Under the pieces are notes generated by a model that was given only the letters and a program-made list of their open reading frames with translations, was not told the origin of the DNA and searched no databases. DNA of 64,000 nucleotides from positions 28,327 through 92,326 of the forward strand of contig CAVWLW010000013.1 of NCBI GenBank assembly GCA_963755715.1. Reading direction: 5' to 3'. The position numbers and the translations under genes were made by a program. Shown here piece after piece: positions 1 through 64,000 of the stretch (positions are counted from its first letter, which is position 1; each line of letters begins with the position of its first letter). The DNA comes from an uncultured delta proteobacterium. Lineage in GTDB: Bacteria > Desulfobacterota > Binatia > UBA9968.

Positions 1-516
1 GCCGCCTTTGCCGAGCTTGGTGCAATCGACTCGGTCGCCGTCGTCGACCAATCGTCAGCGGGCCGACCACGGTGCCGCGAGTTTTCGGCGCGCACGTGCA
101 GCTCTTCGCGCAGCGCTTCGAGCGTCACTTCGAGATCTTCGATCAGAGGGTCGGACTCGTTCTGGTCGTCGAAGGTGTTTTCGTGGGAGTTCTTAATCGT
201 GTGTTTGGTCCGGTAATAAATTTCTCGCAGCGAAGTCGTCAGGTTGGCGCGCTGCAGTTCGGAGAGAGCGTCGGCGACGAGCACGGTCTGCATGAATTTC
301 TTGGCCATGCCGACGTTGAAAAACGTGCGCGCCTGTTTTCGCCGGCCCATCTCGATGATGACCGCGCTTCTCGTCGAAGGTGACGTTGGCGAGGGTGCGC
401 ACGGGGATGGAAAGGGTTGGATCTTGGCTCCGTTGCGCCGCGGTAATCACGAGGTCGGCGATGCCGACGAGCTTCTTTTCTACGGCTCCGTTACTTTTTG
501 GTTTTTTTCGCGCCAT
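1..516 (-). CDS. top6A: DNA topoisomerase VI subunit A (Spo11-like); runs off the window edge, frameshifted near 360
   Basis: Starts MARKKPKS...LSIPVRTLANVTFDEKR. After a frameshift it reads ARTFFNVGMAKKFMQTVLVAD...TTSLREIYYRTKH...NTFDDQNESDPLIEDLEV, which carries the catalytic-Tyr motif and the F-x-x-Q-x-ESD motif. Lies directly downstream of top6B. Confidence 0.92.
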
Positions 517-2573
517 GTTTCTTTCCTGTCTTTTGGCTTCGTCTTTCGCTGGATTTGGCTTTTTCAAATCCCAAAGTCATTTGTTTGTACTTTGCGGCTT
601 TGCGCTTTGGCTGCTTGGTAACTTTTGTCGCTTTGTCTTGTCCTTGGTTTTTCGATTCGGCTTTTTGCGGCTTTGCCATCGTCGGCAAGCGGTCTCTTCG
701 CTCATCGGCCGCGATCTTCTTGCGGCGGCTTCGACCGCGTTTTGCTCGTTGCTCGAGCAACGCGAGCGCTTCGCCTTCGGTGCCCTCGGCAGTGACGATG
801 ATCGAGTGGGGCAGACCTTCCGGTCCGCCGTCGCGGCCCGAGCATTTCGTCGGTTTTTTCGCCGCCGGTGCGTTTCGTGGCGATCTTCTGCAGTTGCTCC
901 TTGAGCTTTTCTTTAGCGAGCTTGCCGCCCTTGAGGCGGTTGCACGCTTCGACGACTTCTTCGATATACAGCTCGAAGATATTGCGCCGGCGAAACTCGT
1001 CCTTGGCGTGCTCGCGCCGCCGCAGAAAAACACCGAGCCGCCGGCCGCATTCTTGGAGAGCGAGCTTGATTTCTTTTCTGATCTCGTCGTAGTCGGCGAT
1101 CGCTTCCTTCGATTCGCTGGTGAACGGCACCCAAACCGACGCCATGTGGACAAAGATCACCATCGGCCCGGCGGGCAGGGCGCCTCTGGATTGCGCCACC
1201 CCGTAGTTGCGCCAAGTGGTATCGAGCACGGCTTTGAACGTCGCGCAGGCGGACTGCTGATAGAGCAGCGGGACGCGGTTGGCGTAGCGAATGACGCTGG
1301 CCAGCTCATTATCGTCGTCGTGACTCTCTCCTTCAGCGAGGGGCCCTTTCGGCTGCTCGCGTTTGCCCGCCGCCTGTTCCGGCCCTTTGCCGAAAGCCAA
1401 GCCCGCTTCGATGACAAACGGATTGCCGCGGTAGACTGCTGGCGGCCGCGTCACGGCGGTATAGAAATCGCCTTTGATTTGTTTATACAAGCCGTGCAGG
1501 ATCGCTTTCTCGCCGATGGGCGAGATGCAATTACTCGGCGGCGCCATGATCTTGGTGGATTGAATCGCCTTATAAAATGTTTCGGCGGCGGCACCGTGGA
1601 GGTTTCTTGGCCGAGTATCGGGCGATAGCTTGGCCGCCTTGCAAATCTCTTGGGCGAGACTGGACGAAACTCGGCTAAACTCGCTCGACAAAAATCCCGC
1701 GAGCGAATGGCTCTTGGTGTCGTGGAGCATTTTCAGCATCATGCCGAATTCGATGCCGTAAGGATGCGGTTTGATTTCGCGCGGCTGCGGCGGCAGCTCT
1801 TCGATCGTCCGGGGATATTCTTTGGTATCGCCCTCGGGCGTGTGGTACGCGAGCTTGACGTGCGGATTGGCAATCGCCGTCTGCTCCAGATATTCGTCGA
1901 CCGAACCTCGTCCTTTTTGATAGCGGCCTTCGATTTCCAGCGTTACCTGCGTGCCGCGATGGTTTTCCCACTCGATCTGCTTTTGCTCGAAGATCCGCGG
2001 CTCGTTCTTCTTGGTATCGATCTGCACTTCGAAATAATGCGCCGGCGTGCGCGCGCCGGTGCGCGAAATAATTTGCACGGGCTTGCCGGTGGTCAATTGC
2101 GCGTACATGCCGGCGGCCGATATGCCGATGCCCTGCTGGCCGCGGCTCATGCGCAGCCGGTGAAATTTCGATCCATAGAGCAACTTCGCGAAGATCCGCG
2201 GGATCTGTTGGCGCACGATGCCGGGGCCGTAGTCGATCACGGTGAGGCGGAAGCGGTTCGCCTGGCTCGGCGCCGGCGCGTTGCCGCCGTTGGCTGCGAC
2301 TTCAACCTTGACGATGACCTCAGGCAGAATTCCCGCCTCCTCGCAGGCATCCAGCGCATTGTCGACGGCTTCCTTGACGCAGGTGAGGAGCGCCTTGCGT
2401 GGATTGTCGAAGCCCAGCAAATGGCGGTTTTTAGTAAAAAACTCCGAGACCGAGATCTCGCGCTGGCGCGCGCCCATCTCGGCTGCCGATACGGCCGTCT
2501 TCGGCGTGGCAGTCTGGGTGTCGACCGGCGCCGCATTGGACTTTGGCATGGCTTTAGACATTGCTTCTTTCAC
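491..2573 (-). CDS. top6B: DNA topoisomerase VI subunit B (GHKL ATPase, H2TH, transducer) with Lys-rich tail; frameshift near 835
   Basis: Motifs EISVSEFFTKNRHLLGF, KEAVDNALDACEEAGILP, GSKFHRLRMSRGQQGIGIS, RYANRVPLLY and VPFTSESKEAI. The C-terminus continues in ORF 491..1153. Confidence 0.96.
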
Positions 2574-2902
2574 ATCTCCACTGGAATCAGATTTGGAACG
2601 GATTGGAGTAGCGGAGCGCGAAAACTGTGGGCGGTTAAGAAACGAATGGGACAGTACTCCAATACTTAAACACCGACTCGGCTGAGTATTTAGGTTTGCA
2701 ACACACTCGGGCGAGATGTCGTTGCCGAAATTCGCTTCAGTATATCAGAGACGAAAATATTTTGTAGCCTGAAATCCAATATCGCAGAGAAAAAATCAGA
2801 AGGATCTTGGCGCGCGCTTGGCTACGTGACGAATCCGAAGTTTGCGCGCCACGCCAATATCCGTTATTTTTACAATCTAACGTTACGATCTCGGATACAA
2901 TC

Positions 2903-4186
2903 TTGACCGCCACCAACGACCCGACCCGAGCACCCGGTTTACTCGCTACGCCTCAGAAAGTCGCTTTCGCCGCGCTCAAGCATCGTCACTTTCGCGGTTT
3001 TTTCTTTACCACGATGCTGGCGATGATGGCCGACAATATCGAGCACGTGATCAGTTATTGGATGCTGTTCCAAAAATTCCAGTCGCCGGTGCTGGCCGGC
3101 TTCGCCGTGATCAGCCACTGGACGCCGTTTTTGTTTCTCTCAGTCTATTTCGGGGGTTTGGCCGATCGTCATGATTGCCGCAGACTGATTCAAATCGCGC
3201 AGATCATGTATATGTTCGTGTCGGCGGCCTGGGCGTATTTCTTTTTCACCGGCACGATAGAGATCTGGCATGCGTGCGTCTTGTTAGTGATTCATGGCAT
3301 CGCCGGCGTTTTCTGGACGCCGGCGGAGCAACTCATCATTCACGACATCGTCGGCCCGGACGATCTGCCAAGCGCGGTGCGCTTGAACGCCACCAGCCGT
3401 CAATTGGGAATTCTTTTTGGGCCTGCGGTCGGCGGTGGCTTGCTGTTGTGGCTCGGCGCGTCCGCCGGTTTGGTAGTGAATGCGTTGATCTACGTGCCGT
3501 TCACGATCTGGCTGGCGCTCGTTCCCTATACGGGCCATACGCGGGACGGAATGTCGGCGCGCCGGGCGTTGCGCTGGCGAGATGCTTTCGACGTCATCCG
3601 CGATATTGCCGATAACCGTCCGATCCTCACGATGATCGTGCTTGGCGGCGCAGCGTCGCTATTCGTCGGCAATGCGTTTCAAGCCAACATGCCAGAGTTC
3701 GCTCACGACCTTGGCACCGAGAAAGCTGACTTTGCTTACAGCGCGCTGCTGGCCGCCAATGCCGCGGGATCGGTCTTCGGCGGTTTTGTGCTCGACGGCA
3801 AGGCCTGGTTGGCGCCGACGGTGAAATCGGCGATCGCCTGCGCCATTCTCTGGTGTTTGACGATGACCGCTTTTGCTTTTTCGCAGAATTATCCACTGTC
3901 GCTCGGCCTTTTGTTTGTCGCCGGCGCGTTGAACCTGTCGTTCTATTCGATCGCGCAAACGATCGTGCAGCTAGAAGCGCCGCTGGCTTTGCGCGGCCGG
4001 CTGATCGGATTATTTTCGATGTCAGCCTATGGCTTACGTGCTTTCAGTGGATTAACCATCGGCGTGGTCGGCGGGCTGATCGGCATTCATTGGTCACTGG
4101 CGCTGAGCTCCATGATTCTATTGGCCGTGACGGTCGCGCTGTTCGCTTTCACCGCGCAAGGACAAAGCAGCGAAGAGCTGGGCTAA
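2903..4186 (+). CDS. MFS transporter (paralogue 1 of 3)
   Basis: About 12 hydrophobic segments; GGLADRHDCRR motif A; AFAALKHRHFR N-terminus. Start uncertain (ORF open from 2807). Confidence 0.92.
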   Translation: MTATNDPTRAPGLLATPQKVAFAALKHRHFRGFFFTTMLAMMADNIEHVISYWMLFQKFQSPVLAGFAVISHWTPFLFLSVYFGGLADRHDCRRLIQIAQIMYMFVSAAWAYFFFTGTIEIWHACVLLVIHGIAGVFWTPAEQLIIHDIVGPDDLPSAVRLNATSRQLGILFGPAVGGGLLLWLGASAGLVVNALIYVPFTIWLALVPYTGHTRDGMSARRALRWRDAFDVIRDIADNRPILTMIVLGGAASLFVGNAFQANMPEFAHDLGTEKADFAYSALLAANAAGSVFGGFVLDGKAWLAPTVKSAIACAILWCLTMTAFAFSQNYPLSLGLLFVAGALNLSFYSIAQTIVQLEAPLALRGRLIGLFSMSAYGLRAFSGLTIGVVGGLIGIHWSLALSSMILLAVTVALFAFTAQGQSSEELG

Positions 4187-4338
4187 AGCTGCCAGCCATG
4201 GTCGCGCCATAAAATTTTCACTGTAGAGATTCCTGATAAATTTTCACGCGCTCAAGATGACGAGCCCCTTCGCTGTTTGCGTGGCTCTCCAAGATTCGTT
4301 ACTGTCGCCGATTGATCCTACGAATTCTGGAGAACGCA

Positions 4339-5619
4339 TTGGCAACCCGGAACATCCATTCAAGCGCCGTGGCTCAATCGAGCGAGAAAGTCGCTTTCGC
4401 CGCGCTGCATCACAAAGATTTTCGCGCCTACTTTGTCGCGACCATGCTGGCGATGATGGCGGACAGCATCGAGCACGTCATCAGCTACTGGCTGCTTTAC
4501 CAAAAATTCCATTCGCCGGTGCTCGCCGGCTTCGCGGTGCTGAGCCACTGGACGCCTTTTTTGCTGTTTGCCGTTTATTTCGGCGCGCTCGCGGATCGAT
4601 TCGACTGCCGCAAGGTTATCCAAGTAGCGCAGATCATGTACATGGGCGTCTCCGCGGCATGGGCGTTTTTGTTTTTTACCGACACGATCCAACTCTGGCA
4701 CGCCTGCGTTCTGCTGGTGATTCACGGCATGGCGGGCGTGCTCTGGGGCCCAGGGAGCCAATTGCTGATTCATGACATCGTCGGCACCGAACAACTGCAA
4801 AGCGCGGTGCGTCTCAATTCAACGAGCCGGCAATTGGGCGTTCTTCTCGGACCCGCGGTGGGTGGCGGTCTTATGTTGTTATTAAGTCCGTCGATGGGCT
4901 TGGTGGTGAACACGCTTATTTACCTACCGTTGACCCTCTGGTTATTGACCGTGCCCTACACCGGCCACAGCCGCTAGGGCGTCGTGCCGGCGCGTCGTGC
5001 GCTCGGCTGGCGCGATGCTTTCCAAGTCGTGCGCGAAGTCTCGGGCAACCGGCCGATCATCACCATGGTCGTGCTCGCCGGCTGCGTGTCGTTTTTTGTC
5101 GGCACGGCGTTTCAAGCAACCATGCCGGAATTCGCCCACGATCTCGGCACGGGGAAAGCCGACTTCGCCTACAGCGCGCTGCTTAGCGCCAATGCCGCTG
5201 GCGCGGTAATCGGCGGTTTTTTGCTCGAAGGACGAGGCTGGCTGCCGCCGCGCGTGCAGACTGCGATGATCAGTGCGATTCTCTGGTGCGTGGTCATCAC
5301 CTGCTTTGCGCTCTCGACGAATTATTATCTTTCGTTGGCGCTACTGTTCACGGCCGGTATTTTGAATTTAGCCTTTTCTTCCATGGGTCAAACTATCGTG
5401 CAGTTGCTATCGCCGCCGCAGCTCCGCGGCCGGCTGATCGGCCTGTTTGCCATGGCGAGCATGGGGCTCAAAGCTTTCAGCGGCTTGACCGTCGGTGTGT
5501 TGGGCGGGCTGATCGGCGTACATTGGTCGCTGGCAGCGAGCGCCATGGTTTTGTTGACCGTTACTGTCGCGCTGTTTGCTTTTGCTCTCCCAGGGCAGCG
5601 CCACGAAGAGCTCAACTAA
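4339..5619 (+). pseudogene. MFS transporter paralogue 2, interrupted by an in-frame TAG at 4975-4977 (split gene, pseudogene or sequencing error)
   Basis: ORFs 4312..4977 and 4984..5619 are in the same frame and together are collinear with paralogues 1 and 3. Confidence 0.8.
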
Positions 5620-5628
5620 CGCCGAACC

Positions 5629-6909
5629 ATGGCTGTGAATTCAACTTCTGCGAGCGACGTTTCATCAACGATCCCAGAGCGGACAGTCGCTTTTGCGGCG
5701 CTACACCATCGCGACTATCGGCGATATTTCTTCGTGATCATGATGTCGCAGATGGGCGACAACATCGAGCACGTCATCAGTTACTGGCTGCTCTACCAAA
5801 AATTTCACTCTCCGGTGCTCGCCGGTTTTGCGGTCATCAGTCACTGGACGCCGTTTCTGTTTTTCGCGGTCTATTTCGGCGCCCTTGCCGACCGGCACGA
5901 TTGCCGCCGCGTGATTCAAGCGGCCCAGGTGATGTACGCCAGCGTGTCGCTCATCTGGGGTATTTTATTTCTCACCGACACAATTCAAGTGTGGCACGCC
6001 TGTGTTCTCCTGGTGGTCCATGGAATGGCCGGCGTTTTGGGCAATCCCGGCAGCCAGCTGATCATCCATGACATCGTGGGGCGCGAGTACTTGCAGAGCG
6101 CAGTCAGGCTCAATTCCACGGGACGAAATATCGCCGTGCTCTTCGGACCGGCGGTTGGCGGCGCGACGATGTTGATTTTTGGGGCGCCCGCGGGACTTTT
6201 TATCAACGTGTTTATGTATCTGCCGATGATCGTCTTCATGTTCATCCTGCCTTACACCGGTCACGGTCGCGACGACGCGGGTAGCGGCCGGGCGCCGCGC
6301 TTTAGCCTGAGCGGCGCGTTGCAATTGATGCGCGAGACGGCCGCGAATCCGACGATACTTTCCATGATCCTCCTCGGCGGCGCGACATCGTTGCTCGTCG
6401 GCAACGCGTTTCAAGCTCAAATGCCGGGATTTGCCCATGACTTCGGGCATGAGAAACAGGATTGGGCTTATAGTATTTTGCTCGGTGCCAACGCCGGCGG
6501 AGCCGCGATCGGCGGTCTGTTACTGGAAGGCACCGGCATGCTGCGGCCGAACGCGCGTAACGCGGCGATTAGCTCGATCCTCTGGTGCGTGGCGATCGTG
6601 GGTTTCGCGATGTCGACGAATTACCTTCTGGCAATTGCGTTGCTGTTCTGTGCGGGATTCCTCAATTTGACTTTTCTCTCGATGGCGCAAACCCTGGTGC
6701 AACTGCAGGCGCCGGCTCAACTGCGCGGGCGCTTGATCGGTTTGTTCAACATGTCCAACAATGGCCTGCGCGCTTTCAGCGGCGTGACCGTCGGCGTGAT
6801 CGGCGGCTTGATCGGCATCCATTGGTCGCTGGCGATCAGCGCGATGATCTTGCTGGCCGTGACGATCGCGCTGTTTGCGTTGGTGATTCCGGGGCGGGGT
6901 AGGCAGTGA
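5629..6909 (+). CDS. MFS transporter (paralogue 3)
   Basis: 426 aa; shares IEHVISYWLLYQKFHSPVLAGF and GGLIGIHWSLA blocks with the neighbours. Confidence 0.93.
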   Translation: MAVNSTSASDVSSTIPERTVAFAALHHRDYRRYFFVIMMSQMGDNIEHVISYWLLYQKFHSPVLAGFAVISHWTPFLFFAVYFGALADRHDCRRVIQAAQVMYASVSLIWGILFLTDTIQVWHACVLLVVHGMAGVLGNPGSQLIIHDIVGREYLQSAVRLNSTGRNIAVLFGPAVGGATMLIFGAPAGLFINVFMYLPMIVFMFILPYTGHGRDDAGSGRAPRFSLSGALQLMRETAANPTILSMILLGGATSLLVGNAFQAQMPGFAHDFGHEKQDWAYSILLGANAGGAAIGGLLLEGTGMLRPNARNAAISSILWCVAIVGFAMSTNYLLAIALLFCAGFLNLTFLSMAQTLVQLQAPAQLRGRLIGLFNMSNNGLRAFSGVTVGVIGGLIGIHWSLAISAMILLAVTIALFALVIPGRGRQ

Positions 6910-6934
6910 GTTGAGTTGAACGGAAGGAGTTCTT

Positions 6935-6995
6935 ACCACGAAGGACACGAAGATCGGAGTAATTTCTTCCTTCGTGAACTTCGTGCCTTCGTGGT
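6935..6995. repeat. Palindromic element of cacgaag/cttcgtg units between convergent genes
   Basis: accacgaaggacacgaag...cttcgtgaacttcgtgccttcgtggt; a related copy lies at 10271-10350. Confidence 0.7.
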
Positions 6996-7005
6996 GATTG
7001 TGTAA

Positions 7006-7990
7006 TTATTGCCCTACCGCTTGACGGCGCTTGTCTTGCGAAGTGGTCGCTCCGTTGCGAAATTCATTTCTCTTCAAAACGGCGTAGCTGTCGAGGAGCT
7101 GTTTTTGTTCCGCTTCGGAAATTCCCAGTTGTGGACGGCGCACTTTGGCGGTTTTGATCAGTCCCTCGTGTTGGAGAACGACTTTGATGCGTGCGACGGC
7201 TTCGACGATCGGCTCGCTGAAGACCAACTCTTTTAGAGATTCGAGCTCGCTCTGGATCGCGGCGGCTTCGTCGAATTTGCCCGCGCGACCGGCGTTATCC
7301 AGGGCGGCCCATTTTTCGGTCGCGACGTTGGCGACGCCGATGAGCGCGCCATTGGCGCCGAGCTTGTAACTTTCGGCGACAAAGCGGTCGTTGCCGGTGA
7401 GCACCCGCATGGCGGCTTTGTCGCGCTTGAGTGCTTGAACGGTTTCCGTAAATAGATTGATGTCGAACGATGCTTCTTTGAATGCGACGACGTTTTCAAG
7501 ACGGGCGATGCGGCAAACTGTTTCCGGGTCGTAGTAATAGCTTTTCACCGGCACTTGGAAGAGCACCATGGGTAATTTGGTTTCACGCGCCAGATCTTCG
7601 AAGAAACGGACTTTCAAGATTCGGATCGACTTTTCCCCAGGCGAAAAGTAGCGGCGGAAAAATCATTACGCCATCGACCGGCAAGTTTTCCAGATCGCGC
7701 ATCAGGCTGACCGCTTCGTCGGTGGACTGCGGCGCGATGGTGGCGATATGCACTTTGCCGGCGTCGTGCACGGCTTTGCCGGAGATTTCATAGACACGGC
7801 GTTTCTCTTCTAGGCTCAAGACTGGGCTTTCACCGATGCGGGCGCAAGAAACCAGGCCGGCCACTCCGGGGAGAGACGAAAAGTATTTCGTTAGTCGCGC
7901 GAGGCTCTCTAGATCGAGAGCGCCCGAGCTTTCGAAGGGGGAGACGTGAGGAATGAAAAGACCGCTGAAACGCTCATGAAGGCTTGTCAT
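7006..7990 (-). CDS. DHDPS/NAL-family class I aldolase-like protein; frameshift near 7610
   Basis: IPHVSPFESSGALD, ARIGE, VAFKEAS (Schiff-base Lys) and RVLTGND. Joins ORFs 7583..8092 and 7006..7617. Confidence 0.85.
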
Positions 7991-8109
7991 AAAATCCTCC
8001 GCGCGTGATCGACATCGCGCTTGAATTTGCTGCTGGCATAAGTAGAACAGATTGCGAGGGTAGGTCAAGCCGGCAGCAGTCAACAGGTTCATCTGCTGTA
8101 GAAGACATT

Positions 8110-9683
8110 ATGGGTGCATTTGATTTCGTGCCGGGAGCGTCGCAGAATTGATGGCATCGGATCGGCTTGTTCGCCGTGTTCGACGTGCGCGAGCGCGGCG
8201 AATACAACGAATGCCAGATTCCCGGCACGACTTCGTTGCCGCGCAGCCAGATTGAATTTCGCATCCAGTCGCTGGTTCCGGATCGCAAAATTCCCCTCAT
8301 CGTCTATGACGCCGAGGACGGCAGGGCGCCGCTCGCGCTGAAGACGCTGAATGCAGCTTGGTTATTCAGAAGTATCGATTCTCGACGGCGGACTGACCGC
8401 GTGGCGCAACGAGCGGACGGCCGACCGTCGGCGGCGTCAATGTGCCGAGCAAGGCGTTCGGCGAAAAAGTGCATCACGAGCGAAATATTCCGGACGTGAC
8501 GCCGGAGGAGCTGAAAGCGCTACGCGAGAGCGGCGCCGATCTGCTTATTTTGGACGTGCGCACTCCGGAAGAGTACGGCAGGTTTTGCATCCCCGGCGGA
8601 GTGAGCGTGCCCGGCGGCGATCTCATTTTGTGGGCGGACGAGTTGAAGCAAAAGCGCGATGCGACGGTGGTGATCAACTGCGCCGGGCGGACGCGCAGCA
8701 TCGTCGGCACGGCGGCCTTGCGCCGCTTGGGGCTGACGAACGTGCGGGCGCTCAAGAACGGCACCATGGGTTGGGTGCTGGCGGGCTTGGAGTTGGAAAC
8801 CAAGCCGGCGCGCAGCGCGCCGGCTGCGCCGTCAGGAAGCCGTCAACGAGCGACGGCGCTGGCGGCACAAATCGCCGCGGAAGAAAAAATTGCGACGATC
8901 TCCGCGCCACAGCTCGCGGACGCGCTGGCGAGCATGAATAAGGGTGTCACGTATCTAATCGATGCGCGCTCGGAACCCGAGTTCGAAGCGGGGCATATTT
9001 CAGGATCGATCAACGTTCCGGGCGGGCAGGCGGTGCAGCGCGCCGACGATTTCGTGGCGGTGCGGAACGCGCAAATCATTTTCATCAGCAGCGAATCTGC
9101 ACGCGCCGTTATGGCCGCTTATTGGTATCGGCAAATGGGATTTCCGCATGTTTCGGTGTTGCAAGGCGGACTTCGCGCATGGTCGGAAAACGGTCATCTA
9201 TTGGCGCGCGGGGTGTTGTCCGACGAGCCATTGGGGTTCGCAGCCGCGCAACAGTCGGCAATTTTTGTCGATGCGCAAACTCTCGCCGAGCAAATCAAGA
9301 GTTCTTCGGCTTTGATCCTCGACGTCGGTACGAGTCTCGAATTCGAATCGGCGCACGTGCTCGGTGCCAAATGGATTTCCCGCGGTTGGATCGAGCTCAA
9401 ATTACCGGAACAATACTCTGACCGTGGACAAGCGATCGTCGTGAGCTGCGCGGATGGCCGGCAGTCCGTCTTCGCCGCGCGCGCGTTGGGCGGCTTGGGT
9501 TACAAGGATGTCCGAGTTCTTGCCGGCGGCGTGCAGGCGTGGCGCGCCGCTGGCCTGAAAACCGAAACAGGACGCGATCGCTGCTTGGTTCAGCCCAATG
9601 ATGTCGTCTTATCGCCGTCGATTCGCGGCAGCAAGGAAGATATGCAGCGCTATCTGGATTGGGAATTGAAACTGGAACGTTAG
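8110..9683 (+). CDS. Four-domain rhodanese/sulfurtransferase; frameshifts in the 5' part
   Basis: Repeated D(V/A)R..E(Y/F)...(H/Q/C)IPG-like units, an active-site NCAGRTRS loop, and L.GG..AW motifs. Start approximate. Confidence 0.88.
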
Positions 9684-9693
9684 CCGCGCTTGC

Positions 9694-10261
9694 TTAACAG
9701 TTGTCGTATTTTGGGCTGGCGAAAGTTTTTGCGGTCTTGCTGGCGATATCGAAGCGCAGCCGCGGCATATCGGTCAAGTCTTTGCCGTAGACGTGAATTT
9801 CCACTGTGTCGCGATCGCTGACATTGTTCATCTCATGGATATCGTCGTTGGGCGATACCAGGCATGAAACCATTCCAGCCTTGTTCTTGAGTACCGCCGT
9901 GACCTCGAGGTCAGCGCGGTCGGCACTTTCGCCGTCGTCTTTCCTGCGAAAACGCGTTTCCTGAATCTCATTTTCAACCACGCCGACCATGCCCCAGGTG
10001 TCATGATTGTGCGCCTTGGCGTTGTCGCCCGGTCCCCAGACCACCGATGAGACATTAAACAGCGGCGCGCGATGCAGCATGTAGCGGCCGTAGGCCGTGA
10101 CGCCGCGTTTTCTGTATTGTTGCCTCGATGCAGTTCGGTTGTTGCACCAGCCTGGCGAGCAGCGGCTTGGCCGCGTTGACAATCTTTTCCTGAGAGCTTT
10201 CCGTTCTCGTAATGCGATCCAGGTCGTCGATGAAATTTTTCAGCGAATAGGTCGTTGTCAT
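9694..10261 (-). CDS. Cysteine/thiol dioxygenase family cupin; frameshift near 10120
   Basis: YGRYML, VWGPGD..KAHNHDTWG, DDIHEM and EIHVYG. N-terminus MTTTYSLKNFIDDL is in ORF 10055..10294. Confidence 0.85.
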
Positions 10262-10270
10262 TTTCGATTT

Positions 10271-10350
10271 CACCACCAAGAACGCGAAGGGCACGAAGCG
10301 CGGAAGGATTTCTCACCTTCGGGATCTTCGTGCCCTGCGCGGCTTATGGT
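10271..10350. repeat. Degenerate cacgaag/cttcgtg palindromic element
   Basis: gggcacgaag...cttcgtgccc arms; same family as 6935-6995. Confidence 0.6.
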
Positions 10351-10363
10351 CTATTACGTGTAT

Positions 10364-11416
10364 TTACGCCGCTTGTTTTTGCACCCGCGGCAATTTCGAC
10401 GCATCGATATTGTAGAGCCGCGAAACATTGTCGCAGACCACTTTGCGCTGGGTTTCCGCCGACAGATGGCCGAGGTCCCGTTCGATGATTTTTCGCGAGT
10501 TGGGCCAGGTCGAGTTTGGATGCGGAAAGTCATTCGACCACATGATGTTGTCTTCGCCCCAATACTTTAGATTTTCGCCGCAGACGTGATCGTTGAAGAA
10601 GCAGGCATAGATCTGCTCTTTGACGAAGCTGCTCGGATTGCGGGTGAACGGCGGCGGGTTTTGTTTCTTGAAACGATTGTAATAATAGTCCCATTGCTGA
10701 AACATCCACGGCATCCAGCCGCTTTCGTTTTCCACCGAGACGATCTTGAGCTTGGGATTTCTTTCGAGGACGCCATAAAAAACGAACTCGAAGAGCGCGT
10801 TGGCGATATCCATGAGTTTGAGGTTCACGCTGCCGCGGTAACGCTCGACGCCTTTTCTGTTTTTGTCTTTGTTGTAGCTGTGGCCGGTCAGAATATGCAG
10901 GCTGACCGGAGTATCGAAATCCTGGCACGCCGCCCAAAACTTATCGTAGTGGCTGGAATGAAAGGGCAGATCCGGATGGGGCGCTTGCCAAATGATCGCG
11001 CCTTTCAGCCCGGCTTTGTGGCAGCGCTCTAGTTCTTTGATGCCATTATCGATGTTGTACACCGGAATCGCCGGAATACCGATGAGCCGGTTGGTGTCGG
11101 CATTGCAATAATCAATTAGCCAGTCGTTGTAAACGCGGAAGCAGGCTTCTTGCAAGCCGGGATCATCGAGAGCGAAGAGATCGAGCATCAACGTCGGATA
11201 GAGCACTTCGGCGCTCAGGCCGTCGGCTTCCATTTCCTTCATCCTGGCGTTCGGATCCCAGCCGCCGGCGTGCTGCTGGAAGCCTTCGCCGACCTGGTGT
11301 GGCGGAAACAGCGGCGCCACCTCCCGATATTTTTCCGGCACGCCTTTTTTCCAAAGATCCACAGGTTCCATGACGTGGGAATCTGATGAAATGATAAGGT
11401 CGCTTGCTATCGCCAT
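10364..11416 (-). CDS. Amidohydrolase_2 family protein
   Basis: ISSDSHVMEP, VLYPT, SLHILTG and MWSNDFPH motifs. Confidence 0.92.
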   Translation of the reverse strand: MAIASDLIISSDSHVMEPVDLWKKGVPEKYREVAPLFPPHQVGEGFQQHAGGWDPNARMKEMEADGLSAEVLYPTLMLDLFALDDPGLQEACFRVYNDWLIDYCNADTNRLIGIPAIPVYNIDNGIKELERCHKAGLKGAIIWQAPHPDLPFHSSHYDKFWAACQDFDTPVSLHILTGHSYNKDKNRKGVERYRGSVNLKLMDIANALFEFVFYGVLERNPKLKIVSVENESGWMPWMFQQWDYYYNRFKKQNPPPFTRNPSSFVKEQIYACFFNDHVCGENLKYWGEDNIMWSNDFPHPNSTWPNSRKIIERDLGHLSAETQRKVVCDNVSRLYNIDASKLPRVQKQAA

Positions 11417-11582
11417 ATATCGATCCTCCTTGAACAAGTCTAGAAAATGTTGCGCGATAATTTAACCGCACCTTAGACGATTCGCCGCGCGCGTGTCAAT
11501 TGCCTGACGAGGCGCAAGGCGGAAGGGGTGAGTCAGAAAAAATTAAGATTTCTCGCTTTGCTTGGAATCACAAATCCTCACG

Positions 11583-12221
11583 TCACTTTCTCCAGACCGA
11601 TGCGAGCCAGGGTTGCTGCTCGCGCGGCAATCCGGGTGGGCGGAAGTAATGATCTATTTCAGTGAAGCCGGCAGCGGTCACGAGCTCGCGCCAGCGTTGC
11701 CAATCGTAGTAGCAACCGTAGCGCTCGCCGCTCCAGCCTTCGTCGTTTTCGCCGCGCGGATTGGAGCTAAAGAGCACGCCGTCAGGCTTCAACGTCGCCC
11801 AAAGTTCTTTTAAGACTCGCGGCAATTCTTGGCTCGGCACATGGAAGAGCGCGGCGTTGGCAAAAATTCCGTCGAAATATTGCGCCGGCAAATTCATCTT
11901 CAAAAAATCTTGGTGCCATACTTCGCAGCCGCTGTACTTTTGCGCCAGCTCGACGAAGCGCTCCGCTCCGTCGAGTCCGATCGCTTCGTGTCCGAGATCG
12001 CGAAAGATCTTCAAATCTCGGCCGGGACCGCAGCCGAAGTCGAGAATGCGAAACGGTCCGGTGCCGTGCAGAGCTTGCAAGAGCGCGTCGCGGTTCTGGC
12101 TGACATCGTGATCGCGCGTGCCTTCCCAGAAACTGTTGGCGTGCTGATCATAATGCCAAAGAGTGGTTGTTGATGTTTGCGCGAGTTCTTCGTCGCTGAG
12201 CTTGTGTTGCCGATTAGTCAC
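11583..12221 (-). CDS. Class I SAM-dependent methyltransferase
   Basis: ILDFGCGPGRD motif I and FDGIFANAALFHVP. Confidence 0.92.
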   Translation of the reverse strand: MTNRQHKLSDEELAQTSTTTLWHYDQHANSFWEGTRDHDVSQNRDALLQALHGTGPFRILDFGCGPGRDLKIFRDLGHEAIGLDGAERFVELAQKYSGCEVWHQDFLKMNLPAQYFDGIFANAALFHVPSQELPRVLKELWATLKPDGVLFSSNPRGENDEGWSGERYGCYYDWQRWRELVTAAGFTEIDHYFRPPGLPREQQPWLASVWRK

Positions 12222-12247
12222 TGTAACAGGCTGGTAAGGAAAAACGA

Positions 12248-13244
12248 TTAGGTGGCGTGCCGAACTTGAACGTCGGGATTGATCAGGTTTAAAGGTTTGC
12301 CGTCGAGATAATTGAGAATGTTGTGCAGCGCCTGCTCATAGCGCTCGCTCATGACTTCCACGGTCGCGTAGCCGCGGTGCGACATGAGGATCGCGTTGTC
12401 GAAGCGGCGCAGCGGATGATCCATCGGCAGCGGCTCGATGTCGTAAACGTCGAGTCCCACGCCGCCCAATTTTCCGCTCGCCAATGCTTCGATCATCGCC
12501 GGTTCGGAGACGATCGGGCCGCGCGCGGTATTCACCAGCAGCACGCCGCGCTTCATCATGGCGAATTCTTTTGCGCCGATGCTGCCGCGGGTCTCCGCGG
12601 TTGAATTAATGTGCACCGTGAGGATGTCCGATTCCCGCCATAAGGTTTCCAGCGCCACGCACTCGGCACCGGCTTCCGCCGCGCGCGCCTGCCGTGAGCG
12701 TGCGTGAATAAGCGAGCACGCGCGTATTGGCGAACGCCTTCATGACGCGGGCGACTTCACTGCCGATCCGGCCGAAGCCGAAAACCCCGATGGTTTTGCC
12801 TTCAAGCGTGTTGCCGGCGATGGCAGGCCAAGCTTCCTCGCGCATGCGCGCATTCACCTGGGGAATCTTACGCAACAGGGCGAGAATCAGCGCGACCGTT
12901 AATTCGGTTGTCGACACGCCGTTATCAGCTGCGGTGCCGGTGACCGCGATGCCGCGGCGGGTGGCATTTGCTAGATCCAAGTGCTTACTGGTTCGGCCGG
13001 TTTGCGAGATGAGTTTCAGATTGGGGAGCTGGGAATATTCTTTGTCGCTAAAAAAAGTTCGCTCGCGCATCAGGAGCACGGCGTCGAATTCGCGCAGCGC
13101 GGCGACGATATTCTCCGAGCCGTCCAGCCTTTTTCTCAGAAGTGTCACGTCGGCTCGTGCCTGGAGCTCTTTGTATGCCGGCACCGTATCGGCGAGCTTT
13201 TCGAAATCGTCTAAGATTGCGACTTTGAATTTTTCGGTTGCCAT
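12248..13244 (-). CDS. D-2-hydroxyacid dehydrogenase family; frameshift near 12690
   Basis: VAILDDF, MRERT, GVFGFGRIG, LVNTARGPIV and LDVYDIEPL. Confidence 0.9.
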
Positions 13245-13249
13245 GATTC

Positions 13250-13927
13250 TTACGCCGTGGCCGTGACTTCGACCTCGCAGAACTTGCCCTCGGAGGAATA
13301 GCCGTCGACGAAACAGTATTCCATTTGAGGAATTTTTGCCGTTACGTGGCGCGCAAAAAGCGTTTTCAAGTTTTCCAAAGTCTGGCTGCGATGCAGGTAA
13401 AACGAGATGCGCGCGACTTTTTCCCAGGAGCTTCCCGCGTCTTTCAGCGACCCTGAAATGCGCGGAAAGATGTTGTCGAATTGTTCGGCGAGCGTCGGCA
13501 GGACGGTCGTCACGCCCGATAGGACGACCACGGAATCCTGTACCAGAAAGCGAATGGGCGCGATCGGCGGATCGTATTCGACGATGCGCTTTTCCGCGGG
13601 TTGAGAGGGACGCATGGCAATGAGATCGAGCGCAACTTTGGCGCCCGAATCGAAATGGCCCGGCGCGATATAACTCGAGCTTGCCGAGCGCGCTTTGCCG
13701 GACAATATTTTGACGCGCTCGGTGCTGCCGAGATCACGGCTTTGCCGATCGCGTCCCCAGAGCCGGCTACGCACGGTGTTGTCGAGGGACAATCCGTGCG
13801 CCTTGAGCTCCTGATCGATGCGCTGGAACAATTCCTGCGCTTCGATGGTCGCATTCGCCGCCGCTTTGGCTTCGCCGGACAACTCGATAAATTCTTTTCC
13901 CAACCACGTGAAGATTCGCTTGCGCAT
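13250..13927 (-). CDS. Protein with two tandem RidA/YjgF-like domains
   Basis: The pattern LSG...I...L...G.S....V occurs twice; ends in EVEVTA. Confidence 0.6.
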   Translation of the reverse strand: MRKRIFTWLGKEFIELSGEAKAAANATIEAQELFQRIDQELKAHGLSLDNTVRSRLWGRDRQSRDLGSTERVKILSGKARSASSSYIAPGHFDSGAKVALDLIAMRPSQPAEKRIVEYDPPIAPIRFLVQDSVVVLSGVTTVLPTLAEQFDNIFPRISGSLKDAGSSWEKVARISFYLHRSQTLENLKTLFARHVTAKIPQMEYCFVDGYSSEGKFCEVEVTATA

Positions 13928-14050
13928 GATCCGTGCCTCCGATGACGGAGCGATCCTATATCAGCGACGATTGCGGATCAACGTGCGTCAAAGGAAGAGC
14001 CCTCAAAACTTGGAAGTGACGTGCAAGGATTGGCCCGAATCCGAGGTTGG

Positions 14051-14198
14051 CTACTTTCGATAAAGCATGAACAGGAAATCTCGAATCACTTTGATCAACG
14101 GCTTGCCGAGAAAGAATTCGGTGGAAAAGCTGATGAGGCCGAGAGCGAAGACAAAGAGGAGCAAGAAAAAAGATTATCGCGCCGATTTTAGACTTCAT
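14051..14198 (-). CDS. Small single-TM membrane protein (about 48 aa after removing one base from a homopolymer)
   Basis: MKSKIGAIIFFLLLFVFALGLISFSTEFFLGKPLIKVIRDFLFMLYRK* is restored by deleting one T of a T-run. Confidence 0.5.
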
Positions 14199-14290
14199 GT
14201 CGGTCATCACCCTCGAACCGAATGGCGATGATTTTATCAATATTAGCAGGGAAAGCGCCAGACGGGATAGAGCTCCAAGCCGCGGCTGCG

Positions 14291-15403
14291 CTAGGGCTTG
14301 ATGCTTAAGCGAATGATCCGATCGTCGTCGGGCGCCGGGCTGCCGCGGCCATCGCGGTTGCTGGTAAGCAGATAGAGCGCTTTATCGGGTCCTTCGACAA
14401 TATCTCGCAGGCGGCCGAACTGACGGGGAAAATGGCGCTCGAGATTTTCCGCCTTGCGCGGATCGTTGGGATCGAGAACGAGGCGATACAGAGTTTGCCC
14501 ACGCAGGCCGGTAAAAAGCAGCGACCCGGCCCAAGGTCCGACGCTAACAAAAACAGCCCCGCTCGGCGCCCAAGTTTCGTTCGTGCCGGATTGGATGACC
14601 GGCGAAATCATGCCTTCTCTGGCATCGTCGCCGCGGATTTCCGGCCAGCCGTAGTTTTTGCCCGGCTCGATATAATTTACTTCGTCGCGGCAGCAGCCTT
14701 GGAAACCGCTCGGTCCATGTTCGGTGGCATAAAGTCGTCCGGTGCCCGGTTGCCAGGCCAAGCCTTGGGGATTCCGATGGCCAAGCGAATAAACATAGGA
14801 GTTTGGAAATGGATTGTCCGCGGGTATGGTTCCGTCTGAATTGAGCCGGAGAATTTTTCCGTTCAATGATTTGACGTTCTGCGCGTAGCGCGTCGTTTGC
14901 GCGTCGCCGACGGTCCAGTAGAGTTTTCCGTCCGGGCCGAATTTGACTCTGCCGCCGTCGTGGTTGCTTGCGCCGGCCACATCGTCGATGAGCACTTTGT
15001 CGAGAATGCCTTTGCCCTTTACATCTTCACGCAAGCGCACCAGACGATTGCGCAGGGAGAAAGCCCCGATGCGGTAACTGTAGGCGACGTAGAGGAAACG
15101 ATTCTGTAAAAATTGCGGATCGACGGCGAGCCCCAGAAGTCCTGCTTCGCCGACCGCCGCGACGTCCAGCGTCATCCACGGTTCGGGCCGTAGTTGGCCT
15201 TGCTCCACGATACGGATGCGGCCGGGACGTTCGCTGATAAAAATCCTGCCATCCGGAGCAAAATCCAGCGCCCACGGCGTGTCCAAACCGCGCACGAAAG
15301 TTTCGATAGCAAGGTCGGGGGAGGCGGCGTTCGATGGGGCCGGAAAATTAATGCCGACAACGACGGTCACAATCAAGAAGAGCCGCAGCATGTTGATTGC
15401 CAT
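14291..15403 (-). CDS. PQQ-dependent sugar (aldose) dehydrogenase, YliI/GSDH family
   Basis: Signal peptide; GEAGLLGLAVDP, NHDGGRVKFGPDGKLY, SLGHRNPQGL and GKNYGWP. Confidence 0.93.
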   Translation of the reverse strand: MAINMLRLFLIVTVVVGINFPAPSNAASPDLAIETFVRGLDTPWALDFAPDGRIFISERPGRIRIVEQGQLRPEPWMTLDVAAVGEAGLLGLAVDPQFLQNRFLYVAYSYRIGAFSLRNRLVRLREDVKGKGILDKVLIDDVAGASNHDGGRVKFGPDGKLYWTVGDAQTTRYAQNVKSLNGKILRLNSDGTIPADNPFPNSYVYSLGHRNPQGLAWQPGTGRLYATEHGPSGFQGCCRDEVNYIEPGKNYGWPEIRGDDAREGMISPVIQSGTNETWAPSGAVFVSVGPWAGSLLFTGLRGQTLYRLVLDPNDPRKAENLERHFPRQFGRLRDIVEGPDKALYLLTSNRDGRGSPAPDDDRIIRLSIKP

Positions 15404-15466
15404 TCGCGTATTGATGCGTCGTTGGCAAGCAAAAGCGGTTGCCGGCGAATGCAAAAGTTTGATCGT

Positions 15467-17020
15467 TTAGTTGGCCGCCGGCGCGGTGCAGCAAGTTAGC
15501 TGCGCTGACTTTGGCGTCGAGCGATCGGGCGCTTCCCAGAGCGCGCGCAAATCGGGCGAGTAGGGATAGCGAATGCCGTTTTCTTCGAGAATCTTGCCGG
15601 TCGCTTCCATTAGATCGCTGCGATTAAATACCATTGTCTCGTGGGTGAGGACGCCGGAGCTGGCAAATTTAAAGGTGATTTGTTCGTCGTGGCTGTCGCG
15701 CAGGATTTCCACCAGCTGACGCAAGTTCTTGACCGGCACGCCGTTGACTTCGCTCAACACGGAGCGATTGGGATCGTCGTAGCCCCTGGTAATGCGATGG
15801 GGAAAAAGTGGCGACGCGACGACGACCAGCTCTTCGTTCTCGAAAGTGGGCTTGTCGAAGCGCCGGGTCACGAGCGGGCTCGGACTACGTCCTAAGGAAG
15901 GCGGCGGCTGATTACCAAGCCGCTCCAGATAGTCTTGGGTTGTTTGCGAGAAAACAAACGGGCCGAAGATAAAGTAGCGTGGATTTTTATCCATCAAAAA
16001 AGGAATGACCAGATCGCGTTGATAGCGCACCGGTAAACTGACTTGTATCAACCGGCCATCGCGATAAATCGTCAGCGGCAACAGGCCGTTCTTGGCAAAC
16101 TTTTGCACGAGATAAGACGCCGAAAGGCGCAAATCATAGCGGATCGAAACTTTGCCGTCGGCGTCGATCGGCATATCGCCGATCTTGGTAATGACGTCCC
16201 ACTCTTGGAGCGGATAGCCTGGACTGTCCTGATAGGGCTGCGCTACCATGACTCCATTGATGCCCTTCGGCAGCCCGAGCCGCTGGCGCAAGGCATCGTT
16301 CTCGACGGTTTGGACCAAGTCATTTAATTGCGGCTTGCCATCGTAAACGCCGTCGGCGACGTCTTTTAGAAAAAGCTGGATTTCTTCGACTGGGATCAAA
16401 TAGCCGATGTTTTGTGCGTTCTGAATCAAGCTGAACACGAGCCCGACCAGTTTGCCGTCGGACACCGCTGGCCCGCCGCTGTTGCCGAAGTTGAGCGCGG
16501 CATCGACCTGAATGCGCAACCCGCTCGTCTGATAATAGTAGTCGGTGTACTCGATCCGCGAGACGATTCCCTGAGTGACGGAGAGCTCGGTACCGCCGGT
16601 GGGATAGCCATAAACATTGATCGCGTCTTTGACCCGCGGTAACTCCTGGGCGAAGGAAAGAGTGCCGCGGTTATCAAAAAAAGATTCATCATCGAGCTTT
16701 AGAATCGCCAAGTCGATTCCCGGGGCGATGGCTTCGATGCGCGCCGGGATGTAGCTCGCCGATTGGTTGGGCTGAACATAAATTTGGCTCGCATATTTGA
16801 CTACGTGGGCATTGGTGAGAATGCGCTTGCCGTCGATCACGACGCCCGACCCCTTCACCTGACGCGGACTGCTTTTGGTCCAGGGCCGGAGCAAATCCGG
16901 GCCCTGCTGGCTGGCGTGGATTTTTACGACCAAATCGCGGATTGCGTCCTGGGCGTGAAGCCGGGCCGGAAAAATCGCGCAAAAGCAAAATATCACCAGT
17001 CGTAGAAACATTCGATCCAT
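15467..17020 (-). CDS. HtrA/Deg trypsin-like serine protease with PDZ domains
   Basis: LTNAHVV (His), DLAIL (Asp), DAALNFGNSGGP (Ser); signal peptide. Confidence 0.93.
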   Translation of the reverse strand: MDRMFLRLVIFCFCAIFPARLHAQDAIRDLVVKIHASQQGPDLLRPWTKSSPRQVKGSGVVIDGKRILTNAHVVKYASQIYVQPNQSASYIPARIEAIAPGIDLAILKLDDESFFDNRGTLSFAQELPRVKDAINVYGYPTGGTELSVTQGIVSRIEYTDYYYQTSGLRIQVDAALNFGNSGGPAVSDGKLVGLVFSLIQNAQNIGYLIPVEEIQLFLKDVADGVYDGKPQLNDLVQTVENDALRQRLGLPKGINGVMVAQPYQDSPGYPLQEWDVITKIGDMPIDADGKVSIRYDLRLSASYLVQKFAKNGLLPLTIYRDGRLIQVSLPVRYQRDLVIPFLMDKNPRYFIFGPFVFSQTTQDYLERLGNQPPPSLGRSPSPLVTRRFDKPTFENEELVVVASPLFPHRITRGYDDPNRSVLSEVNGVPVKNLRQLVEILRDSHDEQITFKFASSGVLTHETMVFNRSDLMEATGKILEENGIRYPYSPDLRALWEAPDRSTPKSAQLTCCTAPAAN

Positions 17021-17194
17021 TATATCTCCTTGCGCCGCTGCGTCATAATAAAACAGTGCGCATTATATACCAAAAGAGTGCTAAGTGAAGCCGCTAAAAA
17101 ATCGCTGGTTTTGACTGAACGAAATTCATCTAGTATAGCCAAGCGATCCCACATGTTATGGCTTCTTAGGCGACTGCACTCCTGGCAGCTGACG

Positions 17195-17372
17195 CTGGTA
17201 GCTCTCAGCCACTGCAAGGGTCGTGATTGTTTCTCCGATTGTCGCTAGAGCCGTTTTCAGCCTAGTTATTTCGCTGATTTTCCTGCGCGGCAAGAAAAGC
17301 GTCACCAGTCGCACGATCCTCGGTACAGTGGCGGTCGTAGCCGGTACGATCGTCATTGTTTTGGGAAGGTAG
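17195..17372 (+). pseudogene. 3' remnant of an EamA/DMT transporter
   Basis: Fragments ARVVIVSPIVA and FSLVISLIFLRGKKSVTSRTILGTVAVVAGTIVIVLGR*; no 5' part is present. Confidence 0.55.
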
Positions 17373-17455
17373 CGGCATGAAATCGTCTTGACAGCGTGAA
17401 GGTCTCAAGCCTATCGGTAATTTCATAGTGCAGTTAATTCTCCAAGGAGGCAGCC

Positions 17456-17764
17456 ATGTGGTATTTAGTTTTACGACGACCGGTAAAGCCGCGCGAAGAG
17501 TGGACGGTGACTCTCGATCAACATCTGGTCTGGATGAAGCAACAACACGAATCGGGAAAGATTCTCTTTTCGGGTCCGACCACGGATCGCAAGTATGGAG
17601 TTTATGTTATCCGCGCGGCGTCGAAGACTGACGCAGAGCAGATCGCGGCGAGCGATCCTTACACTGCGGCGGGCTTTGCCGCTTTTGAATTGCTCGAATG
17701 GGAAGTGCATCAGATCATGGGCGTGGGACCGTTCACGGCGGCGGAGATGCGCGCGCACCGGTGA
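17456..17764 (+). CDS. YciI family protein
   Basis: 102 aa; QHLVWM, LFSGP and AASDPY motifs; AAGGAGG RBS. Confidence 0.85.
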   Translation: MWYLVLRRPVKPREEWTVTLDQHLVWMKQQHESGKILFSGPTTDRKYGVYVIRAASKTDAEQIAASDPYTAAGFAAFELLEWEVHQIMGVGPFTAAEMRAHR

Positions 17765-17827
17765 GAAAAACGGCGACTGAAATGTTGGAGTGATGGAATG
17801 ATGGGTGATTTGGGGGGGACGAGAAAA

Positions 17828-18944
17828 GTGAAATCGTTACGAATCATCGCTATGGCTGTTTTTTTGGCGCAACTTCGCCGCTGCCAGCGTTCGGGCGCAA
17901 TCGGACTGGAAAAAACAGTGGGAAGCGACGGTGCAAGCAGCGAAGAAAGACGGCGAGGTAGTGATCTACGGTCCGCACAATCCGGCTTATCAGCAAATCT
18001 GGGCGATTTTTCAGAAAAGTTATCCCGACATAAAGTTTAGTTTCGTTCCCGGCAAAGGCGCCGATCACGCGCAGCGAATCGTCTCGGAACGTCGCGCCGG
18101 AAAGTATCTAGCCGATCTGCTCATGGGCGGTTCGTCGAGCTTTGCAGTGTTCGCGCCCGGCACCTTGGAGCCTCTAAAGCCGCTGCTTGTCTTACCCGAA
18201 GTCACGGATCCGTCCGGATGGCTCGACGGCAAGCTCTATTTTGCCGACACCAGCAATGCCGCATTGATTATTTCAGGGGAGATCGGCACGCGCCGCGGCT
18301 CCTATAACACCAAGCTCGTCGATCCGAAGGAGATCCAATCCTGGTGGGATTTGCTCCAGCCGAGATGGAAGGGCAGACTTGGCAGCTTTGATCCACGGGT
18401 CGCGGGAGGGGGCGGCGAGACTTTCATGTTCTTTTATTACACGCCGTCGTTGGGGCAGAAATTTATTACTCGATTTCTTACCGAGACCGACCTTGTGCTG
18501 ACCCGTGATTTGCAGCAGGGCACCGATTGGTTGGCGCACGGCAAGATTCATTTTTACATCGGCAGCGGTCAGCCGATCATGAAGGCAAAAAAGCAAGGGC
18601 TGCCCGTTGATCTGATGCCGCATCCGATGAAGGAAGGTGACATCATGGGCGGCGGCTCCTGCTGCATGGCGGTGATGAACCGGGCGCCGCATCCGAACGC
18701 GACGAAGCTTTTCATCAATTGGGTGTTGTCGCGCGAAGGCCAGAGCGCGTGGCAGAAATATACCGAGGTGAACTCGTTGCGCATGGATATCCCGAAAAGC
18801 GATCTACTGGCGGACGACGTGCCGCAAAAAGGCGTGAATTATTTCATGCTCAATTCCGCCAAGTACAACGAGCCAGCAGGGCGCAAGGATTTGCACAAGA
18901 TTGTCGACGAGGCGCTCAAGACAGCGGAGAAAGCGAAAGGATAA
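17828..18944 (+). CDS. Extracellular solute-binding protein (Fe3+/thiamine-like ABC family); frameshift in the signal region
   Basis: AAKKDGEVVIY, SYNTKLV, SWWDLLQPRWKG and APHPNATKLFINWVLSREGQ. Confidence 0.88.
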
Positions 18945-18962
18945 GGGCGGAAGGATAAAAGC

Positions 18963-19916
18963 ATGGCATCGATCGGATTAATTGGGCTGGGTAACGCCGG
19001 CCGCCCAATGGCTGAGCGAATTCTCGCAAAGGGACATTCCCTCACGGTGTTTGATATCGACACCGGAGCGCTTGATCGGGTTGTCCAGCGCGGCGCACGT
19101 CCGGCGCATTCCGCGGGCGCGGCGGTCTCGGACATTACCATCACGCTGCTGCCGTCATCGGTGGAAGTGCGACAAGCCGTGTTGGGTGAAAACGGTGTGT
19201 TGAACTCACTTCGGCCGGCATCGACGGTGATCGATCTCAGCGGCACCGATCCGGATTGCGCGCGCGAGCTGGAAGAACGATTGCGGGAAACGCAGGCCAC
19301 GTTCATCGGCGGGACGATTCACGCCAGCGGCGCGCCGGCCGTAGTGATTCCACAAGGCCGATTCTCGATCGTCATCGGGGGAGAGAAAGCCAAGATCGCG
19401 GCCGCCGCGGCTTTCCTGAACGAAGTGGCGCAAACGGTTATCTGTTTGCCCGAGCCGTGGATGCCGAAGGCTTTCAAGATCGCGATCATCCTATACGCGA
19501 CGGCGAATAATATCATCACCGCGGAAATTTGTTCTTGGCTCACCGCCCAAGGCGCCGACCCGAAGTTGTTTCTCAAACTGTTGCAGACTACCGGCTCCCA
19601 AGCTTCCGCGATCCGCATGGAAGAGTTCATGAAGCGCAAGAATAACCACGGCGGCGCGCTCAGCAACAGCTACAAAGATTTCCGCCAAGCTTTAAGCATC
19701 GCCGCAAAGTTGGAGATTCCGATGCCACTTGCGTCGACGGCCAATCAGATCCAAGAAATGGCGCGGGCGAGCGGCTTCGCGCGGCTCAATAGTCCGGCCG
19801 CGATGGGCGAGCTGTACGAGCTGATTACGGGCACCGATTTGAGCGGCGCAACGATGGACGCCGAAAAGAAACTTCACGAGGAATGTGAGCCGCGAGTGAT
19901 CTACTTGGCTGAATAA
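18963..19916 (+). CDS. NAD(P)-dependent oxidoreductase, 3-hydroxyisobutyrate/6PGD-like family
   Basis: IGLIGLGNAGRPMA Rossmann motif, ITLLPSS and KDFRQAL. Confidence 0.88.
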   Translation: MASIGLIGLGNAGRPMAERILAKGHSLTVFDIDTGALDRVVQRGARPAHSAGAAVSDITITLLPSSVEVRQAVLGENGVLNSLRPASTVIDLSGTDPDCARELEERLRETQATFIGGTIHASGAPAVVIPQGRFSIVIGGEKAKIAAAAAFLNEVAQTVICLPEPWMPKAFKIAIILYATANNIITAEICSWLTAQGADPKLFLKLLQTTGSQASAIRMEEFMKRKNNHGGALSNSYKDFRQALSIAAKLEIPMPLASTANQIQEMARASGFARLNSPAAMGELYELITGTDLSGATMDAEKKLHEECEPRVIYLAE

Positions 19917-20026
19917 AGGCGAATCCGAAAGCACTAGATTTTTTATGGGGCTGAGCCAGGAAAACGTGAAATTGCCGGGACGCCCGCTCGGTCTCCGCGG
20001 CGCGTTTGGCGCGTAGGATGACCCTC

Positions 20027-20088
20027 AAAAAAAAATTTAAAAAACTTAAAAATCTATCTTGACAGGAACGCTACACGGCGTTAGGAAT
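20027..20088 (+). promoter_or_regulatory. Putative sigma70 promoter with A-tract UP element
   Basis: A-tracts at 20027-20052, a perfect TTGACA at 20059-20064, and an imperfect -10 (TAGGAAT) 17 nt later at 20082. Confidence 0.65.
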
Positions 20089-20091
20089 TGG

Positions 20092-20495
20092 GTTAGCCCC
20101 AGCCTCCAAAGGGGTGAGAAGAGCACGAACGAAGCGCGCACGTTTTCAGCTCTTCGAAAGTGGAGGTCGATTATGGAAGATAGTCCGCCGGGCGAGTCAG
20201 GCCCGCAGACCGCGGGCGGCAGCAGTTCGAGCAAGCTACCAGTCAGGCATCGAGCTGTGTGAATCAAGCCCTCGACTTCGGCGCCAGTTAAGGCGCGAAC
20301 CCGGAGACGGGTCAATCAGAAGGTTGGGCTTCCTCAAAGCAGCCTCGAACTTTACTGACGAGAGAGCTGGTTTGAAGTCAAAGCTGCGTTAATTGCGGAA
20401 AGTGGGCAGCAGTTACTAAAATTAAATAAGCATAATGGCGCGATGGCGTCGGCAAAACGGGCAGGTCAATAGAGATGACTGCCCGTTTTGTTTTT
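20092..20495 (+). ncRNA. Candidate large structured non-coding RNA (family not recognised)
   Basis: Lies between convergent genes with its own promoter and terminator. It has at least 8 stems, including a long-range agttcgag/ctcgaact helix and an acccg-GAGA-cgggt tetraloop hairpin. Confidence 0.6.
20453..20495 (+). terminator. Intrinsic terminator, probably bidirectional
   Basis: caaaacgggcag...ctgcccgttttg stem followed by ttttt; A-run on the other side. Confidence 0.8.
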
Positions 20496-20552
20496 GTAAA
20501 CAGTGAAGCGAGCAAAGCGGCGTCGTGAGAATGCATGAGCCTCTGAGGTTGC

Positions 20553-21263
20553 TTATCCGCGCAGAAGTTTGCCGTATCCTTCAATCGACGCTTTCATGCC
20601 GAGGACCTGCATGACCCACCACAGCGCCGCCGCAGTGCTGGATACCACCGGCTTTCCCGTGTCATCTTCAAGTTCCTGGACATAGGCGACCGAGCGCCAG
20701 CGTCCCTGAATCAGCAAGCTATCGACATCAGGATGCTGGCGAAATAACTCACGCGCGACTTTATAGGACGCATAGTCCGGCAGCTTAACCTGATCCACTG
20801 GTTTAGAAACTTCCAAACCTTTGATCGCCAGAACTTCCAAGCCGCCGTCCTCGTAATATTTCTTGACGGCCTGATTAATGCTTTCCTTGTAGGCGGTAGC
20901 AATGACCGTGCTGCGGACCTTTAAAAATTTGAGCGCTGCCACTGTTGCGCTCATCGCTGTGCTGACGGGCAAGCCGACTTGCCCCGAGAGTTTCGCCACC
21001 ACTTCCTGTTCCGCCGCGTAACCGCGCTGCGTGCCCAAAGTGATACCGCCCATGAGAATCGCGTCGCACTCCTCGGCGGCGAAGATGCCCAAGCCGGCGC
21101 CGAGGGCATCGATCGCTTTGTTGAATTCGGCTTCAGTGTGAGCCTGGACGTTGAGACCCGAGGCAACGATCGTAAAGCCTTGAGGCAAGATCAAATCCCA
21201 ATCCGAAGGAGTTTCGAATACCGACGGCGATAAATATCCGATCCGTGCTTTCCAACCTGACAC
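20553..21263 (-). CDS. Maleate isomerase/arylmalonate decarboxylase (Asp/Glu racemase superfamily)-like protein
   Basis: WKARIGYLSPS, VIATAY and LEDDTGKPVVSS...ALWW...GYGKLL. Confidence 0.85.
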   Translation of the reverse strand: MSGWKARIGYLSPSVFETPSDWDLILPQGFTIVASGLNVQAHTEAEFNKAIDALGAGLGIFAAEECDAILMGGITLGTQRGYAAEQEVVAKLSGQVGLPVSTAMSATVAALKFLKVRSTVIATAYKESINQAVKKYYEDGGLEVLAIKGLEVSKPVDQVKLPDYASYKVARELFRQHPDVDSLLIQGRWRSVAYVQELEDDTGKPVVSSTAAALWWVMQVLGMKASIEGYGKLLRG

Positions 21264-21526
21264 GCGTTTCTCCTTGTTATCGAATTTTGAATTGGCGATA
21301 GTAACGGCGAGCCGACTGGGTCTTTCTATATCAATACACAGTCCATGAAAAGTCCTGGTGAGCGCTAGGAGGCGTCGCTGATTGTGGCTTGCCATGTAGC
21401 CTCAAACGAAACATGTCGCTTCGGCCACAGAAAATGCTATTCTGCGCGTCAAATATATAATATATATATGTTGCTCGAACGCTCAATAATTTATGATTTA
21501 ATGCTTTTATTTATGTTTTATATCTT

Positions 21527-22684
21527 ATGATATTAAAAAGAATTAAGTTTTTGCAGAGCTATTTCCGATCGGCCGCGCTATTGGCCGCTTTGGTCTTTTT
21601 GTTCTCGGCGGGACACGCTCTCGCCACCGGCGGCGAGAACCTGGAATATAACCAGCGCGCCACCGCGACGGCGCAAATTCTCGCCGGCATCACTCCCAAC
21701 CCGCCGGATCCCGCGTTGAAACGATTTGTCGAAGCTGACGCGTTTAAAGAGCACCAGCAGTGGATGACCTCTAGTTGGAATCAGGTGCGCAACCGCATCC
21801 AGACTATGGAAGCTTGGCGTACCCATGAGATCAAGATCGCGGGCGCACAGAAAAAAACCCTGATCTATCCGTTCAGCGGTCCGGATTTTTTAAATGCATA
21901 CGCTTTTTTCCCTGACCATGGACGCTACGTGTTCTTTAGTCTCGAAAGGCCCGGAACACTGCCTGATTTGGAATCGGTAACCCTCGTGCAGTTTACCAAG
22001 CTGCTGCAAGACGTGCGCAGCGCGTTTCGCGATATTTTCGAGCGGAATTATTTCATCACGTCGTATATGACCAAACAGTTGACGACACCGTGGATCCGCG
22101 GCACGGTGCCGGTGATGGCGACCATGATGGCGTTGATGAATCGGCGGATCATAAGAATAGAGCCCCTCGATCTGTTTCCGGAGCTCACTCACGCTTACGA
22201 TTCGCCGGAAGCAAAACGACCGCCGGTGGTGATGCGGGCCGTGCGCATCGAGTTCGCCAATCCAAATGCTTCGGGCACGCAACAGCTTTACTACGTTGGG
22301 CTGGACGCAACCGACAAAGCGCTCGAATTCTACCCGGACTTCCTCAATTGGGTTGGTCAGTATAAGCAGGCGACGGTTCTGATCAAATCGGCATCCTATC
22401 TGTTGCATGATCAGCAATTTTCAAAAACCCGCACCATGCTTTTGGACGCGGCCGACATCGTCGTGCAAGACGACACCGGAATCCCTTATCGCTATATCAA
22501 TCAGAATCCGTGGCAGGTGAAGTTATACGGGCGCTACCACCGACCAATCCGACCGATGAGGTATGGTTATCAGAAGGATCTCGAGGTAGCCTTTAATTCC
22601 CGCCAGGAGCAGAGTTCACTGCCATTTCCTTTCGGCTATCATTGGCGCGGACAACAGTCCGGTCTCATCGTCGCACACCGTTAG
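21527..22684 (+). CDS. Exported hypothetical protein
   Basis: 385 aa with signal peptide; motif-like blocks YPFSGPDF, KSASYLLH, VQDDTGIPY and LPFPFGY. Confidence 0.8.
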   Translation: MILKRIKFLQSYFRSAALLAALVFLFSAGHALATGGENLEYNQRATATAQILAGITPNPPDPALKRFVEADAFKEHQQWMTSSWNQVRNRIQTMEAWRTHEIKIAGAQKKTLIYPFSGPDFLNAYAFFPDHGRYVFFSLERPGTLPDLESVTLVQFTKLLQDVRSAFRDIFERNYFITSYMTKQLTTPWIRGTVPVMATMMALMNRRIIRIEPLDLFPELTHAYDSPEAKRPPVVMRAVRIEFANPNASGTQQLYYVGLDATDKALEFYPDFLNWVGQYKQATVLIKSASYLLHDQQFSKTRTMLLDAADIVVQDDTGIPYRYINQNPWQVKLYGRYHRPIRPMRYGYQKDLEVAFNSRQEQSSLPFPFGYHWRGQQSGLIVAHR

Positions 22685-22696
22685 CGAGGCGATCCC

Positions 22697-23551
22697 GTGT
22701 GGCGGCAATGCCAGTGCATCGCCTTGTTATTGATCATGGCAACCCACGGCGCCGCTGCCGAAATAACTCGCCGATCATTTCAAACCAGCGACAAGATTGC
22801 TCTGTCCTTTCTCGAAGCGGGATCTGAGCGCGCAGACAATAAAAATCTAACCATCGCTTTGGTGCCGGGTTGGTTGATGCCGGGGTCGATTTGGCGCAAG
22901 CAATTGGACGCCTTTGGCCAACGCTATCTTACTCTCGCCCTCGACCCGCGTGGGCAGGGAGAATCCCAGGTGGCGCCGGCCGGCTATACCGCGGAACGCC
23001 GCGCGACTGATTTGCACGAGTTTTTGGCGCCGCGATCGCATGTGCTGCTGATCGGCTGGTCGCTGGGCGCGATCGAAGCGCTGCAGTACATTCAGATGTT
23101 CGGAACGGCTCGTCTTTCCGGTCTGGTGCTCGTCGATAGCTCGGTCGGCGAGGAGCCGGCGCCCGGTTCCGGCGGAACTTTCAAAGAAAGTTTGCGCGCT
23201 GATCGCGACAAGACGCTGCATGATTTCGTGCACGCCATCTTCGCCAAGCCGCGGAGCGAAAAAGAGCTCGCCGAACTGGTGCGCGGCGCAAAACGAATGA
23301 CGGTGGAAAATAGTGTGGCGCTTCTGGATTATCCTTATGAGCGCGCCCACTGGCGCAGCATCGCTCGCACTTTCGACAAGCCTTTTCTCTATGTGGTAAC
23401 GCCTCAATTCGAGCAACAGGCCGTGAATCTAAAAAAGAACCGGCCAGCGACACAAATCGAAGTTTTCAAAAAAGCCGGTCATGCGCTCTTCGCCGACGAG
23501 CCCGAGCGGTTTAATGCCTTGATCGAAAAGTTTGCAAAGCGTCTTTCCTGA
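22697..23551 (+). CDS. Alpha/beta hydrolase with signal peptide
   Basis: DPRGQGES, nucleophile elbow GWSLG, and AGHALF. Confidence 0.9.
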   Translation: MWRQCQCIALLLIMATHGAAAEITRRSFQTSDKIALSFLEAGSERADNKNLTIALVPGWLMPGSIWRKQLDAFGQRYLTLALDPRGQGESQVAPAGYTAERRATDLHEFLAPRSHVLLIGWSLGAIEALQYIQMFGTARLSGLVLVDSSVGEEPAPGSGGTFKESLRADRDKTLHDFVHAIFAKPRSEKELAELVRGAKRMTVENSVALLDYPYERAHWRSIARTFDKPFLYVVTPQFEQQAVNLKKNRPATQIEVFKKAGHALFADEPERFNALIEKFAKRLS

Positions 23552-23632
23552 TTCAGGGGTCGTAGTCGGAATTCTTCAAAGAAGAATTGTCTCCGGCGGA
23601 TTCAAACCTTCTTGGGAGCAGGCTAATCATAA

Positions 23633-23714
23633 TGTCATTCTGAGGCAAAGCCGAAGAATCTCGCCTTTGTAACAATCTGAAAATGCGAGATGCTTCGCTT
23701 TGCTCCGCATGACA
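23633..23714. repeat. REP-like imperfect palindrome
   Basis: tgtcattctgaggcaaagccgaagaatctc...gagatgcttcgctttgctccgcatgaca, between convergent genes. Confidence 0.7.
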
Positions 23715-23790
23715 TCGATGGCTTGCACCGCGACACAGTCTCAAAAGCTGCAAGGATAGATTTTTGATCTTTACTGCATGATTGTCGATC

Positions 23791-24949
23791 CTACAGCTCA
23801 CCGAACAGACGCACGGTGTTGTCGTAGAGCAGTTTTTGCTTCTGTGTCTCCGAGAGATCCTTACGTTCGATAATTTCCAGCGCGGCGTTTTCGCGTCCCT
23901 CGCCGTGGGGAAAGTCGGACGAAAACAGGACGTGATCTTCGCCAATGAGCTCGAACAAGTTATGCAGCATGCTGTCGTCGGCTTCAGCGGCGATAAAAAT
24001 TCTGCCTGACTTCACGTAATCCCGAATGCTTTCGCGCGGCAATTGAGCCGCGTTCGGCATACTCAAACCGAACGGATGGGCGCCGCGATCGAGCGGCAGA
24101 TAATGATCCATTCGCGATACCATGTAGAAAATCCATTCGGCGCCGAATTCGAGAAAGGCAACTTTTAAATCCGGGTAGCGATCGAGCATGCGATGGCCGA
24201 CGATCGCCATGAAGGCGAGCTGCGCGGGCAGCGACATGCCGATCACGTGGCCGTCATAAATCGACTGGCCGAGCTGGGCGAGCGGCGGATAGCTCATGCC
24301 CATGTGCACGCAAAGCGGCAATTGCGCGCGCGCGAATTCATCCCAGATCGGCAGAAAGCTCGGATCGGAAAGCATCCGTTCGCCCGCGGTGCCGAACACC
24401 ACAGCCGCGCGCGCACCCAAGCGCTGCATTTCCTCTAACGCTTCAAAGGCCTGACGCTGATCGCGCAAGGGCAGGAGGCCCGACCACGTAAGACGCTTCG
24501 GCGCTTGCCGGCACTGCGCGCCGAGGTAACGATTGTAGGCGCGAAAGAGCGCCGCTTCGAATCCAGGGTCTGCCGGTCATGTGCGCGTAGAGCGTGCTCG
24601 GAAAAAGCATCTGGGCGTCGAGGCCCATGCGGTCCATATCGCGCAAGCGCGCTTGCGGATCGTTTAGCGTCATACTGCCGATCGAACAGTGCTCGCGTTC
24701 GGTCGTCGCGCCGAACTCCGCGAGCACGTTGCGCGGCGTATTCGCCTGTTGCGCTCCCGGCCCCAAAGCATGCGGCTCGAGGGACCCTTCGATCAGCCAA
24801 CCTGCGTTAAAGTTTCCTAATCCGTCACCGTCATGGATCGCCACCGGACGGGGACGGCGCGCGCGATACTGTTCCGGTAGATGTTCCCACATTCGTGGAT
24901 TGATCGAGCCGTGCGCGTCGGCATCGAAAACGCGGAAGCCTTGAAGCAT
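23791..24949 (-). CDS. Amidohydrolase_2 family protein; frameshift near 24575
   Basis: FDADAHG, MLFPST, CVHMG, FLEFG and FSSDFPHGE. Confidence 0.88.
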
Positions 24950-24972
24950 GGATTTTCTCCTCGGTAGATCTT

Positions 24973-26031
24973 TCAGCGCAACTTCTTGCGCGCCTCAGCC
25001 AAGAAGCCGCTCTCTTCGAGACTGCGCACGGCGGCAGGGCTCAGCACTTGATTCAGTTCCACTTGGGCGACTTTGGGATTGATCTTGGCGGTCACTTTCT
25101 GCACGAGCTTCCATGCGGCAGGGTCCGGCATCATGTCGATCGTCGCCATGATGGTGAGCACTTTGTAGGACGCTTCGGCATCTTCCGCCTTGGGGAAGCG
25201 GAAAGCTTTGCGCAGGATTTCGACGATATCCGGCTTGGCGCTGGGATCGTGAATCAACACGACGGCATCCACCAATCCTTTGAGCAAGCGCGAGATTTGG
25301 TCGGGCGAGTTCGCGGCCGACTCCCGCAGGAAGCAAAGCGTCGTGCCCTGATAGGGAAAATTCAACTTGCCGATGTCAGCGAGCACGTTGGCTCCTGCTC
25401 GTTTCGCCGCCTCGCTGAAGCTATACGGGATGACGGTGGCGTCGACGCCGCCGGAGCCGAGAGCCTGCGTCACCGTCGCGGTATCGCCGAGGATGCGCAT
25501 TTTGAGATCGTATTTTTCCGGATCGATACCGAGCTGATCCAGCGCGATCATCGTTTGGAGCCAAAAACCGCCGCCGATGCTTTGCACCCCGAAGGTTTTG
25601 CCGCGCAGATCCTCCAAAGTGCGGATTTCTTTACGCGCCACCAACTCGCGCGGAATTTTCTGCACCGGCGAAGCGACGCATTGTATTTTCATGCCGCCCA
25701 CGGCCGCGCTAAGCGCATTGCCGGGCGAGCCGTAATTGTATTGCACCTGCCCGGAAGAAAGCGTCGCCATGCTGAGCGCGCCGGTGCGCATTTGCACCAG
25801 GCGAACGTCGAGGCCGTATTTTCTGAACGTGCCCTTTTCAATGCCGACCCACATCGGTCCGACGGTTTCATTTTGACCCGCATAGGCGACCAGAATGGGG
25901 GAGGCGCTTTGAGCGGACGCCGCCGAAAGCGCCACCGTTATGACCGCAGCAAAGCTCAGCAGCAGCGTAAAAATATTTTTGAGGACGGGACGTTTGGTTC
26001 GATGCCGGCTTAGGCAAGTTAAATGCTTCAT
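24973..26031 (-). CDS. NitT/TauT (SsuA/THI5-like) substrate-binding protein
   Basis: Signal peptide; GTFRKYGLDV and IRTLEDLRGKTFGV. Confidence 0.88.
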   Translation of the reverse strand: MKHLTCLSRHRTKRPVLKNIFTLLLSFAAVITVALSAASAQSASPILVAYAGQNETVGPMWVGIEKGTFRKYGLDVRLVQMRTGALSMATLSSGQVQYNYGSPGNALSAAVGGMKIQCVASPVQKIPRELVARKEIRTLEDLRGKTFGVQSIGGGFWLQTMIALDQLGIDPEKYDLKMRILGDTATVTQALGSGGVDATVIPYSFSEAAKRAGANVLADIGKLNFPYQGTTLCFLRESAANSPDQISRLLKGLVDAVVLIHDPSAKPDIVEILRKAFRFPKAEDAEASYKVLTIMATIDMMPDPAAWKLVQKVTAKINPKVAQVELNQVLSPAAVRSLEESGFLAEARKKLR

Positions 26032-26057
26032 GCGCTCCTTTGTCGGTTACTGCCGAT

Positions 26058-27065
26058 TCACTGCCATAGCCGTTTGAAGAAACCGGCTTTCTCCAGTTCA
26101 TCCACATAACGATTGTCGTAATAGGCGGTTAGCGGTGTTTTTTGCGCCGCTGCCGCATCGATCAGCTTCAAAGCGACGAGCTGTTCGGCCAGATCCTTGA
26201 ATACTTCCGGCGGCACGCGCGGGTCCTTGGCGAAGGCGTCGATGCCCGCCTGATAGCTCTCATCGAGCATGTTCTGCCGCGTCACTTTGGTGTATTTGCC
26301 GAGAACCTTAACGGCAAAAGCTTTGTCGTCGTGGATTTTTTTCAAGCCGTCGTAGACGGCTTCGATGAAGCGCTTGACGATGTCGGCGTTCTTTTCGGCG
26401 TAGGCGCGCCGCGCTACGATTCCCTGCTCGACGAAACGGATATTCATATCGCGAATCTGTTTGATGCTGACCAGCTCGCGAAAGCCTTTCTCGCGCAGCA
26501 CGACGCTTTGCGGCGCCGGGATCATCGCGCCGGCGATGGCGTTGGTGCTGAGCGCGGTCATCGATTCCGGGTAGCCGCCGGTTTGCACGATGACGGCGTC
26601 GGTGACGTTGGAGCGGTCCAAGATCGCTTTTGCCGTGAAATGCGACACCGAGCCGAAGCGCGTGACACCGACTCTTTTGCCGCTCAGTTGTGCGATTTGA
26701 GTAATCGACGGCTGGACGTAGAACGGCACGCTGAACGATTTTACCAGCGCGGCCACTTGAATGACGTCGCCGCCTTTAAGCACGTTGGAGATTACCGCCG
26801 GTCCCGCCATGCCCGCCAGATCGGCCTCGCCGGCAAGCATGGATTGCACGATCAAAGATGAGGCGCCGGCGAACACCGGATCGACTTCAAGCCCGTATTT
26901 TTCGAAAAGCCTTGCTTCGTAGGCGACCAAAAAGGGGAGACTGTGATACGAGATCGGCGAGTAGGGAAATTTAATTTTGTCGAGAGCTGTCGCCGGCGCG
27001 ATACTGGAGACAAGCGCTGCTAGGAGCACGAGAAAGGCTAGAGTACAACATAGACGTCGTGGCAT
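26058..27065 (-). CDS. NitT/TauT substrate-binding protein
   Basis: Signal peptide; LFEKYGLEV, LSGKRVGVTRFGS and YVDELEKAGFF. Confidence 0.9.
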   Translation of the reverse strand: MPRRLCCTLAFLVLLAALVSSIAPATALDKIKFPYSPISYHSLPFLVAYEARLFEKYGLEVDPVFAGASSLIVQSMLAGEADLAGMAGPAVISNVLKGGDVIQVAALVKSFSVPFYVQPSITQIAQLSGKRVGVTRFGSVSHFTAKAILDRSNVTDAVIVQTGGYPESMTALSTNAIAGAMIPAPQSVVLREKGFRELVSIKQIRDMNIRFVEQGIVARRAYAEKNADIVKRFIEAVYDGLKKIHDDKAFAVKVLGKYTKVTRQNMLDESYQAGIDAFAKDPRVPPEVFKDLAEQLVALKLIDAAAAQKTPLTAYYDNRYVDELEKAGFFKRLWQ

Positions 27066-27123
27066 TTCTGTTCTCCTTGGATGGGAGAGCCGCGATTGAG
27101 CATCGCGGATCATAGATGACGAC

Positions 27124-28152
27124 CTAGATTTTATAAAAACGCCGGGCGTTTTCTCCAAGTATCGCTTCTTTGTGTGCATCCTTGAGGTCATGGCGCTCGA
27201 CGATTTCGTTGATCTCTTCCATGCAGTTGTCGAGAGAAATCTCGTGTGGGAAGTCCGAGGCAAACATGAACGGCTCGGGCCCGACGCGCTCGATGGCATA
27301 GGCCAGGGCTTTCTCGTTGCCTTCGCAGCTGACGAACATTTTGCCGCTCTTAAAATAGTCCTCGGGTTTGCGCTTGATGCGCAGGCCGCCATATTCCAGC
27401 TCTCTCTCCAAGCGGTCGATCACCATGGGAATCCAGCTCGTGCCCCCTTCCAAGAAGCCGACGCGGAGATTTGGAAACGCATCGAATACGCCATCGACGA
27501 TCATGCCGGTGGCGGCGATGGCGAGGGGTACCGGCATGCCGAGAGCGCGCGTCGCGGGGAAAACTGTATAAGTGTTGAAGCCGAGATCGCCGTAGCAGCC
27601 GCCGTGGACGGCGAGGGCGCAGTCGAGCTTGGCCGCTTCTTCATAGACCGGCCAAAAATGTTTGGCGCTCAAGTGCGGATTGAGACCGTTCGACGGCAGC
27701 ATAGCGCCGACCATGCCCAAGTCTTTGACTGCGCGGCGCAGCTCCGTTACCGCGGCCGGAACCTCTTGCAGTGGAATCAACGCGATGCCCTTCAAGCGGG
27801 GACTGAATTTGAGATACTTCGCGTGCAGCCAATCGTTATACGCTCTGGCGTACGCAACTGCCCAAGGCGGAAAAGCGACCTGGCCGTAAGCCAATCCTTC
27901 GGTGGGATAGAGCACGCTCGATTCGAGCCCGGTCTTTTCGAGAAACTGCAGCCACTTTTCCGGACCGACGTTGGGATCAAATGTGCCGGGTTTGCGCTCT
28001 TCCAATCGCGGTGTATGAAAGCGATCGAGACTCGGCAACATGCGCCGAGGATTCATGTGGCCAGTGGTTTTGAATGGTTCGCCGACATAGCTGATCATTT
28101 CGTCGACCTTTTCCATCACATGACCGTCGCAATCGACGTATTTGTTCGGCAT
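27124..28152 (-). CDS. Amidohydrolase_2 family protein (tandem copy B)
   Basis: DCDGHVME, LAVHGG, FLEGG and FASDFPHE. Confidence 0.92.
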   Translation of the reverse strand: MPNKYVDCDGHVMEKVDEMISYVGEPFKTTGHMNPRRMLPSLDRFHTPRLEERKPGTFDPNVGPEKWLQFLEKTGLESSVLYPTEGLAYGQVAFPPWAVAYARAYNDWLHAKYLKFSPRLKGIALIPLQEVPAAVTELRRAVKDLGMVGAMLPSNGLNPHLSAKHFWPVYEEAAKLDCALAVHGGCYGDLGFNTYTVFPATRALGMPVPLAIAATGMIVDGVFDAFPNLRVGFLEGGTSWIPMVIDRLERELEYGGLRIKRKPEDYFKSGKMFVSCEGNEKALAYAIERVGPEPFMFASDFPHEISLDNCMEEINEIVERHDLKDAHKEAILGENARRFYKI

Positions 28153-28170
28153 TGTTCCTCCGTTACGAAG

Positions 28171-28195
28171 GTGGGCGACCGCCGGTCGCCCCTAC
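28171..28195. repeat. GTAG-type REP palindrome
   Basis: gtgggcgaccgccggtcgcccctac. Confidence 0.7.
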
Positions 28196-28221
28196 GGGTC
28201 ATCGCGGTTTTTTTGGATCGC

Positions 28222-29250
28222 TCATATCTTATAGAACTGCCGCGCGTTGTCGCCTAAGATTGCGGTTTTGTGCTCCGGCTTTAAATCGGTGCGCTCGATG
28301 ATTTCATTGATCTCTTCCATGCAGTTGCCGAGGGAAATCTCGTGTGGAAAGTCGGATGCGAACATGAACGGCTCGGGGCCGATCCGTTCGATCGCGTAGG
28401 CGAGCGCTCTTTCATTACCTTCGCAGCCGACGAAGATGCGTCCGCTTTTGAAATAGTCTTCGGGTTTTCGCTTGAGATGGAGACCGCCGTATTCGAGTTC
28501 CCGTTCGAGCCGGTCGATGACGATCGGTATCCACGCCGTACCGCCTTCGAGGAAACCAATGCGCAGTTTCGGAAACTGATCGAGCATGCCTTCGACGATC
28601 ATCCCGGTGGCGGCGATGGCGAGCGGGAACGGCATGCCAAGGGCGCGCGTGGCAGGAAAAACTCCGAAACTGTTAAAGCCCAAATCGCCGTAACAGCCGC
28701 CATGCACGGCCAGCGCGCAATCGAGTTTCTCCGCTTCTTCATAGATCGGCCAATATTCCTTCGCGCCGAGATGAAATCTCAATCCGTTGGAGGGCAGCAT
28801 GGCGCCGAGCATGCCCAGTTCTTTGACCGCCCGGCGCAGTTCGGCGACGGCGCTCGGCACGTCTTGCATCGGTATCAAAGCAACGCCTTTGAGCTTCGGA
28901 CTGAACTTCAAATATTTTTCGTAGAGCCAGTCGTTGTAACCACGGGCATAAGCCACCGCCCAATCAACGAAAGAAACCTGACCGTAAGCTAAACCCTCGG
29001 TGGGATAGAGCACGCTGTATTCGAGCCCGGTTTTGTTAAGAAACTCCATCCATCGCTCGGGTCCAATCGCCGGGTCAAAAGTCCCCGGCGTGCGCCGCTG
29101 CAAGCGCGGCGTGTGAAAGCGATCCAGGCTCGGCACCATGCGCCGCACGTGGATTTCACCTTCGATGCCATTTTGCCTTTCGATTAACTTCGCGATTTCA
29201 TCGACTCTTTCCATCACGTGACCGTCGCTATCGACGTAATGCGTCGCCAT
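28222..29250 (-). CDS. Amidohydrolase_2 family protein (tandem copy A)
   Basis: Same length (342 aa) as 27124..28152 and shares long identical blocks with it. Confidence 0.92.
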   Translation of the reverse strand: MATHYVDSDGHVMERVDEIAKLIERQNGIEGEIHVRRMVPSLDRFHTPRLQRRTPGTFDPAIGPERWMEFLNKTGLEYSVLYPTEGLAYGQVSFVDWAVAYARGYNDWLYEKYLKFSPKLKGVALIPMQDVPSAVAELRRAVKELGMLGAMLPSNGLRFHLGAKEYWPIYEEAEKLDCALAVHGGCYGDLGFNSFGVFPATRALGMPFPLAIAATGMIVEGMLDQFPKLRIGFLEGGTAWIPIVIDRLERELEYGGLHLKRKPEDYFKSGRIFVGCEGNERALAYAIERIGPEPFMFASDFPHEISLGNCMEEINEIIERTDLKPEHKTAILGDNARQFYKI

Positions 29251-29430
29251 TTTCGTTCCCGCCTTTCGATTGATATGTGTCCTGCATAGTGAAGGTGTGG
29301 GCTCCCTGTCAATAGATGAGTAGCGGGCGGACCATCTCAGTTGACGTGACGCTAGTTGCTTTGAACTATTACGAAACGCTTGTCACCGGGGCGGTTCCTG
29401 GTTTATTGCTATGCGAAAGGAGACCGGGTC

Positions 29431-30232
29431 ATGCCTTATGTCAAAGCGAAAGACGGTGTCGACATCTACTACGAGGTCTCCGGCCACGGCACGCCGTTTT
29501 TGTTTTTGAGCGAGACCGCCTGCGACGGCGCGGTGTGGAATCTTTATCAAACGCCGGAGTTTGCCCGCGACCATCGCGTCATCATTCTCGATTATCGCGG
29601 CACCGGTTTGTCCGGTAAACCCTCGAGTAAGTACAGCACAGACATGTTCGCCGATGATGCGGCGACAGTTCTCGATCATCTCGGCCTCGAAGACGCGGTT
29701 GTTTGCGGCCACTCTATGGGCGGGAGAGTCGCTCAACTTCTTGCCCTCGATTATCCGCGCAAAGTCAGCAAACTCATCCTCGCATCCAGCGGCGCCGCGC
29801 ACCCGGGTGACAGAGGCATCCCGCTACGGATCGCAAAGGAAATGGTCGAGATGGGCTACGAAAGATACGTGCGTGAGCACACCATCGTCGTCGGCTGGAC
29901 GGAGATCTACGCGCGCAATCACATGAACCAGATCGAAAAATATCTCCAGGTGCGCATGGCCAACCTTTGCCCCGTGGAGTTTTACTTCCGCCATGTGCTG
30001 GCGCGCCAGGAGCACGACACGAGCGCGCGGTTGAAGGACATCAAAGTTCCGACCTTGATCTTTCGTCGGTGACGACGATCATTTCGTCGTCAGCGACATG
30101 TCGCACCGCAGCGGCGCCGATATTCTTGCCAAGGGCATTCCGAATTCCAAGCTGGTTGTTTTGCCTGGCGAGCGGCACAGCTATTTTTACACCGAGCCGG
30201 AAAAGGTCCACGGCATGATCCAGAATTCCTAA
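29431..30232 (+). CDS. Alpha/beta hydrolase; frameshift near 30062
   Basis: DYRGTGLS and GHSMGG; continues VGDDDH...ERHSYF in the shifted frame. Paralogue of 54924..55736. Confidence 0.88.
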
Positions 30233-30302
30233 GGAAAGTTAACCGGGCATCGTTAAAAGCAAATTTAGACGATTCGAAAACATTCTTTACAGGAGGGCAG
30301 CC

Positions 30303-31623
30303 ATGGCATACGCGGCAAAAGGTAGAACTAAAAGAGTTTCCGGTGTTCGATTGCGACAGCCACATTTACGAGCCGCCGGAGATCTGGGACAAATATATTC
30401 CGCAGCAGAACCGCGATTTCGCCAAGACGCATTTTTATCGCGACGCCGACCGACTGTTCCTGGTGCGCAATGGCAAGATAAGTTTCAGAGATCCCGACAA
30501 GTGGAAATATCCCGGCGAGACGTGGCATCCGGGTTTGACGAAGAAGATCATCGGTGAGACACAGCCGGGAACCAAAGATTGGGATGAAACAATCGGCAGA
30601 AACAGGAGCGCCAGAGATCCCCACGCGCGGCTAAAGGATATGGACGCCGCCGGTATCGACCAGGTCATGATTTTCCCGTCGACGTTTGTCTATTTGCCAC
30701 TGGTCGAGAACGCCGACGCAGCCTACATCTGCGCGCGGGCTTATAACGATTGGGCCTACGATTACTGCAGCGCGGACCAGAAACGGCTCTATCCCGCGGC
30801 GGTCTTGCCGGTGCAAAACGTCGACTACGCTATCGAGGAATTGCGGCGCGTTGCGAAACGCGGCTTCAAGTCCGCTTTGGTGCGGCCGATTATCGCTCAG
30901 GGCAAGTATCCGACGTTTCCCGAGTTCGATCCACTGTGGCGCGAGTTCGAGGAACTCAGCATGGTGCTCGGCATGCACACTTTTCCATCCCGCGGCGAGG
31001 CGATGTCACCAGAGTTGAATGAACGCATGGGCGCCAACCGCAAGCGTTTGTTCGGCGACGAAGATTTAATGGTTTATTCGCCGGGACAGTTCGTGGCGAA
31101 CATCATGCAGATCATGGGCTCCAAACAGGCCGGCGACGCGGCCTATGGATTTATCGCCGAAGCAATGACTTGGACGGGTGTCGTGCTCATGACCGGCTGG
31201 CTGGAAAAGTTTCCGCGCTTGAAAGTCGCGATCCTCGAATCCAACTCAAGCTGGCTGCCGCTGGTGTTGGAGAAGGCCGAAACTTATCTCGATCTGTACA
31301 AGCACTTGGGCGAGAAGATCGGCGATCCGCACGACGTGTTTTACCAACATTGCTTTATCGCATTTGAAAGCGATGAAGTGATCACCCTACGCTTGTGGGA
31401 TCTTTATGAGAACATCGCGCTCTGGTCTTCGGATATGCCGCACCTCGACGCGTCGGATGTTTGGGAAGCGATCGACAACATGAACAAATGGAAAGTGCCG
31501 CAGAACGTGCAGGAGAAAATGCTCGGCGGTAACGCCAGGCGCTTGTACGGCATCGAACCGGAGCTCGTGGTCACCAAGGCGCCGGACGAGTACCAGCCGC
31601 AGACGATGTCGCGGTACGCGTAA
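30303..31623 (+). CDS. Amidohydrolase_2 family protein; frameshift near the start
   Basis: FDCDSHIYEP, GMHTF, ILESN and WSSDMPH; AGGAGG RBS before the ATG at 30303. Confidence 0.9.
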
Positions 31624-31671
31624 CGCTAATGTTCAAATGGTTCAAACCGTAAGGGTGTATTGAATTTCGTG

Positions 31672-31699
31672 GTAGGGGCGCAGCATGCTGCGCCCCTAC
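31672..31699. repeat. GTAG-type REP, perfect 28-bp palindrome
   Basis: gtaggggcgcagca|tgctgcgcccctac; overlaps the stop codon of the SBP gene. Confidence 0.8.
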
Positions 31700-32697
31700 C
31701 GGTTGTAGAGTTGTTTGATGAAACCAGTTGCTTCGATTTCCCGCACCAGGCTCGGATCGACGAAAGCGCGCGCGTCTGCGGCAGCGGCCCGCGGATCGCG
31801 CGGGGCGAGATCATCGAGCGCGGTCTTTACGCCTTCCGGCGTCGGCAGCAAATTATCCGGATACGCCGCCGTGTAAGCCTGCCAAGCGCGCTCGAGACCC
31901 TCTTGATCGGAGACCTTCAAGTATTTTCCCCAAATCGCTTTCGACTCTTCTTTGTGGGTTTTGTTGAAATGGATTGCCTCGATCATGGCGCGGGCGAATT
32001 TCAAAAGTAGAGGACGTTTCGCCTTTACGATCGCTTCGCGCGACAGGACGCTGTTCCACCAGAAGGGAATTTTCAGCGAGCCGATATCGAAGAGATCGCG
32101 AAATCCCAGTTGCAACGCTTGGCGCACGAACGGCTCAGGGATAATCGTGAAGTTGATCACACCCTTCGATAGCGCCGCAAAACGCTCCGGGTTGCCGCCG
32201 GCGGTGATGACCTTCGCATCTTTGTCCGGATCGATTCCCAATCGTCTGAGCGCAAAGCGCAGGCCGAGATCGGAAGTGCTGCCGATCCGGTTGACGCCGC
32301 CGATCTTGCCCTTGAGTTGTTCGGGACGGGTAATATTCTGCTCCGTGATAATGTGATCGACGAAGGTGCGGACCATGCCTAGTATCATTACCGTGTCCGC
32401 TCCCGCCAACCGGGAACTCACGAGCGTGGCGACAGAGGTCGCAGCGACATCGATCTCACCCGCCAGTAAAGCTTGCAAGACGATCGGGCTCGCGCTGATG
32501 GCGATGATCTCGGGATCGACACCGTATTTTTGCAGCAACCGCTTTTCTTGCAGCACCCAGACGGCCGCGTTGGCCGGACTCGCACCGGACCAGGCGATGC
32601 GGATTTTTTCTTGGGCGAAAACGGGGTCGATTGTTTGCAGCCATGAAGCGATGACGCAAGAGTTATGAAGCAAAAACTTACCGGCCACGATTTTCAC
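31696..32697 (-). CDS. NitT/TauT substrate-binding protein
   Basis: AQEKIRIAWS, QLKGKIGGVNRIGSTSD and VREIEATGFIKQLY. Confidence 0.88.
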   Translation of the reverse strand: MKIVAGKFLLHNSCVIASWLQTIDPVFAQEKIRIAWSGASPANAAVWVLQEKRLLQKYGVDPEIIAISASPIVLQALLAGEIDVAATSVATLVSSRLAGADTVMILGMVRTFVDHIITEQNITRPEQLKGKIGGVNRIGSTSDLGLRFALRRLGIDPDKDAKVITAGGNPERFAALSKGVINFTIIPEPFVRQALQLGFRDLFDIGSLKIPFWWNSVLSREAIVKAKRPLLLKFARAMIEAIHFNKTHKEESKAIWGKYLKVSDQEGLERAWQAYTAAYPDNLLPTPEGVKTALDDLAPRDPRAAAADARAFVDPSLVREIEATGFIKQLYNR

Positions 32698-33432
32698 CTA
32701 GCCCGGCATTTCCGCAAGCAATCGCCCGTAGCCCGGGATCGGATGGCGCAGACCGAGACACAGTTGTGTTCCCCAGGCGCGGGCGGGGCCGGCGTGGACG
32801 ACGGTTAGACCGGTGTCTTTTTCCAGGCGGTCGATGATTTCGACGGTTTTCCAGGCGGAGCCGAGCATGTAGATGCCGTCGGCATCTTTGTGCTTTGCGG
32901 CGATGCGTTTCATGAATTCAAGTATTTGCTCGGGCGGCACACTTGGAACGGCGGCGAAGGGCGAATCGATGCCTTCCATCGCCAGTACTTGAAATCCGGC
33001 ATCGGTGAAATAGCGAGCGAAGACGTTGTTCATTTTCTCCGGGAAATAACTGGCGCCGACAAATTTCTTGATACCGAGCGTGCGCAAAGCACGGACGTGA
33101 TTCTGTCCCGAGGTAAACATCGGCACGTTGTACTTCTTCTCCCAGCTGCTGATCAGATCCTGTTCTTTCTGATAGCCGAGCAACATGAACGGCGGCGCAC
33201 CGCTCGGGCGGACGAGGTCTGCGCCCATTTTGGCGAACTCCGCCGCTTTCGCTTCATAGCCCGGCATGGACGTGCTGAACTCTTCTTCGGTGCCGCGGGT
33301 GAAGTTCATCGTCGAAGATAAAAATTTGATTTTCGCCGGTATCAACGTGTCGAGATCGAGCTCCTGACCCGCTTCGGGCCGATTGGTGGGTCGGACGGTG
33401 CCCACGAGGTATTCCTTTTGATCTTCAGCCAT
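32698..33432 (-). CDS. Maleate isomerase/arylmalonate decarboxylase-like protein
   Basis: VGTVRPT, SGAPPF, GIYMLGSAW and IPGYGRLL. Confidence 0.82.
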   Translation of the reverse strand: MAEDQKEYLVGTVRPTNRPEAGQELDLDTLIPAKIKFLSSTMNFTRGTEEEFSTSMPGYEAKAAEFAKMGADLVRPSGAPPFMLLGYQKEQDLISSWEKKYNVPMFTSGQNHVRALRTLGIKKFVGASYFPEKMNNVFARYFTDAGFQVLAMEGIDSPFAAVPSVPPEQILEFMKRIAAKHKDADGIYMLGSAWKTVEIIDRLEKDTGLTVVHAGPARAWGTQLCLGLRHPIPGYGRLLAEMPG

Positions 33433-33575
33433 GATTTTTCTCCTTTGCAGATATTTCAATGTCTATTGTGACCGGATCTAACCACTTGTGCAGAGTTGGC
33501 GTCAAGCGCCGTGACCCCGATAACTGGACAATCTGGCGGGAGACAATTATTATTCGGAGGCTTCCAGGCAAGCGA

Positions 33576-34628
33576 ATGTCTCGAATGGACCAAAGAATTA
33601 TGCGAGTCGGATTTATCGGCCTCGGCCGCATGGGTGGGCCGATGGCCATCAACATTCTGCATGCATCTGCGCTTTTGTTGTTCCTCCTTTTCGCGTGCTT
33701 GCAAGAGGGATTGGCAGAGACCGTCAAAATCGCCATACCAAGCACAACGCAGGCCGTGCTGCCGTTCACGATCGCGCGCGATAAAGGCTACTATCGCGCC
33801 GAAGGGTTGGACGTCGAGCTCATTCTAGTGAGTGCGCCGATCGCCAGCCGCGCCTTGTTGAGCGGCGACGTCACGGTCGCTACTGTGGGAGGCGCGGGGC
33901 TACCACCCGTTTTGCGTGGTTCGCCTTTCAAGTTTTTGTTTACGACCTACAACCGGGCGATGTTTTGGCTCTATGCCAAGTCGGAGATTCGCGACGTCAA
34001 AGCTTTGAAAGGTAAACGAGTCGGTGTCTCCGGTATCGGCAGTGGACCCGACTCGCTGCTACGGGAAATCTTGCGGCAAAATAGCCTCGACCCAAATCGT
34101 GACGTCACGGTGCTGAGTCTCGGCGTGATGCCGACGATCTTTTCCGGGCTGCAAAGCGGGATCGTCGATGCCGCGATGCTTGCGCCGCCGGTTACGTTTA
34201 AGGCTCACGAGTCTGGGTTTCGCGAGCTGGTTTCTTTCCCGAAGCAGGATTTGGTTGAGCTACAGGGCAGCGTTCTAGTCAGAGACGCGTCGTTGCAATC
34301 CGATGCCGCGCAGATGGAGAAATTTCTCCGCGGCACGTACAAGGGATTTCTTCACATCAAAGACAATCGCGCAGCGACGATTCCCTTCATCGCACGTTAT
34401 TTGCAAGTTAATGACAGAGTCGCTGCTACCGCGTACGATCAAGTCGTGAGGCCTGCGATGACTCAAGACGGAACGCTGAGCGCGGAGATGCAAGCGAAAG
34501 CGGTCGAGCATGTGCTGAAACGCCTCGACCTCAAGGAGGCGCCGCCGTTGGCAAAGATTTTCGATTTTTCACTGACGCGGAAAGTTATGACAGAATTGCA
34601 ATCGAAGAATTGGCGGTCCGGAGCTTAG
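33576..34628 (+). CDS. NitT/TauT substrate-binding protein with an N-terminal Rossmann-motif fragment
   Basis: KGYYRAEGLDVEL and LKGKRVGVSGIGS; the N-terminus reads MRVGFIGLGRMGGPMA. Start uncertain. Confidence 0.85.
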   Translation: MSRMDQRIMRVGFIGLGRMGGPMAINILHASALLLFLLFACLQEGLAETVKIAIPSTTQAVLPFTIARDKGYYRAEGLDVELILVSAPIASRALLSGDVTVATVGGAGLPPVLRGSPFKFLFTTYNRAMFWLYAKSEIRDVKALKGKRVGVSGIGSGPDSLLREILRQNSLDPNRDVTVLSLGVMPTIFSGLQSGIVDAAMLAPPVTFKAHESGFRELVSFPKQDLVELQGSVLVRDASLQSDAAQMEKFLRGTYKGFLHIKDNRAATIPFIARYLQVNDRVAATAYDQVVRPAMTQDGTLSAEMQAKAVEHVLKRLDLKEAPPLAKIFDFSLTRKVMTELQSKNWRSGA

Positions 34629-34667
34629 ATTGCCGGATTACCACGAAGGCAAAGCGAACATTTTGCG

Positions 34668-35624
34668 ATGGCTTTAAAACTCGGCATGACGTGCGCTCTC
34701 TACGATCGGAGCCAGCCGCTTGTCGATGGCCGGATCAAACCGCGCGACATCGATCTGGATATACGCGTCAATTCCGATGACCGCAGCCGGCAGCGCGACG
34801 CGCGCGAAGGCAAATTTGATATCGCGGAATTTTTCACCGGCATTTACATGGCGGACCTGGAATATAAAACGCTCGGGCTCACGGCGATTCCGATCTTCGT
34901 CAAACGCATGTTTCGCCATTCTTACATCTACGTCAACAAACATGCCGCAATTCGTTCTCCGAAGGATCTCGAGGGCAAGCGCATCGGGGTCCAGACCTGG
35001 TTCACCACGACGGCTCTCTGGGCGCGCGGTATCTTAGAGGATGAATACGGCGTTGATCTTAGATCGATTCATTGGGTCGCCAATTGGGCAGAAAAGATCG
35101 GTGACTGGCAACCGCCATCTTGGCTGAAGCTCGAAATCGCGCCTCAGGGCGCCAAGCTTCACGATCTCCTCATCACGGGGAAGATTGATGCCGGCATAAC
35201 GACGGAAACCTGGGCGCCGTTCGGCCATCCGGACATAGATTTTTTGCTGCCGAATTATGCCGCGGAGGAGCGGGCTTATTTTAAAAAGACCGGTTTTTTT
35301 CCGATCCAGCACACTCTGGTGATTAAAAACGCGGTGCTCGAAAAATATCCGTGGGTGGCGCTGAGTATGTTCGACGCCTGGCAGGAATCGAAGCAAGAAT
35401 GTTATCGCTGGCTCGATCGGCAACGAGTGCACCAGACCGGGTTGTGGTATCGATCGCTTTGGGAAGAGGAGCGCGCGATTGCCGGTGCGGATCCGTATGT
35501 GTGGGGATTCAAAAAACGCGCGCCGAAGTGGACAAGATGCTCGACTATACGTTTCTGCCAGGGCTTGGTATCGCGGAGATTTCAGCCTGAGGATGTGTTT
35601 CATCCAAGCACGTTGGATACATGA
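34668..35624 (+). CDS. 4,5-dihydroxyphthalate decarboxylase family protein
   Basis: YDRSQPLVDGRI, AIPIFVKRMFRHS, TTALWARGIL and TGFFPIQH. Confidence 0.88.
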   Translation: MALKLGMTCALYDRSQPLVDGRIKPRDIDLDIRVNSDDRSRQRDAREGKFDIAEFFTGIYMADLEYKTLGLTAIPIFVKRMFRHSYIYVNKHAAIRSPKDLEGKRIGVQTWFTTTALWARGILEDEYGVDLRSIHWVANWAEKIGDWQPPSWLKLEIAPQGAKLHDLLITGKIDAGITTETWAPFGHPDIDFLLPNYAAEERAYFKKTGFFPIQHTLVIKNAVLEKYPWVALSMFDAWQESKQECYRWLDRQRVHQTGLWYRSLWEEERAIAGADPYVWGFKKRAPKWTRCSTIRFCQGLVSRRFQPEDVFHPSTLDT

Positions 35625-35648
35625 GCGAAAATTTAACGAGGGTCTAAA

Positions 35649-36782
35649 ATGGAATTTAGCGAAGTAGTTCACACCGGGCCGGGAACATTGGCCGGCCGTT
35701 ATTTGCGAATGTTTTGGCAGCCGGTTTGTTGTGCCTACGAGCTGGCGTCAGGCCGAGCGCTGCCGGTCCGAATCTTGGGTGAAGACTTCACGGTCTATCG
35801 CGGCGACAGCGGCATTCCTCACCTGGTGGGGCCGCGTTGCGCGCACCGCGGCACGCAACTTTCTGTCGGTTCGGTCGAAGGCGAATGTATCCGCTGTTTT
35901 TATCATGGCTGGAAATACGACGGCTCGGGGCAATGCGTCGAGCAGCCTGCGGAAGGACAATCGTTCGCGGAAAAGGTCCGCATCCCGAGCTATCGGGTGC
36001 AAGAATACATCGGCCTCGTCTTCGCGTATTTGGGCGAAGGCGAGCCGCCGCCTTTGCCGCGTTATCCAAGATTTGAAAGCGCCGATATTTCCCTCGACGT
36101 CGCCGGGCTCAAACGCATCTGCAATTACTTCAACAACATTGACAACTCCTTAGACAGCGTCCACGTGCGCTTCGTGCACCAACGGCATCGCGACTCGGTG
36201 GACGATCACGTCGTGCTTGGCGATCCGGTCATTTCCGTCGAAGAGTCGGATTGGGGCGTCAAACGTTATGTCCAATATCCCGACGGCAAGGACGTGACGT
36301 TTTTCTTCGGCATGCCGAACATCAACTTCATCAACGGCCAAGTGGTCGATCCGGTGATCAAGCGGGCCAACGTGATTGTATTCAAGGTTCCCGTGGACGA
36401 CGAAAACCATATTCACTTCGAAGTCCGCGCTATTCCGCTTACAGGCGAACGCGGCCGTGCGTGGATCGAAGAGCGCCGGGAGCTGCGTACACAGGCAGAA
36501 AGAGACCGGCCGGAGCTCGTCCGGGCGATTATTTCCGGAAAACTTCGGCTCAGCGACGTGGATCCAAACCGCGTCGATTTCGTCATGTTGGAAGACGAAG
36601 TCGCCCAGACCGGCCAGGGAGCGATCGCCGTGCGTAGTAACGAACACCTCGGCCGCAGCGACCGCGGCGTTTTTCTATTGCGCAAGATTTGGGAACGTGA
36701 GCTAAGAAACTTAGCGGAAGGCAGGCCGCTCAAGCAATGGACTTACCGGCCGGATATGGTGCCAACGTATCCAAGCATGTAA
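35649..36782 (+). CDS. Rieske non-heme iron oxygenase (phthalate 4,5-dioxygenase-like)
   Basis: TGPGTLAGRYLRMFWQP, Rieske ligands CAHRG and CFYHGW, DSVHVRFVH, and EHLGRSDRGV. Confidence 0.92.
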   Translation: MEFSEVVHTGPGTLAGRYLRMFWQPVCCAYELASGRALPVRILGEDFTVYRGDSGIPHLVGPRCAHRGTQLSVGSVEGECIRCFYHGWKYDGSGQCVEQPAEGQSFAEKVRIPSYRVQEYIGLVFAYLGEGEPPPLPRYPRFESADISLDVAGLKRICNYFNNIDNSLDSVHVRFVHQRHRDSVDDHVVLGDPVISVEESDWGVKRYVQYPDGKDVTFFFGMPNINFINGQVVDPVIKRANVIVFKVPVDDENHIHFEVRAIPLTGERGRAWIEERRELRTQAERDRPELVRAIISGKLRLSDVDPNRVDFVMLEDEVAQTGQGAIAVRSNEHLGRSDRGVFLLRKIWERELRNLAEGRPLKQWTYRPDMVPTYPSM

Positions 36783-36831
36783 GGATACGTCGGACGTTTT
36801 GTGCTAGAAGAAAGCGTATCGAAAATCATGA

Positions 36832-37043
36832 TTAGAGCGCGTCCCATTCGTTTTCTGACAGTCCAGCTTGTTTGAGAATCGAGCGAATTACTGTCGCGGG
36901 CACATCGCCGGGGTGAATCGGTACAGTTACACCGCGATTTGCTTTGATATACCTCGCGTGACTTCCTTTTTGTCGGTAAGCGCAAATCCGGCTTTTTCCA
37001 ACTTGCGGATTACTTCACGCGGCCGTAAGGGTTTAAGCGGCAT
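36832..37043 (-). CDS. hicA: HicA family toxin; 1-nt frameshift
   Basis: MPLKPLRPREVIRKLEKAGF, then in the shifted frame RQKGSHARY...VTVPIHPGDVPATVIRSILKQAGL. Absent from the ORF track. Confidence 0.85.
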
Positions 37044-37278
37044 GAGCGCGAAGCTTTACGCGCAAATAGAAGCCTTCTTTGGTGTGGCGTTCTTTCGGAA
37101 TCCTCTTGCCCTCCTTCTGAAGGGATTCGAGGTGAAACCGGAGCATTTCGTCGAGATTTGATAATGCATCTGCGAGATCTTTACCATAGTCAGCGATGCC
37201 TAAAGAAGGAATCTGGGCGACGAGTTGCCCCGTGTCTGAATCACGAGTCACCGAAACGCGATAGTCTAGAAACTTCAT
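37033..37278 (-). CDS. hicB: Short HicB family antitoxin
   Basis: 81 aa; YRVSVTRD...AQIPSLGIADYGKDLADALSNLDEML...EGKRIP; overlaps the hicA start. Confidence 0.85.
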   Translation of the reverse strand: MKFLDYRVSVTRDSDTGQLVAQIPSLGIADYGKDLADALSNLDEMLRFHLESLQKEGKRIPKERHTKEGFYLRVKLRAHAA

Positions 37279-37346
37279 TTGAACTCCAGCGGGTTTTTAT
37301 TCTAACGAGCGCAATCATCGAAGGCAAATGAGACAGCGCGTTTCGG

Positions 37347-38339
37347 CTACGCTGCCTCTTCCGGCGCCCCGCCTGATTTTGCCAGGTCTTCGACCTTAAT
37401 TTTTTCGACATTCATTTTCTCTGCAGCCTTCGTCATTCGATCCAACACTTCATCGAAGCTCAGCGGCGCAGCGTCTTTGGGGCGGAAACGGATTGGGTTG
37501 ATGCGCGCGACGACGAAGCTTTTCAGATAGGGGCTAGTGAGACCTTTGGCTTTGAGCGCTTCGACTTTTTCGATGACGGTCCTATCTAAATCCATCAGCG
37601 CCTTGGCTCGTTCGCGGCGGATTTCCAACGAGGACTGGAGCGGCTTCTTTAGGAACTGATCGGAGCGTTTGAGGATCGGATGATAGGCGCCGCCGCTGAA
37701 GCGGCCGTTTTCGAGATAGCAGAGGCCGAGCGTGATCAGCGCGGCTTCTTCGAATTCGAGCGCGTAGGTTTCTTCGGTCGCATTATCGAGCGTCGCAAGC
37801 TCCTGATACATTTTGATCACTTCTAGAGCGCGCTCGCGCAGGTTGTGCGCCTTCTCGGTATTGAGCGCGAGGATCTGATAGGCCGCGGAAGTTTCCGGTA
37901 CGACGATGCCGACGATGCATTTGGCGCCGAGGGTTTTCATTGCCGATAGGCGATGATTGCCGTTCGGCGTCCAGTAACGGGTATTGCTGTCTTTGGTCTC
38001 TTTGCGCACGACGATGATCGGGTCGAGAAAGCGGCCGAGCTTGGCAACCACGCCTTCAAGCTTGCGCACGTGCGTATCCGACAAATTGCGCTGATAGGGA
38101 GTCGGCTCGACTTGGTCGATCGGCAACGCCGCCAAGACCAGCCATTGCCCGCCGAAAGGTTCCCGGTACTTGGCGAGAACGTTGCCGCCGTCCTGGTCGA
38201 TGGCTTGCTCAAGGTCTTCTACCGCGGTCGGTGATGCGGTCGCCAGCAGTTCTCTGGCCGTGAGTCCGATGGATTGACCGGCGAGCTTGCGCCGTTTGCG
38301 CGGCGCGCCGGTTTTTTTCTTGGCTTTCTTTTCGGCCAT
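37347..38339 (-). CDS. ParB/Srx N-terminal domain protein
   Basis: VEPTPYQR, FLDPIIV, TPNGNHRL and ALNTEKAHNL. Confidence 0.85.
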   Translation of the reverse strand: MAEKKAKKKTGAPRKRRKLAGQSIGLTARELLATASPTAVEDLEQAIDQDGGNVLAKYREPFGGQWLVLAALPIDQVEPTPYQRNLSDTHVRKLEGVVAKLGRFLDPIIVVRKETKDSNTRYWTPNGNHRLSAMKTLGAKCIVGIVVPETSAAYQILALNTEKAHNLRERALEVIKMYQELATLDNATEETYALEFEEAALITLGLCYLENGRFSGGAYHPILKRSDQFLKKPLQSSLEIRRERAKALMDLDRTVIEKVEALKAKGLTSPYLKSFVVARINPIRFRPKDAAPLSFDEVLDRMTKAAEKMNVEKIKVEDLAKSGGAPEEAA

Positions 38340-38378
38340 TGGAGTCGTGCTCAAAAGTTCTGCTTAACACAGGATGGG

Positions 38379-39629
38379 CTATTCTTCCACGCGCCGCACG
38401 ACGGGTAAGAACAGCGCCACGATGAGCGCCATGCCGGCCACCATTGCGCCGCCAAAAGCGACCGCAAACTGCGCGCCCGCAAATTCCGCAATCGCTCCGG
38501 CGATCATTCCGCCCACGGGCATGAGCTCCCAGGCAAGACCATAAATACTCATCACGCGCCCACGCAGTTGATTCGGCAAGTTGACTTGCAAAATCGTGCT
38601 TATGGTTGTCATGTAAAATTGGCCGGCGATGCCGAGGACAAGAGCTAGCGTCAAGGAAAACGGATACGAGTTCGACAGCGCGAACGCGATGAGCAGAAAA
38701 CCAAAGACGGCGGCGCCAAAAATAGCCAGCAGTCCTTTTTTTCGGGAGTGAGAAAACCAAGCGACTGCGAGCACGCCGACGAGCGCTCCTGCGCCGCCAA
38801 CGCTTTGCAAAAACCCAAAGCCCTGGGAACCGACATGAAGCACGTTGCGGGCAAACACCGGCATGAGGATCAAATAGGACATGCCGAACACGCTGTTGAA
38901 AAAAATCATGCCGATAAAAGTGTAGTAGATTTGGTTTTGACGGATAAAATTGAGGCCCTCGGTCATATGCTGCAAGACGCCGCCGGTCGACGCTCTGTGC
39001 GGCAGCGGCTGGAGACGTATGCCCAACCACAAGCACACGGCGGAGAGCGAAGCGCAGAAACAAAAAAAATAGGTGGCACCGACGCCGAGCGAATAAATCA
39101 GCAGGCCCGCCACGGCCGGGCCGACGAGTCGGTTTACTTGCCAGATTGTGCCGCCGACGGCGACCGCATTCGGGATATCGTCTTTCGGCACCATCTGTGG
39201 TAGGAGCGCCATGCGGCTGGGCCTATCGAACGCGCGCACGCAGCCCGAAAGGAAAGCGAGGCTCATGACATGCCAGAGCGCCACCCATTCGAGGACGATT
39301 AGGGTGGCGAGCAGAAAAAACGTCGATGCAGAGATGCTCTGGGACAGAATCATGATGCGGCGGCGATCGGTGCGGTCGGCAATGACGCCACCTAACAGAG
39401 TCAGAGCTATCGTCGGCGCTGCGAAGCTCAAACCGGTGAGACCTAACAGCAGGGGCGAATCGGTCAGCTCGAGCACCAGCCAACTCTGCGCGACCCCTTC
39501 CATGTTCTGCGCCAGCACAGAGGAGAGCTGGCCGAACCAATAGAGCCGGTAATTGCGATGGCGCAGAGCGCTTAGCGCGCTGCGCAAGCGTTCACTGCCG
39601 GAGACTATGGCGACGGCGGCTTTTGACAT
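38379..39629 (-). CDS. MFS transporter
   Basis: ALRHRNYRLYW, GGVIADRTDRRR and LRGRVMSIY. Confidence 0.92.
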   Translation of the reverse strand: MSKAAVAIVSGSERLRSALSALRHRNYRLYWFGQLSSVLAQNMEGVAQSWLVLELTDSPLLLGLTGLSFAAPTIALTLLGGVIADRTDRRRIMILSQSISASTFFLLATLIVLEWVALWHVMSLAFLSGCVRAFDRPSRMALLPQMVPKDDIPNAVAVGGTIWQVNRLVGPAVAGLLIYSLGVGATYFFCFCASLSAVCLWLGIRLQPLPHRASTGGVLQHMTEGLNFIRQNQIYYTFIGMIFFNSVFGMSYLILMPVFARNVLHVGSQGFGFLQSVGGAGALVGVLAVAWFSHSRKKGLLAIFGAAVFGFLLIAFALSNSYPFSLTLALVLGIAGQFYMTTISTILQVNLPNQLRGRVMSIYGLAWELMPVGGMIAGAIAEFAGAQFAVAFGGAMVAGMALIVALFLPVVRRVEE

Positions 39630-39775
39630 TGATCTTTATCTATCTTTGCACCGATGGGAAATTTTGCCATTGTTCATAAATCCCGCGGCGCTGTCAAAGA
39701 GTTGTAGGACTTTTACCGTGGCGGATGCTACTTTTGACGCCGAGCGGACATCATAATTTAAAAGAGGGATCCCAC

Positions 39776-41128
39776 ATGGCCCAGTACGACTATGATCTTT
39801 TTACTATCGGCGCCGGCTCAGGCGGCGTCCGAGCGAGCCGGATGTCGGCGTCCTTCGGCGCCAAAGTGGCGATCGCTGAAGAGCTTTATCTCGGCGGCAC
39901 TTGCGTGAACGTCGGCTGTATTCCGAAAAAGCTGCTCGTCTACGCGTCGCATTACGCTGACGATTTCGACGACGCCGCGGGTTATGGCTGGACGGTCGGC
40001 GAGCGGCGCGTGGATTGGGCGCAATTGATCGCCAACAAGAACAAAGAAATCAGCCGGCTAAACGGCGTTTACCGAAAAGTTCTCAGCGACGCCGGTGTCA
40101 GGATCATTGACGGTCACGCCGAAGTCGTCGACCCGCACACGATTGCGATCGACGGTAAAAAAATCACCGCAAAATATATTTTGGTGGCCAGCGGCAGCTG
40201 GCCGGTCAAAGAAAAATTTCCCGGCTGCGAGCACGCGATCACTTCGAACGAAGCCTTTTTTCTCAAAGCTGCGCCGGCCAATGTGATCATCGTCGGTGGC
40301 GGCTATATCGGCGTCGAATTTGCCGGGATTTTCCACGGCCTTGGTATTCGCACCACGCAACTCTATCGCGGCGACTTGTTTTTGCGCGGCTTCGACGACG
40401 ATATTCGCGCGACGCTGGCAGACGAGATGCGGAAACGCGGCATCGATCTGCGGTTTTCAACCGGCATAACCAACATTGAAAAAGTCAGGGGCACCCTGCG
40501 GGCGACGCTCACAGACGACACCGTCATCGAAGCGGAGCAAATTCTCTACGCTACCGGGCGCGCGCCGAAAACGCGCGAGCTCGGTTTGGAAAAGGCCGGC
40601 GTGGAGCTGCGCGTGAACGGCGCGGTGATTGTCGATGAATATTCGAAATCGAATTTGGACAGCATTTACGCCATCGGCGATTGCACCGATCGCATGATGC
40701 TGACTCCCGTGGCCATCGCCGAAGGCATGGCGGTGGCCAATACGCTGTTCAATGACAAACCGATGCGGCCGGGCTATCTGAACGTGCCGACCGCCGTGTT
40801 CAGCACGCCCAATTGCGCCACGGTCGGTCTCACCGAACACCAGGCGCGACAAGCCGGCTACGACGTGGACATCTATAGAAGCTTTTTCAAGCCGCTTCGA
40901 CATACACTTAGCGGCCGCAACGAGCGAACCATGATGAAGCTGGTGGTCGATCGTTTGAGCGATCGGGTGCTCGGTTGCCATATGGTGGGCGCCGATGCCG
41001 GGGAGGTCATCCAAGGGCTGGCCGTCGCGCTCAATTGCGGCGCTACCAAGGCTCAATTCGACGAAACCATCGGCATTCATCCAACCGCGGCCGAGGAATT
41101 CGTAACCATGCGGGTCAAAATCGCCTGA
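39776..41128 (+). CDS. gor: Glutathione-disulfide reductase
   Basis: YDLFTIGAGSGG, GGTCVNVGCIPKKL, GGGYIGVE and IGIHPTAAEEFVTMR. Confidence 0.95.
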   Translation: MAQYDYDLFTIGAGSGGVRASRMSASFGAKVAIAEELYLGGTCVNVGCIPKKLLVYASHYADDFDDAAGYGWTVGERRVDWAQLIANKNKEISRLNGVYRKVLSDAGVRIIDGHAEVVDPHTIAIDGKKITAKYILVASGSWPVKEKFPGCEHAITSNEAFFLKAAPANVIIVGGGYIGVEFAGIFHGLGIRTTQLYRGDLFLRGFDDDIRATLADEMRKRGIDLRFSTGITNIEKVRGTLRATLTDDTVIEAEQILYATGRAPKTRELGLEKAGVELRVNGAVIVDEYSKSNLDSIYAIGDCTDRMMLTPVAIAEGMAVANTLFNDKPMRPGYLNVPTAVFSTPNCATVGLTEHQARQAGYDVDIYRSFFKPLRHTLSGRNERTMMKLVVDRLSDRVLGCHMVGADAGEVIQGLAVALNCGATKAQFDETIGIHPTAAEEFVTMRVKIA

Positions 41129-41427
41129 AAGATTTGCCTGTCTACTTGCGCCCCGTGACAGTTCTACAAGCATGGAGGCTTCGTGCCGGATCCGAACGCG
41201 ACGAACCAGGGATTGCGGCCGCTGAAGTTCCCGGAAGTCCGCTCGCGGATCAGCGCTAATCCGCCTTTGATTAGTTCGGGGGTCATCTTCCTAATTTGAC
41301 AGTCCGCGCTGATCGTTCAAAACATGGCTCCGCATGCGCAAGTGGGCGGCAACCGAGCCCGATTTTTCCCTACAAAAGGAAGTAGTAATCATTCTGCGTC
41401 AGACCATCGCTATCCCCTTTATAATAA

Positions 41428-41461
41428 GATCAAGCTGTTAGGCTCTGGCATTCTCGTTGCA
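41428..41461 (+). promoter_or_regulatory. Sigma54 (-24/-12) promoter with an adjacent IHF-like site
   Basis: TGGCAT-TCTCG-TTGCA at 41446-41461 and gATCAA-gctg-TTA at 41428-41440, 40 nt before the ATG at 41501. Confidence 0.7.
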
Positions 41462-41500
41462 CAGTCGAATCGATGAAACTGCGTCTGACGAAAGGAATAT

Positions 41501-42263
41501 ATGGATCGGGAAACTTTTCGGGAGCAAATGCTAAGCGTAATGGAGCGCAAGAGCCACTGGGCCTGGCCGCTTTTTACGTCCGGCCGTGTGCCAAAGGATC
41601 GACTGCACTTTCATTTCGAACAGGAGTACGAAACTTATGTGCGCGACTTCCCGGTCCTCGTAGGTCGAGCCTATGTCCGATGCCCGATCGCAGAGATCCG
41701 CCGCAGTCTGGCAGAAAATTTATACGAAGAAGAAACCGGCGGGCTGGTCGCCGGTAGTCCCCATCCGCTTTTATTTTTAGAATATCCCCGCGGCCTCGGC
41801 ATGGATCTCAATCGGTTCGAGCATGTGCAACTTCTCCCGGCCGCGAAGCACTATCGAAATTTTCTCGACGACGCTACCCAACACTTTGGCTGGGATATCG
41901 CTGCCGCGGTCGTGACCATCTTCGTCGAAGGCTCGTCGGACGAGCGCTCGGCATTGAACGAGAAGAGTCGCCCGGATGCAGCGCCTTTGGAGCAACATCC
42001 GTTGGTCAAATATTACGGTCTCTCCGTGGATCACTCTGGCCCTCACCAAGGCGCATCGTCAGGTCGAAGGCTGCCACCGTGCCGCGGCGTGGAACGCGCT
42101 TCTCGATCATGTCGTGCCGATGCGGCGGGGTGCAGTCATCCGAGTGATGAGAGAAGCCCTGGAGCTCTGGCTGGCATATCGTGACGACGTGGCGGAAATT
42201 TGCGGTCTCGAACGCAATGGCGCGAGCGATCATCCGCGCCGTCGAGTCGCGGAAGTCGCTTGA
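41501..42263 (+). CDS. Heme-oxygenase-like diiron (CADD/PqqC/TenA superfamily) enzyme; frameshift near 42030
   Basis: ENLYEEETG...HPLLF, FVEGS and AHRQVEGCH give an E/H/E/H/E/H ligand pattern. Confidence 0.82.
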
Positions 42264-42267
42264 TCAA

Positions 42268-43569
42268 CTACTCGATCGGCTCGCCGCGATAACTTTTCGC
42301 GAGAATCTGCATGGGATTGAGCGGGCGGCGGCCGGTGCCTTGCTCGATTTGGATCGCCGCGAGGGGGCAATCCGAACACGTGACTTTCGGATTGTCCGCC
42401 GCCATGGCGTTGAAGGCGCGGCTGCCCCATTTCAAAGACTGCTCGAAATTTTCCTTTTTCATCGCCCAGGTGCCGTCGTGGCCGGAGCATTCTTCCACGA
42501 CCTTCACAGTCGTATCCGGTAAGAGCGCCAGCACATCGCGGGTTTTGTAGCCGACGTTTTGCGCGCGCAAATGGCAAGGCATGTGATAGCTGATATTGCC
42601 GGCGCCGCTTTTGAAGTCTTTTTTGAGCTTGCCCCGGCTCGCTAAGCCGGCAAGGAATTCCATCGGGTCCATGGTTTGGGCGGCGAGCTTTTTCGCTTCG
42701 TCCGTGCCGAGCAAGCGCGGATACTCGACGCGGATCATCTGCGAGCAACTGGGATTGGTCGCGATGATTTTGCGCCCTTCGTTCATGTGCACGCTCAAGC
42801 TGGCGACATTCTGTTTCGCCGCCTCGATGGCTCCGTCCATGTCACCGTCGTGCCAGAGCGGCATGCCGCAACAGCGCTCGTAAGCAAACGACACATCGAC
42901 GTTGTTGTGCGCCATCACATCCAGCGTATCAGTGCCGATTTCCGGTTGGTTGTAATTTACGTAGCACGTAGAGAAAAACGCGATCTTCGCTGCCGGCTCG
43001 CCCTCAAGAGTTTTGTGGCGGCCGGCGAATTGAGCCTCGAACGTTTTCGCGGCGAACGAAGGAAGCTTTTTGTCTTTGTGAATGCCGACGACGCTGTGCA
43101 GGAGCTGGCGATTGAGCGTATTTTCATTGGCCCAATTGGCGAGGGGCGCGATCGCCGTGCCGAGCTTTCCGACCAAATCGGGATTACCGAGCAGTTTGTC
43201 CACCAGCGGCACGCCCTTTTCTTTGACTTCTTGAGCTTTGGCGCGCGCCATCAGGCGGGGAAAATCGATCGCCCATTCGTGATCGCCGGGGGTGTAGGGA
43301 CATTTGATGTAACAAAGCTTGCATTGAAAGCAGAGATCGACGATCTGATGGACATCTTCGGTTTTTATTTTTTTGGTATCGACTTCGGCATATTTGCCTT
43401 CCGTGCAGTAGTCGTCGATGGCATCGAACATCGTCGGAAAGCTACCGCAGTACTTTACGCACATGCGGCAGTCGGCGCATAGACTGAAGATTCGCTCAAC
43501 TTCCGTGCGTAAATCTTTCTGATCGTAATAGCGGGGATCTGTAGGATTGTACGCTGGATTGTTTGACAC
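42268..43569 (-). CDS. Fe-S oxidoreductase, GlpC/HdrD-like (4Fe-4S dicluster plus CCG domains)
   Basis: CADCRMCVKYC, CFQCKLCYIKCP, CCGMP, YHMPCHL and CSGHDGTW. Confidence 0.9.
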   Translation of the reverse strand: MSNNPAYNPTDPRYYDQKDLRTEVERIFSLCADCRMCVKYCGSFPTMFDAIDDYCTEGKYAEVDTKKIKTEDVHQIVDLCFQCKLCYIKCPYTPGDHEWAIDFPRLMARAKAQEVKEKGVPLVDKLLGNPDLVGKLGTAIAPLANWANENTLNRQLLHSVVGIHKDKKLPSFAAKTFEAQFAGRHKTLEGEPAAKIAFFSTCYVNYNQPEIGTDTLDVMAHNNVDVSFAYERCCGMPLWHDGDMDGAIEAAKQNVASLSVHMNEGRKIIATNPSCSQMIRVEYPRLLGTDEAKKLAAQTMDPMEFLAGLASRGKLKKDFKSGAGNISYHMPCHLRAQNVGYKTRDVLALLPDTTVKVVEECSGHDGTWAMKKENFEQSLKWGSRAFNAMAADNPKVTCSDCPLAAIQIEQGTGRRPLNPMQILAKSYRGEPIE

Positions 43570-43897
43570 CGGGCGCGCTCCTTAATGAATTGGTTTAATA
43601 AGAGTACCCAGGGCAGCGCTTGGAAACAACTGCCGATAATGAATCTAGGCATATAGGAACAAAGAGTTCGGCAGCAAGGTGCATTGATGATCACCTGCTT
43701 CGCCGCCGATTCCCGCTCTGTTGCTTTTCGTTTCACGGCCCCGCTCGTTAAAGCTTTGCCTATCCGCCAGGCCCGCATAGCATAAATATCGCTTTAATTT
43801 TATGGACTAATGTATGGATTTTTTTGTCATTTAAACAAGATGTATTGCACCATTAACGTTGCGCGACGTTGTCCGTCTAATGGCCCAGGAGGTTCTT

Positions 43898-44308
43898 ATG
43901 ATAAAAAAAACATCTTTGGTATTTTTAGCGGCTGGAATCGTTTCTCTAATGGCATTCGGCAATCCCAACTCCGCCGAGGCGAATGCGCGCAATCGCCAGA
44001 AGAAGCTTGATCAGGCGGCGCATCGAGAGCTGCGCAAGGACTATGGTGAGTTGCAGCGCGACCGCGCAGATTTATCCCGCCTATACCGCAGCGGCGCGAG
44101 CCGAAGCGATATTTATCGGAAAAAGGCCGAAATCCGTGATGACTGGAGGGAGATCGGTCAAGACCGCCAGCAGATTTACCGGGGTGACCGATATAGCAAC
44201 GGCTACGGCAATGACGGCCGGTATGGAAGCCGGGATCGCTACGATAATAGCGGGTGGAATTGGGGGAACGGCTGGTGGGGGAATCGTGAGCGCGACCGGT
44301 GGCGATAG
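43898..44308 (+). CDS. Secreted hypothetical protein: helical core plus R/G/D/Y/W-rich tail
   Basis: AGGAGG RBS, signal peptide ending AEA, and a low-complexity C-terminus. Confidence 0.75.
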   Translation: MIKKTSLVFLAAGIVSLMAFGNPNSAEANARNRQKKLDQAAHRELRKDYGELQRDRADLSRLYRSGASRSDIYRKKAEIRDDWREIGQDRQQIYRGDRYSNGYGNDGRYGSRDRYDNSGWNWGNGWWGNRERDRWR

Positions 44309-44447
44309 GAATTTCGTTACGACCAGGGTTTGAATCTGACCGACTTGTCTGCGTCAGTTCTTCAATTCGAAGAGAGGCGGGATGCGCCCGCCTCTTCCTC
44401 TCAAACTTGACTTGACGATCACCTGAGCCGTATAAGCGAAAGAGCTT

Positions 44448-45650
44448 TTGGCTATTTCTCCGGAGGGCTCGGTGATCATCGATTGTGACAGCCATCTCAT
44501 GCCGCGCGATGCTTTCGATGGCATCGACGGCGAGTTCGCTTCTTGTAAACCGATACTCAAATTTAGCGAAGACGACCTGTACGTGGACGTCGATTTTCCC
44601 GGCTATCCGGCCGACGTGCCTGGTACGAGTCCGTTGCTCGCGCCCGGATCGGGCGCCATGTTCAAAAGTCTTTGGGACTCACGTTCACGGATGGACGACT
44701 ATGATAAGCGGCTCGGCATCGAGCAGCATGTGGTCCTGCCGCAGTTTTCTGGCTGGTGGTCCTATTTGATCGAGCCGCGGCTTGCATGCCGCATGGCGCG
44801 CTCGCACAACCAAGCGCTTAGGGGATTGATGACCGAATACCCGGGGAAAATTTTGGGCGCTGCACTAATTCCGCTCCAGGATATTCTCGGTTCCATCAGC
44901 GAAATGGAATGGGCCAAAGAGAACGGGTTTTGTTCGGTGGTGCTCGACAAAGTCTATCCGGTCAAGGATCACCCATACGGTGAGCCGCTTGGAAGTCACC
45001 GCGAGCTTTGGCCGTTCTTCAAACGCGCCGAGGAATTATCGATGCCGATCTATCTGCACAACGTGCAGCATGGTCACCGCATCAGCAACATGCCGGCATT
45101 TCAGCGCGACGGGCTTTATATATTCGCGCCGCAAGAGGGCCAGATGAGTCTGGTATCGCTTATTACCAGCGGCCTGTTGGACGAATTCCCCCACCTCCAG
45201 TTCGTCTTCACTGAAGCCGGCACGGCTTTTATCAAGCCGCTCGTGCAATGGCTGGACAAGGTCCTGGAGCAGCCGGTGGTGGATTACGATGATCAGGAAC
45301 AGCCGCTCTCAAACCGCACATTGACGAAGATCGGCGAGCGCCTGCGGCGCGCGCGCGCACTCTATCCGGCGCAGATTTTTCTGGAGAAAAATAAGCGGCC
45401 CGCCAGTTACTACTTCAAAAATAATTTCTATTTTACGATCGAGACCGAAGAGCCGGAACTGCCGGAAGCCGTCGAGTTTTTGGGCGCAGAAAGATTTCTA
45501 TTTGCGACCGATTATCCGCACGACGATCCCGGCGGCAAGATGAAATTCGAAGACGTGCGCCTGCTGAAAGAAAATCCCAGAATATCCGAAGCGGCCAAGG
45601 AGCTTATTCGCTGGCAGAACGCGCGGCGACTTTTCAACTTGGCCGTCTAA
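44448..45650 (+). CDS. Amidohydrolase_2 family protein
   Basis: IIDCDSHLMP, IYLH, FTEAG and FATDYPHDD. Confidence 0.9.
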   Translation: MAISPEGSVIIDCDSHLMPRDAFDGIDGEFASCKPILKFSEDDLYVDVDFPGYPADVPGTSPLLAPGSGAMFKSLWDSRSRMDDYDKRLGIEQHVVLPQFSGWWSYLIEPRLACRMARSHNQALRGLMTEYPGKILGAALIPLQDILGSISEMEWAKENGFCSVVLDKVYPVKDHPYGEPLGSHRELWPFFKRAEELSMPIYLHNVQHGHRISNMPAFQRDGLYIFAPQEGQMSLVSLITSGLLDEFPHLQFVFTEAGTAFIKPLVQWLDKVLEQPVVDYDDQEQPLSNRTLTKIGERLRRARALYPAQIFLEKNKRPASYYFKNNFYFTIETEEPELPEAVEFLGAERFLFATDYPHDDPGGKMKFEDVRLLKENPRISEAAKELIRWQNARRLFNLAV

Positions 45651-45655
45651 GCGTC

Positions 45656-46144
45656 ATGGCTATCCCTGCGCGCTACAACACGGGCTACAACATCGGCGTC
45701 GGCGGCGCGGTGGTGCGCGAGGGTCGACTTTTGCTCGTGCGCCGGGCTTCGCGCCATGGCCGCGGCAATTGGCAACTGCCGGGCGGCTTTATCGAGCCGG
45801 ATGAAACCATGGAGCAGGCCGTGGTGCGGGAAGTTAAAGAAGAAGCCGGTATCGTCGCCGAAGTGGAAGCCGTGCTTGGACTGCGCAGCCGCTACGATCC
45901 TGATAGCGGCAACGGCATCTACGTCGTGCTTCTATTGAGACCGATCAGCGGTGAGCCCATGGCGGATGAGCACGAAGTGGATCACGCGGAATACTTTACC
46001 CTCGATCAAATCCAGCAATTGAATCCTCTCCCGCCGGTCAATTGGGAAATTGCCCAGAGGGTGCTGGCACCCGACCGCCGTCTACTTTCGCCAAAACCGC
46101 TGACTAATCTAAACGGCGCCAAGTTTACTTTGTTTGTCGGCTAA
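45656..46144 (+). CDS. NUDIX hydrolase
   Basis: Nudix box GGFIEPDETMEQAVVREVKEEAG. Confidence 0.93.
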   Translation: MAIPARYNTGYNIGVGGAVVREGRLLLVRRASRHGRGNWQLPGGFIEPDETMEQAVVREVKEEAGIVAEVEAVLGLRSRYDPDSGNGIYVVLLLRPISGEPMADEHEVDHAEYFTLDQIQQLNPLPPVNWEIAQRVLAPDRRLLSPKPLTNLNGAKFTLFVG

Positions 46145-46173
46145 ATCAGCGAGTTAAGTTTTCTTTGCAGCGC

Positions 46174-46302
46174 CAGACTGTGTGAAAACTCTCTCGGAGC
46201 CCTTCGACGATGCTCAGGGCGAACGGATAAGTACTCAATTTCTAATGAGACCACACCGTTCGTGGTGAGCCTAGTCGAACCATGAACGGTGTTCACAGTC
46301 TG
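46174..46302. mobile_element. MITE-like element with terminal inverted repeats and an internal REP-like hairpin
   Basis: Ends cagactgtg...cacagtctg; internal ttcgac..gctca...gaacgg/ccgttc...tgagc..gtcgaa palindrome. Confidence 0.55.
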
Positions 46303-46345
46303 CCGCAGGGAGTGACGCAACGAGCCCGAGTGCTGCGGCGAGCGT

Positions 46346-47476
46346 TCAGCGTTCCGTTGGTGTCAGAATGATTACCTTTATTAAGAGCTCGCGGTTGGAT
46401 TTTGTGCCGAGCTCGTTGGTCATGCTGCCGATCGGCCGTTCTGAGTCGATCGCGGCTTCAGCGGCAAGTTCTTTTTTGAACTGATCGTAGTGCTCGGCGC
46501 GTACGGTAAACCACCTAACCTCGGTCATGGAACTCGGTTGCGGCGTTGCCGGGGCATCGGCACGCTTAGCCGCCGTGGCCGTTGCGCCGCCATCGGCTTC
46601 CGCGCGGCGCCGCAAGGCATCATTGCCGGCGGCTTCTTTGGGTTCGCGCGATTGAGCTTCCCGGCGTCTGACGACAAACTCTACATCCGCGCTCGGTTCG
46701 GTGAGCGGCGATAGCGCTCGTTCCGGAGCAAAACTCCCGGAGCGAAACGGCGTGCTGAAGGTCGTGCCGAAACCGAAAGGATCACCCGCCGACCGCAAAC
46801 TCTCCCGCCCGGTAGCGACTTCCTGGGCTTGGATCGGTGCCCGATGCGGAACATCTCTGAGCTCCGCTACCACATTTTCGGCTTCGGTTTTCGCGCTGCT
46901 TTGAGGCGCAACCGGCGCCGTGTCTTTTGACGCCGGGAAATCCGGCGCTGATTTGCCGCGCGCCTGTTGGGTAGCTTCAATTTTGCGTTCGACGTCAAGC
47001 TTGGTATTCGGTGTGGCAGTTGGCGGCGGCGCGTTCGGGCGCGCCGCATTGCCGCCAACATTGTCGTTTTGTTGGAGCAGTGACGGAACTGCAAGCGTTG
47101 GCGTCGTTGATTCGGTAGGCTGATTATTCTTGAATCGGGATTGGTTCTGATAGAGCAAGACCGCAAACACCGCGATTAGGACAGCGGCGCTAGCTTGCAT
47201 CGGCACGGCGAATCGGATCGGCGCGAATATCCTCTGCCAAGGACTCGATTTGACCTCGATGGCGCGCGCATGCGCCATCACCCGCTGGGCAAAGCCCATC
47301 GGTGGATCGACGATCGGCAGTCGAGCGATCTCTTGAATACAGTCCGCTAATCCATCGGCTTCAGCGCGGCAAACGGGACAGCTGAGAAGGTGGGTCTCGA
47401 TGCTCTTCATGCGCAGCGCGTCGAGCGAGCTTTCCAGATATTCTGACAGTTGGGTTTGCGCTTCTTGGCAGTTCAT
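46346..47476 (-). CDS. Anti-sigma factor (zf-HC2, one TM, Pro/Ala-rich periplasmic part)
   Basis: MNCQEAQ...HLLSCPVC; overlaps the sigma factor stop codon. Confidence 0.88.
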   Translation of the reverse strand: MNCQEAQTQLSEYLESSLDALRMKSIETHLLSCPVCRAEADGLADCIQEIARLPIVDPPMGFAQRVMAHARAIEVKSSPWQRIFAPIRFAVPMQASAAVLIAVFAVLLYQNQSRFKNNQPTESTTPTLAVPSLLQQNDNVGGNAARPNAPPPTATPNTKLDVERKIEATQQARGKSAPDFPASKDTAPVAPQSSAKTEAENVVAELRDVPHRAPIQAQEVATGRESLRSAGDPFGFGTTFSTPFRSGSFAPERALSPLTEPSADVEFVVRRREAQSREPKEAAGNDALRRRAEADGGATATAAKRADAPATPQPSSMTEVRWFTVRAEHYDQFKKELAAEAAIDSERPIGSMTNELGTKSNRELLIKVIILTPTER

Positions 47477-48051
47477 ACCGCTTTCCTCCCTGCGCAGAAA
47501 TACGACGCGAGCCGTGATTTCAGAGCTCGCCGCGCGCGATGCAACCGAGATTTCACTGTTCCGACCGGGATCTCGAGCACGCGCGCGACTTCGTCGTAAG
47601 GAATATCTTGCAGGTCTCTTAGCAGAATGACCTCAGCGTCTTCGGGGTCCAATTGATTTAATGCAGATTGCACTCTTTCGCGAATCTCCTTTTTTTCAAG
47701 TACGTCGGACGGGCCCGGTTGCGGATCGCTCAATGGGTCGGCGTTCTCGATGGACATGATCCTGCGTTGTCTGATTCCCAGAGTCTTGCGCCGAGTGCTC
47801 GCATGATTGAGGGCGATGCGGTAGAGCCAGGTGGAAAAATTGGCGTCGCCGCGAAATTGACCGACCGCGCGAAAAGCCGATAAAAAAACTTCCTGGGAAA
47901 TCTCCGCGGCCTCGTCGTAGTCGCCAAGCATTCGGTAGACCAAATTGAAAATCGTCTTTTCATGACGGCGCACGAGAAACTCGAAAGCGTCCGTCTCTCC
48001 CCGCTGCAGCCTCCGGACGCATTCCGCGTCACTCATCCCGTCCGACACCAT
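47473..48051 (-). CDS. ECF sigma-70 factor (RpoE-like)
   Basis: FSTWLYRIALN and GTVKSRLHRAR. Confidence 0.93.
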   Translation of the reverse strand: MVSDGMSDAECVRRLQRGETDAFEFLVRRHEKTIFNLVYRMLGDYDEAAEISQEVFLSAFRAVGQFRGDANFSTWLYRIALNHASTRRKTLGIRQRRIMSIENADPLSDPQPGPSDVLEKKEIRERVQSALNQLDPEDAEVILLRDLQDIPYDEVARVLEIPVGTVKSRLHRARRALKSRLASYFCAGRKAV

Positions 48052-48111
48052 CGCTTTTGCAGTATTAGACAAATCTTCCAAGGAAAAGGTTCCCGGCCCA
48101 GCCTAGCCAAC

Positions 48112-49485
48112 CTAAATCGTTGAGGATAGGGGGAGTGTACCAAGCTTGGATGCCTCATGGCTAGAGCCACCCGTGGTTGTCCGGGTTGGTTCTCCCGTAG
48201 CCGGGAGTCGATGATTCAATTGGCTGACGAGTAGCTTGAGCCGATTGACCTCGGCGCCGAGTCTGCGCTGTGTAAATGCTGTCTTATTGTGCCAGAGCGG
48301 CTCGTCAAGGTTGATCCAGCGCCGGCACTGCTCGCCGTCCGGGGTGCCTGGGATAGGCGAAAATTCCGAAAGCATGACTCTGATGCCAAGCCGATGCGCC
48401 ATGTGGATCGAATCCTCGACGGCCTGTTCCTCGTCATTTGGATGGCCAATGATCAGATAGGCATGGAGCCCGCTCCGATCGGCCCCGGCGGACATCAAAA
48501 TTTCCACTGCCCGGGCCAGTTCGTTTGAATAGACTTTGCCGCCGGTCTTTTTTTGCCAGGCGTAAGCGCTGCTTTCAAAACCAAGATAGAAGTTCTTAAA
48601 GCCGGTGGCGACCATCAAGCGCGCCAATTCCCGGTCAATAAAACGCGCGTTGAGCGCGTTGGGCGTGTGAAAATTAACTTCTATGTTGCGGCGCAATATT
48701 TCTTTCAGGAACGGCTTCAGAATCTGCTCCGGCCGATAGAGCAGGGCGTCGTCGTAAAACGCCACCTGTTTAACGCCGCATTGTTTCAGGAACTCCAATT
48801 CGGCGATGGAACGATCGAGAGGGCGCGCGTGAAACTTCGGATAAACTTGCGGCACGGAGCAATAGGTGCAGCGAAAAGGGCAGCCGTCGGCGAGCTTAAG
48901 GACTCCGGTTTGCAAGCTCGGATAAAGATCCCAAAGCGGCATGGCGCGGTCGTCGGGCGCCATCTCTAGAAAACGCCACAAGGGCGCCAAATCTGTGCCT
49001 TCGACGACGAGGTCGGTGCCAAGGCCGCGGGCGTGGGCCGGGCAGATGGTCGCGTAGACGCCGCCGAGAATAATTTTTGTTTCCGGATGTTGAGCGCGAA
49101 TCTCCTCGATGACCTCTTCCACGCCGGGATACCAATACGTCATGCCGGTCTGAATCAGAGCAAAATCATAATGTCCCTCGCCGGCCAGAAAAGTTTGGAA
49201 TTCTCCGCGAGGCAAGCCGAAGCGGCGAAAACGCCGTCGGATATCCGTGAAGATCGGCGGTGTAGGCGCCGGTTGTGAAAAAAATTCGCCGCGTCCCCAT
49301 GGATCGGCGCGATAATTTGTTTTCGGTACTCGCGCATCGAGGCGGTCGAGAAAATCAAACAGGCTGAACTCTGCCTGTCCGCGCAGGAAACCAGCCACCC
49401 GCAACATGCCGTATGGCTTCAACCAAAAATCGTAAGCGGAAAAATCGTAGATCGGCGGATTGACGAGCAGGATGCGCGGCTTCAT
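48112..49485 (-). CDS. B12-binding-domain radical SAM protein
   Basis: ILLVNPPIYDF, IILGGVYAT, GCPFRCTYC and FYDDALL. Confidence 0.9.
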   Translation of the reverse strand: MKPRILLVNPPIYDFSAYDFWLKPYGMLRVAGFLRGQAEFSLFDFLDRLDARVPKTNYRADPWGRGEFFSQPAPTPPIFTDIRRRFRRFGLPRGEFQTFLAGEGHYDFALIQTGMTYWYPGVEEVIEEIRAQHPETKIILGGVYATICPAHARGLGTDLVVEGTDLAPLWRFLEMAPDDRAMPLWDLYPSLQTGVLKLADGCPFRCTYCSVPQVYPKFHARPLDRSIAELEFLKQCGVKQVAFYDDALLYRPEQILKPFLKEILRRNIEVNFHTPNALNARFIDRELARLMVATGFKNFYLGFESSAYAWQKKTGGKVYSNELARAVEILMSAGADRSGLHAYLIIGHPNDEEQAVEDSIHMAHRLGIRVMLSEFSPIPGTPDGEQCRRWINLDEPLWHNKTAFTQRRLGAEVNRLKLLVSQLNHRLPATGEPTRTTTGGSSHEASKLGTLPLSSTI

Positions 49486-49502
49486 TCCAGTACGCTGCTT
49501 AC

Positions 49503-50435
49503 TTACACCGGCTCGTTCCACAAATGACTGAACTCTGTGGCGACGACCTGCTCATAGGCGACCGGCGCTTTAAGCAATCCGATGTCTTGAGCGAAACGGT
49601 TCATGCTCAAGACTTTTTCGCGTGGGATGTGGGGATCATAATAGGGAAGATCGCGGCGCACGAGCTCGGCGATGAGCTCCGCTTCCGCGGGAGGGAAGCG
49701 CTTTTGGCCGACAGCCGTGGCGCGGCTCGGGTCCTCTTTGAGCGCCTTGTGCGCTTTCATCAGGGCGCGAATGGCGGCGCGCGCCGATTCGGGTTGTTCC
49801 TTAATTTGTTTTTCCGTGGCGACCAGCGCGGAAAAAGTATAGTCGCGCGCCTCCGCCGGACCGTCGCCCCGGCGCACATCGAGCACCATGGCGCCGACGC
49901 CGCGACGCAACGCGACTTCACAGCCCATACCGTTGGCCCAAAAGCCGTCAAGCTTGCCGTCCTCGAGCGCTTTCGCGGCGGAGAGCCCGAAGGAAACATT
50001 CGGACCGGCAGCGCCGGGGATGGGCATGATTTGCACGTTGTTTTTTTCCGGATCGATGCCGGCCGCGACCAGCATCCGCTGCAGGCTCAAATTCACGCCG
50101 GGAGCCGCGCCGATGCGCAGTCCCTTGACCAGGCTCAGATCGCCGCGCTTTGGATGCAAATCGCTGCGAATCACGAGAAACCAATAAGTGTGCTGGCCGC
50201 AAGCGGCGAGCAATTTAGCGCCCTGCCATTCGGGGAAGGCAAGCAGCGTCGCATGCGCCGAGCCGACGACGAAATCGAGATTGCCGTCGCGCAGCGCTTC
50301 GAAGGTTTTCGGAATGGGAAATAACAAATCGACCGAAGCATCAAAGCCCTCTTGCTTAAAAAAACCCATCTCCACGGCGGCAATAATGGGGAAATAAGAA
50401 TTGGACACTAAATCCGGAACGGCGATGCGAAGCAT
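49503..50435 (-). CDS. NitT/TauT substrate-binding-like protein lacking a signal peptide
   Basis: Starts directly with MLRIAVPDLVSNSYFP after an AGGAGA RBS; MGFFKQEG. Confidence 0.85.
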   Translation of the reverse strand: MLRIAVPDLVSNSYFPIIAAVEMGFFKQEGFDASVDLLFPIPKTFEALRDGNLDFVVGSAHATLLAFPEWQGAKLLAACGQHTYWFLVIRSDLHPKRGDLSLVKGLRIGAAPGVNLSLQRMLVAAGIDPEKNNVQIMPIPGAAGPNVSFGLSAAKALEDGKLDGFWANGMGCEVALRRGVGAMVLDVRRGDGPAEARDYTFSALVATEKQIKEQPESARAAIRALMKAHKALKEDPSRATAVGQKRFPPAEAELIAELVRRDLPYYDPHIPREKVLSMNRFAQDIGLLKAPVAYEQVVATEFSHLWNEPV

Positions 50436-50511
50436 TTTATCTCCTTGGCAATGGCGCGCAGCTCTCAGACGATTTGAACGGCTAGAACGTGTGGAGCTTT
50501 TGAACGTCTAT

Positions 50512-50862
50512 TTAATCTGCCAGTGGCACGGTCATGAAAACGTGCGGCTCGTTGCCGAGCACGCGCGAGGTGTGGCCTTCACCGGAAGTGTCGTCGGCGA
50601 GCATGACGTCGCCGGTTTTGAAAACCCGCTTAACGCCGTTGCTTGCTTCGATTTCCCAGGAGCCGGACAGCGTCACGAGGAACTGGCGGCGCGGCGCCGG
50701 GTGGCGTTCGAGAAACAAACCAACCGGAGCGGAGCGAAAAACCGCGCTGCTGGCAGCGCGCGCATCCGTTGTCAGCAGCGGTTGATCGCCACTGAACTTG
50801 AGCTCGAGCTCTTCGAAGTGAGATTTTTGATCGCTGCCGGTAAAAAGCCGGGTGATTTTCAT
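50512..50862 (-). CDS. Cupin-domain protein
   Basis: SHFEE, HPAPRRQF and DDTSGEGH. Confidence 0.85.
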   Translation of the reverse strand: MKITRLFTGSDQKSHFEELELKFSGDQPLLTTDARAASSAVFRSAPVGLFLERHPAPRRQFLVTLSGSWEIEASNGVKRVFKTGDVMLADDTSGEGHTSRVLGNEPHVFMTVPLAD

Positions 50863-50950
50863 TGCTGCCCTCCCATTTTTTTGGTGCCCTAGATTTTGCT
50901 GGCATTCTCCGGCGTGAATTTTTTTATCGAGCGAACAACTGGGGCCTTAA

Positions 50951-51592
50951 TCAAAGCGGCGTTTGGCGGCGCTCCAGGGCTCGGGTCCATTTCTTTTCGG
51001 CATCTCTGCCGAAGATCATCATCTTGTCGGCCGGGATCACGAACCAGGCCTGGCTCTTAATTTCGGCCGCGAGTTGACCCGGCCCCCAGCCGGTGTAACC
51101 GAGCATGAACAGCGATTGCTTGGGGCCATGGCCGGTCGCGATGGCCTCGATCATCTGAACGTCTGAAGTCATGGCGATGCCATCTTTCACCTGGATCGAG
51201 CTTTCCAGCTTTACGTCGTCGGTGTGGAGCACAAAACCTTGGCGTGCGCTGACCGGTCCGCCATAGTGAATGACGATCTCGCGTTTCGAGCCCTTTGCCG
51301 CGGCGCCGAATCCTTTGAGCAGGTCATCGATGGGACCTTCGGCCAACGGTCGATTAATGATCAATCCTAGAGTTCCTTCAGAGTTGTGCTTGACCATGTA
51401 AATCACAGTCTCGGCGAAGCGTGGATCGTTCATCTCCTCGCTCGCTACCAAAAACTGTCCGGCGAGGTCGCGATCGTTTACTTCGTCGCCCGGTTCGCTC
51501 AAGCTAGGAATGAAACACGCGAGGAATGCGCACAAGCACGCCCATCGCAATCTGTTGCGCGCGGCGTGAAAATTAAAAACACTCGATCTCAT
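50951..51592 (-). CDS. YqgE/AlgH family protein with a signal-peptide-like extension
   Basis: DPRFAETVIY, GLIINRP, YGGPV and GYTGWGPGQL..E. Confidence 0.9.
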   Translation of the reverse strand: MRSSVFNFHAARNRLRWACLCAFLACFIPSLSEPGDEVNDRDLAGQFLVASEEMNDPRFAETVIYMVKHNSEGTLGLIINRPLAEGPIDDLLKGFGAAAKGSKREIVIHYGGPVSARQGFVLHTDDVKLESSIQVKDGIAMTSDVQMIEAIATGHGPKQSLFMLGYTGWGPGQLAAEIKSQAWFVIPADKMMIFGRDAEKKWTRALERRQTPL

Positions 51593-51614
51593 CAATCTTG
51601 ACCGCAGGCTTCGT

Positions 51615-52046
51615 TCAACCGCGCACTTTGGGGCCGACGTTTTCGATATTGATTCGGACAATGACCCGCCGTTCGCGCGCCATTCGCTCATGAAACTCCG
51701 GCCAGTTTTTGTGTTCGCCATAGGCCTGGCGCTGCAAATAAACGAGCGTGTCGAGCGCCTGCGGCAGAGAAATCACTTCCGCGTTGCCGTTGATTTGCAC
51801 CCAACCTTCGCCGTGAAAGGAACTGGTAATAGCGCACAGCGCGGCGCGCGGATCGCGCCGCAAATTATTCACCTTGTAAGCGGTCTCGCGACTGCTGATG
51901 ATCGCTCGGCCCTGGTCATCTAAACCTACCGTGACGGGCGACATCTGCAGATTGCCATTTTTGCGCCTGGTCGCCAGAATGCCCCAATGATGCTGGGTCA
52001 GAAATTCTTTCGCTTTGTCGATTTCGATCGGGGTGAATTCGGCCAT
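51615..52046 (-). CDS. PPOX-class (F420-dependent-like) oxidoreductase
   Basis: ILATRRKNG..QMSPV and KVNNLRRDPR. Confidence 0.88.
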   Translation of the reverse strand: MAEFTPIEIDKAKEFLTQHHWGILATRRKNGNLQMSPVTVGLDDQGRAIISSRETAYKVNNLRRDPRAALCAITSSFHGEGWVQINGNAEVISLPQALDTLVYLQRQAYGEHKNWPEFHERMARERRVIVRINIENVGPKVRG

Positions 52047-52219
52047 GGATTTTTACCTCAAGAATAAACAGGTCTTGATTTCAATCGCTGTCGACAAACT
52101 AGAATACACGCGGAGCGGTTTTGCAAGACCTTAAGGGATCGTTCGTTCACGCACGCGACATTCGAATCTTGACCGATTTCGCGCATTGTCTTATAACGAA
52201 GGCGTAACGAGGAAAACCC

Positions 52220-52909
52220 ATGGCGATGACGGTTCCCCATATGCCGCTGCCTGAAATCTTACCGGTGTTTCCATTGACCGGAGTCATGCTGCTACCCGGC
52301 ACGGTGCTGCCGCTCCATATTTTTGAGCCGCGTTACCGCGCCCTGGTGGAGGACACGCTCGAAGGCGAAAAGATTTTCGGCATGATTCAGCCGTTGGCGC
52401 CGCAGAACGATAATCGCGGCCCGCAGCCGGACGCCGAAAGCTCAGCGCCGGATTTGTATAAGGTTGGCTGCGCCGGTTACATCGAGAAATGGGAAAAACT
52501 GCCGGACGGCAGATTTTTTGTTCAGCTCAAGGGCGTCAATCGATTTCGCTTCAACGAGGAGCTCTCGCTGCAGCGCGGCTACCGGCGGGTCAAAGCGATG
52601 TATGGCGAGTTTTCCGACGCCGGCACGGAGCAAACCTGGCAGTGCGATCGTTCGGCGATCATAGAGGCGCTGGCAAGTTACGGCAAGGCGCACGGCATGC
52701 AAGTCCGGCCGGACCAAGCAGAAAAGTTTTCCGACTTGGAATTAGTGAACCTTCTCGGTGTTTCGCTGCCTTTTCATCCGGCGGAAAAGCAAGCTCTGCT
52801 GGAAGCGCCCAGCCTCAAAGACCGCGAGCAAATGCTCGTGAATCTGCTCCAACTCGGCGCCGGGCCACTCGATTCTATCGACGAAACGCCGCCGCGCACG
52901 CTCAACTGA
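52220..52909 (+). CDS. LON peptidase substrate-binding domain protein
   Basis: PVFPL, LPLHIFEPRY and EKQALLE. Confidence 0.92.
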   Translation: MAMTVPHMPLPEILPVFPLTGVMLLPGTVLPLHIFEPRYRALVEDTLEGEKIFGMIQPLAPQNDNRGPQPDAESSAPDLYKVGCAGYIEKWEKLPDGRFFVQLKGVNRFRFNEELSLQRGYRRVKAMYGEFSDAGTEQTWQCDRSAIIEALASYGKAHGMQVRPDQAEKFSDLELVNLLGVSLPFHPAEKQALLEAPSLKDREQMLVNLLQLGAGPLDSIDETPPRTLN

Positions 52910-52934
52910 CCGGCGCGCGAGCGCGCGCCGATCC

Positions 52935-53748
52935 TCACTCCGCTATATCGACCAGTACGCCGTCGGGATCGGCGATAAAATGTTGGCCTAAGCAGCAACG
53001 GCGAAAGTCTTCTTCGTTTTTCTTGCCGTTACCGCCGACGCCGAGCTTTCCATCGGCCGCTTCCGGCGCCGATAACGCAAGCGCCGCTAGATCATCTTTG
53101 ACCCGCTGTAAACTCTCTACTTTGAAACCGATGTGGTCCAGTCCTTCGCGCAGGCCGCGATAGAGACTTTTGTCGCGCGGCCGGAGGAGCAGCTTTACCT
53201 TGCCGTCGGTCATACAGATCGAGCCGTCGTCGCGATAAGTTTCCGCTTCTTTGAGCTCGAAGATCTTTTCGTAGAACTCGGCCACTTGCGCCGGGTCGTC
53301 GGCGCGGATCGAGATGTGATTGATCCAGCGCGGCTGGTCCCAGCCGGCTTCGTTGTAGCCTTCACGCACGTTGGCGACATGGGCCTGGGCGATATCGAAC
53401 TGGGTGCCGGCGGGATCGTAGCTGCGTAGCCCGGCGAAGGGCACATACTCGAGCCCCTGGGCAATCATGGTTTTGGGATAATGTTGTTCCATGCGCCGCA
53501 CGAATTCCTTGATGTCGCTGACCTCGTAAGCCAAAATGATCCATGCCTGACTGCATGCCCGCGTAACGCGACAGGATCGCCAGGCCGATGACGCCGTCGC
53601 TGATGTGACCGCGACCGGTGTTTTGTTTGCCGGTTTCGTCAAGCGTGCCGCTGGTCATGCGGCGCATGCCGAATATGGTTTGATAGAAATTATCGACGAC
53701 GGCGTGGTTGTGCGTGTACATAGCGACGTGACGTATTTTAGCAAACAT
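52935..53748 (-). CDS. Two-domain VOC/glyoxalase family protein; frameshift near 53535
   Basis: KIRHVAM...DHFG, then INHISI...GLDHIGFKV...DPDGVLVDI. Confidence 0.85.
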
Positions 53749-53866
53749 GATGGGCCTCCCAGTGCTCGGTTGCGATTATTTGTAAGTGACCGATGCTGAA
53801 TTTGTCAAGCAAGGACCTGAACGGTTTTCTATGATCAACATTAGCCTATCGTGGCGGCATGCATCG

Positions 53867-54868
53867 TCACTGTTGGTAAAGCCGCGCATAGAAACCGCGG
53901 TCTTCGAGTTCTTTGACAAATCGAGTGTCAATGAAGTCGTCCGGCTTTGAGCTCGCCATTTCAGGCGCATTCTTCACTAAGAAATCTATCAGTGTTTGAA
54001 TGCCGGGCCTGCTCGGATAAGGGATCTTTGGTGTCGCTTTGAGGACGACCTCAGTGTAGGCCTCGCGTATAGCCTTTTCATCACCGTGGAGATATTTGCG
54101 CATGATCTTCTGCGTGCCTTCGGAGTTGGTGTGAATGTAGTGGTTGCCTTCCGAGTAGGCGGTTGCGAACCGGCGGAGGATGTCGGATCGCTTGTTGATA
54201 AACGCGCGCGTGGTGTAGACGCCGTTTTGCTGGTAATGAATTTCGATATCGGCAAAGTTGCTGAGGATCCGGTAGCCGAGCTCTCTGGCTTTGACGGTCT
54301 CGGGTGGAATAAGCAGCGCAGCCTGCACCGATCCATTCACCAGCGCGGCGAAACGGGCCGGCACCGAACCGACTTGAACGATGTTTATCTCTTTGTCGGG
54401 TTGAATGCCGAGTTTAGGGAGTACGAACATGGTTGCGGTATGATCCGCGGAACCGATGCGCGATACGGCAAAGCGCTTGCCTTTCAATTCGGAGATCTGT
54501 TTGATCCCGGGCTGTGCGACAAGCTGATAGGGAAAGCGATCGGCGCCGCCGAGGATGATATAAGTTCCGCTTCCTTTGAGATTAGAAGTGATCGAGCCGG
54601 TCACGCCGCCTTGACTGATGGCAACTTCACCGGACATCAAGGCCGCTGCACCGACGGGCGCGCCGCTAATGTAAACTAACTCCACGTCGAGCCCCTGTTT
54701 CTTGAAGAAGCCCGTGTCGAGCGGGACCCAGACGTTGACCTGGCTGGTGCTGATCGAGGAGATGGCCACCCGAAGTTTTTCGGATTGTCCGTTGGCGACG
54801 AGAGCTGGAAATGCTGCCGCAAGTAGCGCTACCCAAACCAAAAAATGCGGAAAGGAAACTCGCTTCAT
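53867..54868 (-). CDS. NitT/TauT substrate-binding protein
   Basis: Signal peptide; GFFKKQGLDVEL and LKGKRFAVSRIGS. Confidence 0.9.
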   Translation of the reverse strand: MKRVSFPHFLVWVALLAAAFPALVANGQSEKLRVAISSISTSQVNVWVPLDTGFFKKQGLDVELVYISGAPVGAAALMSGEVAISQGGVTGSITSNLKGSGTYIILGGADRFPYQLVAQPGIKQISELKGKRFAVSRIGSADHTATMFVLPKLGIQPDKEINIVQVGSVPARFAALVNGSVQAALLIPPETVKARELGYRILSNFADIEIHYQQNGVYTTRAFINKRSDILRRFATAYSEGNHYIHTNSEGTQKIMRKYLHGDEKAIREAYTEVVLKATPKIPYPSRPGIQTLIDFLVKNAPEMASSKPDDFIDTRFVKELEDRGFYARLYQQ

Positions 54869-54919
54869 CGGAGCCCTCCGTGCTGGTTCGCTTACATGGG
54901 ATTAGGATCGCTGCTTGTT

Positions 54920-54947
54920 GAAACTAGGAACTCGAAACTAGAAACTT
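54920..54947. repeat. Four imperfect heptamer tandem repeats
   Basis: gaaacta ggaactc gaaacta gaaactt, overlapping the 3' end of the hydrolase gene. Confidence 0.6.
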
Positions 54948-55736
54948 TCTAATGATGCGATGGGCCTCATCCGGGTTGGTCATGAAATAGTTGTGGGCTT
55001 CGTTTGGTACCACCGCAAACTTTCCATTGGGTAGCTCCTTCGCTAGCGCCTCGGCGGCGACGCGATGGGACGAGCCCGTTGCCGAGCCATGGTCATGCTC
55101 GCCGACAATCACCAGGGTCGGCTGCTCGATCTCCTTGAGCCGCGCGCTCAGATCACAGGCTTGGCGCGCCACAACGTGACGCAGATAGTCTTCCAAGGTC
55201 GGCAAATTATTCATGCGAATTCGCAGGAAGCGTTCCACTTGATCGGGATGCCGCTGGATATATTCCGTGGTCCAACCCACTTCGAGGGTGTGCTCCCGCA
55301 CATATTTTTCGTATCCCCATTCGGCCATTTCTTTGCACATTTTAAACGGGATCGGCGGCGCGCCGGGAGCGCCGGGACCCACCGAAGCGACGATGAGCTT
55401 TTTCACTTTGGCGGGATATTTGAGCGCCATCAGCATCGCCACGCGCCCGCCCATCGAGTGGCCGACCGCGATCGCGGGACCGGCATTCAAATGATCTAAC
55501 AGCGCGGCCGCGTCGTCGACAAAGTCGTCGCACGAATATTGTGCCGTCGGCCGGCTTGATTTCCCGGTGCCGCGGTAATCGTGCGTAATGACCGTGTAAT
55601 CGCGCGAGAACTCCGGCACTTGAAAATGATTCCAGATGTCGCCCGGACAGGCGGTTTCGCTGAAGAAAAGAAACGGCGTGCCCTGACCCGTCGCTTGATA
55701 GTGAATTTCGATATCTCTATCTCTGACAAAAAGCAT
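54924..55736 (-). CDS. Alpha/beta hydrolase
   Basis: DYRGTGKS, GHSMGG and EAHNYF. Confidence 0.9.
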   Translation of the reverse strand: MLFVRDRDIEIHYQATGQGTPFLFFSETACPGDIWNHFQVPEFSRDYTVITHDYRGTGKSSRPTAQYSCDDFVDDAAALLDHLNAGPAIAVGHSMGGRVAMLMALKYPAKVKKLIVASVGPGAPGAPPIPFKMCKEMAEWGYEKYVREHTLEVGWTTEYIQRHPDQVERFLRIRMNNLPTLEDYLRHVVARQACDLSARLKEIEQPTLVIVGEHDHGSATGSSHRVAAEALAKELPNGKFAVVPNEAHNYFMTNPDEAHRIIRKFLVSSS

Positions 55737-55861
55737 CTGAGTTTGCCGGCTCCTAAGCTGCATTACGACAGGCGAAAAGAAAACGCAATGCGATGGGTTT
55801 GGCGGTTGACTTTGTTCCGCGTGCTATGAGAGTAAGCAAAGATTGCGGGAATTCGAGAGCA

Positions 55862-56504
55862 ATGCAGCGCACCCAATTCATCATTGTTCGTCATGGCGAG
55901 ACTGAATGGAACATCAAGGGAATTCGTCAAGGCAATCTCGATAGTCGATTGACGGAGAAGGGTGTGACCCAAGCAAAGGCCCTGGCACAGCGGCTGGCGC
56001 GGGAAAAATTTTCCGCGCTCTACAGTAGCGATCTCGGCCGGGCCGTGCATACCGCAAAGGAGATTGCCGCGCTCACGGGTCATGAGATCGTGACCGACGC
56101 GCGATTGCGTGAACGCCATCTCGGCAATTTTTCAGGGACTCAATGGCGACGAAATTGTCGCGAAGTATCCTGAAGAGCGGCGTCAGTTTCGCACGATGGG
56201 ACCGGACTACGTGATCCCGGGCGGCGAAAGCATGCGCCAGCAAGTCTCGCGTAACGTCGCCTATCTCAACGAGCTGGCGGCGAAGCATCACGGCGAGCAG
56301 GTCGTCGTCGTCACTCATGGCGGCGTGGTGAGCGGTTTTTTTCGTCATACGTTGGAGATTCCGCTGGAGGCGCCGCGACGTTTCGAATTCGTCAATGCCG
56401 GTATGAACGTTTTCGCCCGCGAAGAAGAGACCTGGCTGCTTCTGACGTGGGGCGATGTGAGTCATCTCGCGCCGGGCGCAGCGAGCGAAGGCGATGATCC
56501 CTAA
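55862..56504 (+). CDS. Histidine phosphatase (PGM-like) family; frameshift near 56125
   Basis: VRHGETEWN, YSSDLGRA, PGGES and VVTHGG. Confidence 0.9.
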
Positions 56505-56505
56505 C

Positions 56506-56624
56506 GCCAGCTGAAAAAGGTCATCTGCTTCGTTGCACTCGTCCGACTCCCTTCGACGTACTAAGTCGTACGCCTCCGCTCGTCGACCTTCGTGCGCCTT
56601 GCATCTGAGCCTTTTTGAGCAGCC
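56506..56624. repeat. About 120-bp MITE-like palindromic element
   Basis: Inverted ends gctgaaaaagg...cctttttgagc with a central cgtac/gtacg; between convergent genes. Confidence 0.65.
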
Positions 56625-56701
56625 TTAAAGATTCACTATCCCCGAGCTGCGGCAGACGCAGTCGATCTTTCGTACAAACTCGAGACTTGAGACTGCAACG
56701 A

Positions 56702-58177
56702 TCAAGCGGGGGTTTCGACGCCGGATCGTTTCTCCATCCTGACGGTGAAGCCGGGTTGTTTGATATAGACCTGGTTCGAATCTTTCCGCTTCGCCAGTTG
56801 CTCGATGATTTTTACCAGCGGCTGGGTCGCGTCGATGTATTCGCGCGGCTTGCCGTGATCGGGCAGGGCTTTGACATAATCCTCGCCGGCGAAGTAGTGC
56901 AAGATTAGATCTTCGTCGGAAAGCTGCGCGCCGTATTTCTGGCGAATGTCGTGCAAGGACGGCTCGGGCTGTTCCCAGTGCGTCCACGCTTTGGCGCGCG
57001 GCCGGTTGAGAATTTTATCCCTCACGTTCGGGTCCATGACTTCGACTGCTTCTTTGCCCCAGATTCCTAAAGCATACTGAATATTCTGATCGGGCACTTC
57101 TTTGTAGCGTTCGCCGACGATGACGTTGATCGCCGCTTGCGTGCCGACGAACTGGGATAGCGGCGTGACCATGATCGGATAACCGAAATCTTTGCGCACC
57201 GCGGCGGCTTCCTCCAGCGCCGCTTCCATCTTGTGTTCCATGCCGACGATCTTCATCTGGTGACGCATGTTGGAAATCATGCCGCCGGGAACTTGGTGGC
57301 CGTACATCGAGTGATCGTATTCCACCGGCTTGCCGATCGGCAGGCCGTCTCTCTTGGCCACGGCCGTAAAATGTCGCACCACCGTATCAAGCGGCTTCAG
57401 ATCGACTTGAGGATCGTAGCCGAGCGCTTTCAGATTGTTCGCGATGTTGAATACCGAGGGCTGCGACGATCCGTTGGCGAGCGGCGGGATCGCGGTATGA
57501 AGAATGCGCATGCCGAGCTTGACGCCTTCGAGATAATTGACCGGCGCGTGGCCGCTGTTGCAATGGGCGTGAAACTCGACGGGGATGTCACCGGCGGCTT
57601 TGAGCACCACGGGGATCAAAGTGCGCGCTCGCTCCGGTGTGAGCAGACCGCCGACGTCTTTAAAGCAGATGCGCCAGGGTTTGGCGGCCGCCGCTTCCTG
57701 AGCTTTCCGCGCATAATACTCGTCGGTATGGCGCGGCGAGACGGAATAGATCAAGTTCGCCACCGTGTCCATGCCGGTCTTTTTCAAGTCGTCGATCTCT
57801 TCTTTGAAGGCGCTGTAGTCGTTCCAACAATTCGACGTGCGCGTTAAAGTCAGTCCGTAGGAGACGAGCCGTTCAACGAGGAGCTTCAGGATGCAGTGCG
57901 GCGTTTTCTCGAAGGCGCTGTGCATGCCGCCGTGATAACGCAAGCGCGTTTTTTTGATCCTCTGGGTGCCTTCTTTGAGCCAGTACCAGGGATTTTCTTT
58001 GTGCTCGCGCACGTACTTTTTGAAAATCACGCTCAGGAAAAACTCCATCGACTCGAAGCCGGCTTCGTCCATGTGCGGCAGCGCCGGCAGCATGGCGCCG
58101 ATTTTCATGTTGAGCGCCCACAGGCTCTGATTGCCGTCGCGCACGGTGGTGTCGATAAATTTTACTTCGTTGGTCAT
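56702..58177 (-). CDS. Pyruvate carboxylase subunit B/oxaloacetate decarboxylase alpha-like carboxyltransferase with no biotin domain
   Basis: DTTVRDGNQSL, FKDVGG, FHAH, HQVPGGMISN and IMVTPLSQ; no AMKM motif. Confidence 0.88.
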   Translation of the reverse strand: MTNEVKFIDTTVRDGNQSLWALNMKIGAMLPALPHMDEAGFESMEFFLSVIFKKYVREHKENPWYWLKEGTQRIKKTRLRYHGGMHSAFEKTPHCILKLLVERLVSYGLTLTRTSNCWNDYSAFKEEIDDLKKTGMDTVANLIYSVSPRHTDEYYARKAQEAAAAKPWRICFKDVGGLLTPERARTLIPVVLKAAGDIPVEFHAHCNSGHAPVNYLEGVKLGMRILHTAIPPLANGSSQPSVFNIANNLKALGYDPQVDLKPLDTVVRHFTAVAKRDGLPIGKPVEYDHSMYGHQVPGGMISNMRHQMKIVGMEHKMEAALEEAAAVRKDFGYPIMVTPLSQFVGTQAAINVIVGERYKEVPDQNIQYALGIWGKEAVEVMDPNVRDKILNRPRAKAWTHWEQPEPSLHDIRQKYGAQLSDEDLILHYFAGEDYVKALPDHGKPREYIDATQPLVKIIEQLAKRKDSNQVYIKQPGFTVRMEKRSGVETPA

Positions 58178-58332
58178 TGACCCTCCAAACACGTTCAAGT
58201 AGTTCAAGCCGTCAAATCGTTCAAAACGTTGGATCAGAACGGACCGACAGAAAAGCCAGCCAGTGACTGACTTTGCCGTCTATTACCTGTATAAATTCTT
58301 AGGCCATAGATCAAATGACGGGACGAAATACG

Positions 58333-58752
58333 ATGAAATCCTATCGCAAAGAGCTTTGGTTCCATACGCCGACGCGGCTGGCGTTCGTCAATATTACCGG
58401 CCAGGTGCAGGACTGTATTCGGGAGAGCGGCGTGAAAGAGGGGCTGGCCTTGGTCAATGCCATGCACATTACCGCGTCGGTGTTTATCAACGACGACGAG
58501 TCGGGTTTGCACCATGACTATTCGGTCTGGCTGGAGAAGCTCGCGCCACACGAGCCGATCCAGCAGTATCGCCACAACGATACGGGCGAGGATAATGCCG
58601 ACGCGCACATCAAGCGGCAAGTGATGGGGCGCGAAGTGGTCGTCGCAATCACCGACGGCAAGCTCGACTTCGGTCCGTGGGAGCAGATTTTCTACGGCGA
58701 GTTCGACGGCCGGCGGCGCAAGCGTGTGCTGGTAAAAATCATCGGTGAATAG
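58333..58752 (+). CDS. yjbQ: YjbQ/UPF0047 family protein
   Basis: [18 protein letters not shown] and [13 protein letters not shown]. Confidence 0.92.
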
Positions 58753-58839
58753 TTTCCGAAGACCACGATCTCGCGCTGCGGTACATCGTAATTCCCTCGG
58801 CGCATTGACCCTGGCATCGATGGCCGGTATGTTTTTGCA

Positions 58840-60141
58840 GTGGAAAAAAAATTTAGCAAAACTTCGCATTCTCGTTCTAAACCGGTCGAACGTCAGGGTT
58901 TTTCATCAACCGAACGCGCCGAGTATGAAGCGTATTGCCCGCATTTTCCTAGCTGCGTCGGCTGTCCTTTCATCAAAGTTCCGTATCCCGAGCAGTTGTT
59001 GAAAAAACGCGCGATCGTCGGCCGGGCCTTAGCGGAATACTCTTCCCTTGCGGGCGCTGACGTGTCGCCGGTGGTCCCATCGCCGCAACGTTTGGGCTAT
59101 CGCGCGCGCGTCAAACTGGTCGTGCGCAAGAACCGGGACCAGGTTGCCATGGGTCTCTACGTGCCCCAGACCCATCGGGTCATAGACATCTCATCGTGCC
59201 CGGTTCATCCACGGCAGGTGAACCAGGTTGTTTTCTACCTCAAGAAAAAGGTGCTCGAGCTCGGCATCGCGCCGTACGACGAGCGCGACGATAGCGGCGA
59301 TTTGCGCTATGTCGATTTTCGTTTCAGCGTGGCGCGTCATGAACTAAGCCTGACTCTGGTTACCCGGCATGCCTCCTTTCCCCAAGGCGCGCCGTTGGCG
59401 AAAGCTCTCCAGCAACGGTTTCCATTCATCACCGGTGTGATCCAAAATGTTAACGAAAATCGCGGCAACGTCATTTGGGGCAATAGCTTTCGAACGCTTG
59501 GCGGCCGCGACACGATCATGGAGCGTGTCGGCGATTTGAAGCTTGTCTTTCCCGCCGGCGTTTTTTCGCAAGCCAATCCGTTCACGGCGCGCAAGCTCTA
59601 CGACCGGGTTTACGAGCTCGCGGCACTGAAGGGCGGAGAGACCGTGCTCGACCTTTACTGCGGAGTCGGTCCGATCTCGCTTTATCTTGCCGTAGCGGCG
59701 CGCCAAGTGTGGGCCGTCGACGACAGCGAGTTGTCGATCACCACAGCTAAACAGAACGCGCGGCGCAACGGGCGCGGCAATTGCCGCTTCATCGCCGGCG
59801 ACGTCGCGACAACGCTAACGCAACTGACAAAGGACTTGCCCCGGATCGACTTGATGGTTCTCAATCCGCCGCGCAAGGGAATTAAAGCCGCGGCGCTGGA
59901 AGCGGTCCTCGCGGCTGGCGCGCCGAGAATTATCTATGTGTCGTGCGAGCCGCGCAGCCTGGCGCGCGATCTCGACCGATTGGTTGCTGCTAATTATCGA
60001 GTTGAGCAGATTCAGCCTTTCGACATGTTTCCGCAGACGGAAGAAGTGGAAACGCTGGTGTTATTGCGAAAAAATGATGCTACGGCGAACCAGAGCTTGC
60101 ATGGCTACGAAGATGCCGCGAGCGAATCTAAATCGCGTTAA
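58840..60141 (+). CDS. rlmD: 23S rRNA m5U methyltransferase RlmD/RumA family
   Basis: CPH...CVGC Fe-S motif, FSQAN, DLYCGVG, NPPRKG, YVSCEP and DMFPQT. Confidence 0.9.
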   Translation: MEKKFSKTSHSRSKPVERQGFSSTERAEYEAYCPHFPSCVGCPFIKVPYPEQLLKKRAIVGRALAEYSSLAGADVSPVVPSPQRLGYRARVKLVVRKNRDQVAMGLYVPQTHRVIDISSCPVHPRQVNQVVFYLKKKVLELGIAPYDERDDSGDLRYVDFRFSVARHELSLTLVTRHASFPQGAPLAKALQQRFPFITGVIQNVNENRGNVIWGNSFRTLGGRDTIMERVGDLKLVFPAGVFSQANPFTARKLYDRVYELAALKGGETVLDLYCGVGPISLYLAVAARQVWAVDDSELSITTAKQNARRNGRGNCRFIAGDVATTLTQLTKDLPRIDLMVLNPPRKGIKAAALEAVLAAGAPRIIYVSCEPRSLARDLDRLVAANYRVEQIQPFDMFPQTEEVETLVLLRKNDATANQSLHGYEDAASESKSR

Positions 60142-60198
60142 GGACCTGCAATATTGAAGTGCAAGGTGTAATCCACTGGTCGATCCAAACCGTTCAAG

Positions 60199-60224
60199 GT
60201 AGGGGCGACCGGCCGGTCGCCCTA
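60199..60224. repeat. GTAG-type REP palindrome
   Basis: gtaggggcgaccggccggtcgcccta. Confidence 0.7.
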
Positions 60225-60227
60225 GAA

Positions 60228-61487
60228 TCAGTCCGACCGATAGTTCCACAGCTGGGGAATCGCCCAGCAGGTTCCGATCACGGTAAGCGTGCACAGAAGG
60301 CATCCGACTAGCGCTGCGTTCGGCGCGCCAAGCAACGCCGCGCCGGCGCCTGCGATCACCGCGCCGAGACCGTTGGTGGTTTGTGCGAAAACGGTCAAGA
60401 AGCTGGTCGCCCGGCCGCGCATGTCGTCGGGTGCGAGAATTTGTACGACCGTGCGGCGAATAGCGACGCTGATCGCATCACTGATGCCTAGTCCCGCTAG
60501 GGCCAGGAGCCCGATCCAAAACCATCGAGCCATCCCAAGGAATCCCAAACTGAGAGCAAACATCAAGGTGGCGATTATCGACATTGCGCCTTTGCGTTCG
60601 ATGTTACCGGCGGTAAGTACAACGGTGGAACCGATCAAGGCGCCGATGGCGGGCGCGGCGTAGAGCATGCCCAAACCGCGCGCGCCGACTTTAAACACGA
60701 CATCCGCGAAAATCGGTAATATCGGGCGGAAAAAACCAAACAAGACGGCAAAAAAATCGAGGAGAAACAAAGACAAAATAATCCGCGTGTGCCAGAGAAA
60801 TTCGAAGCCTTCGATAAGACTGCGCCAGCTTATTTGCCGGCGTTCGCCTTGCGGTTGGCCTGAAGCGCGGATGAGGAGCGCCGCGATCACGGAAGGTAAG
60901 AGCAAGCCGGCGTCAGTGAAATAGGAGGCTTGGACGCCTAGAAAGTCGATGAGAAACCCCGCAATCACCGGCGCGGTCAGTTGGGTTCCTTGCATCATCA
61001 GCACCGCCATGGTCACTGCGTTGAGAAGATGCGACTGGGGCACGAGACCGGGGATGATCGCCTGCCGGGAAGGTCCGCCGAGTACTTGTAAAGACGAGGC
61101 CACAAGGTTGAGCACGTTGACGTGCCATACCTGAATGGCGCCGCTCAGCGTGAGGATCCCGAGCGCCACGCCAGGTAGGATGTTGAGCGTGTGGGTGATC
61201 GCGATCAACTTTTTGCGATTCAATGTGTCGGCGAGAACGCCGCCGAACAAGCCGAAGATGATAAACGGGAATGCCTGAAAAAAGCCAGCCAATCCGAGCT
61301 GCACGGAAGACCCCGAAAGGTGATACACCTGATAGAGACTCGCCACGTTGCGCATGTGATTGGCGGTGTTGGCACAGAGAATCGTGATGAAAATCAGGCG
61401 ATAATCGCGAATCAGCAGCGAAGACCAGGGACGGATGGCCGGCGCCGGCTGTGGCTCGGATAGATGTTTATCTTGCGGCGATGACAC
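60228..61487 (-). CDS. MFS transporter (EntS/DHA3-like)
   Basis: GGVLADTLNRKKL, LLDFFAVLFG and PDDMRGR. Confidence 0.92.
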   Translation of the reverse strand: MSSPQDKHLSEPQPAPAIRPWSSLLIRDYRLIFITILCANTANHMRNVASLYQVYHLSGSSVQLGLAGFFQAFPFIIFGLFGGVLADTLNRKKLIAITHTLNILPGVALGILTLSGAIQVWHVNVLNLVASSLQVLGGPSRQAIIPGLVPQSHLLNAVTMAVLMMQGTQLTAPVIAGFLIDFLGVQASYFTDAGLLLPSVIAALLIRASGQPQGERRQISWRSLIEGFEFLWHTRIILSLFLLDFFAVLFGFFRPILPIFADVVFKVGARGLGMLYAAPAIGALIGSTVVLTAGNIERKGAMSIIATLMFALSLGFLGMARWFWIGLLALAGLGISDAISVAIRRTVVQILAPDDMRGRATSFLTVFAQTTNGLGAVIAGAGAALLGAPNAALVGCLLCTLTVIGTCWAIPQLWNYRSD

Positions 61488-61622
61488 TCGTCGGTGAAGT
61501 CCTTGCGATGACTCCGGGCAGTGCTGGCAATGTAGCGGTTCGACTCGGTGGCGTCAAACATTGTTGACCTTGCACAGGTCACGCCATAATATCGCCGATA
61601 TTATTTCACTGGGAGGTTTTTC

Positions 61623-62727
61623 ATGTACATCGACGGCGACACGCATTATTGGCCGGTGCGCTTTCTGAGCGCGTGAAGCATCCCGGGCGCGGATACATCG
61701 AGTTTCAAAAAGGCGCCGGAGAGATGATTCGGTACGGCGAGAAATTTCCCGGCGACGCGGCGACTTACTATCGCGACGGTAAAAAGATTCACTCATTCAG
61801 CGAGACGCGCTGGAATCTCGACATGCATCATGAGGTCATGGAGCGGGAAGGCTTCGACTATCAAGTCGTCATCGCCGACAACCGGCCGCTCATCTATGAA
61901 GTTGATCATGACCTCGGCGTCGAGATGGCGCGCGCCTACAACGACACCGTGGCAGAAGATATCGCCGGTAAAGATCGGTTTATCGGCATCGCCTGGGTTT
62001 ATCTTCCCGACGTCGATGAAGCGATTCGCGAGCTCCGGCGCGCGGTCAAAGATCTAGGTTTCAAAGGCGTCAAGCTCATGGGCGGTCACGAGAACTGCGA
62101 TCTCGACGCCGAAGTGTTGTGGCCGTTTTACGAGGAAGTTTGCAAGCTCGACGTGCCGATTCTCGTGCATCCGGGCACGCGCGTCTTCGAGGCGCAGGAT
62201 TGTCACCCATGGCTAGTCGGCAGCGAGCGCTACGACGGTTTCAAGATGCTCGCCACCGCGTTGGGCTTTCCGCTAACCTATATGGTCAGCGCGGCGAGAC
62301 TAATCATGAGCGGAGTCTTCGACCGCTTCCCGTCGTTGCGCGTCGCCGTGTTCGAAGAGGCGTTGGCTGAGTGCCATGGCTGATGCGAATTCTCGATCAT
62401 CACACGCTCGGCGGATCGCCGGGCCGAACGTCGGTCAACGATTTCCGCAAGCGCGACCGGCTGAAGAAGGCGCCGAGCGCTTATCAAGCGGGGTGCGTGG
62501 CCGATATCGCCTGGGAGGATAGATGCCGCACATCGTCGGATGTACGCCGGACCGGGACCATCATCGGCAGTGAACTCGACCACGGCGACGCGGTCTCGAC
62601 CTGGCCGAATACCGTCGCGCCGATCAAGGCGATGACGGGGATTTCAGAGGCGGCAAGGAAGAAGATCTCGGCGGCAACGCGATGCGGCTGTTTCGATGAG
62701 GGGCAGAGGCTAAATGCCGGGGCGTGA
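61623..62727 (+). CDS. Amidohydrolase_2 family protein with several frameshifts or errors
   Basis: MYIDGDTHYWP after a GGAGG RBS; ARAYND, ILVHPG and IIGSELDHGD. 3' end approximate. Confidence 0.78.
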
Positions 62728-62759
62728 GCGGATACGCGCGACGGAAGAGCGACATCAGG

Positions 62760-63752
62760 TGACGGATGACGGAGCCGTCCGTTTTTTTCGCACGGCTCGG
62801 GAACCAGCCGGGTTTTATTTGTTGTCGGTTGCGCCCGATTCTTGCTGTCTCCTCTTGGCATATGAAACCTGGAGGCCGCCCATATTTCAAACGAATTTCG
62901 AGCAGGCCCTCTCTTGAACCCACAACATTGATTTTATCTCCCTTGTCGATCTCCGGGACAAGTGCGGAGTCCTGCACTAAGTCCACTGAAAACCTGGGTT
63001 GCACGGATGGTTTGAAATGTGCCTTGGACACGCGGTGCGGCCAGCGTAGACGATTTTGAGACGGGTCTTGCTTCCTGCTCTTCATCGGTTGCTTTCGCGC
63101 CGGATGTCGCGTACCTTCTCGGCCACCGGACCTTCGGTTCTCAGGATTTTCATGGCAACCGTCGCGGCTACGATGAGAACGATGACGCCGGCAACGTGCG
63201 CGCCCCAGGTACCGGTTTCTTGAACGAACAAGGCCCAGAGTATTTCAGTCGGGTTCTTTTTAACTACGTTAGTTTTCGCTATCGGTTCGGTTGCAGGAAA
63301 GGGATTGTGGTTCGCTTCGCCTGATCCCGTCAAATCCGACACGATGAGGCGGGATCGTGTTTATTTCGCGTTGCGGAACCATCGCTGCGACACTTGCATT
63401 CTCGACCGGCGACGGAATCTCTTCCGGGTTCACTGTGGAAAATGAGCTTCTCCTGCATTTCACGATTGCTATCGATAACTCGGCGCATGTTCGGCTTGCA
63501 ACGCCTCGAGCTGCTCAGAGCATTCTGTCTTTGATTTTCCTCGCTTGCAACAAAACGCCCTTTCCAGTCCGCAATCTCCTCTCTGAGTCCGCGATTTTCA
63601 TTGGCCAATTCGCTGGCAGATGCTCTCGGCTTGTCGAAGACGTTCTCCTGAGTCTCCTCAAGCACGTTAACCTGACTTTTCTCCTGTGACAGTTCGCGCT
63701 CCAATTCGCGAACCAGCCCTTTCAACTTCTGTTGTTCGTTTTGATGTTTCAT
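62760..63752 (-). pseudogene. Fragmented gene for a coiled-coil, single-TM, SH3b-like protein
   Basis: Consecutive minus-strand pieces: coiled coil (63330..63752), TM segment (63082..63342), and GDKINVVGSREGLLEIRLKYGRPPGFI. Confidence 0.5.
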
Positions 63753-64000
63753 TGGAAATAATCCACGGCCACTGCCTGGGTTGTTGGCAAATCTGTATGC
63801 CGAAGAATTTCAGCGACAAAATAAGGAGCCAGGTATTATCGACGGAAACTGCCGCACGCACTTGGTTTCAAGAACGGCTGAACCAGAATCCAAGCCAACA
63901 TGAATGTGACCTCGGGCATCGTCAAAAACAGGTTCAAGCAGGCGCGGTGACTGCGAGAGAGTCCTACGATTACGGCCGGAAAGAGGAATGGAAACGACTG

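Follow-up and report, generated by a model that had tools for sequence, protein, structure and literature searches.

A stand-alone structured RNA of about 400 nt with a conserved small open reading frame in Binatia, a candidate dual-function RNA

Introduction

What is encoded in a 636-nt gap between two convergent genes of an uncultured soil bacterium of Binatia, and does its product act as an RNA, as a peptide, or as both? The window (the whole stretch of DNA analyzed here, 64,000 nt) contains this gap between ORFs at 18963–19916 (+ strand) and 20553–21395 (− strand), as read in the sequence. The gap also holds − strand ORFs. A sequence-only reading had proposed that an undescribed large noncoding RNA (ncRNA), with its own promoter and terminator and a dense set of stems between them, lies in the gap. 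Here, we compared this RNA gene of about 400 nt with its relatives, with known RNA families, and with contigs from RNA libraries.

Transcript unit, promoter, and terminator

Contigs of at least 99% identity to the locus were found in four soil or rhizosphere RNA libraries (four runs from four studies), and they span only positions 20094–20492. Contig X7 covers 20094–20462 with its entire 369 nt, X3 covers 20103–20462, the two X8 contigs cover 20108–20338 and 20309–20465, and the X1 contig, from a Nanopore oligo-dT library, covers 20118–20492 and continues with AAAAA directly after the match. No bin outside 20092–20499 was covered by RNA contigs, and the flanking genes were uncovered in all four libraries. 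The expectation of metatranscriptome cover from about 20092 to 20495 was thus borne out, with contigs over 20094–20492 and bare flanks. The word depth of the RNA was 10–40 in runs as small as 8.5–19 million letters, although contigs do not give RNA levels. In addition, approximately half of the words of 19900–20600 were held by 12 runs on record as RNA. Among the non-ribosomal transcripts of Binatia, this RNA may be one of the more conspicuous.

The elements that delimit the transcript unit are as follows.

20027–20058, + strand: A/T-rich tract 5′ of the −35 hexamer, UP-element-like, read in the sequence and found at the same place in most of 12 aligned relatives
20059–20064, + strand: −35 hexamer TTGACA, conserved in 11/11 relatives reaching this far and also in the distant homologs L120–L123
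20082–20088, + strand: degenerate −10-like TAGGAAT, of which TA is conserved in the alignment and 3/6 positions match TATAAT
20094–20492, + strand: transcript, from RNA-library contigs, whose ends cannot prove the exact RNA ends
20454–20495, + strand: intrinsic terminator with a long stem and a U-run (predicted fold), 97.7% of cells paired, two-sided changes in 9/11 pairs; last position matched by the Nanopore contig, 20492

The A/T tracts and the TTGACA pointed out in the sequence-only reading were both present in the window, and the tract at 20027–20058 would act as an UP element. The −10 assignment is a probable one, based on spacing and on the RNA contig start at 20094. The terminator claimed earlier was also found, as a long hairpin at 20454–20489 followed by a U-run to 20495, and its stem covaries in relatives. 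Judging from the A-run on the 5′ side of its stem, this terminator could function in both directions. A simple scan for consensus promoters and terminators called zero of each and so flagged neither element; given the bulged terminator stem and the degenerate −10, this blank result was not taken as decisive. As in dual-function RNAs, the gene has its own promoter and terminator: the contigs are confined to 20094–20492, the −35 hexamer is kept in relatives, and the terminator stem covaries.

The folding energy of the + strand was −161.1 kcal/mol (z = −3.8; 0/100 shuffles as good), and that of the − strand was nearly as good (z = −3.4). Therefore, folding energy alone did not settle the strand. 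However, G-U pairs dominate some positions of the structure described below (U58–G39 is UG in 38/57 sequences and U84–G16 in 54/57), and the same positions would be A-C mismatches on the − strand, which argues for the + strand. The oligo-dT Nanopore contig, which ends in the U-run at 20492 and then runs into A's, fits a + strand transcript.

Distribution of the RNA family

A covariance model of the RNA matched 64/123 genomes of the order (61/89 in family f1, 2/5 in family f2, and 0/28 in family f3) and 5/151 genomes across the class. The RNA is thus conserved in relatives and spread through one order. Its own genome carries one copy. Pattern scans yielded false loci in 3/18 (L026, L035, and L042) and 6/75 cases (L055, L061, L094, L102, L103, and L106), all of which were removed after alignment or inspection. 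A total of 69 true metagenome loci were found, and about 100 examples of the family are known.

Comparison with known RNA families

Searching the whole window and eight homologous loci with the 4227 models of Rfam 15 gave no match at the gathering score on either. When the threshold was relaxed to E = 10, only two chance matches appeared on the region (17.6 bits with a cut-off of 70, and 14.6 bits with a cut-off of 65), and neither reached E = 1. No paper was returned when full texts were searched for "Binatia" combined with "noncoding RNA". With no Rfam match, conservation across one order, covariation, and contigs that end at the predicted boundaries, the proposal that this is an RNA gene in its own right, about 400 nt long and not described before, holds.

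The absence of tmRNA, RNase P, SRP, and 6S RNA hallmarks, noted earlier by eye, was confirmed for each class. A tmRNA combines a tRNA-like domain with a tag reading frame that has no start codon; ARAGORN called nothing in the window, the tmRNA of this genome (RF00023) lies on contig C23 with 196 bits, and the RNA studied here has a Shine-Dalgarno (SD) sequence and an ATG. The region has no RF00010 match, and the RNase P RNA of the genome is also on contig C23 (310 bits). RF00169 matched two SRP RNAs, on contigs C47 and C12, and none in the window. RF00013 did not match the region even at E = 10, and the covarying structure is multi-domain.

A very divergent housekeeping RNA, such as a 6S-like RNA that binds RNA polymerase, would be in keeping with the good RNA-library cover. 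RF00013 found no 6S RNA across this genome (93.6% complete), which would leave room for such an RNA, although this is a weak point because the control search detected 6S RNA in only 5/14 known genomes. However, the Rfam results on the region and on the homologous loci, the location of the tmRNA, RNase P, and SRP RNAs elsewhere in the genome, the presence of an SD and a start codon, and a structure that is not a single rod with a central bubble make this explanation extremely unlikely.

Conserved secondary structure

In alignment A2, 93.2% of cells were paired, and 33/68 pairs changed on both sides; 0/500 shuffles reached this, and slid controls gave 36–47%. The covarying parts are the 5′ hairpins, the 3′ three-way-junction domain, the 3′ hairpin, and the terminator. 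For the 3′ domain, alignment A4 (30 sequences under at least 13 genus labels) gave 95.7% of cells paired and 21/34 pairs changing on both sides, with 0/500 shuffles reaching this level and slid controls at 42% or less; because A4 had been fitted to the model, these counts are biased in favor of the structure. The expected covariation in relatives was observed in both alignments. The structural elements outside the reading frame and in the 3′ half are as follows.

20097–20114, + strand: P1 hairpin (CCCC/GGGG), 4/4 pairs changing on both sides, 91.5% of cells paired
20118–20155, + strand: P2 hairpin (gaagagc/gctcttc) with an inner stem (20128–20131/20141–20144) and a conserved AGCGCGC-type loop, 8/11 pairs changing on both sides, 92–93% of cells paired
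20224–20231, + strand: 5′ arm of a long-range helix, a possible alternative partner of 20344–20351 (column pair counts)
20250–20348, + strand: 3′ three-way-junction domain (alignment A4)
20250–20254/20344–20348 and 20255–20258/20339–20342: P5ext and P5, which form the basal helix of the 3′ domain
20266–20271/20326–20331, + strand: P6, 5/6 pairs covarying
20281–20296, + strand: hairpin A of the 3′ domain
20299–20312, + strand: hairpin B of the 3′ domain
20313–20325, + strand: conserved junction strand of the 3′ domain
20349–20436, + strand: variable linker, in which G(C/U)GGGC at 20402–20407 is conserved and the GCGGGC columns are nearly invariant
20437–20450, + strand: conserved 3′ hairpin (GRCGC-GAUG-GCGYC), 97.5% of cells paired, two pairs changing on both sides

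All stems listed in the sequence-only reading are present in the window sequence, but about half of them fail as conserved structure and several are window-specific. Among those that persisted, gaagagc/gctcttc is conserved and covarying and is extended by the inner stem of P2, whose loop motif was also found in the distant homologs L121 and L123. The stem gcgcc/ggcgc is likewise conserved and covarying in relatives. For acccg/cgggt, the stem is conserved and covaries, whereas the GNRA loop is specific to the window and is replaced by loops of 4–7 nt elsewhere. In contrast, gattat/atagtc is present in 29-codon variants only, tcgag/ctcga (20250–20254/20272–20276) has CTCAA as its 3′ arm in 11/12 aligned relatives, and the ccgcc/ggcgg register is not conserved. 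The pairing gcctcca/tggaggt (20102–20108/20161–20167) is not conserved either. We considered it as a conserved anti-SD pairing and rejected it, since the duplex test against non-cognate pairs was not significant (cognate mean −8.40 vs non-cognate −8.08 kcal/mol; 380/5000 permutations as good). A possible pairing of the 5′ end with the 3′ linker (CCC/GGG), suggested by RNAalifold, competes with the covarying P1; RNAalifold gave no consensus structure within the linker (20349–20436).

The 8-bp long-range helix that was thought to close a multibranch domain survived in part. Its 5-bp core is kept (51–71/77 sequences per pair), while the outer pairs fail (19/77 and 38/77). The comparison of cognate with non-cognate duplexes of this helix gave no signal (1470/2000). 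The rival helix 20250–20254/20344–20348 shares the same 3′ strand and has support at least as good; we keep the long-range helix as no more than a possible alternative to P5ext.

A conserved small open reading frame

The sequence-only reading overlooked that GGAGG (20162–20166) and ATG (20173) open a conserved small ORF. The features of this part are as follows.

20162–20166, + strand: SD sequence GGAGG, 6 nt 5′ of the ATG; 59/78 relatives have GGAGG, 16 have a 4-mer, 2 match weakly, and 1 is too short for scoring
20173–20262, + strand: small ORF of 29 codons plus TGA (20260–20262), with the motif x(S/T)PPGxxxP(L/P)xAG near the N-terminus
20184–20216, + strand: invariant GC-rich hairpin region within the ORF (CCGGGC/GCCCGC/GCGGGC), where alternative pairings are possible; 99–100% paired, never covarying

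ATG was found at the ORF start in 78/78 close relatives and was preceded by GGAGG or a 4-mer of it in 75/78. The canonical ORF length, 29–32 codons, was observed in 71/78 relatives. The start codon occupies three different aligned positions, always in frame, which gives the 29-, 30-, and 31-codon types. AGGAGG or GGAGG was also found in distant homologs, and L148 uses an in-frame GTG start behind AGGAGG. In other genera, the ORF comprises 24–52 codons, and the N-terminal motif is kept in most distant relatives across genera.

The reading frame itself carries further signs of coding. Frame 0 was free of stops in 75/78 sequences, and the other two frames were so in only 25/78 and 15/78. Among 47 distinct segments, frame 0 contained stops in two, against 6.8 ± 1.6 expected, and 3/1000 column shuffles were as low, in a test that ignores relatedness among the sequences; the same column-shuffle test showed no stop depletion in frames 1 and 2. 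A 92-aa + strand ORF at 20114–20392 lies in frame 1 or 2, the frames often stopped in the ORF span. For the codons of P7, P8, and G9, 28/29 departures from the commonest codon were synonymous (P7, CCA 70 and CCG 23; P8, CCG 90, CCT 2, and CCA 1; G9, GGC 90, GGT 2, and TGC 1). The CCA and CCT variants break one pair of the in-ORF hairpin, yet proline is kept.

On the other hand, several observations point to constraint on the RNA. Entropy by codon position was 0.67/0.55/0.70, which represents weak coding periodicity. Third codon positions are invariant at P13 (CCG in 93/93) and nearly so at A16 (GCG in 92/93), and x12, which is free at the amino-acid level, is fixed as NGC. Because the best-conserved residues sit on nucleotides that are invariant even at synonymous sites, "peptide" conservation may largely be RNA conservation. 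In the in-ORF GC-rich region, this invariance points to an RNA-level constraint in addition to coding. The conserved part of the frame comprises only the first approximately 17 codons; in 7/78 close relatives, frameshifts (three separate events) or early stops (two) alter the C-terminal 40–50% of the peptide, and in other genera this part is unrelated.

The encoded peptide is hydrophilic, rich in Ser, Pro, Gly, and Ala, and has no hydrophobic segment. A Pfam and NCBIfam search with the peptide gave no family match, and a protein search with a natural 40-aa homolog returned only the homolog itself; for such short peptides, these results are no evidence of the absence of the peptide. A type I toxin mRNA was rejected because the peptides are not hydrophobic. 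Read-through of the UGA by selenocysteine was also considered, since 31 more open codons follow the stop in the window, and was rejected because indels of 1–2 nt in the hairpin loops of relatives break the frame.

These data bear on two opposite explanations. In the first, the locus is a pure noncoding RNA, and the ATG and frame are by-products of a GC-rich structural sequence. The invariant synonymous sites, the fixed NGC, the frameshifted variants, the weak periodicity, and the extensive covarying structure elsewhere in the RNA fit this explanation. However, the ATG of all 78 close relatives with GGAGG or a 4-mer of it in 75 of them, a start codon that moves in frame and becomes GTG in L148, the retention of proline at the expense of a stem pair, the stop depletion of frame 0 only, and an in-ORF hairpin without any covariation argue against it, and we consider it unlikely. 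The RNA is probably not purely noncoding, and the conserved signals suggest that its small frame is translated. Accordingly, the part of the earlier claim concerning an undescribed, independent RNA gene stands, while the term ncRNA does not fit an RNA having a conserved SD, a start codon, a frame of 24–52 codons, and an N-terminal motif across genera.

In the second explanation, the RNA is a plain mRNA for a protein of approximately 30 residues; the hairpins and 3′ UTR would serve stability or expression only, and the peptide would be the sole effector. The conserved SD and start, the in-frame repositioning of the start, the depletion of stops, and the synonymous variation of the Pro-Pro-Gly codons are in line with this, and the strong promoter-like context and the RNA-library cover would fit a highly expressed small protein. 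However, conservation within the genus is higher for the 3′ domain than for the peptide, and runs of 11–13 nt in and around the junction are invariant; across genera, this domain also covaries. Together with the altered or unrelated C-terminal part of the peptide and the weak codon periodicity, this makes a plain mRNA doubtful.

Neighboring genes

An Amdase-like gene (20553–21395, − strand) is convergent to the RNA, and the same layout was observed in 10/11 same-genus genomes and in L119. This raises the explanation that the RNA is a cis-acting element, working either as a leader-peptide attenuator or on the Amdase-like gene by antisense or interference. The A-run that could allow termination in both directions and the alternative GC-rich hairpins permitted by the ORF region would suit such roles. 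However, the window contains no + strand gene downstream of the RNA, the RNA contigs stop at the terminator and none lies inside the Amdase-like gene, and the stop codon is approximately 190 nt 5′ of the terminator. A leader-peptide transcription attenuator was rejected because the next gene is convergent and the contigs end at the terminator. Moreover, the 3-kb loci of L120–L123, which belong to other genera, contain no Amdase-like gene. In G025, the flanking genes differ (a ketoacyl synthase gene and another unrelated gene), and the downstream gene shares the strand of the RNA. The difference in flanking genes in G025 indicates that the RNA is independent of its neighbors, and a cis-acting role is very improbable.

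Discussion

The above results establish the confined transcript unit and its presence in RNA libraries, the conservation through the order, the covariation of the helices, and the fact that both the start signals and the N-terminal motif are conserved. The explanation we favor, to which we give about an even chance, is a stand-alone RNA of a new order-wide family that combines a translated small ORF with a functional structured 3′ domain, that is, a candidate dual-function RNA. In this proposal, the 5′ half would be an mRNA, in which two covarying leader hairpins are followed by a strong ribosome-binding site, a start codon, and a frame of 24–52 codons. The 3′ half would be a structured module, namely a three-way junction whose junction strands are near-invariant, with a small hairpin and the terminator 3′ of it. 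This module presumably binds a partner (an mRNA, a protein, or a small ligand), and the 3′ domain may act in trans.

The final codons of the ORF, and its stop codon, are part of the basal helix of the 3′ domain. Since these codons lie within the helix, a ribosome finishing the frame must open it, and translation and folding of the 3′ domain would then be coupled. Pro-Pro-Gly is a strong EF-P-dependent pause motif, and the Pro-Pro-Gly codons of this frame might slow the ribosome. A more specific possibility is a translation-coupled riboregulator, as a new class of well-expressed RNA found throughout the order, in which a ligand- or protein-binding three-way junction is gated by translation of the Pro-Pro-Gly mini-ORF and the RNA switches conformation with ribosome traffic or EF-P capacity. 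In such a switch, the same 3′ strand could pair in turn with two TCGAG-like sites of the ORF. A riboregulator of this kind has no described counterpart, and we regard it as rather improbable.

Binatia are widespread, uncultured soil bacteria. The RNA constitutes a well-supported new structured RNA family, with about 100 examples, near-complete helix covariation in the leader and the 3′ domain, and a clean transcript unit. As a candidate dual-function RNA from outside the model phyla, it would be unusually large. For experiments, its conserved junction lends itself to probing or structural work and its short peptide to metaproteomics, and its sequence is a marker of Binatia activity in metatranscriptomes.

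Comparison with known systems

Dual-function bacterial regulatory RNAs that bear a small ORF include Staphylococcus aureus RNAIII/hld, SgrS/SgrT, AzuCR, and VcdRP, for which the abstracts give lengths of 28 aa for AzuC and 29 aa for VcdP (PMC12612679, PMC12310071, PMC8915982, and PMC8672173). Like the Binatia RNA, these are stand-alone transcripts bounded by a terminator, with a very small ORF and a separately conserved structured part. RNAIII is 514 nt long and has the 26-aa hld frame in its 5′ part; its layout is the closest to that of the Binatia RNA (about 400 nt and many hairpins). However, the dual-function RNAs have no sequence or Rfam relationship to the Binatia RNA, and the conserved 3′ part of the Binatia RNA is a closed three-way junction instead of exposed C-rich loops. 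In addition, only the N-terminal half of the Binatia peptide is conserved, and the family is limited to one Binatia order.

A further comparison is with proline-codon-rich regulatory leader ORFs, among them mgtL and mgtP of Salmonella, and with EF-P-dependent Pro-Pro-Gly pause sites; these leader ORFs belong to 5′ leaders of downstream genes. The Binatia RNA shares with them a short ORF and an invariant Pro-Pro-Gly near the start, situated within alternative GC-rich hairpins. Unlike these leaders, it has no downstream cistron and ends at its own terminator.

The hok-type type I toxin mRNAs are stable, highly folded mRNAs of about 400 nt with a tiny ORF. They resemble the Binatia RNA in length, folding, ORF size, and possible long-range pairings between the 5′ and 3′ parts. 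In contrast, the Binatia peptide is hydrophilic and lacks a hydrophobic segment, and no antisense partner is evident.

The large or abundant structured bacterial RNAs of Rfam whose function is housekeeping or unknown (6S, OLE, GOLLD, ROOL, and raiA, among others) are similar to the Binatia RNA in good RNA-library cover, phylogenetic restriction, a covarying multi-helix structure, and discovery by comparative analysis. However, their models do not match the Binatia RNA, and they have no conserved SD, start codon, and frame, all of which the Binatia RNA carries.

Gene context of the RNA

A sequence-only reading had proposed, in a 636-nt gap between convergent genes, an undescribed non-coding RNA gene that has a promoter and a terminator of its own. 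The gap was borne out by the sequence and the ORF calls, and the A-tracts, TTGACA, terminator hairpin, and every stem named in that reading exist in the sequence. The observation is real and beyond chance. The proposal of an undescribed RNA gene with both signals stands; the term non-coding is probably wrong because a small ORF is conserved.

Features of the locus
18963-19916, + strand, NAD-binding dehydrogenase (6-phosphogluconate/3-hydroxyisobutyrate dehydrogenase type), upstream neighbour
19917-20552, 636-nt intergenic gap between the two convergent ORFs
20027-20058, + strand, A/T tracts upstream of TTGACA
20059-20064, + strand, TTGACA, read in the sequence
20162-20166, + strand, GGAGG, 6 nt upstream of ATG 20173
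20173-20262, + strand, small ORF of 29 codons, from ATG 20173 to TGA 20260-20262
20454-20489, + strand, long hairpin, then a U-run to 20495 (terminator)
20553-21395, - strand, Amdase-family protein, convergent downstream neighbour

A simple consensus scan called no promoter or terminator at the RNA gene, owing to a degenerate -10 and a bulged terminator stem. The + strand fold (-161.1 kcal/mol, z = -3.8) was equaled by none of 100 shuffles. Since the - strand fold is nearly as extreme (z = -3.4), folding energy leaves the strand undecided.

In 10 of 11 same-genus genomes, the RNA and the Amdase-like gene converge, as might be expected if the RNA were a cis or antisense element of a neighbour. 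However, the upstream dehydrogenase is retained in only four of these 11 genomes, the Amdase-like gene is not present in the RNA loci of other genera, and in G025, a closed genome, the RNA is flanked by a ketoacyl-synthase gene and an unrelated same-strand gene. These changing neighbours indicate an independent gene and no appendage of a neighbour, and a cis or antisense element is very unlikely.

The Amdase-like ORF as listed encodes 280 aa; relatives align to it by tblastn only from residues 12-45 onwards, its Pfam match begins at residue 57, and the real start may be a later codon. An ORF without a Pfam match (21527-22684, + strand, 385 aa) is conserved beside the Amdase-like gene in several relatives.

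Presence in RNA libraries

Twelve runs recorded as RNA, all metatranscriptomes from soil and rhizosphere, contain 0.47-0.53 of the words sampled from 19900-20600; the RNA gene makes up ca. 0.57 of that stretch. The 20 matching records name 14 studies. Contigs of four runs from four studies were placed on the locus, all with at least 99% identity apart from a single X8 contig, out of four, at 95-99%.

Contigs placed on the locus (run; positions; word depth; run size in million letters)
X7; 20094-20462 (whole 369-nt contig); 40.6; 8.5
X3; 20103-20462; 10.1; 18.6
X8; 20108-20338 and 20309-20465; about 20; 1042
X1 (Nanopore, oligo-dT); 20118-20492, then AAAAA; 27.6; 16

Cover outside 20092-20499 was zero bins in all four runs, which makes DNA carry-over unlikely. 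The contig boundaries agree with a start just 3' of the promoter and an end in the terminator U-run, with the reservation that assembled contigs cannot fix the true RNA ends, strand, or level. The + strand transcript predicted for about 20092-20495 thus appears as contigs confined to 20094-20492, which give no level and, as to strand, only fit +: the A-tail behind 20492 fits the + strand. In A2, an alignment of close relatives, UG is the commonest pair at U58-G39 (38/57) and U84-G16 (54/57), and such G-U pairs likewise indicate the + strand.

A 30-nt stretch invariant among strains lies between the X8 contig breaks (20309 and 20338), and the loose ends match other strains' versions. The breaks are read as assembly branching rather than RNA processing.

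Distribution of the family

BLASTN against related genomes recovered the region from 11 of the 24 genomes of the same genus and from none of 16 genomes from the order's other two families. A search pattern built from two invariant motifs was run on two collections. It gave 18 loci in genome_contigs (15 aligning throughout, three chance), with titles reading Candidatus Binatia or older 'Deltaproteobacteria'-type labels, and 75 loci in metagenome_contigs (69 true, including the divergent members L071, L072, and L113, and six chance). Removal of duplicates left 78 distinct close-relative sequences. A2 comprises 57 sequences less than 97% identical; L021 was excluded from the 58 selected, as it fails to align in its 3' half.

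R1, a covariance model covering 20177-20351, detected a single copy in the window's own genome and had hits in 5 genomes of a class-wide sample of 151. Within the order, its hits at E up to 0.01 fall in 64 of 123 genomes and 22 of 27 genera, namely 61/89 genomes of the window's family, 2/5 of a second, and 0/28 of a third; many misses are incomplete MAGs. Three genomes in the tallies (G005, G212, and G228) are flagged unpublished, and no claim depends on one alone: G005 gives one row (L013) in alignments A1-A4, while G212 and G228 count only in the order tally.

R1 also found a second, divergent copy in G012 and G152 and, weakly, in G009 and G024. The second copy of G012 (C275:31467-31636) scores 52.9 bits versus 189.9 for the first; the two copies of G152, L121 (C40) and L123 (C61), score ca. 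34 bits each, and both retain TTGACA, the Shine-Dalgarno sequence, ATG, and the (T)PPG frame. L031, titled 'Chloroflexota bacterium', has a 100-nt core identical to that of the same-genus Binatia locus L016, so the title looks like a labelling or binning inconsistency.

Conserved secondary structure

In A2, 93.2% of cells in the hand-drawn structure are paired, and both partners change in 33 of the 68 pairs. None of 500 shuffles reached any of five measures, and slid controls were 36-47% paired. The observation is real and beyond chance.

Helices assessed in A2 (all + strand)
20097-20114, P1, covaries
20118-20155, P2 and inner stem, covaries
20281-20296, hairpin A, covaries
20299-20312, hairpin B, covaries partly
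20437-20450, 3' hairpin, covaries
20454-20489, terminator, 9 of 11 pairs covary

The in-ORF hairpin (20184-20216) and P6 (20266-20271/20326-20331) show no variation within the genus. In the broader A4 (30 sequences, 18 with a genus label under 13 labels, the rest relatives' and metagenome loci), 95.7% of cells are paired and both partners change in 21 of the 34 pairs, five of the six in P6 among them; no shuffle of 500 was as good, and slid controls reached at most 42%. A4 leans towards the structure because it was fitted to the model. The in-ORF hairpin still showed zero covariation in A4.

About half of the stems drawn in the sequence-only reading are specific to the window and not conserved in relatives. 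Its 8-bp helix (20224-20231/20344-20351) survives in part: its five core pairs hold in 51-71 of 77 sequences, but the outer pairs in only 19 and 38, and no signal emerged when cognate duplexes were compared with non-cognate ones (1470 of 2000 permutations did as well). A rival helix on the same 3' strand, P5ext (20250-20254 with 20344-20348), stacks on P5 (20255-20258/20339-20342) across a one-base bulge and is kept in 57-72 of 77 sequences; its U50-A48 pair occurs in three Watson-Crick types (UA 37, GC 10, CG 6). Both 5' sites are TCGAG-like and vary together with the 3' strand they share, so the RNA could adopt two alternative conformations.

The linker 20349-20436 yielded no consensus structure; within it, G(C/U)GGGC (20402-20407) is nearly invariant. 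Candidate partners of this motif are the 5'-terminal GCCCC, proposed by RNAalifold, and the in-ORF GCCCGC, proposed by the single-sequence fold; none of the positions concerned (20096-20100, 20201-20206, 20212-20217, and the motif itself) varies.

A small ORF within the RNA

The sequence-only reading missed the small ORF. ATG is at this position in all 78 close relatives, preceded by GGAGG in 59 and a 4-mer Shine-Dalgarno sequence in 16. In 71 relatives, the frame has 29-32 codons and the same TGA; the other seven are altered in the C-terminal half, by an early stop (L017, L051), a -1 frameshift (L034, L045, L080), or a +1 frameshift (L053, L068). In the alignment the start codon falls at three different positions, each of them in frame. 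Frame 0 is stop-free in 75/78 sequences, compared with 25/78 and 15/78 for the other frames. Relative to column shuffles, a comparison that ignores relatedness, frame 0 has stops in 2 sequences versus 6.8 ± 1.6 expected (3/1000 shuffles as low), and frames 1 and 2 show no stop depletion. Of 17 distant members belonging to other genera, an ATG opens the frame in 15, 14 of these with (S/T)PPG and L149 with NPPG; L148 has an in-frame GTG after AGGAGG, and L151 has PPC instead of PPG. These features make a pure non-coding RNA improbable.

Codon usage at the conserved motif (93 of 95 sequences, without L105 and L146, which fell outside the pattern)
P7: CCA 70, CCG 23
P8: CCG 90, CCT 2, CCA 1
G9: GGC 90, GGT 2, TGC 1

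Variation at P7, P8, and G9 is nearly all synonymous, and the CCA and CCT variants disrupt one in-ORF hairpin pair. On the other hand, entropy by codon position (0.67/0.55/0.70) counts against a strongly selected peptide, as do P13 (CCG in 93/93) and A16 (GCG in 92/93). Together with x12, fixed as NGC and encoding Ser, Gly, Arg, or Cys, these invariant codons indicate that an RNA-level constraint overlies this ORF segment. Frames of distant members span 24-52 codons, and their peptides are unrelated past about codon 17. The peptide had no match in Pfam and NCBIfam, and a protein database search with a natural 40-residue homolog found only itself. A plain small-protein mRNA, which would account for the conserved frame, is likewise unlikely.

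The basal helix of the three-way junction (20250-20348) contains the stop codon and the four sense codons before it, so a terminating ribosome would have to open this domain. Translation termination may therefore be coupled to opening of the 3' domain. Pro-Pro-Gly is a strong EF-P-dependent pause motif, and ribosomes may pause at these codons.

Comparison with known RNAs

A search of the whole window against Rfam 15 gave no match at gathering score; the RNA region at E up to 10 gave two chance matches only, and eight homologous loci gave none. ARAGORN found no tRNA or tmRNA in the window. These searches agree with the earlier reading, which saw no hallmark of tmRNA, RNase P, SRP, 6S, or tRNA. 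The genome's RNase P RNA and tmRNA sit on another contig, and SRP RNA has two matches elsewhere in the genome. RF00013 found no 6S RNA in the whole genome (93.6% complete), a weak result because this model misses many lineages (6S detected in 5 of 14 known control genomes). A divergent housekeeping RNA, for which 6S leaves some room, is scarcely credible.

The two SRP RNA matches (C47:3979-4077 and C12:61606-61704; 69.9 and 65.9 bits) each have beside them, at equal spacing, a weak tRNA-like match to the tmRNA model (C47:3793-3884 and C12:61423-61515). Such pairs could mean that the region is duplicated, or that the bin contains a second strain (contamination 4.2%).

A full-text literature search found nothing on Binatia non-coding RNAs, and the papers listed on soil-metatranscriptome structured RNAs included nothing relevant. 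We hold with middling confidence that this stand-alone RNA of ca. 400 nt represents a new family and a candidate dual-function RNA, whose 5' half is probably translated and whose 3' half probably functions as RNA.
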